27,558 nt of DNA from an uncultured virus (IMG/VR IMGVR_UViG_3300028490_000394) (lineage: Duplodnaviria; Heunggongvirae; Uroviricota; Caudoviricetes): the IMG/VR virus record IMGVR_UViG_3300028490_000394, one strand, 5' to 3'. How positions within the stretch are numbered: position 1 is the stretch's first letter; each line of letters opens with the position of its first letter. The notes under the pieces were generated by a model that had not been told where the DNA came from, did no database searches, and worked only from the letters and a program-made list of their open reading frames with translations. The position numbers and the translations under genes were made by a program. Shown piece after piece: positions 1 to 27,558 of this stretch.

Positions 1-173
1 ATTGTCCATAATGAATCTTTTAAAAATTGATTTGTGATTTTTTCTGAGAGTGCTTTTAGTTTTCCACCAAAAGTTAATGTTTTGTCTAATTTTTTGTACT
101 TACGTTGCAAAAGGGTTTCTATTTCTTTTGCCTTTGTCATTATATCCGCTTGCTTCTGTTGTGCTAGTGCCAT
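1..173 (-). CDS. Hypothetical protein, N-terminal part (runs off the window)
   Basis: ATG at 173 with upstream AAAGGA RBS and GGTATAAT -10; frame open to the edge (MALAQQKQADIMTKAKEIETLLQ...). Confidence 0.75.
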   Translation of the reverse strand, partial: MALAQQKQADIMTKAKEIETLLQRKYKKLDKTLTFGGKLKALSEKITNQFLKDSLWT

Positions 174-239
174 GGTATTAATCCTTTTTCATAGATTATA
201 CCACTTTCTTTAATATTTTTTGTACTTCTGCTGCTGAGT

Positions 240-494
240 TTACTGTTCCACTTCGATATTGTATAGAAACTTATTTAGATCCGCATATAATGGTCTTTCT
301 TCACCGCTTACCATTTCCATATATTCTAAAACGTCCATTAATAAATTCCGTGCATACGTATCATAAGTGTTGGGTTCATTTTCACTTGTCATTTTACCTT
401 CAACATATGTTAACTTATTATACAGGTCCCTGTCGTCACCATTTGTCATTTCCATGAATCTTATTGATTCTTTAACTAATTCTAATAAATCCAT
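240..494 (-). CDS. Hypothetical protein with an internal ~30-aa duplication
   Basis: 84-aa ORF; FMEMTNGDDRDLYNKL vs YMEMVSGEERPLYADL; start lies next to the upstream stop. Confidence 0.8.
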   Translation of the reverse strand: MDLLELVKESIRFMEMTNGDDRDLYNKLTYVEGKMTSENEPNTYDTYARNLLMDVLEYMEMVSGEERPLYADLNKFLYNIEVEQ

Positions 495-496
495 AC

Positions 497-760
497 TTAT
501 ACCTTCCCTTCTTTTCTAAGTCTTTTTACTGCGCCTGGTTTAAGTAACTTATATTGCCTTAAAAGTTCCCTTTGAATAGTTGCGTCAGTTGCTGTTTCTT
601 TTAACGTTAAAAGAACTGCATTTGATTCGAATGCATATACTGATATTTTATTATCTTCAGCTGCACCAATTGACACATACGTATAGAAGTTACTTTTTTC
701 TACTTCAGTTGTTAAAATCTCTTGTGTTTTTCTGTTTTGAATTCCTATTTCTACTAGCAT
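497..760 (-). CDS. Hypothetical protein
   Basis: 87-aa ORF tightly packed in an operon. Confidence 0.75.
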   Translation of the reverse strand: MLVEIGIQNRKTQEILTTEVEKSNFYTYVSIGAAEDNKISVYAFESNAVLLTLKETATDATIQRELLRQYKLLKPGAVKRLRKEGKV

Positions 761-761
761 A

Positions 762-1274
762 TTAAATTCTTTCTATTGGAAAAATATATTTTTTATTTTT
801 TAGTTCTCTCACAACTCTTGTTTTTCCTCTTTTTGAAAATAGTTTTGTAAAGTACTTTAGCGAGTCTACTTCTGATTTATCTAAATCTTCTTCTTTTACT
901 GATACCCCTGTTACAGTTTGTACTTCACCAGGATCTGTAATCATATCTCTCATTAAATATAACCCAACTTCTTTTGCATTTTCTTCTATATTTTGAAATC
1001 TATTATCTTTCTCTATTAGACTAAATCTAGTATCTATCCCCTCGTTAAACACTTCTATATTCATTACTGAACTAATTGTTTTATCTTTTATATTATAAAT
1101 AAAAACCCTCTTTCTATTTGCTACTACTGGATCTTTACTTGTAACTGATTTTTTATTTATTTTTATTTTTGTTATCTTGCAAAAAAACTCTCCTAAAAAT
1201 ATAAATTGTTCTGCTATCGTTTCTGGATCAATTGTTGTGAATGTATCACCTGGTTTTACTATTAATTTTGGCAT
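762..1274 (-). CDS. Hypothetical protein, paralogue of 1368..1883
   Basis: AAGGA RBS; shares KPGDTF, FLG.FFC, F.NIEENA.E, VT.VSV.E.DL and YFT.L..K.GKT motifs. Confidence 0.85.
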   Translation of the reverse strand: MPKLIVKPGDTFTTIDPETIAEQFIFLGEFFCKITKIKINKKSVTSKDPVVANRKRVFIYNIKDKTISSVMNIEVFNEGIDTRFSLIEKDNRFQNIEENAKEVGLYLMRDMITDPGEVQTVTGVSVKEEDLDKSEVDSLKYFTKLFSKRGKTRVVRELKNKKYIFPIERI

Positions 1275-1332
1275 TTTATGTTCCTTTTGTTTATACCTGT
1301 ATTATAGCATTATTGAGCTGTTTATAACCTTA

Positions 1333-1348
1333 GGAGCAATGTTGCTCC
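1333..1348. terminator. Intergenic hairpin, possible terminator
   Basis: GGAGCAA-TG-TTGCTCC between the two paralogues. Confidence 0.4.
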
Positions 1349-1367
1349 AGGAAGACGTTTGAATGTC

Positions 1368-1883
1368 TTATGTTCTTACTAATGGGTAAGTACCTTTGTT
1401 TTCTTTTAGTTCTTTTAGGAATTTTGTTTTTCCTTTTTTGAGTAATAGTTCAGTGAAGTAGTTCATATTACTTACCTCTTTTTCTTTTAGATCGTCTTCA
1501 GTTACTGATACCGCTGTTACAGCTCTAGAAAACTGCTGTTTAATCAACATATCTCTAATGTGATCAAGTGCAATTTCTATCGCATTTTCTTCTATATTTG
1601 AAAACGCAGGATTATTTTCATTATATGCATATCCAAAGTCAAGTGCTGCTGCAAAGTCTTTGAAGCTACGATATGATTGAATGTATCCTTTTTTTACGTC
1701 ATAGTAAAATGTTAACTCTATAGTATAGTCAACTTCTTTTTTGACAGTTACTGATTTTATGTTTGCTCTTGCTTTTGCTATTCTACAAAAGAATGTTCCT
1801 AAGTAAATAACTTTTTGTGTTGGATCCTCTGTTACGAAGGTATCACCTGGTTTGATCTCTGTAAAATCTATATGTTTTAACAT
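1368..1883 (-). CDS. Hypothetical protein, paralogue of 762..1274
   Basis: AAGGA RBS; colinear similarity with 762..1274. Confidence 0.85.
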   Translation of the reverse strand: MLKHIDFTEIKPGDTFVTEDPTQKVIYLGTFFCRIAKARANIKSVTVKKEVDYTIELTFYYDVKKGYIQSYRSFKDFAAALDFGYAYNENNPAFSNIEENAIEIALDHIRDMLIKQQFSRAVTAVSVTEDDLKEKEVSNMNYFTELLLKKGKTKFLKELKENKGTYPLVRT

Positions 1884-2001
1884 AATTTTATCCTTTTAAA
1901 ATGGGTTTACAGTTAAATAATAACTGATTCTTTTGTTTTAAGAGTCAATCTTAAAGAATAACTGTTGTTTATTTGGCATAATAAAATAAAAAGGATTATA
2001 T

Positions 2002-3066
2002 ATGGATTTTATTGACAAGGTTAACGAACTTTCTATTCGTGCTAAAAAAATTATAAACTTAGAAAACTCACTTCAAACAGAAGAGGCTACAAAAAACGCA
2101 TTAGTCATGCCTTTTATTCAAACATTAGGATTTGATATTTTTGATCCTAGTGAAGTTATTCCTGAATATACAGCTGATCATGGTTTAAAGAAAGGTGAAA
2201 AAGTTGACTATGCTATAAAAAAAGATAATGAATTAATTATTATTATAGAGTGTAAAAAATTAGGAGCTAATCTTATTGAAAATAATACTGGTCAACTTTT
2301 CCGTTATTTTTCTGTTTCTAATTCTAGAGTTGGTATTCTTACTGACGGAATCTATTATTTATTTTTCTCTGATCTTGACAATCCAAATAAAATGGACGAA
2401 AAACCTTTTTTTAAATTTAATATAACTGAATTTACTGAAGAAGATATTCTGACATTAAAAAGATTTTCAAAAAATAAATTTGATACAAACAAAATAATCA
2501 GTTCTGCAAATAATTTAAAATATCATAATGAACTTTTATTTCTTATTCAATCAGAATTCTTAAATCCTAGTGAAGATTTTTTAAAATATTTTATTCGTAA
2601 AGTTTATGAGAGAAAGATCACAAGTTCTGTTCATGAAAAGTTATCTTCAATTACAAAACAAGCTATGAATGATTTTATTAATAAAAAGGTCGAAGAGAGG
2701 TTTAAAAATGCATTAGAAGTATCTCCTGTATCACTTCCCACAACAGATAGTGATTCTTTTGTTTCTGAAATCATTACCACTGAAGAAGAAGTTGAAGGGT
2801 TCCGTATTATTCAAGCAATTTGTTCTGAATTTGCTGAACCCTCTGATATAATCATGCGTGACGCCAAAAGTTACTGTGCCGTATTGTATAAAGACAATAA
2901 TCGAAAACCAATTGTACGTATGCATTTTAATGGGAAAGTTAATAAGATTACATTGTTTTCTTCTACTGAGGAAAAACTTGAATTAACAAAACTAAGTGAC
3001 ATTTTTTTATATAGAAGTAAGATTCTTCATACTCTTAATCAGTATATTGAGCTTGAGAACAAATAA
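2002..3066 (+). CDS. Type I restriction enzyme HsdR N-terminal-domain (PD-(D/E)xK) protein, COG4748-like
   Basis: TEEATKNALVMPFI..LG.DIF.P.EV.PE, GEKVDYAI, IIECK, QLFRYF, GILTDG, and C-terminal IITTEEE.EG / DNNRKPI.R motifs; no helicase, HsdM or HsdS in the window. Confidence 0.85.
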   Translation: MDFIDKVNELSIRAKKIINLENSLQTEEATKNALVMPFIQTLGFDIFDPSEVIPEYTADHGLKKGEKVDYAIKKDNELIIIIECKKLGANLIENNTGQLFRYFSVSNSRVGILTDGIYYLFFSDLDNPNKMDEKPFFKFNITEFTEEDILTLKRFSKNKFDTNKIISSANNLKYHNELLFLIQSEFLNPSEDFLKYFIRKVYERKITSSVHEKLSSITKQAMNDFINKKVEERFKNALEVSPVSLPTTDSDSFVSEIITTEEEVEGFRIIQAICSEFAEPSDIIMRDAKSYCAVLYKDNNRKPIVRMHFNGKVNKITLFSSTEEKLELTKLSDIFLYRSKILHTLNQYIELENK

Positions 3067-3114
3067 GCGCGCCTTAAGTTCTTCTTGATATACTATTCAA
3101 AAAAGGATCCCTTC

Positions 3115-3267
3115 ATGACTTTCCACGAACGTAAAGCTAAACGAACTAAATTACTTGGTAAAAAACTTAAAACCTGTCTTGCATGTAATGGCTCTGGATA
3201 TTATGATCACGACGGTAGTCCTAAGTGTTCTTCTTGTAATGGTACTGGTAAAATCCGAGAATCTTAA
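3115..3267 (+). CDS. Small DnaJ-type (CxxCxGxG) zinc-finger protein
   Basis: CLACNGSG...CSSCNGTG; start moved to ATG 3115 after AAGGA RBS. Confidence 0.8.
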   Translation: MTFHERKAKRTKLLGKKLKTCLACNGSGYYDHDGSPKCSSCNGTGKIRES

Positions 3268-3309
3268 CCTAAAACCATGTAAATACTTTCTTTAAATCCA
3301 TGTATATAT

Positions 3310-3813
3310 CTAGTTGTAGTCAAAGTCTAGGGCCCCTTCTTTTCTCCAATACTCTTCAAACTCTTCATATCCAGGCATTTCACTAAATGTTTCTGTCCAG
3401 GCTTTTACTTTTTGAAGCTTCTTTACGTAATCTTCCATTGACGTTACATTCAAGAAAAAACTCATTGACGCGTCGTCTATTGTTGACGCATAGAATCTTA
3501 GACTTAGTCCATTCTCATATCCAACTAAATATACACTAAAAGGTACACTTGGTTGATCATATGTAAACATTGAACCGGATCTTCTTATTCCGTATAACAT
3601 TGGTGCCAATGTAGGAATTGTTTTCACCTTACCTTTTCTATTGTCTTTTGAAAATACTGTATATGTCTTTTCGGCTTCGAATGTACAATTTACTAAGTCT
3701 TTTGTATACTCATTTGTATATTCACAGGCAGCGTATGCATTATCAACAGGTAAAAATGATTTCTTTAGTTGCTTCTTTGTTAAATAGTATGAAGCGTTTC
3801 TATAAACATACAT
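3310..3813 (-). CDS. Hypothetical protein
   Basis: 167-aa ORF with GAGG RBS, adjacent to 3815..4132. Confidence 0.75.
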   Translation of the reverse strand: MYVYRNASYYLTKKQLKKSFLPVDNAYAACEYTNEYTKDLVNCTFEAEKTYTVFSKDNRKGKVKTIPTLAPMLYGIRRSGSMFTYDQPSVPFSVYLVGYENGLSLRFYASTIDDASMSFFLNVTSMEDYVKKLQKVKAWTETFSEMPGYEEFEEYWRKEGALDFDYN

Positions 3814-3814
3814 G

Positions 3815-4132
3815 TTAACAGACCTCTAAGGTGTATATGACAGGGATATATTCAAATCTGATACTCTCTATCGTTATTGGTTCACAATCCTCTAGAGAAG
3901 GCATATAGCGCTCTAACATATTCATTATTCCACTGTCTTCTAGTATTTCTGATTTACTTAAACGTTTCGCTTTCTTTAACATTGCTTGATTGTTTTCTAT
4001 GAAAGAGTATGGGACCGTTGTTCTTTCTGTTTCTATGTCACCGTCGTTAAAGTCTGCTTCTATAATCAATATCACTTGTTCAACATTTTCTTCTGTTGTT
4101 GATATGTCATTCATTATTTCTTTTAAATCCAT
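3815..4132 (-). CDS. Acidic hypothetical protein
   Basis: 105-aa ORF, GAGG RBS, own promoter near 4190-4212. Confidence 0.8.
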   Translation of the reverse strand: MDLKEIMNDISTTEENVEQVILIIEADFNDGDIETERTTVPYSFIENNQAMLKKAKRLSKSEILEDSGIMNMLERYMPSLEDCEPITIESIRFEYIPVIYTLEVC

Positions 4133-4222
4133 TTAATCGCCTCATTATTTGAGCCGTTTAAACTAATAATCGGCTCATTATTTTAAATAGTATACTGTAT
4201 ATACACTTAGACTCCACTTATT

Positions 4223-4471
4223 TTAAACACTGAATAGTTTCACTCTCTCATGAATTCTTTTGATTACATGCTCTTCTTCTTTTGTACTTGGTTCTTTGTA
4301 TGTTAGTATCATATGAAAAGAATTATTTCCCATATCTTCCCCGGCTACTAATGTAATTTCCATTTCACGTCTTATAGCACTGCTACTCCACATTATTTGT
4401 TTTAGAACACTTGCTTTTGTAGCTGGTCTACCCATTATGCTTAATTTTAGTTCATGATTTTCTGTAATCAT
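4223..4471 (-). CDS. Hypothetical protein
   Basis: 82 aa; AAGGA RBS and TATAAT promoter. Confidence 0.75.
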   Translation of the reverse strand: MITENHELKLSIMGRPATKASVLKQIMWSSSAIRREMEITLVAGEDMGNNSFHMILTYKEPSTKEEEHVIKRIHERVKLFSV

Positions 4472-4621
4472 TTTAATCCTTTTACTTATAAGTGTATTAT
4501 ACTATATACAGGCTTATAGCCTACTGAACCCTGCCTTTTAAATATATGAGTTTTTATCATTGGAACTAAGTCGTATCTAAGCGCTTAAACAGTATAATAT
4601 TAATATACAAAAAGGATAAAA

Positions 4622-4873
4622 ATGAAACAAAGAAAAAATTATGTAATTCATAATAATAATAACAATTTGACTAGCTTTACTTTAGCTCAAGAAACTAATG
4701 GTGACTCAGATACTAACTATGAAATAGAAAATGTAACTGGTCAAGATATACAGGCAGAAGACCTTGATATTGTAAAAGAGATTGCTATTGATCTTTTCTC
4801 TTTTGGTAAAACAAGAGAATTTGATAGTATTAGAGGTAATACTCTTTATATTGAAGTAGTTAGCACTCTTTAG
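4622..4873 (+). CDS. Hypothetical protein
   Basis: 83 aa; AAGGA RBS, TAAG...GTATAAT promoter. Confidence 0.75.
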   Translation: MKQRKNYVIHNNNNNLTSFTLAQETNGDSDTNYEIENVTGQDIQAEDLDIVKEIAIDLFSFGKTREFDSIRGNTLYIEVVSTL

Positions 4874-4957
4874 TTAGTCGCTTAGTTTGATTTTCTGTCT
4901 AAGCTATCTATTAGTTTATTCCTGCTATAATTGTTTATATCGATTTAAGGAATACAA

Positions 4958-5953
4958 ATGAAACTTACTAATTCAAACAATAAAAGACATGTTCTTCAAG
5001 GACTTGTTAGTGTAGCCTCTATGCTTACTAAGCTCTATGGTTTTGAAACTATAGACAAGCCTAGTGAACACTTTTACTCTGTTGAACCTATCGCTTCTGT
5101 ACCGGGAATAACTAATGGTTCTATTATTGTTAATGATCGTTCTGGTAATTACCGTCTTACTGTACGGGCCCCTGGTAATGCATGGCTCGTTGCCGTTGAA
5201 TATGACGAAACTGGTACTTTTTCTGAAAGTCAAGTTTTTTATGAAGACGGTATTCTTCAGTTAACTAAGATTAAAGATCTCGTTGACTCTGAAATACTTA
5301 GACTTCTTATTATTGAAGCTAGTGAAAAAGTTCGTGCTAGTAAAACTCCACTTATGGACTTATCCGTTGAATCTTTTGAAAATGTTTTACTTACTGTTGG
5401 TGCTAAGCTTTCTGAAAAATATGATTATTCTATCCAAGAAAAACCTGACGACTTAATTTTCTATTCTGTTCAATCTTCTTCTCAAGGACGTGTTGTTATT
5501 TCTGACCGGGGTGAGTCTTATTTAATTCTCATTCAAACTCCTAATCTTGAGGCTGCATTTAACATATCTTTTTCTAAGTCTGGTAATTATCTAGATTCAG
5601 TTGCTTTCTCTGGAGAAGCAGCTCTTTTACTTGTTGAGGTTAAAGATCTTATCTCTTCTGAACTAAACAAACTTGTTAGTAATACTATCCGTGTACAATA
5701 CACTTCTATCTGGGAGGCCGGTACTGTTAATACCAATGCTAGTTTAAATCTTCTTACTGGTGAAGTTTTTGATATTGAAAGTACTGATTGTTGCGATTGT
5801 GGTAATATGCTTGAATCTGAAGAGATCTATATTAAAGAGGCTGATATATCTTTAGACGTTCTACCTGATTTCAATGGCTTTGAATATGCTATTAATATTG
5901 ACGATTACGACGAAGAAACTAATATCGCTTATAAAAAATTGTTGGAGGCATAA
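4958..5953 (+). CDS. Hypothetical protein: two copies of a ~110-aa domain plus an acidic C-terminal domain
   Basis: GSIIVNDRSGNYRL...Y..TGTF..S vs GRVVISDRGESYLI...F..SGNYLDS; both copies end KDL..SE. Confidence 0.85.
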   Translation: MKLTNSNNKRHVLQGLVSVASMLTKLYGFETIDKPSEHFYSVEPIASVPGITNGSIIVNDRSGNYRLTVRAPGNAWLVAVEYDETGTFSESQVFYEDGILQLTKIKDLVDSEILRLLIIEASEKVRASKTPLMDLSVESFENVLLTVGAKLSEKYDYSIQEKPDDLIFYSVQSSSQGRVVISDRGESYLILIQTPNLEAAFNISFSKSGNYLDSVAFSGEAALLLVEVKDLISSELNKLVSNTIRVQYTSIWEAGTVNTNASLNLLTGEVFDIESTDCCDCGNMLESEEIYIKEADISLDVLPDFNGFEYAINIDDYDEETNIAYKKLLEA

Positions 5954-5954
5954 T

Positions 5955-6338
5955 ATGACACCTAAACATACTGAAAAAACACTTATTGAACTCGCTAAAG
6001 GATTTTCACTTAAAAACAACTGTTTAGCAATTGACGTTGAACCTTTTCCTGCTCTTCTTTTTAAATCTATACAGGCTCAAAGTATTAGTATTAATCAAGC
6101 TGTAGACTCTATTGAGGTTACTTATTATATTGACAGTTTCTTTATCTCTATTTCTGGTAGAAACCTTGTTTGGTCTCTTACTATTAAGTACTCTGTCCAT
6201 GGTCAATATTTAGATTCAACGGAACAAGGTAATAGCTATTTTTATGCACAGGAGCTTAAAGGTATTATTCTAGAAAAAATGCTTGCTGCCTGTAAAGTTC
6301 AAAATGATATTTTAAAGGAAAAACGTTTACATGCCTAA
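5955..6338 (+). CDS. Hypothetical protein, same ~110-aa domain family
   Basis: Start moved to ATG 5955 after GGAGG; W.L.IKYS..GQYLDS motif. Confidence 0.8.
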   Translation: MTPKHTEKTLIELAKGFSLKNNCLAIDVEPFPALLFKSIQAQSISINQAVDSIEVTYYIDSFFISISGRNLVWSLTIKYSVHGQYLDSTEQGNSYFYAQELKGIILEKMLAACKVQNDILKEKRLHA

Positions 6339-6687
6339 ATTTGAAATTAAAGAACTCCAGGTTGGTTTTGAAGAAGTTGCTGTTGACATTGCTTATCAGC
6401 TCAATTATACTCAAAAACCTAGATCTGAGATTGCATATAAACATGTCCTTTTTTCTTTTTTTGAAAAAGGTAACCATGGTGGTGAACTTAATGTTCGTCA
6501 TATTGGTAAAGGCATTAGCTTTGAAGTAAGAGGTCCTTCTAATACTTGGTACGCTTACTTTGAATATAGTTACTCTGGAGAATTCATTCGTGCTACAGTT
6601 GATAAGAATGACGGTTTTCCTTGTTTTATCAAAATTAGAGAGGCTCTTGAAAAAGAAATGGATCTACTTATTACAAAAGGACAATAA
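6331..6687 (+). CDS. Hypothetical protein, same domain family
   Basis: VRHIG...FEV...W...EYSYSGEFI...EM.LL. Confidence 0.8.
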   Translation: MPKFEIKELQVGFEEVAVDIAYQLNYTQKPRSEIAYKHVLFSFFEKGNHGGELNVRHIGKGISFEVRGPSNTWYAYFEYSYSGEFIRATVDKNDGFPCFIKIREALEKEMDLLITKGQ

Positions 6688-6688
6688 T

Positions 6689-7048
6689 ATGGCTACTTTT
6701 ACTAAAAAACAAATAAAAAAAAGATTTAAAGAGGTTGCGGCATTTTTTGCTGCTCAAAAGGACCTTTCTAAGTTAGATAAAAAATATATTACAGAGGAAG
6801 GTGTCTTATTAAAATATGTCGATCAAAATGGTAATGCCAGTATTGTTGTTCGTCATATTGATAGTAATATTGTTTTTAAAATTGAAGTGCACTCTACTTC
6901 TAGTTTTTGGTCTGTTTTAATTGAATATAATCTTTCTACTGAATTTGTATCTTCTACTATTTATGGTGAAGAAGGCGCGGAAGAATTTCCAGAAATTAAA
7001 GAGTTGCTTGATAATGAAATGACTCTTTTGAGAAAAGGGATCGTCTAA
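6689..7048 (+). CDS. Hypothetical protein, same domain family
   Basis: Start moved to ATG 6689 after AAGGA; VRHID...IEV...W..LIEY...EFV...EMTLL. Confidence 0.8.
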   Translation: MATFTKKQIKKRFKEVAAFFAAQKDLSKLDKKYITEEGVLLKYVDQNGNASIVVRHIDSNIVFKIEVHSTSSFWSVLIEYNLSTEFVSSTIYGEEGAEEFPEIKELLDNEMTLLRKGIV

Positions 7049-7386
7049 TGAAAGATCGTCCTTTAACTAAAAAGAAGGTTAAGAAGTCTCTTAAGGCTGC
7101 AGCTGCTCTTATTGCTAGTGCTCTTGATTTTCATAAAATACCTAAAACTGACGAATCTCTTACTATCTCTATTTATTGTCAAGCTAATTGGAGCGGTATG
7201 GTCTCTGTTTTTAAAGCTGAAAAAGCTTTTTCCATTGCAATTAGTCAACCGCAGTTTCATGACGTAACTCTTACATATGATTATAATGGTGTTTTTGTTA
7301 ATGCTGAGGTGTCTGGTCCAGAGGGAATTGAGCTTTTGAATATTTTTAGTGAGATCGTTGAAACTCAAATAGATAATTTTAGATAG
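7048..7386 (+). CDS. Hypothetical protein, same domain family (diverged)
   Basis: TAATG stop-start overlap; YDYNGVFVNAEV.G.EG motif. Confidence 0.75.
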   Translation: MKDRPLTKKKVKKSLKAAAALIASALDFHKIPKTDESLTISIYCQANWSGMVSVFKAEKAFSIAISQPQFHDVTLTYDYNGVFVNAEVSGPEGIELLNIFSEIVETQIDNFR

Positions 7387-7394
7387 GGTCTGCT

Positions 7395-7883
7395 GTGTTT
7401 TATTCCTTTCCTCTTTTAAAACTATACCTTTCACCTATTATTACGCAAAGTATTGAGTATTTTCCCTTTATTACTCGTGCTCATGATCCTGAACTTATTG
7501 AGGCTTTTCACTTTAGATTACTACTATCTATTTTTACTTCTCTGGTCTTTATTTCTTTTTTAAACTCTTTATTTTTAAGTTCAAACTTTATTAACGTCAC
7601 TCTGTTGTTACTATCTATTATCTTTTTTACTTCATTACTGGCATATCTTTTTCAAAATAAAAGTATTTTTCGAGTTCTTGATTTTGTTGGTTTTAAGATT
7701 ATTAGTAAGAAGGTAAATAGGTTGTTCTCTGTAGATATTAATGATCCACTTTTTAAGTCTTTTGTTAAAGCACGCTATACACAAATTAAGAATCAGAACT
7801 TATCTCATGCAGAGACTGTTGAGGTTTTAAATAATTGGTCTGGATTTGATATTAATGATTTTTATTTTAAGAAGGAACACTAG
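7395..7883 (+). CDS. Membrane protein (two TM segments), start uncertain
   Basis: Two hydrophobic stretches; weak start context. Confidence 0.6.
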   Translation: MFYSFPLLKLYLSPIITQSIEYFPFITRAHDPELIEAFHFRLLLSIFTSLVFISFLNSLFLSSNFINVTLLLLSIIFFTSLLAYLFQNKSIFRVLDFVGFKIISKKVNRLFSVDINDPLFKSFVKARYTQIKNQNLSHAETVEVLNNWSGFDINDFYFKKEH

Positions 7884-8056
7884 GTCGGTCACTCTCCGAC
7901 ATTCTACGCTCACGTCAATTAGACTGCTATTACGTAGTACTGTTATGTTATATGACTAGTGCTTACAGCGGCGACCTTAGGTCAATACTTATATTCAACT
8001 TCTACGACACGTTGGAACCAATATCCACACTCGAAGTCTTTTTACCTCTGCATAAG
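7884..8056 (-). ncRNA. Candidate orphan small RNA
   Basis: Minus-strand promoter TTAAG...GCTATAAT (8058-8080) followed by a GC-elevated stretch with no ORF in the track, several stems and a terminal GTCGG/CCGAC hairpin. Confidence 0.45.
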
Positions 8057-8080
8057 TATTATAGCTTAAGCAACCTTAAA

Positions 8081-8311
8081 CTATGCTGCTTTTGATAACT
8101 CTGCTAGCTCGAAAGTGTCTGAGTTAATTGCCTCGTCTTCCATGATCTCTTTTGCCAGGCAATAGAATTCTGTTTTGTTATATGCAATTCTCAAATCTTC
8201 TTCTCCATTTTTGAAAAATACTACTGGGAATCCAATTTCATTTACTGCTGTTAGTGCAGCGTCTACATTTTCTACTTTTATTTTTACTACACTTTCTACT
8301 ATTTCTTGCAT
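8081..8311 (-). CDS. Hypothetical protein
   Basis: 76 aa; AAGGA RBS. Confidence 0.75.
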   Translation of the reverse strand: MQEIVESVVKIKVENVDAALTAVNEIGFPVVFFKNGEEDLRIAYNKTEFYCLAKEIMEDEAINSDTFELAELSKAA

Positions 8312-8460
8312 GTTTTTTCCTTTTGTTTTTGTTATTATATCATAACTATCTATTTAACTCAAATTTCACCTTGATTTAAGCTTCTTCACGATATAGTAAT
8401 GAATCTAAAACATAGTAAATTTTAGGATCTAAACAATAGTAAACACAAAGGAACTATTTT

Positions 8461-9063
8461 ATGAAAAAAATGAAAGTATATCTTGCAGGTCCAGAGGTCT
8501 TTGATACTAAGGCTAAAAAAATTGGTAAAGTACTTGTTAAAGCTTGTAAAAAGAAAGGTCTCCGTGGTTTATATCCTCTCGATAATAAAATTACGGGTTG
8601 TACTTCTAAAGCTGAACTCTCCCGGGCTATCTATCTTGCTAACAAGAAAATGATTGACGACGCTGACTATGTTATTGCTAACATTAACCAATGGAGAGGT
8701 CAAGAACCTGATTCCGGCACTGTTTGGGAGATTGGGTATGCTGTTGCATTAGGAAAGCCTGTTTATGCTTATATTGACGATCCTAAGAAATCTTATCTTG
8801 ATAGAATGGATAGCAATGACGTGTTTTACTCTGATCATAGAAATCCTGACGAATACTTAGACTCTAATGATAAAATCATTGAACACTTTGATAACCCTGT
8901 CAATCTTATGATCTTTGAATCTATCACTATCCTTGGCTCTTTTGAAGCGTGTCTTCATGAAATTGCTAAGCGTGCCAAAAATCCTAGAAAAGAACTCCTT
9001 AAACATATCCTAGAAAATGAAAAGAATTTCTCTATAATGAAAAGGAATTCTCATAATGTTTGA
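8461..9063 (+). CDS. Nucleoside 2-deoxyribosyltransferase family protein
   Basis: KVYLAGP, LYPLD, IY.AN..MI..AD.VIAN, DSGTVWEIGYA.ALGKPV with catalytic Glu, NLMI. Confidence 0.9.
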   Translation: MKKMKVYLAGPEVFDTKAKKIGKVLVKACKKKGLRGLYPLDNKITGCTSKAELSRAIYLANKKMIDDADYVIANINQWRGQEPDSGTVWEIGYAVALGKPVYAYIDDPKKSYLDRMDSNDVFYSDHRNPDEYLDSNDKIIEHFDNPVNLMIFESITILGSFEACLHEIAKRAKNPRKELLKHILENEKNFSIMKRNSHNV

Positions 9064-9157
9064 TCCTACATATAAAAAAACACTTATTTTCTCTTTTTTA
9101 GTCACCTCTTTAGCTACAGGTGCTACTATTTACTCTTCTTTCAACTTTTTGTTTTAA
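9056..9157 (+). CDS. 33-aa single-TM peptide (below the ORF-track cutoff)
   Basis: AAAGGA RBS, overlaps the NDT stop; MFDPTYKKTLIFSFLVTSLATGATIYSSFNFLF. Confidence 0.55.
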   Translation: MFDPTYKKTLIFSFLVTSLATGATIYSSFNFLF

Positions 9158-9221
9158 ATAGCGGTTGCTTCTTTGTTTTTATTAAGGTATAATCTTTTAT
9201 CTTAATAAAAAAGGATCCCTT

Positions 9222-9431
9222 ATGGATTTTAAAAATGGTTTATGGTTTGTATTTACTTCATTCTTTATTGTTGCACTTTTAGCAGTCTTTGCTATTCCTG
9301 GTGCTGAAAAAATTGCTGTGGATAAGCATGTTGTTGCAGGTGTTACTTATAACTGTCCGGTTAAATCTACTTTTAATGAACAGAATCTTACTTGTACTCA
9401 AGTGTACAATGCTATCAAGGTTAACGACTAG
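9222..9431 (+). CDS. Small membrane-anchored or secreted protein
   Basis: N-terminal hydrophobic helix, two Cys; RBS and promoter present. Confidence 0.75.
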   Translation: MDFKNGLWFVFTSFFIVALLAVFAIPGAEKIAVDKHVVAGVTYNCPVKSTFNEQNLTCTQVYNAIKVND

Positions 9432-9441
9432 TCCTTTTGGA

Positions 9442-9966
9442 CTATGTCATTAGCACTCCTCTTCCTGTCGCATATATCGCTTCTTTGTTTTTCATTAACT
9501 GTTGTAATATATCAATTGACATATCTAGAACTTCATTCTCCGACTTATAATTTTCAAATAGAACTTCGTCTTCGTCAAATGTTGATATACATAATCCAAC
9601 TTTATAATCAGAAATTACATTACCTGCCTCTTTTAGTTCTTCTTCTGTTGGGGCTCTATATGTTACCATTTTTACTTCTAGATCAAAATATGAATTTGTT
9701 GGCATTCTATCTTTAGGATCTTCATTTGATAACCATTCTTTAAGAGTTGACTCTACTTCTGGATATTCTTTTGATAGTTCTATCTCAAATGGTAGTTCTC
9801 CAAAGTCACTTTCAATTTCTTCATTGTATATTTTTACTTCTGATAATCTCCATTCATTATAATCATTGAACATTGGAGTACCATATACGAATCCAACTAA
9901 TCTAGTTCCCATTTTATAAAAGACCTCTCCATTTAAAGCACCTAGGTGCATTCCTACTAGTTTCAT
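9442..9966 (-). CDS. Acidic hypothetical protein
   Basis: Start moved to ATG 9966 (MKLVGMH) after AAAGGA and its own TATAAT. Confidence 0.8.
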   Translation of the reverse strand: MKLVGMHLGALNGEVFYKMGTRLVGFVYGTPMFNDYNEWRLSEVKIYNEEIESDFGELPFEIELSKEYPEVESTLKEWLSNEDPKDRMPTNSYFDLEVKMVTYRAPTEEELKEAGNVISDYKVGLCISTFDEDEVLFENYKSENEVLDMSIDILQQLMKNKEAIYATGRGVLMT

Positions 9967-10024
9967 ATTTGTTCCTTTAATTTTGTTTATATATATATTA
10001 TATCTAAATATTTTTAAAGTGAGG

Positions 10025-10504
10025 TTAGTTGGAAATATATTCTGAGATAGATATAATTGAGTTAACAACCTCAGAAGTAAAATAAATTGGCTCTTTAATG
10101 AATTCATTTTGAGTGAAAAAAGTCTTAGATATTTGAGTAGCTAGTTCTGGAGATAATAACATTGCTTCATTACGTTCTTTTTTAGAGATAGCTTGTTTGT
10201 CAGCAAAATCTTCGACAATGTAGATATTACCAAAAGAAGACATGGCATAAATAGGCATATCAGATAGAGTTAGATCTGGAGAGGTGTAAATAATATCTTT
10301 AGCCCAAAAAGATTTAGGTTTAGATAAATTACTTAAAATAAACTTAATAAAAGGCGTATGATTTTTAGCTTGTAACTCATGGATTCTAATAGATTTATCT
10401 TTTTTAACTATATCAATAAAGCTGTTAGTATAGTATCTACCTTCATAAGAGAATCCTAATTTGCGAAGAGTTTTCGTATCTGAAGTAAAAGAGTATTTAA
10501 TCAT
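10025..10504 (-). CDS. Hypothetical protein with reversed codon and strand bias
   Basis: 159 aa; AAAGG RBS; T-ending codons unlike other minus-strand genes. Confidence 0.8.
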   Translation of the reverse strand: MIKYSFTSDTKTLRKLGFSYEGRYYTNSFIDIVKKDKSIRIHELQAKNHTPFIKFILSNLSKPKSFWAKDIIYTSPDLTLSDMPIYAMSSFGNIYIVEDFADKQAISKKERNEAMLLSPELATQISKTFFTQNEFIKEPIYFTSEVVNSIISISEYISN

Positions 10505-10565
10505 AGAAAAGCCTTTTGTTTTTGTATATATATTATATCAAACAATGCCTTAGTTGTTACTTATA

Positions 10566-10595
10566 TTAATCCAATCTGTCTGTGGCCCCAGAATT
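10566..10595 (+). repeat. Dispersed repeat, copy 1
   Basis: TTAATCCAATCTGTCTGTGGCCCCAGAATT; 29/30 identical to 18911..18940. Confidence 0.9.
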
Positions 10596-10651
10596 ATTCA
10601 TTTTACTTTAAGTTTATTCTGTTATGCTATTATAAAAATAAAGGCTTTATT

Positions 10652-11083
10652 GTGAAAAAAATATTTCTATCTGATCTTTCTCAAATTATATCTTCTTTCT
10701 CTTGTACTGAGGATTCTTTTAGAGAACGTCTTCTTCAGTATCGACTTATGGGTATTCTTCCTTTTGCAGATAAAGCTGGTAAATTTTCAACCAATAATGC
10801 TATTATCTCTCAATCTGATTATCTTTTTGGGTTTTTTGACCCTGAAGACATGCAATCTGTTTGGAATTTTTCTTTTGCTGTTCAAAACAATATCCCTGTT
10901 TTTGCTTTTTATCCTGATATTACAAATATCCGTAACTTGGATCCTTTTGTTTTTGATCGCTTACAGACAATACATGTTTATTCAACTGCAGAGGGTGCTT
11001 TTAAGAGTCTTATGACTGAACTTCAGACTGAACTTGCTGAATCTGAAACTGTTTTACCAGAATTATCATTCATGCTACTTTAA
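10652..11083 (+). CDS. Degenerate NDT-fold protein (catalytic Glu position is Asn)
   Basis: KIFLS...SDYLFGFFDP...SVWNFSFAVQNNIPVFAF; GTG start. Confidence 0.6.
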   Translation: MKKIFLSDLSQIISSFSCTEDSFRERLLQYRLMGILPFADKAGKFSTNNAIISQSDYLFGFFDPEDMQSVWNFSFAVQNNIPVFAFYPDITNIRNLDPFVFDRLQTIHVYSTAEGAFKSLMTELQTELAESETVLPELSFMLL

Positions 11084-11123
11084 GTCTCTTCTGATATACT
11101 TCATTAAAAACAAAGGATTTACT

Positions 11124-11684
11124 ATGCACAAAATATTTTTATCTGGTGTTGACCAAATTAACTCTTGCTTCTGTTGTAATCTAGCAGCTCTGTCTGACAA
11201 GCTTTCTGAAAAAAACTTTAAAGCTATTATACCTACTGAACTTGATAGGGTTTTAGCTATTCAAAATTTTTCTGAAAACAATGAACTTATTCTTGCTTCT
11301 GATTTTGTACTTGCTTACTTTGACCCTTCTAAAATAGAGTCTGTCTGGGAAATCTTATTTGCTATTGAAAATGATATTTCTGTCTTTCTCTTTAACTTCG
11401 ATATTTCTGAGTGTCAAACCTCTGTTAAAGATCCCTTTTTACTTAAAATACTTAAAAGTATCCCGGTTTATTCTTCTGCTGAAGAAGCTTTTTGTAAGCT
11501 GCAGGTTGAATTTCAGAATAGAATGATTAATGAGCTTGCTAAAGCTGAAGCTGTTATTCTTGAAAAAGAAAATCTTGAATCTAATTGTTCTGTTTTTATT
11601 CCTAATGAAAAATTTGCTAAAGAAATCCTTGATTCTCAAAACTTTATAAAAGACTTTCCTTCTATTCAAGCTAAGTTTATTTAA
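11124..11684 (+). CDS. Degenerate NDT-fold protein, paralogue of 10652..11083
   Basis: Start ATG 11124; KIFLSG...SDFVLAYFDP...SVWEILFAIENDISVF...VYSSAEEAF. Confidence 0.65.
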   Translation: MHKIFLSGVDQINSCFCCNLAALSDKLSEKNFKAIIPTELDRVLAIQNFSENNELILASDFVLAYFDPSKIESVWEILFAIENDISVFLFNFDISECQTSVKDPFLLKILKSIPVYSSAEEAFCKLQVEFQNRMINELAKAEAVILEKENLESNCSVFIPNEKFAKEILDSQNFIKDFPSIQAKFI

Positions 11685-11687
11685 CTT

Positions 11688-11708
11688 TACACCCCATGAA
11701 AGGGTGTA
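11688..11708. terminator. Hairpin between convergent genes
   Basis: TACACCC-N7-GGGTGTA. Confidence 0.55.
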
Positions 11709-11715
11709 GGTATTC

Positions 11716-12321
11716 TTAGCAGCCTGTGCCAAGTCGACTTTTCTCTTTAGCTGATTCCTCTGCTTCTCTGATCTTCATTTCTTGAATATCTTGGAAAAAT
11801 TTTTGTCTTGTAAATAATGCTTTTGCTGTTGCAACATTATTATCCGCGTCTATCACCATTAAGTGATATAAAAAACCCGGATCGTTATGTGTTGTGCATT
11901 CACCTTGTTTATAATAGTACACTGTACTACCTGGTTCACAATATGGAACTATATCTTTTAGTTCATAAATTTTTGCTATTCCTGAAAATCTTCTACCATT
12001 TTTTGATTCACCCTCTTCAGAGATATTGTTTTTTGATAACAATTCTTCTCTTTCTTTGGGACTAAATTCTCTTTGTAGATTTACCAGCTTTACACCTTTT
12101 GCTCTTTTCCAAGCATTGTTACAGGCGTCACCTAGTACATTTAAATTTCCGTCGGTTGTTGCAATATATGCTGCTAAATATGCTCCACTTAAAATAATTG
12201 CTATTACTAATAGAAGTAGTGAGCCCTTACTTGGACCATTTACTGCCATTATTGTAAATGCGATTATTGCTAACACTTTAATTAGCTCTGCTAATCCTTT
12301 GATTAAGTTTTCTAAATTCAT
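11716..12321 (-). CDS. Membrane protein (two N-terminal TMs)
   Basis: 201 aa; AAGGA RBS. Confidence 0.8.
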   Translation of the reverse strand: MNLENLIKGLAELIKVLAIIAFTIMAVNGPSKGSLLLLVIAIILSGAYLAAYIATTDGNLNVLGDACNNAWKRAKGVKLVNLQREFSPKEREELLSKNNISEEGESKNGRRFSGIAKIYELKDIVPYCEPGSTVYYYKQGECTTHNDPGFLYHLMVIDADNNVATAKALFTRQKFFQDIQEMKIREAEESAKEKSRLGTGC

Positions 12322-12331
12322 TCTTTTTCCT

Positions 12332-13492
12332 TTATAGTGCTTTAATGCACAATTGTAGAAGCTCCGTTATGGCGCTCATTTCTTCCCACTCACTTACATA
12401 GTTACTTCTTTTTCTACTAAACAAAATGAAATTACTTACGCCTTTCGCGTCAACTAATTCTGCTTTAATTCTTTCATAGTCTGATAAAGTATTGCATTTT
12501 GTTCTTGAATAAGTCATGTCTTCTATGGTCAGTAGTTCTTTTTCAATATCAATAAAGAAGTAGTTTGATTTATCTATCACTTCTTTTGGAATTTCCACTC
12601 CACTGACAAATAAACTTCCTTCTATGTTCTCAATTACAACCTCTGTTTCAAGATTGATAATATCTTCAATTTTTTGAATCTGACGATATGCTTTTATCCA
12701 AGCTTTAATTGGACTAACGTCCACTCTTCTAATTAAGCCTTCTTTTGTTGTATGTACTTTGAACGACCTTCCATGAATAAAGATAAACTCTTCTTTCATG
12801 TTTGTAAAGGTTATATCTAGATTCAATGCTCTTGTTTCTAGATTCAATGTTCCCATTGTATCTGTGTAGTTTCCATTCTTCTCAATACCTATGTATTTTA
12901 CTACTGGTACACTAAATGGATCTGTTTCACCTGGCTTGTATACACCGTCTTTTTTTAACTCATATTTTTCAATGAATTTTGTGACAATGTTTTCGTCCCA
13001 GTATTTGTCTTCAATGTTTTCTGAACATATCAAACCTTCACTATCTCTGATCTCTACAAAAATATCATACTCTATACCCCAATTTGTATTCACTCTATGT
13101 TTTCTAATGTTTTTTAGAATTAGTGAAATTTTAAAACCGGCATATTCAAATACAATGTATTCTGAATCTGATTCTTTTGCTATCTGATCTAAAGTTTCTT
13201 GATCGTAATATTGAGAACCATAGCATGGTTTAATTCTAAATAAAAACCTTCTTTTTGTTCCATTATGATCAATTGCTTCTTTCATTCCAAACTTACCAAC
13301 TGTACAATGTTCAGCTTTACCTTCATAGGAAACGCTTGCATGCACTCTGGTTAGTTTATCGTCGTCTATTTTTGGTATTTCTCCATAGAAAGATATTCTT
13401 CTAAATACTTCCTTTACTTTTTCTATTGCCTCGTAAGCTGTCTGTCTCGTTGTTCTAACATTGTAGAACCCTTTTCTATCATATGGATACAT
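12332..13492 (-). CDS. Hypothetical multi-domain protein
   Basis: 386 aa; AAGGA RBS. Confidence 0.85.
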   Translation of the reverse strand: MYPYDRKGFYNVRTTRQTAYEAIEKVKEVFRRISFYGEIPKIDDDKLTRVHASVSYEGKAEHCTVGKFGMKEAIDHNGTKRRFLFRIKPCYGSQYYDQETLDQIAKESDSEYIVFEYAGFKISLILKNIRKHRVNTNWGIEYDIFVEIRDSEGLICSENIEDKYWDENIVTKFIEKYELKKDGVYKPGETDPFSVPVVKYIGIEKNGNYTDTMGTLNLETRALNLDITFTNMKEEFIFIHGRSFKVHTTKEGLIRRVDVSPIKAWIKAYRQIQKIEDIINLETEVVIENIEGSLFVSGVEIPKEVIDKSNYFFIDIEKELLTIEDMTYSRTKCNTLSDYERIKAELVDAKGVSNFILFSRKRSNYVSEWEEMSAITELLQLCIKAL

Positions 13493-13556
13493 GATAATCC
13501 TTTGTATAATTTTCTGTATTTTTAACGTACAGTTAAACTTGTTATAGGATTATTAA

Positions 13557-14033
13557 CTACTTTATTGCTGTTATCTGTTGTATTACTCCACCTCTATTTA
13601 GGCAGTTTGATATCCAATATCCTTGATATTTAGACCCGTCCAATGTTAATAAGTCTTTATCAAATATATATATTGATTGGCACTTTTCTTGTAATGCTGT
13701 GCTTCTTGAGGAAAAATACAATATTTTATCTTTTGATATATTTATATTTATCCCTGTATTGCTCGCATTTTTACATGCACCATTTATTGCATTTACCTGG
13801 TATCCAAATACATTCCCTGGCACGTCTGTGCAACTACCTGTTAGATTTGCTCCTGTTAATTTCGTATGCTCCTGAAATATTGATATTGAAGCTAACTTAA
13901 TATCGTTTTTCATTGCTGTTATCTTTGCTGCTCTAGTTGAATCATTAAGCTTTGAAATAGCAAAGCCTGCTAAGATTGAGATAATTGCCATTACAAATAA
14001 TAACTCTACTAATGTGAACGCCTTTCTTTTCAT
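13557..14033 (-). CDS. Prepilin-type N-terminal cleavage/methylation protein (type IV pilin or pseudopilin)
   Basis: MKRKA|FTLVELLFVMAIISILAGFAI with E5; four Cys in the head domain. Confidence 0.9.
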   Translation of the reverse strand: MKRKAFTLVELLFVMAIISILAGFAISKLNDSTRAAKITAMKNDIKLASISIFQEHTKLTGANLTGSCTDVPGNVFGYQVNAINGACKNASNTGININISKDKILYFSSRSTALQEKCQSIYIFDKDLLTLDGSKYQGYWISNCLNRGGVIQQITAIK

Positions 14034-14114
14034 GTTTACTCCTAATTTTCTTTTCTCTTATTTTGACATATTTATCATTATTATTTTGTTATACTGAAAT
14101 AAAAGAGGTTAATT

Positions 14115-14660
14115 ATGAAAAATAGAAAAGGACTTACTTTAGCAGAAGCTATTGTATATATTTGTATCATTAGTTTTATTGCTGGAAAGTTTACTGAAAA
14201 CTCCACTACTTTAAACACTGAAACCTCTGTTAAATCTAGCACACCTATTATAAAATCTAATGCTGCTGTAACAAAACCTAAAGCAATTGAAAAAGTAATA
14301 TCTATTGAAAGTTCTGATAGTTATGAACTTCGTCTTTTCATGGAAAGAAAGGTTTCTCAATTATTTGATAGTAGCGAAGAACCCACTACATTTTATACTC
14401 ACTGGTTGAATAAAGAGGGACATGCTATCCTTGCTTTAATGGTTGCTGACGACGGCTCTAGAAGAGAAGGTTATGCAGGTTATGTTTGCTTAACTATTAA
14501 CGAACCAGAGTTTAAAGGTGTTTTTGGTAACTCTTCTGAAATTGTTATTGCTATTCTTGATATTAATGAACCTAGTCGAATTTTAGGTCAAATAGATTGT
14601 ATTCCTCAAACTCCTACAGAAGTTAAACTTGTAAATGGAAAATTTGTTGAGGTTAGATAA
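14115..14660 (+). CDS. Prepilin-like membrane-anchored protein
   Basis: RKG|LTLAEAIVYICIISFIAG class III-like signal followed by a Thr/Ser-rich linker. Confidence 0.6.
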   Translation: MKNRKGLTLAEAIVYICIISFIAGKFTENSTTLNTETSVKSSTPIIKSNAAVTKPKAIEKVISIESSDSYELRLFMERKVSQLFDSSEEPTTFYTHWLNKEGHAILALMVADDGSRREGYAGYVCLTINEPEFKGVFGNSSEIVIAILDINEPSRILGQIDCIPQTPTEVKLVNGKFVEVR

Positions 14661-14771
14661 GCAACCTCTAAGCAAACCCCTGTTATAATTCTCTTATCCT
14701 GTAGTTAGGATTCAAACCTAACTACCGGTTTGTCTTTTTCCTATAGAGAAAACAAACCAAGGAAACCTGCA

Positions 14772-15638
14772 ATGAACACTTTTCAACAACTTGATACCTT
14801 TCTTATCAATAAATTTAACCCTTCGACATATGACTTTGAGTCATGTGTTCTAGATAATCTTGATATCTCTTTTTTTCAATTTCAAGATTTCTTAGCTGAC
14901 GAGGACGAATCTCTTTCTATTATCTCTTTTCTATTTTACAATGGTCGTGAGTTCAATAAACTTGCACCAGCTTTAAAAGAATTCTTTGATAACTTATCTT
15001 TAAAAGACGCTGCAGTACTTTCTGCTGAAGAAGCTTATTCTATTCTTAATATCTTTTACTATGGCATTCGAGACCTTTTCCCTGATATATTTGATCTCTT
15101 TGATTATGAATTTACTGTAAATGTATATGGTCGTAATGTTGCTTCTGATTTTAAGCTTAAAGATCCTTTTTATACTTTTCCTGAACTAGACAGAGCTAGA
15201 CAATTACAAAAACTATTTAAACTATCTAATAATCAACTTCTTTTGGCCCTAGAAGCCGACTTTAGTGATTTCGCGACATATGCCATAGGTGATTGGAACG
15301 GAGACCTTCAAGAGGAATATATGGAGTATTTTGAAGATTTTCTTAAACCTGCTATTTTAGCTGGTGAAAAAGATTTAGATATTTACAACCAGATCGTAGA
15401 ATTAGAAAGTTTTGCTCGTACAGTTACTGAATGTTCTCAGTCTCTCTCTGATCTTGATCAAATTGATTGTACAAGCAGCTCGTCTATGCAGCGTACTGTT
15501 TCTTCTATGAAGCATGAAATTGAATCAAAATTGAATAATATTCCGTCTAAATATAGAGACACTACTGTTATTCATGATAAAATTAACTCTTTGAGATTAG
15601 ATATTGTTTCTATTCACTCAGTAGTACAAAAAATTTAA
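14772..15638 (+). CDS. Acidic helical hypothetical protein
   Basis: Start moved to ATG 14772 after AAGGA. Confidence 0.8.
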   Translation: MNTFQQLDTFLINKFNPSTYDFESCVLDNLDISFFQFQDFLADEDESLSIISFLFYNGREFNKLAPALKEFFDNLSLKDAAVLSAEEAYSILNIFYYGIRDLFPDIFDLFDYEFTVNVYGRNVASDFKLKDPFYTFPELDRARQLQKLFKLSNNQLLLALEADFSDFATYAIGDWNGDLQEEYMEYFEDFLKPAILAGEKDLDIYNQIVELESFARTVTECSQSLSDLDQIDCTSSSSMQRTVSSMKHEIESKLNNIPSKYRDTTVIHDKINSLRLDIVSIHSVVQKI

Positions 15639-15732
15639 AGTATAGATAGATATACTTTAACATATCAATAATGCTATTAGGGATAATATATTATCCCTTA
15701 GTTTCATAAGTACAAAAAAATAAAGGATTTAC

Positions 15733-15951
15733 ATGTTACTTAAATATTACTGCAGCGCATGCCAACATATGCATATCCAAAACTTTAAACAAGGGCAATA
15801 TATGCTTCAAGGGGCTCATGAAATTGATTGTCCTTATACTGGTAGAGAGGTTTGTGAGGAATTAGTTATTGCTACTGATACTGAATATGAAGTTTACCAG
15901 TCTCTACTTCTTGAGAAAGAAGCTATCATGAAGAAGCTAGAGTCTATTTAG
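15733..15951 (+). CDS. Small Zn-ribbon-like protein
   Basis: CSAC.H...CP.....C; AAGGA RBS. Confidence 0.7.
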   Translation: MLLKYYCSACQHMHIQNFKQGQYMLQGAHEIDCPYTGREVCEELVIATDTEYEVYQSLLLEKEAIMKKLESI

Positions 15952-16398
15952 TTATTCTGCGAAAATAAGGTGTCCATAACTTGAATTGAAAAATGCTCTT
16001 GGTGCATAAAAACCTGTTGAGGCACCTTTTACTTCACTATTATAAACATTTACGTTAAATACTTTTTCCGGAGGAGTACCTAATGTTTGTGAACTCATTG
16101 CTATTTTATTTCCTTTTGACATTGGAATTTTATAATTTGTTCCATTTACTGTTACCGTTACTATACCATTCGCGTCTGGACTTACTATTCCATATAATGT
16201 TGCATATGTATTGTGATCTAAATGTATCTGATTTTGAATATTTATTGCTGTTCTCGCGTCTTGTTTCATTGAGGCAATTAATGCTATTCTTGTTGAATCA
16301 TTAAGATTTGCAATTGCAAATCCTGCCAAGATTGAGATAATTGCCATTACAAATAGTAATTCTACTAATGTGAAGGCTTTTTTGATTGTTCTTTTCAT
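15952..16398 (-). CDS. Prepilin-type protein (type IV pilin or pseudopilin)
   Basis: KKA|FTLVELLFVMAIISILAGFAI..LNDSTR, near-identical N-terminus to 13557..14033. Confidence 0.9.
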   Translation of the reverse strand: MKRTIKKAFTLVELLFVMAIISILAGFAIANLNDSTRIALIASMKQDARTAINIQNQIHLDHNTYATLYGIVSPDANGIVTVTVNGTNYKIPMSKGNKIAMSSQTLGTPPEKVFNVNVYNSEVKGASTGFYAPRAFFNSSYGHLIFAE

Positions 16399-16445
16399 AA
16401 AAACTCCTTTATCTTAAATATAAAGAGTTTAAAAAAAATCGGATA

Positions 16446-16694
16446 TTAAACAGAGACCGGGCCTAGATTATATGGTTTTTCTTTTTTCTTTGAGTTCTTT
16501 TTATCTTCATAGTATTTTACGGTAAATTTAAACGTTAGTACTACCCAAATAATAAAAAGGATCCCTGTTACTATCATTACCTGTAAACTAAATATTTTTA
16601 TATCGTATTTTGGAAATATACTCATTGCTGAAATCCAACCTATCATTATAAAGTTCATTGTGTGAAATAGTATTTTTAAAAGTTTGTAGGACAT
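16446..16694 (-). CDS. Small two-TM membrane protein
   Basis: 82 aa, AGGAG RBS; directly downstream of the ncRNA array on the same strand. Confidence 0.7.
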   Translation of the reverse strand: MSYKLLKILFHTMNFIMIGWISAMSIFPKYDIKIFSLQVMIVTGILFIIWVVLTFKFTVKYYEDKKNSKKKEKPYNLGPVSV

Positions 16695-16780
16695 GTTTTC
16701 TCCTGAAGTTAGTTACCCTCATACTTATTACATAATACAGGATATGCTCCTGTGGTGCAAAAAGCTTTTGGGTAATTTAG

Positions 16781-16849
16781 TGCTTAATAATGGACTCGAA
16801 CCACTGACCAACCTATAAAGGCGCGCTCTACCAACTGAGCTAATTAAAC
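16781..16849 (-). ncRNA. tRNA-like RNA 1, collapsed anticodon arm
   Basis: GTTTAAT/ATTAAGC-A acceptor, GCTC-AGTTGGTA-GAGC D arm, AGTGG-TTCGAGT-CCATT T arm; anticodon arm GCCT-TTAT-AGGT. Confidence 0.85.
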
Positions 16850-16939
16850 ATATTTACATAATCTTAACTTAGTACTTCGAAATTCGCCGTTTCTTCCTAA
16901 ATTAAGACCATTAGAGGTATTTCAATGGATATTGAATTT

Positions 16940-17016
16940 TGGTGCCGGTTACTGGACTTGAACCAATGACCTTCCAGAGTCACCCCTGGCTGCTCTATTC
17001 GCTGAGCTAAACCGGC
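16940..17016 (-). ncRNA. tRNA-like RNA 2, GNRA-capped anticodon arm, encoded CCA
   Basis: GCCGGTT/AACCGGC-A-CCA; D and T arms intact; CCAGGG-GTGA-CTCTGG in place of a 7-nt loop. Confidence 0.85.
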
Positions 17017-17022
17017 ATTCGT

Positions 17023-17175
17023 GCTACAACATTACATTATCTAACCCTGTACAGTGCTAGATACGTAATTTTGCCTATGACCTAGTTCAGTAGGTTCATA
17101 GGTCCTTATTTCATAAAGTCTGAACACATGAAGCTGTAGCTATAAACTATCCAATGATAACTTATAGCTAAAGTC
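17023..17175 (-). ncRNA. Structured repeat RNA, unit 1
   Basis: Hairpin 17137-17170; closing stem GCTACAGC/GTTGTAGC; loops GTTCAG and CTGAAC are complementary. Confidence 0.75.
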
Positions 17176-17186
17176 TCTGTTTTTTT

Positions 17187-17285
17187 TGCCTGGAAAGGGA
17201 TTCGAACCCCTGACCTGTATCCTTTCATTAAGCTACTTTATTCACTTAACTCCTGGCTCCGCTCTCCCGCTGAGCTATCGCAGAC
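17187..17285 (-). ncRNA. tRNA-like RNA 3, anticodon arm replaced by a ~43-nt insert
   Basis: GTCTG(C)GA/TCCAGGC-A; GCTC-AGCGGGA-GAGC; AGGGG-TTCGAAT-CCCTT; insert contains a TTAAGT/GCTTAA stem. Confidence 0.8.
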
Positions 17286-17293
17286 ATATTTGA

Positions 17294-17450
17294 GTTACAA
17301 CTAACCTTGATTAATCTCAGTTTATTTAGACTGTAAAATAAGTAAGTATATTACCGTCTTTTATTTCGTATATAGGTCTTACTCCTATTGAATTATCATT
17401 CTACGAAGCTGTAACAATAAAGTATCCAATGATAACTTATTGTTAAAGCC
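17294..17450 (-). ncRNA. Structured repeat RNA, unit 2
   Basis: Hairpin 17412-17445; GTTACAGC/GTTGTAAC; loops AGTAAG and CTTACT. Confidence 0.75.
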
Positions 17451-17454
17451 TATA

Positions 17455-17611
17455 CTGTTACAGTCAATCCAGATTTTGCTCCTCCAGATTAAACTTTTGT
17501 CCGAATGTAAATAAGTACACTCTTTTGAAGACTTAAGATCCTTTTATAGTCTTATTCCTATTTTAGAAACTGTAACAGTAAACTATCCTATGATAACTTA
17601 ATGTTAGAGTC
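17455..17611 (-). ncRNA. Structured repeat RNA, unit 3
   Basis: Hairpin 17573-17606; CTGTTACAGT/ACTGTAACAG; loops AATAAG and CTTATT. Confidence 0.75.
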
Positions 17612-17615
17612 TTTT

Positions 17616-17770
17616 GTACAACTAACCTAGATTTTGCTGGTCTAGGTTTATACAAGATACGAATGCAATTAAGTACACCCTAATAATATCTTGTACCTCA
17701 TATATAGGCTTAATCCTACTATCACGAAGTTGTAACAATAAACTATCCAATGATAACTTATTGTTAAAGC
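17616..17770 (-). ncRNA. Structured repeat RNA, unit 4
   Basis: Hairpin 17733-17766; TACAACT/AGTTGTA; loops ATTAAG and CTTAAT. Confidence 0.75.
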
Positions 17771-17776
17771 TTAGTG

Positions 17777-17845
17777 TGCCAAGTGAGAGATTCGAACTCC
17801 CGACGCGACCTTAAAGGTCCGCTCTACCAACTGAGCTAACTTGAC
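17777..17845 (-). ncRNA. tRNA-like RNA 4, 3-nt anticodon loop
   Basis: GTCAAGT/ACTTGGC-A; GCTC-AGTTGGTA-GAGC; GACCT-TTA-AGGTC; GGGAG-TTCGAAT-CTCTC. Confidence 0.85.
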
Positions 17846-17849
17846 TTCG

Positions 17850-17946
17850 TAAGTGCATATAGGGTTTTGCTAGGTTACTGCAGTACCGCATACCTATGTT
17901 TTACCATATTCTTTCATGGTCTGTCTTCGCTAGACGAATACACTTA
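17850..17946 (-). ncRNA. Multi-branched structured RNA candidate
   Basis: Closing stem TAAGTGTA/TGCACTTA enclosing GTCT/AGAC, ACCATG/TATGGT and ATAGG/CCTAT stems; begins just after a TATAAT. Confidence 0.6.
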
Positions 17947-17950
17947 ACAT

Positions 17951-17977
17951 ATTATATCTAAAGTTTCCTTTAGGTTT
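17951..17977 (-). promoter_or_regulatory. Sigma70-type promoter of the ncRNA array
   Basis: AAAGGAAACTTTAGATATAAT; near-duplicate AAAGGCAACTTTAGATATACT at 18054-18074. Confidence 0.65.
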
Positions 17978-18047
17978 GCTGATTAAGGGACTCGAACCCT
18001 TGACATACCCTTTCAGATAAACTCTCTCCCGCCTGAGTTAAATCAAC
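17977..18047 (-). ncRNA. tRNA-like RNA 5, GAAA tetraloop in place of the anticodon loop
   Basis: GTTGATT/AATCAGC-A; ACTC/GAGT D stem; TATCT-GAAA-GGGTA; AAGGG-TTCGAGT-CCCTT. Confidence 0.8.
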
Positions 18048-18053
18048 TTATAT

Positions 18054-18077
18054 AGTATATCTAAAGTTGCCTTTGAT
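18054..18077 (-). promoter_or_regulatory. Promoter for tRNA-like RNA 5
   Basis: TATACT at 18059-18054; predicted +1 coincides with the RNA 5' end near 18047. Confidence 0.6.
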
Positions 18078-18087
18078 ATACCTTACC

Positions 18088-18233
18088 GTACTTAGGGTTG
18101 GATTTGAACCAACCTTTGCAATTTATTGCTTACCCATTTCATTGTATATAGCGATTATGTGGAATCGAACCACGTCAGCCCGTGTCTTTCACGACCTTTT
18201 TGCCTGTTCCCGCTGTATATACAACCTAAATAC
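18088..18233 (-). ncRNA. Nested double-T-loop tRNA-like RNA
   Basis: Outer GTATTTAG/CTAAGTAC stem plus GGTTGG-TTCAAAT-CCAACC; inner TTGTATATA/TATATACAA stem enclosing GTGG-TTCGATT-CCAC; TATAAT at 18245-18240. Confidence 0.75.
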
Positions 18234-18257
18234 AAGAATATTATAACATACTTACCC

Positions 18258-18854
18258 TTAAGTTCTGTTTACTAATAGTAACATACTCTTTTGAATAATA
18301 TCCTCTACCTCTAGTATATGCTGTCTATATCTCAAAGTAAACAGTTTCATATTATTTCTTAAGACGTTGTCTGGATCCATTAATACTTTTTGATATAACC
18401 CTACACTATCCTCCATTCTATATTCATGTGTACTCGTTAATATTCTTTTGAAGAATAATGGTTGTTGGATTTTACTTAAATTAAAAACCTCCTCCATGTA
18501 GCAGTAGTCAAAAACCTTAAACAGCTCATTTACTATAAACATGTTTTGTGTACCCTTTATTAACTCTTCTTTTGCCGTTCCTGCTTTCCATATCATATCA
18601 AACATTATATCTGCAAAATCATAATCAATATTTTCTGGGATAATCAACTTCTTAAAGTCTTTTTGTAATAAATTTTTATTACCTTTATCTGTTTGTACTT
18701 GACCAAATCTTGTTCTACTTACAAGTAACATATACTTTGCTGCTGTACTTAAAAATATAGCATTTGGACTAAATAGCTCTCTTTGATATCCCGTTAGATA
18801 TTTGAATATTTCTTGACGTAATGTAGAGCCTGTTTTATTTGTTGTTCTTAGCAT
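18258..18854 (-). CDS. Hypothetical helical protein immediately upstream of the ncRNA array
   Basis: 198 aa; AAGGA RBS and GGTATAAT promoter. Confidence 0.8.
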   Translation of the reverse strand: MLRTTNKTGSTLRQEIFKYLTGYQRELFSPNAIFLSTAAKYMLLVSRTRFGQVQTDKGNKNLLQKDFKKLIIPENIDYDFADIMFDMIWKAGTAKEELIKGTQNMFIVNELFKVFDYCYMEEVFNLSKIQQPLFFKRILTSTHEYRMEDSVGLYQKVLMDPDNVLRNNMKLFTLRYRQHILEVEDIIQKSMLLLVNRT

Positions 18855-18910
18855 TTAATGATCCTTTTACTTATTAATTATATTATACCTTACTTAAACA
18901 CAGACCTTGC

Positions 18911-18940
18911 TTAATCCAATCTGTCCGTGGCCCCAGAATT
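18911..18940 (+). repeat. Dispersed repeat, copy 2 (encodes the C-terminus and stop of 18911..19438)
   Basis: TTAATCCAATCTGTCCGTGGCCCCAGAATT. Confidence 0.9.
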
Positions 18941-19438
18941 TTCAAACTTTCCACACCTAGGTGTCTCATAAGAATTTTTGTTCCTATCTTTTACATACTT
19001 TTCATAATCTTCTTTTACTTTTTCTTTTGTTGATATCCAAAAGTAGTTAGTATATAAATCAGTATCCTTTGTTGATACCGTATATCCACCACCTAGGGCT
19101 AGATCTTTCATTTCTTTACCTTCTTTTGATACATATATGTCGTACGTCGGAATATAGTAACCTTCTGGTGAGTAATTATTTGGCTTATTTGACATTTTTA
19201 CTACTCCATTGCTTGGTATCTCTATTCTTAAGAAGTCTTTGTAAAAATTCCCTTCTTCTTTTTTTAACTCTGTTGCATTACTATCTTCATATGTAATACA
19301 TATCCAACCCCGGTAACCTTTTTCTATTACGTATAGGTTTCCTTCACTTGCTCTGAATGCATACCAAATTAATCCCATGTACATTAATAACAATGCTGCT
19401 ACTACTATTACTATTCTTTTTATTATTTTCAAAATCAT
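18911..19438 (-). CDS. DUF6843-like membrane-anchored protein
   Basis: N-terminal TM, then YVIEKGYRGWICITY...IEIPSNGVV; family call from recalled motif only. Confidence 0.6.
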   Translation of the reverse strand: MILKIIKRIVIVVAALLLMYMGLIWYAFRASEGNLYVIEKGYRGWICITYEDSNATELKKEEGNFYKDFLRIEIPSNGVVKMSNKPNNYSPEGYYIPTYDIYVSKEGKEMKDLALGGGYTVSTKDTDLYTNYFWISTKEKVKEDYEKYVKDRNKNSYETPRCGKFENSGATDRLD

Positions 19439-19465
19439 TCCTTTTTTTACTATTATATCATTTTT

Positions 19466-19490
19466 AATCTGTCTGTGGCCCCAGAATTAT
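19466..19490 (+). repeat. Dispersed repeat, copy 3
   Basis: AATCTGTCTGTGGCCCCAGAATTAT, identical to 10573..10597. Confidence 0.9.
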
Positions 19491-19547
19491 ATTCTCTAAG
19501 GAAAGCTTTATCTTATTTACTGTATACTAAATAAAAAAGGTTTTACT

Positions 19548-19856
19548 ATGTTTCAAACAAAAGAATCTATTGCCGAAGAACGAAAAATGCAAATTTTTCT
19601 CATTTTATCATTTTCTGCCGGTCTTATTGTTACTTCTCTTATGGGATATTTTATTTCATTTGGTTTTCAGCTTGTAGCTTTAGCCCTGTCTATTACTTTT
19701 CTTATTATGTCTATTATGTTTACTACTTATGAAGATTCACCTGCTATTCTTTTTGCACTGCTTCTTTTATTACTGATTGTCCTAGGTATAACTATTGGAA
19801 ATATTACTTATGCTTTTAACTCTTCTGGAATGTCTTTTGCTCCTTTACTTCGGTAG
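19548..19856 (+). CDS. Small three-TM membrane protein
   Basis: Hydrophobic; paralogous to 19862..20140 (LSITF...F...L...G...GN..Y). Confidence 0.75.
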   Translation: MFQTKESIAEERKMQIFLILSFSAGLIVTSLMGYFISFGFQLVALALSITFLIMSIMFTTYEDSPAILFALLLLLLIVLGITIGNITYAFNSSGMSFAPLLR

Positions 19857-19861
19857 TTGAT

Positions 19862-20140
19862 ATGAAATTAACTATACCTTCTGATCCTATTTATATCTTC
19901 TATTATGTTGTTCTAGAGTATTGGATCTTTGCTAGCTTTCCTTTCTTTATGACCATTCCTTCACAGTTTCTTGTGGTTGTAATTTCTTTGTCAATTACTT
20001 TCTATTTTATATATAGAATTGTTAAAGATCAGACTAATTTTAATATATTCTTTGCTTTTACATTTTTAATCGCTGCTATGGGTCTATTCTCTGGTAATCT
20101 ATTCTATTTTACACGTACCCTTATACTCGATAAAATATAG
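19862..20140 (+). CDS. Small three-TM membrane protein
   Basis: Paralogue of the preceding ORF. Confidence 0.7.
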   Translation: MKLTIPSDPIYIFYYVVLEYWIFASFPFFMTIPSQFLVVVISLSITFYFIYRIVKDQTNFNIFFAFTFLIAAMGLFSGNLFYFTRTLILDKI

Positions 20141-20204
20141 TATTTTTCAGCGGCTTATAAGTACTTTTGCGCTATAATATACTATATTAAGATAAGGAAC
20201 TGAC

Positions 20205-20462
20205 ATGTCAGATAACAATAAAACAAACCCCGTAAAAGAAATGCTCGAAGGTGCTTATTACTATGAAAACACGAGTGTTGGACGTACACGTAAAGATAAG
20301 ACTTGTGATATCTGTTCTTCTACTATTCCCACTGGTAGTTCACATAATGGTGCGACTATCTTTAATAGTGAATTTACAAATGTTATTTTTTGTGAAGCTT
20401 GTGAAATGAAATATTCTACTGAATTAGCTGAAATGGAGAATGGTGAGTATGACGATTTTTAA
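20205..20462 (+). CDS. Small CxxC...CxxC zinc-finger protein
   Basis: RTRKDKTCDIC...FCEAC. Confidence 0.8.
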   Translation: MSDNNKTNPVKEMLEGAYYYENTSVGRTRKDKTCDICSSTIPTGSSHNGATIFNSEFTNVIFCEACEMKYSTELAEMENGEYDDF

Positions 20463-20485
20463 TCACTTTTCGTGATATGGTGGCT

Positions 20486-20506
20486 ATAAGAGGAAAATCC
20501 TCTTAT
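20486..20506. terminator. Hairpin between convergent genes
   Basis: ATAAGAGGA-AAA-TCCTCTTAT. Confidence 0.55.
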
Positions 20507-21678
20507 TACCAATTGTCTTGGAATCTGATATCTTCATGACAATAGTCATAAAAATCGTCGCCTTCCGGTATTAACGCGTCTTGAACCTCTATATCTGTAG
20601 ACTTACTATCTATTCCACCGATATGATCAAATCCAAATACTAAATCACTTCCTACTACTTTTTCAATGTAGACGTCAGGATAGTACTGTGGATATTCAGA
20701 CAACATGTCTTCATAACTATCGCATTCACCATATTCATTAAGTTCACCATAATCATAACCATACCAATACCCTTTAGATATATAATAGTCTTCTAGTGAA
20801 TCCCATGAATTTGCAATTTTAGAAAGTTGTTTTCCTAAGATATTTCTATCTCTTTTATTCCAATCGTCTTTTTCACCATTAATTACTTTTCCGTTTGAAA
20901 AAATTATGCCTTTACGACTACTCAAATTTAATTGTCTTCCGTAAAAAATTACGTTTAGATCGTCTCTTGAGTTTACACTTCTCCATACGTGATCATAACC
21001 AGTTCTGATTTTTACTTTTTCTAAATCTGGACGTTTAAGTACTTCCATATCTAGAATGTTGTCTTTTCTGATTTCTGTAATAAGTAAGGTACTTCTACCT
21101 TGCCAATCTGTCACTTTATTTCTTCTTGATTGAAATTTTAAGTGAGTTGGTTTATTGCTTGGTAAAAAGATACCTTGATCTTCTAATGTGGCTGGTCCCA
21201 CTTTCTGTGCTTTCCAGCTCGTGAAAGAAGTTCTAATCTCCTTGATATAGTCAATTTTTACTTGAGCTATCTCATATTCATGTACTTTCGCTTCTGATAT
21301 CACTTCACTTAAAATCAAGTTTTCAATTTGAATAGAAGCCATTGGTTTTAGATCCATTAAAGATTTTCTAGATAATCTCATTGCTAAGAATTTACCCTTT
21401 TCTTTTGATTGATACTTCATTGCAGCCATATACTTACGATTAGTACGTTTTTCTGCATGTAATAGCATTGCTGCTTCAAGCATTTCTTCGTCTTCGATCA
21501 TACTTTCCATATAGTTGTCATGGTAAGCTTCTAAATCGTCAGATTCTTCTTGTGGTACTTCTCGTGCCGCTAAAATCTCTTCAAACTCGTCGTCTCTTCC
21601 AAACATACTCCAAACCGCTTTATTGTTCATGTGGTCCAAGAATAGTTGATCTTCGGTTGTAAATGTATCTGTAGTCAT
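20506..21678 (-). CDS. Hypothetical protein with acidic N- and C-termini
   Basis: 390 aa; AAGGAG RBS. Confidence 0.85.
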   Translation of the reverse strand: MTTDTFTTEDQLFLDHMNNKAVWSMFGRDDEFEEILAAREVPQEESDDLEAYHDNYMESMIEDEEMLEAAMLLHAEKRTNRKYMAAMKYQSKEKGKFLAMRLSRKSLMDLKPMASIQIENLILSEVISEAKVHEYEIAQVKIDYIKEIRTSFTSWKAQKVGPATLEDQGIFLPSNKPTHLKFQSRRNKVTDWQGRSTLLITEIRKDNILDMEVLKRPDLEKVKIRTGYDHVWRSVNSRDDLNVIFYGRQLNLSSRKGIIFSNGKVINGEKDDWNKRDRNILGKQLSKIANSWDSLEDYYISKGYWYGYDYGELNEYGECDSYEDMLSEYPQYYPDVYIEKVVGSDLVFGFDHIGGIDSKSTDIEVQDALIPEGDDFYDYCHEDIRFQDNW

Positions 21679-21752
21679 AATGACTCCTTTAATTAATTTG
21701 ATTGACTTGGTTTTAAATAAGTCGTAGACTTGTTATAGTACTCTATTCTCAC

Positions 21753-21948
21753 CTGAAACTGCTAAAACCTGTTAAATCCAGCATTTATCAGTTTTTTCTT
21801 TCTTTAACAGGAACTATTGTATCATTTTCATTATTCTCATTGCAAGAAATTTCAAAAAATTATTTATTTTTCTTTTCTCCTGTTAACTTTTGGGCTTTTA
21901 TCGTGTTTACGCGCCTTCTTTTCACAAAACAGGATCTAGCAGTTTCAG
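21753..21948. repeat. Element bounded by 21-bp inverted repeats (MITE-like or operator array)
   Basis: CTGAAACTGCTAAAACCTGTT vs reverse complement CTGAAACTGCTAGATCCTGTT (19/21). Confidence 0.65.
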
Positions 21949-21992
21949 CTCTACATTCGTTTTTTTTGATATAATAAATAAAAAGGAAACTT

Positions 21993-22244
21993 ATGCCTTA
22001 CTTTCTTGAAGCTACTATTCCTCATACTAATGGATATACTGATCTCTCTAAATTTCCGAAAACTTTCAAAGAACCTGACTCTTGGATTTCTAGAACTTAT
22101 GATAAAAAGGATCGGCTTATCAAATATGAAAATTCTTGGGGCGCCTGGATCGATTATTTCTATCATGGGGCTTGTCTTGTTAAGGAAATTCACTCTTGTG
22201 GTTATGTTAAAATTCACAGTAAGTCTATAACTAATCTCTTCTAA
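21993..22244 (+). CDS. Hypothetical protein
   Basis: 83 aa; AAGGA RBS and TGATATAAT promoter. Confidence 0.75.
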   Translation: MPYFLEATIPHTNGYTDLSKFPKTFKEPDSWISRTYDKKDRLIKYENSWGAWIDYFYHGACLVKEIHSCGYVKIHSKSITNLF

Positions 22245-22288
22245 AGCTTTCTTATGTTATTATATACTTAACATATAAAAGGCTTTAC

Positions 22289-23308
22289 ATGCAATACTCT
22301 CTTTCTAAATTCAATTTCGAACAAAATCATATATCTGATATCAAACTTGGCTCTATGAATTTTGATTTTATCTGTATTAATAAACATACTGGTAAACTTA
22401 TGATTTTTGAATACCTTAAGAGAGGCGAGAATCAGCCTGATTACATTACTCCTCTCACTAGCCATATCAACCTATACATTAGACAAAACAAAGGTAAATT
22501 TGAGTCATACAAGCAAGCGCAAGAGATACTTGGGGCTGACGTGTACTATATTAATTATGCTTTTGAAAACACTCCTATCAAAAATAAGGATAATGTTACT
22601 ATTGACGCCGGTGAACTTGTTAAGGTTATGAAACAAAAAAGTATTGTTTGGGGCCGTAACTCTACTAAGAAAGACTTCTATACTAAAGAGGTTAAAACTG
22701 TCCCTGGTGATATGGACTTCTCTGTTATTGGACGTTTCTCTACTTTTGAACAGTTTGGTGATTGGTTCTATAACTTCCTTTCTAAAAATGCTATGTCTAT
22801 TGACGCTTACGTGGATCCTATCGAAAACGACCCACATATGATATCTCATGAAGAAGCTATCGCTTTCTTGAAAGATAAAAATAAAGAATACCAGGCTCAA
22901 CAAGATAAGTCTCGTGCTGGTATCTCTCATAGACGCCGTCTTATTATGCCAGACCTTGGCGGTGATATCCTTGAAAATAGATTGAAATTTGAACTTAATG
23001 AATTTAGACTTCAGGTCGATAAAAACTTTTATCTTCCTACTCTTAATAAATATATCTTTTTAAATTATATTGAAGTTGACGGAGACCCTCATGCTATAAA
23101 CGACCCTTATCCTATTGTTGAGCCTATTTATAAAAAAATGGGCCCTTTATTACCTCACTTTGCTGTCTTTGTTCTTTATAATTCAGCTAGTGATAACCTT
23201 ACTTATGTTAAAATCTTTAATAATAAGATTACAACTACTAAAATGTCTATTGAAGACTTTCGTACAGTTATGTTTTCTGTTTCTAAATTACAATATGGAG
23301 GTAAATAA
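22289..23308 (+). CDS. Hypothetical protein, possible restriction-like fold
   Basis: 339 aa; NFDFI...GKLMIFEYLK echoed by QVDKN...NKYIFLNYIE. Confidence 0.7.
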   Translation: MQYSLSKFNFEQNHISDIKLGSMNFDFICINKHTGKLMIFEYLKRGENQPDYITPLTSHINLYIRQNKGKFESYKQAQEILGADVYYINYAFENTPIKNKDNVTIDAGELVKVMKQKSIVWGRNSTKKDFYTKEVKTVPGDMDFSVIGRFSTFEQFGDWFYNFLSKNAMSIDAYVDPIENDPHMISHEEAIAFLKDKNKEYQAQQDKSRAGISHRRRLIMPDLGGDILENRLKFELNEFRLQVDKNFYLPTLNKYIFLNYIEVDGDPHAINDPYPIVEPIYKKMGPLLPHFAVFVLYNSASDNLTYVKIFNNKITTTKMSIEDFRTVMFSVSKLQYGGK

Positions 23309-23646
23309 TGTCTTACTTTTTAGTATCTTTACATGGTGAAGATATAACCAAAATTGATAGAGAACCCGAGGAATGGGAAGTTCAATACATGGTGATCTTC
23401 TCTAGTGAACTTGACGCATATAAGCATGCACACAAAGAACAGGCCGAACACTTGGTTGAACAAGAACGATTGTCTGAATCTGTAATTACTCAGTGGAGAC
23501 ATAAAGCTTTTGAACTTCTTTTTCAATTTGATAAGGAGAAGCTTAAGAGATACCCTGATTATTATGGTAATGAAATTTTTAAAATCACTAAGGGTGAAAT
23601 TGCTTTAACTGCTCAGTCTAAAGAAGTCGTTTTATCTGAGACCTAA
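23308..23646 (+). CDS. Hypothetical protein
   Basis: TAATG overlap, GGAGG RBS. Confidence 0.8.
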   Translation: MSYFLVSLHGEDITKIDREPEEWEVQYMVIFSSELDAYKHAHKEQAEHLVEQERLSESVITQWRHKAFELLFQFDKEKLKRYPDYYGNEIFKITKGEIALTAQSKEVVLSET

Positions 23647-23662
23647 CCCCTTGTTCGGGGTT
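23645..23662. terminator. Hairpin terminator, duplicated at 24263..24278
   Basis: AACCCC-TTGTTC-GGGGTT between convergent genes. Confidence 0.6.
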
Positions 23663-23669
23663 TGGTGAA

Positions 23670-24170
23670 TTAGAACACTTTATTAAAAGCATTTAATTCA
23701 AAGTTGTTTTTCAACTCCACATTCTTAATTTCTCCATAGATATTCAACTCCAGCCATACTGTTTCTTTTGTACGACCTAGAACTTTATATCTCGAAATCA
23801 TTGGGATCTTAATATCTTCTTTTACTGAGGTAAGTAAACTTACTCCTGAATTGTCTTTGAATTGATTTTTAAAAACAAAGAATAAAGAATCTATATCTTT
23901 TACGTCGTTAATGAAATCTTTGAATAGTCTCATATAACTTTTTTCTGTATTCAGTTCTTTAAGTGCAACTTCTAACATTTCTTTCTCTTCTGTAGTAATT
24001 GTCTGGTCTTCTAAAAACACTTCAAATTTACTTTTCCATTTTTTTGAAAAGTATCCTATTGTATAGTTATCAGTCTCTCCTAAACTTACTACAATTCCTA
24101 TCCCTGGTGCTACTAATAGTAAAACCATATCACCGCCGTTTTCTTTATATAATCCTGGTATAAATGACAT
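23670..24170 (-). CDS. F.PG.Y family paralogue 1
   Basis: Start ATG 24170; ISRYKVLG..KETVWLELNIYGE. Confidence 0.8.
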   Translation of the reverse strand: MSFIPGLYKENGGDMVLLLVAPGIGIVVSLGETDNYTIGYFSKKWKSKFEVFLEDQTITTEEKEMLEVALKELNTEKSYMRLFKDFINDVKDIDSLFFVFKNQFKDNSGVSLLTSVKEDIKIPMISRYKVLGRTKETVWLELNIYGEIKNVELKNNFELNAFNKVF

Positions 24171-24286
24171 ATTTTCTCCATTCAAAATTTCTAGTATTAA
24201 AAATAAATACTGATATCATGTTATAGACATTCTTTTACCCTTTTAGACTCTTTCTAGACCTGACCCCTTACTTGGGGTTTGGTAGA

Positions 24287-24769
24287 TTAAAACACTTCTT
24301 TAAATGCCTTTAGCGCATATAAAGTGTCTAATTCTAATTCTCTTTTTTCTCCATATATATTTACTTCGATCCAAGTCGTTTCTTTATATGAACCTAATAT
24401 CTCATATCTTGATATTGAAGATACCTTTATGGCTTCTTTATCTGAAACTAGAACTTTTTCTTTTCTATGATTTGTTCTTAACTCAAATATTTCTGTTTTT
24501 CCAGATAGATAGAAAAGTAATTTAAACTTTTCTTTATCTGTCATAATTTTATCTTCTTTTACTATATTTTGAAGTTTTTGTGTTAACTCAGCCTCTAGAT
24601 ATTTGTTATCTAGCCTTGTGTTAAAGTCTCTATGCCATGTACTTGAATATCTCCCTAATACTGGCTCTGTTTCGGTTGTATTCACTGTTATTCCAGTCTT
24701 TTCTTTGACTAAAAATAACATTGATTGGCTTCCTTCTCTGGTGTATAGTCCAGGTTTGAAATCTGTCAT
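24287..24769 (-). CDS. F.PG.Y family paralogue 2
   Basis: Start ATG 24769; ISRYEILG..KETTWIEVNIYGE. Confidence 0.8.
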   Translation of the reverse strand: MTDFKPGLYTREGSQSMLFLVKEKTGITVNTTETEPVLGRYSSTWHRDFNTRLDNKYLEAELTQKLQNIVKEDKIMTDKEKFKLLFYLSGKTEIFELRTNHRKEKVLVSDKEAIKVSSISRYEILGSYKETTWIEVNIYGEKRELELDTLYALKAFKEVF

Positions 24770-24880
24770 ATTGTTGTCCTTGTATAATAGTCTAGTATTC
24801 TTTTGAAATACTGATTCTATGTTATAAGACAAGTTGGACCATTCTGTTTGGTCCGGGCTGCTACAAGTGTAGCTGCAGCA

Positions 24881-25417
24881 TTATGGTGCGTTAAAGCCTT
24901 CAAATTCTTTCTTTAAGTTATTGAAACCTTGTAGTTCTGTTAATAATCTTTTGAATACTTCTAACTTTACTTCTATTTGAGACAGCTCTCCATAAACAAG
25001 CACTTCCAGTATGACTGTTGTCTCTGAAGTTTTTAATTTCTTATATCTATTGATATCTAATACATTTATATGTTCAGAATCACTTATGATAAAATGTCTA
25101 TCGTCGCTTACTTTATGAAAGCTTTTAAACACTTGATCTTTTCCTAACAATTGTAAAAACTGGCGTTTCTCTGTTGTTGGGATTTTAGTACTTAAGCTAA
25201 TTAAATCTAACAAGTCTAATGAATCTCTCAGTGACGCGTCAAAGTCAACTTTCTCTGAATAATGCAGTAGACCCGTCTCGTCTGTGTAATAACCTTCAAT
25301 TACTTGAGAATTTTCTTCTTCTGTATAGACACAAACACCCTCTGTTGGTGTAATCTTTGCAAAGATCTGCTTTGCTTCTGTGGTTAGGGCATAAAAGCCT
25401 GGTTGAAATGTTGTCAT
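24881..25417 (-). CDS. F.PG.Y family paralogue 3
   Basis: FQPGFY; INRYKKL...LEVLVYGE. Confidence 0.8.
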   Translation of the reverse strand: MTTFQPGFYALTTEAKQIFAKITPTEGVCVYTEEENSQVIEGYYTDETGLLHYSEKVDFDASLRDSLDLLDLISLSTKIPTTEKRQFLQLLGKDQVFKSFHKVSDDRHFIISDSEHINVLDINRYKKLKTSETTVILEVLVYGELSQIEVKLEVFKRLLTELQGFNNLKKEFEGFNAP

Positions 25418-25469
25418 TTAAGACTCCTTAAAAAATAAATTTGTAATATGTTATGGGACTTTAGTCCCC

Positions 25470-25967
25470 CTAAGCTGCTGTGTAATCTTCTTTAAATTTT
25501 TCTAAATTTGCATGGAATGTATCTATTCTTATTTTTATTACTTCCCCGTTTAAACTCACTTCTAAAACCGCATTGAATGGATTCCTATTCTCCATTACTC
25601 TATATCTTGATATATCTTTTAACCGGATAACCTCTCCCGCTTCATTTGATAGTATCCCTTGAATTAGCTTGAATGTTATGCTTTTCCCACTTAGATATTC
25701 TAACATTAACATTTTCTCATTGTAGTGAATTGAGTTGTTTAACTCTATCAATTCTATAAACTCTTCTCTCTTGTTTTTATCTAGATCCAGCTCCATTTTC
25801 TTTGAATCATTTATTCCTATCTCTTTAGTTATGTCTTCTTCCCAATCTTCTGCATATTTACCTATATCTTTTTCTACACCACCAGTTAATAATATTCCAA
25901 CCCCTGGTCTTACTAGTAATAGTACTGCAGTCTTCCATTTCTCTCTGTATATTCCAACTTTAAACAT
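25470..25967 (-). CDS. F.PG.Y family paralogue 4
   Basis: FKVGIY; ISRYRVM...LEVSLNGE. Confidence 0.8.
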   Translation of the reverse strand: MFKVGIYREKWKTAVLLLVRPGVGILLTGGVEKDIGKYAEDWEEDITKEIGINDSKKMELDLDKNKREEFIELIELNNSIHYNEKMLMLEYLSGKSITFKLIQGILSNEAGEVIRLKDISRYRVMENRNPFNAVLEVSLNGEVIKIRIDTFHANLEKFKEDYTAA

Positions 25968-26745
25968 TTTCTACTCCTAGGTCTTCTACTTTTAAATCAC
26001 TTAAAAATTTTAAATCTTTTTTTTCATTTTTGAATAATATTTCTATACTATATCCCGTTGACTGAGTCTTTAATGCATTTTCTATAAATACTGGTACTGC
26101 ATTTATATATCTTACCAAATTTTCTTTTATTTCATTTTCCTTCTCATAGTGTAACAATGAGGGACCCACTTCTAAAGCTCTTAGATATGCTGCATTCTTT
26201 ACATTGTATGTCACTTCTTTATATGTACAGTCATATAAGGTTCTTTTTCCTTGGAGTCTTATCATTGAAGGTGCAATACTATTTTCTTTCAAGAAAAATA
26301 GCACCAGCTTAAATAAAAGCTTTCTATTACTCATATTAATATTACCTTCATTGAATGCAAAGAACTTTCTTTCAAAGTCCATTATCAATGCTATTAAATA
26401 TCCATTTTCTTTTGTTTTTGGGGTGATTTTAGTTTCTTTACTTGTTAGAAGGTTTTGTAGGCGCCCTGACTCTGTCAGCTCTTTAATATAGCTTGCTTTT
26501 ACATAGAGTAGTTTCTCACTATTAAAAAATATATCTGTAGGAATATTGTAGCTAGCTGCACCCTCATTCTTGTCAAGGATCTTTTCAAATACTACTTTTA
26601 TCTCTTCGTCGCTTCTTGTTAATGAACTTTTTAGATCGTTCATTGCGCACTCTCTTATCATTTTGATTAGCATTTCATAGTTATAGCTTGTTTTACCATG
26701 GTCATATCTATTGAAGAACGACGCTTTTGTTACTGTTAAATCCAT
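25960..26745 (-). CDS. Hypothetical protein, paralogue of 26803..27558
   Basis: DL...KASFF..YD..KTSY.Y; YVK.SYI; T.KTKENGY. Confidence 0.85.
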   Translation of the reverse strand: MDLTVTKASFFNRYDHGKTSYNYEMLIKMIRECAMNDLKSSLTRSDEEIKVVFEKILDKNEGAASYNIPTDIFFNSEKLLYVKASYIKELTESGRLQNLLTSKETKITPKTKENGYLIALIMDFERKFFAFNEGNINMSNRKLLFKLVLFFLKENSIAPSMIRLQGKRTLYDCTYKEVTYNVKNAAYLRALEVGPSLLHYEKENEIKENLVRYINAVPVFIENALKTQSTGYSIEILFKNEKKDLKFLSDLKVEDLGVENV

Positions 26746-26802
26746 GATTTAGACCTTTTGTTTTATTACTTCTATTATACCAGAGTAACACTTAAGGTCT
26801 AT

Positions 26803-27558
26803 TTAAATCTCTAAGTTATCCAAGTCTTCTCTTGTTAATTCATATACTCTTTTTGCCTGGTCTTTATTATAGTATGAATAGTCGTAGTCGTCTTGTTTCT
26901 CTACATAAGCTTTTATCGTTTTTAAAAACTCATATAACTTATCTTTTATCTCTTCTTCCTGATCTTTATCTAATTGATACGGGCCCGCTTTTTCTGCATT
27001 TAAATATGTCTGGGCTTTATCTGCAAGAACTGATAAATAACCTTCTGAGTTTTTACTTAATGAAGGTGCAAATCTATTTTCCCATATACCTATTGAATTT
27101 ATGTATGTTAATAATATCTTAAAGAATGGATCTGAATTTACTTTGTCTGTTGGTTCAATATCCTTGATTAAGTTTTCTATTGATAGAAGTAACCCTAGTT
27201 TATACCCATTTTCTTTTGTCTTCTTTGTTACTCTTCCCTCTTTGTCTGTGATTAGAGTTCCTATTCTACCTATCTTTACTAAATGCTCTATATAACTCTT
27301 TTTTACGTATCTAAGCTCTTCTATGTTTGCTAAGAATGTTAATGGTGTCTCATACCCTTCTGGGCCACCGTCTTCGTCTGTTATCATATCTATCGCTGCT
27401 GATATACCCTCTCTATTCTTTATTGCATTCATTATATCTAGCAATGCCGCTTCTCTAATTCTTTTTTTCAACTCTGAGTAATCATAACTTGTTTTATTTG
27501 TATCATAATTATGAAAGAAACTTGCTTTTCCTATTGATAAATCTATATACTTACTCAT
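26803..27558 (-). CDS. Hypothetical protein, paralogue of 25960..26745
   Basis: Colinear similarity; ATG at the window edge matches the paralogue start. Confidence 0.85.
   Translation of the reverse strand: MSKYIDLSIGKASFFHNYDTNKTSYDYSELKKRIREAALLDIMNAIKNREGISAAIDMITDEDGGPEGYETPLTFLANIEELRYVKKSYIEHLVKIGRIGTLITDKEGRVTKKTKENGYKLGLLLSIENLIKDIEPTDKVNSDPFFKILLTYINSIGIWENRFAPSLSKNSEGYLSVLADKAQTYLNAEKAGPYQLDKDQEEEIKDKLYEFLKTIKAYVEKQDDYDYSYYNKDQAKRVYELTREDLDNLEI

Follow-up and report, generated by a model that had tools for sequence, protein, structure and literature searches.

Four diverged copies of a selected RNA fold with paired loops in a tRNA-like gene island of a probably phage-like DNA fragment

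What does the non-coding segment at 17023-17766 of this DNA encode, how might its product be made, and do the two complementary loops that it repeats in every copy meet within one molecule or between molecules? The window that we analysed, the whole stretch of DNA, is 27,558 nucleotides long. An earlier note had read the segment as four minus-strand copies of an unfamiliar structured RNA, each a conserved hairpin followed by a multiway junction. The four copies, or units, are indeed present on the minus strand: a repeat finder returned a four-copy direct-repeat family over the hairpin (50 nt, 80-100% identical, spacing 275/161/160), and the hairpin core occurs four times, always on the minus strand, versus 0.06 expected, with none of 100 shuffles reaching four.

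Four homologous units and their common fold

The paralogous units occupy 17023-17766 on the minus strand, are 148-152 nt each, and follow a common plan: a hairpin, P0 (15 bp and a 4-nt loop), then a cloverleaf-like four-way junction with closing stem P1 (7-10 bp) and arms P2, P3 and P4. P2 has a basal stem of 4-6 bp, to which units 2-4 add an internal loop and an upper stem of 4-5 bp capped by loop L2. P3 has a lower stem of variable length and an upper stem of 5-8 bp capped by the 6-nt loop L3. Units 3 and 4 have an 8-bp P4 with loop NNAGCAAAA; the P4 arm of unit 2 is degenerate, and unit 1 has a different, longer hairpin in its place. The scores given for units 4 and 3 are those of covariance model R1, which was built from these two units only.

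17617..17766, minus strand: unit 4. P0 17766-17733; P1 17734-17728 with 17623-17617; P2 17727-17723 with 17702-17698; P2' 17719-17715 with 17708-17704; L2 17714-17709; P3 17696-17686 with 17660-17650; P3' 17680-17674 with 17667-17661; L3 17673-17668; P4 17648-17641 with 17631-17624, loop CCAGCAAAA; R1 score 174.1 bits.
17455..17606, minus strand: unit 3. P0 17606-17573, with one U x C mismatch; P1 17578-17569 with 17464-17455, 10 bp, overlapping P0 by 6 nt; L2 17556-17551; P3' 17522-17516 with 17509-17503; L3 17515-17510; P4 17490-17483 with 17473-17466, with tandem G.U, loop GGAGCAAAA; R1 score 154.8 bits.
17294..17445, minus strand: unit 2. P0 17445-17412, with one U x C; P1 17415-17408 with 17301-17294; P2 17407-17402 with 17370-17365; P2' 17388-17384 with 17376-17372; L2 17383-17378; P3' 17354-17347 with 17340-17333; L3 17346-17341; P4 degenerate, with no AGCAAAA loop.
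17023..17170, minus strand: unit 1, the most diverged. P0 17170-17137, with two compensatory pairs; P1 17140-17133 with 17030-17023; P2 17132-17128 with 17114-17110, closing a 13-nt loop that holds L2 17125-17120, upper P2 stem absent; P3/P3' 17102-17074; L3 17090-17085; long P4 hairpin 17069-17031.

We searched the 27.5-kb window with R1, a model of the kind the earlier note had proposed. R1 found unit 2 (60.8 bits, E 4.5e-15) and unit 1 (44.7 bits, E 1.1e-10), each at full length; across the window it found no further copy, only plus-strand echoes of the palindromic hairpin. By the R1 scores, homology among the four units extends from end to end.

Because the model placed the four units of alignment A5 on the structure, that alignment leans towards the fold; within it, with the loop pairing added as a pseudoknot, standard pairs fill 90.6% of 233 pair cells versus 34.2-38.8% in six slid controls, and 23 of 62 pairs are changed on both sides versus 3-7 in the slid controls. 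None of 500 shuffles reached any of the observed pairing measures, a statistic that is inflated because the four sequences are paralogues of one locus with shared ancestry. L2 of unit 1 lies six columns off in A5, so that row scores against the pseudoknot; checked directly, the loop is a perfect complement. Two MAFFT alignments (A1 and A2), which misalign the unit interiors, were left out of the pair counts. Covariation is found in P0, P1, P2, P3', P4 and the loop-loop pairing, in keeping with the selected fold that the earlier note had proposed; the lower P3 stem is only 74% paired in A5. Minimum-free-energy folds agree with the architecture in unit 4, and that of unit 3 has no homologous P2.

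Further details given in the earlier note also held up. The hairpin of unit 1 carries compensatory changes from A-U to G-C and from A-U to U-A, tandem G.U/U.G pairs occur in three of the four hairpins (unit 2 has U x C and G.U there), and the closing stems are as it had quoted them. Furthermore, the minus-strand folds are more stable than the plus-strand folds in all four units (z -3.0 to -4.9 versus -0.3 to -3.8; 100 dinucleotide shuffles each). We take the minus strand as the coding strand because of the tandem G.U pairs, the lower z-scores and the minus-strand orientation of the tRNA-like genes nearby. Together, the substitution pattern and the folding energies argue that the fold is a genuine, strand-specific one under selection.

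The hairpin and the junction are less uniform than the earlier note had them. The hairpin is present in all units, but that of unit 3 has its U x C mismatch; the four-way plan is shared, but P4 is degenerate in unit 2 and different and longer in unit 1, which also lacks the upper P2 stem. Short motifs (UUCGU and AGCAAAA) are conserved, otherwise there is no invariant single-stranded core, and unit 2 is without AGCAAAA. Hairpin and junction both exist, but the base of P0 and the outer part of P1 are made of shared nucleotides, the last 2-6 nt of the P0 3' arm being the start of the P1 5' strand; full P0 and full P1 are thus mutually exclusive. Only 0.1-2.4 kcal/mol separates the P0 and P1 conformers. 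Units 1-3 repeat their opening 4-5 letters at the 3' end (unit 1 UAGC, unit 2 UAAC, unit 3 UAACA), and the G-C substitution of unit 1 is consequently matched at three places. The overlap and the end repeats may mark a strand-exchange switch, a processing intermediate (P0 removed and P1 then complete) or the trace of a duplication.

Pairing between L2 and L3, and natural variants

In every unit, L3, the apical 6-nt loop of P3, is a perfect Watson-Crick complement of the 6-mer at the tip of P2, exactly where the earlier note had placed the four pairs:

17120-25/17085-90, minus strand: loop pair of unit 1, GTTCAG/CTGAAC.
17378-83/17341-46, minus strand: loop pair of unit 2, AGTAAG/CTTACT.
17551-56/17510-15, minus strand: loop pair of unit 3, AATAAG/CTTATT.
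17709-14/17668-73, minus strand: loop pair of unit 4, ATTAAG/CTTAAT.

Three of the six loop-loop pairs covary: pair 2 is U-A, G-C, A-U and U-A in units 1-4, and unit 1 departs from the other units at pairs 1 and 4. At least four double substitutions are needed to account for the pairing, with not one unpaired or uncompensated position. Other perfect complementary 6-mer pairs within each unit nearly all fall in the helices described above. The comparison of the copies therefore gives good support to a 6-bp L2-L3 pairing kept by compensatory change in each of them. The loops differ from unit to unit, as the earlier note had said in calling them copy-specific, but not strictly so: by their sequences, L2 of unit 2 can also pair with L3 of unit 3 over six positions with one G.U. 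The note's suggestion that such loops prevent cross-pairing or drive homo-oligomerisation goes beyond these data.

Low-depth contigs (depth 2-3.6) from three metagenome runs in two studies are 95-99% identical to parts of the island and provided natural variants. Nine differences fall inside units. Base pairing is preserved or regained at four of them (U x C becomes U-A at 17578 and U.G at 17422, U.G becomes U-A at 17470, and A-U becomes G.U at 17388), two are at unpaired positions (17395 and 17589), and the other three abolish pairing at the end of a helix (17402 and 17403, together at the top of P2, and 17765 at the second P0 pair, in the zone of P0/P1 competition). In the covered parts of the island, L2 and L3 are untouched by all nine. 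One contig from run X1 (depth 3.2) joins 17401 to 17725, skipping 323 nt and leaving a hybrid in which P0 and P1a come from unit 4 and the body from unit 2, with a P1 that would still be able to pair; this form has two fewer units. Only this one contig shows the join, with 29 nt on its shorter side, so that it is no more than a hint that copy number may vary in nature and that some relatives carry two fewer units, in which case not every copy would be needed. The apparent copy-number variation, the competition between P0 and P1 and the tRNA-like gene context all lie beyond what the earlier note had described.

The tRNA-like gene island, its source and its relatives

The units lie in a non-coding island of about 1.5 kb (minus strand 18250-16780) that, by the ORF list, has no minus-strand ORF of at least 50 aa. 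On the minus strand the nearest ORFs to either side stop at 18258 and begin at 16694; the sole ORF of at least 50 aa within the island (59 aa, plus strand, 18067-18246) is at its upstream edge, and the longest ORF within any unit is 42 aa. The units run head to tail, and the five tRNA-like genes among which they lie are on the minus strand too. Scanning with the Rfam tRNA model, RF00005, gave four matches above the gathering score (36.5-47.2 bits) and a fifth below it (20.9 bits). These genes, together with a further structured element, are as follows:

17977..18047, minus strand: tRNA-like gene on the island's upstream side, RF00005 36.5 bits; Gln(CUG) in relaxed ARAGORN, with a weak anticodon stem.
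17846..17976, minus strand: element Z, a GNRA-loop hairpin, then a closing stem with three arms, one carrying AGCAAAA.
17777..17845, minus strand: tRNA-like gene directly upstream of unit 4, RF00005 47.2 bits; anticodon arm of 13 nt versus the usual 17 (5 bp and a 3-nt loop, or 3 bp and the 7-nt loop CUUUAAG); found by ARAGORN only at relaxed threshold, as 'Stop(tta)' with two mismatched anticodon-stem pairs.
17187..17292, minus strand: composite tRNA-like gene between units 2 and 1, RF00005 20.9 bits over 17187-17257; a 5' half like an acceptor and D arm, a hairpin GUUAAG/CUUAAU, then a T-arm (repeat family D2/D3) and the acceptor 3' strand; fold z -0.79, not distinctive.
16943..17016, minus strand: tRNA-like gene 6 nt downstream of unit 1, RF00005 45.1 bits, CCA encoded; anticodon loop of 8 nt, or 6 nt if a G.U closes; 2-nt 'anticodon' in default ARAGORN, 4-nt 'gtga' in relaxed.
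16781..16849, minus strand: tRNA-like gene, RF00005 44.0 bits, also found by ARAGORN; shortened anticodon arm; a paralogue of 17777-17845, 72% identical over 64 nt (repeat D4).

Read along the minus strand, the central order is tRNA-like gene 17845-17777, unit 4 (17766-17617), unit 3 (17606-17455), unit 2 (17445-17294), composite tRNA-like gene 17292-17187, unit 1 (17170-17023) and tRNA-like gene 17016-16943. Units start 10-16 nt past tRNA-like genes or end 6 nt ahead of one; units 4, 3 and 2 are consecutive, with no tRNA between them, and the gaps between units are 2-10 nt.

The tRNA-like genes have good acceptor, D and T arms, and four of the five have aberrant anticodon arms. ARAGORN at its default calls only two of them, each with a two-letter 'anticodon', and when relaxed it yields Gln(CUG), two 'Stop(tta)' parses that each have two stem pairs mismatched, and a loop of 8 nt with 'gtga'. 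Similarly, the Rfam alignments leave anticodon regions of 3, 4, 8 and 10 unaligned letters versus the expected 5 or 7. From these sequences, the elements are probably non-decoding, and they may persist because of features recognised by RNase P, RNase Z and the CCA-adding enzyme. In contigs from runs X1 and X2, two changes in the gene at 17845-17777 (17835 G>A and 17822 C>T) turn D-stem pair 11-24 from C-G to U-A, a compensatory change which suggests that the cloverleaves themselves are maintained. The two 'Stop(tta)' parses led us to consider stop-codon recoding, for which this window gives no support: none of the five largest ORFs contains a TAA within its code-11 limits, and reading through TAA for the most part only appends flanks rich in TAA. 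Element Z folds well (z -2.86; 2 of 200 shuffles equally good) and has no R1 match at E<=10; by its predicted fold it is possibly a distant fifth relative of the units.

The window is AT-rich (G+C 27-36%), and code 11 fits it well. Of the 25 ORFs scanned, 20 have no PHROG and 20 no Pfam family; the genes recognised with PHROGs, Pfam and NCBIfam are a phage-common endonuclease, a nucleoside 2-deoxyribosyltransferase and two prepilin-type proteins. The endonuclease (2002-3066) is the only protein with phage relatives (19 records, all below 60% identity); the neighbouring proteins have no relatives in IMG/VR and, apart from this endonuclease, none in phages by tblastn, and the Protein Atlas gave no usable match for the 386-aa neighbour protein. 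No portal or packaging gene was recognised among 25 ORFs (PHROGs, Pfam) or 33 ORFs (NCBIfam). The fragment is probably of viral, phage-like origin, a reasoned guess and only that because few genes are recognised and the fragment is absent from the searched collections. A sigma-70 promoter scan was at or below chance (9 found versus 10.9 expected), and terminators numbered 0.

To place the units among known families we used Rfam release 15 (4227 models) in a gathering scan of the window and in scans of 16400-18400 and 16750-18260 at E<=10. The gathering scan returned the four tRNA matches only and no family on the units, which bears out the earlier note's failure to recognise one. The best sub-threshold match on the units was mir-6 (17.2 bits, plus strand, gathering 58), and gCoV-3UTR reached 11.3 bits (gathering 175.8). 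A CRISPR array or solitary CRISPR repeats were rejected, as the stretches between the hairpins are homologous and share the fold, and CRISPR-DR6 reached only 15.7 bits versus a gathering score of 39. The units are not tRNAs by these measures, with no RF00005 match at E<=10 and no relaxed ARAGORN call on any unit; their four-way junction is cloverleaf-like in topology only. ToxI-like antitoxin RNAs of type III toxin-antitoxin systems consist of tandem repeats of about 34-36 nt beside a gene for a ToxN-type endoribonuclease. The repeat period here is 160-275 nt, and no toxin family was found among 25 ORFs (PHROGs, Pfam) or 33 ORFs (NCBIfam). Likewise, an integron attC reading of P1 was discarded, since its GTT...AAC order is reversed relative to attC core sites; no integrase family appeared in the PHROG, Pfam and NCBIfam scans.

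Searches for homologues gave a consistent picture. Blastn of 16400-18400 against 50,697 phage records (INPHARED) gave no match. The hairpin-core pattern had 0 matches in IMG/VR, 11 loci in JGI metagenomes and 10 in GTDB genomes, and a loop-relaxed pattern had 19 loci in IMG/VR. We rejected these as homologues: there is one match per locus, all 11 metagenome matches are without the rest of the palindrome alongside, and in 28 of the remaining 29 loci pairing extends outward past the core by only 0-4 bp, the other (L032) having 7 bp and flanks unlike the units. All are read as chance. Patterns for P4/P1 and P3' gave 7 and 1 loci in IMG/VR, which we also set aside, R1 scoring at most 10.4 bits there (E at least 0.28) and the loci lying apparently in coding sequence; the 4 loci scanned for tRNAs had none. 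The units are thus known from one lineage, a single locus and its near-identical variants, with no homologue in INPHARED, IMG/VR, JGI metagenomes or GTDB.

How the units may be made and how their loops may meet

The main clue to how the units are made is their embedding in a tRNA-like gene cluster. We think it rather probable that they are paralogous genes for an uncatalogued structured non-coding RNA of about 150 nt, co-transcribed with the tRNA-like genes and excised by tRNA-processing enzymes. The island would be transcribed as one or a few precursors, from which host RNase P and 3' tRNA-processing enzymes, cutting at the tRNA-like elements, would free the units; in the 4-3-2 run, the conserved P0 might act as a boundary, cleavage or end-protection signal. 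L2-L3 pairing would lock two arms into a compact, nuclease-resistant particle. As a provisional guess, the RNA is stable and binds a factor of the host or the phage in the course of infection, with a status akin to that of T4 species 1 and 2 RNAs or of ROOL and GOLLD. As judged from the placement of the units, biogenesis through tRNA-type processing is likely, and the same placement is what suggests that the excised units may be stable and functional.

Known RNAs offer partial parallels. The T4 species 1 and 2 RNAs are a precedent for excision by tRNA-processing enzymes. Their genes, rnaC and rnaD (NC_000866, 70908-71247), lie directly downstream of tRNA-Arg on the same strand and, like the units, encode small RNAs inside a tRNA cluster; the RNAs are stable and of unknown function. 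However, rnaC has a T-arm, and thus looks tRNA-derived, whereas the units have none; rnaD has an unremarkable fold (z -0.83), and R1 run on the T4 locus matched neither gene, its best matches lying elsewhere (E 0.4-0.6). The phi29 pRNA, of about 120-174 nt, has ends that form a helix closing a junction and two complementary loops that covary between relatives, and resembles the units in all of these respects. It is a single gene beside the packaging genes of phi29-like phages, with a three-way junction and a 4-nt pairing between molecules that builds a ring on the portal; the units, in contrast, come in four copies with a four-way junction, 6-nt pairing and a tRNA-like island, and the pRNA model has no match to them at E<=10. 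In purine and lysine riboswitch aptamers, neighbouring junction arms are held side by side by loop-loop contact, and the units share such arms with complementary loops. Those riboswitches are cis-regulatory elements of mRNA leaders with conserved ligand pockets, whereas the units have no downstream ORF each, form a tandem array among tRNA-like genes and have no Rfam match. Finally, Kretsch et al. (Nature 2025, PMC12286853) describe ROOL and GOLLD as phage or prophage non-coding RNAs of unknown function, often in or beside tRNA islands and stabilised by kissing loops that covary, with tRNAs sometimes embedded in the GOLLD linker; ROOL is large, and many GOLLD members exceed 800 nt. Compared with these, the units share the tRNA-island location (five tRNA-like genes here) and the covarying kissing loops, but are four tandem paralogues of 148-152 nt with a simple junction, unlike the large, single-copy ROOL and GOLLD with their own folds, whose models gave no match at E<=10.

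Could L2 and L3 instead pair between molecules, so that each unit joins its own copies into dimers, rings or larger assemblies, with the loops as partly orthogonal addresses? We consider this unlikely. The loops are fully complementary 6-mers, three of which differ at one covarying position, and the two arms differ in length and vary by unit (about 11 versus 18 stacked layers in unit 4; 5 bp and a 13-nt loop versus 12 bp in unit 1), so that a single fixed geometry within one molecule is not favoured. The covarying intermolecular loops of phi29 pRNA are a precedent. Another is the ROOL kissing loop, which covaries, was first read as a tertiary contact and proved quaternary (PMC12286853). On the other hand, the leak between units 2 and 3 weakens the specificity of the addresses, the units are far smaller than ROOL or GOLLD, and the loop and fold data fit pairing within and between molecules alike; kissing of adjacent junction arms within one molecule is common in riboswitch aptamers. 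A bolder elaboration would make the island a modular, RNA-only kit, in which non-decoding tRNA-like elements serve as handles for RNase P and RNase Z and the excised units, through their copy-specific loops, link only with their own kind, each into its own homo-oligomeric ring or cage; the result would be a small-scale counterpart, with several addresses, of pRNA and of the ROOL and GOLLD nanocages. This we regard as speculative and less probable than oligomer formation itself.

Three further readings were weighed. That they are structured spacers without a function of their own, maturing or stabilising the tRNA-like transcripts as nuclease entry sites or folding insulators and keeping their fold for that role alone, would suit their position strictly between or beside tRNA-like genes, the resemblance of P0 at each unit start to a processing signal and the apparently variable copy number. 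We nonetheless find it improbable, because a four-way junction with a covarying loop contact, kept in four diverged copies, is unnecessary for spacing, and because three units are consecutive with no tRNA between. A tandem array with 2-10 nt between units does need precise cutting, and several small ribozymes (hammerhead, hairpin, VS) are built as a junction whose arms dock, so that each unit might be a new self-cleaving ribozyme separating tandem units and tRNA-like elements; but no Rfam ribozyme family matches at E<=10 and there is no invariant single-stranded core beyond UUCGU and AGCAAAA, the latter missing from unit 2, which makes this very improbable. Least probable of all, by a little, is a repeat acting as DNA, either a MITE-like element with P1 as terminal inverted repeats or operator or promoter palindromes formed by P0. 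P1 does have the look of terminal inverted repeats of 8-10 bp, UAGC or UAAC is common to the 5' start and 3' end of units 1-3, one contig shows a recombinant form without two units, and the unit starts resemble a repeated upstream motif, ACTTTAG.... Yet covariation persists in the internal helices and the loop pair as the sequences drift apart, the fold is tied to one strand by its G.U pairs, no copies occur in the rest of the window or in the four public collections, and the sigma-70 and terminator scans gave no more than chance would.

If the excised, non-coding RNA that we favour is real, it would be a small, tractable addition to the poorly understood structured RNAs of phage tRNA islands. 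Its four variants of one fold, each with matched loops, are a ready-made compensatory-mutation series for the question of intra- versus intermolecular pairing, which cryo-EM has recently reopened for ROOL (PMC12286853). The odd anticodon arms, moreover, raise the idea that tRNA shapes may serve here as processing punctuation and not for decoding.

tRNA-like genes with non-standard anticodon arms

We found that four minus-strand matches to the tRNA model carry non-standard anticodon arms:

18047-17977, minus strand: tRNA-model match
17845-17777, minus strand: tRNA-model match
17016-16943, minus strand: tRNA-model match
16849-16781, minus strand: tRNA-model match

The acceptor, D and T arms are good in all four. 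Their anticodon loops comprise approximately 3-6 or 8 nt, and loops of 7 nt require two mismatches in the stems. When parsed under relaxed settings, ARAGORN returned 'Stop(tta)' for two of these genes, Gln(CUG) for one, and the 4-letter anticodon 'gtga' for one. These tRNA-like genes could be non-decoding processing handles, or else unusual suppressor or frameshift tRNAs.

tRNA-like parts also occur around a hairpin in a composite element:

17292-17187, minus strand: composite tRNA-like element

Its 5' part resembles the 5' half of a tRNA (D arm and acceptor strand); next come a hairpin (GUUAAG/CUUAAU), a T-arm, and an acceptor 3' strand. The strands of this hairpin are similar to the letters of L2 and L3, the complementary 6-nt loops, in unit 4 of the four paralogous structured RNAs.

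A candidate fifth unit and short elements nearby

We next list further minus-strand features:

17976-17846, minus strand: 131-nt element whose fold (z -2.86) has a hairpin at the 5' end, then a closing stem with three arms
18173-18160 and 18112-18099, minus strand: two additional T-arm-like motifs, in short elements within 18234-18048
18074-18052 and 17971-17949, minus strand: two copies of a 23-nt repeat, 91% identical

Two motifs of the units recur in the 131-nt element: UUCGU past the closing stem and, in the third arm, AGCAAAA. The element contains no complementary loops, and model R1, the covariance model built from units 3 and 4, did not detect it. The element is possibly a very diverged fifth unit.

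Neither Rfam nor ARAGORN called a tRNA in the short elements within 18234-18048; in the one bearing the motif at 18173-18160, the ends pair, as judged by eye only, in an enclosing stem of 9-12 bp. Each copy of the 23-nt repeat sits immediately after an element containing a T-arm and folds as a small hairpin whose loop, GCAA or GAAA, is of the GNRA type. The repeat is also similar to a -10-like stretch (TATAAT/TATACT), and so either a promoter or a hairpin for processing could lie here.

Protein-coding neighbours

23670-25967, minus strand: four ORFs in succession, each 165-181 aa long
13557-14033 and 15952-16398, minus strand: two small proteins whose N-termini carry prepilin-type cleavage/methylation motifs

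In a MAFFT alignment, three of the four consecutive ORFs showed 25-27% identity to the first (24881-25417), and the four may constitute a tandem paralogue family. The fragment surrounding the prepilin-type proteins is otherwise phage-like, with ORFs mostly without a known family.

A junction within the array

A single low-depth contig from X1, a metagenome run with contigs near-identical to parts of the island, connects 17401 to 17725, with 323 nt missing. The junction creates a unit 4/unit 2 hybrid and shortens the array by two units, which suggests recombination between the repeated regions of the hairpin and P1, the stem closing each unit's four-way junction.
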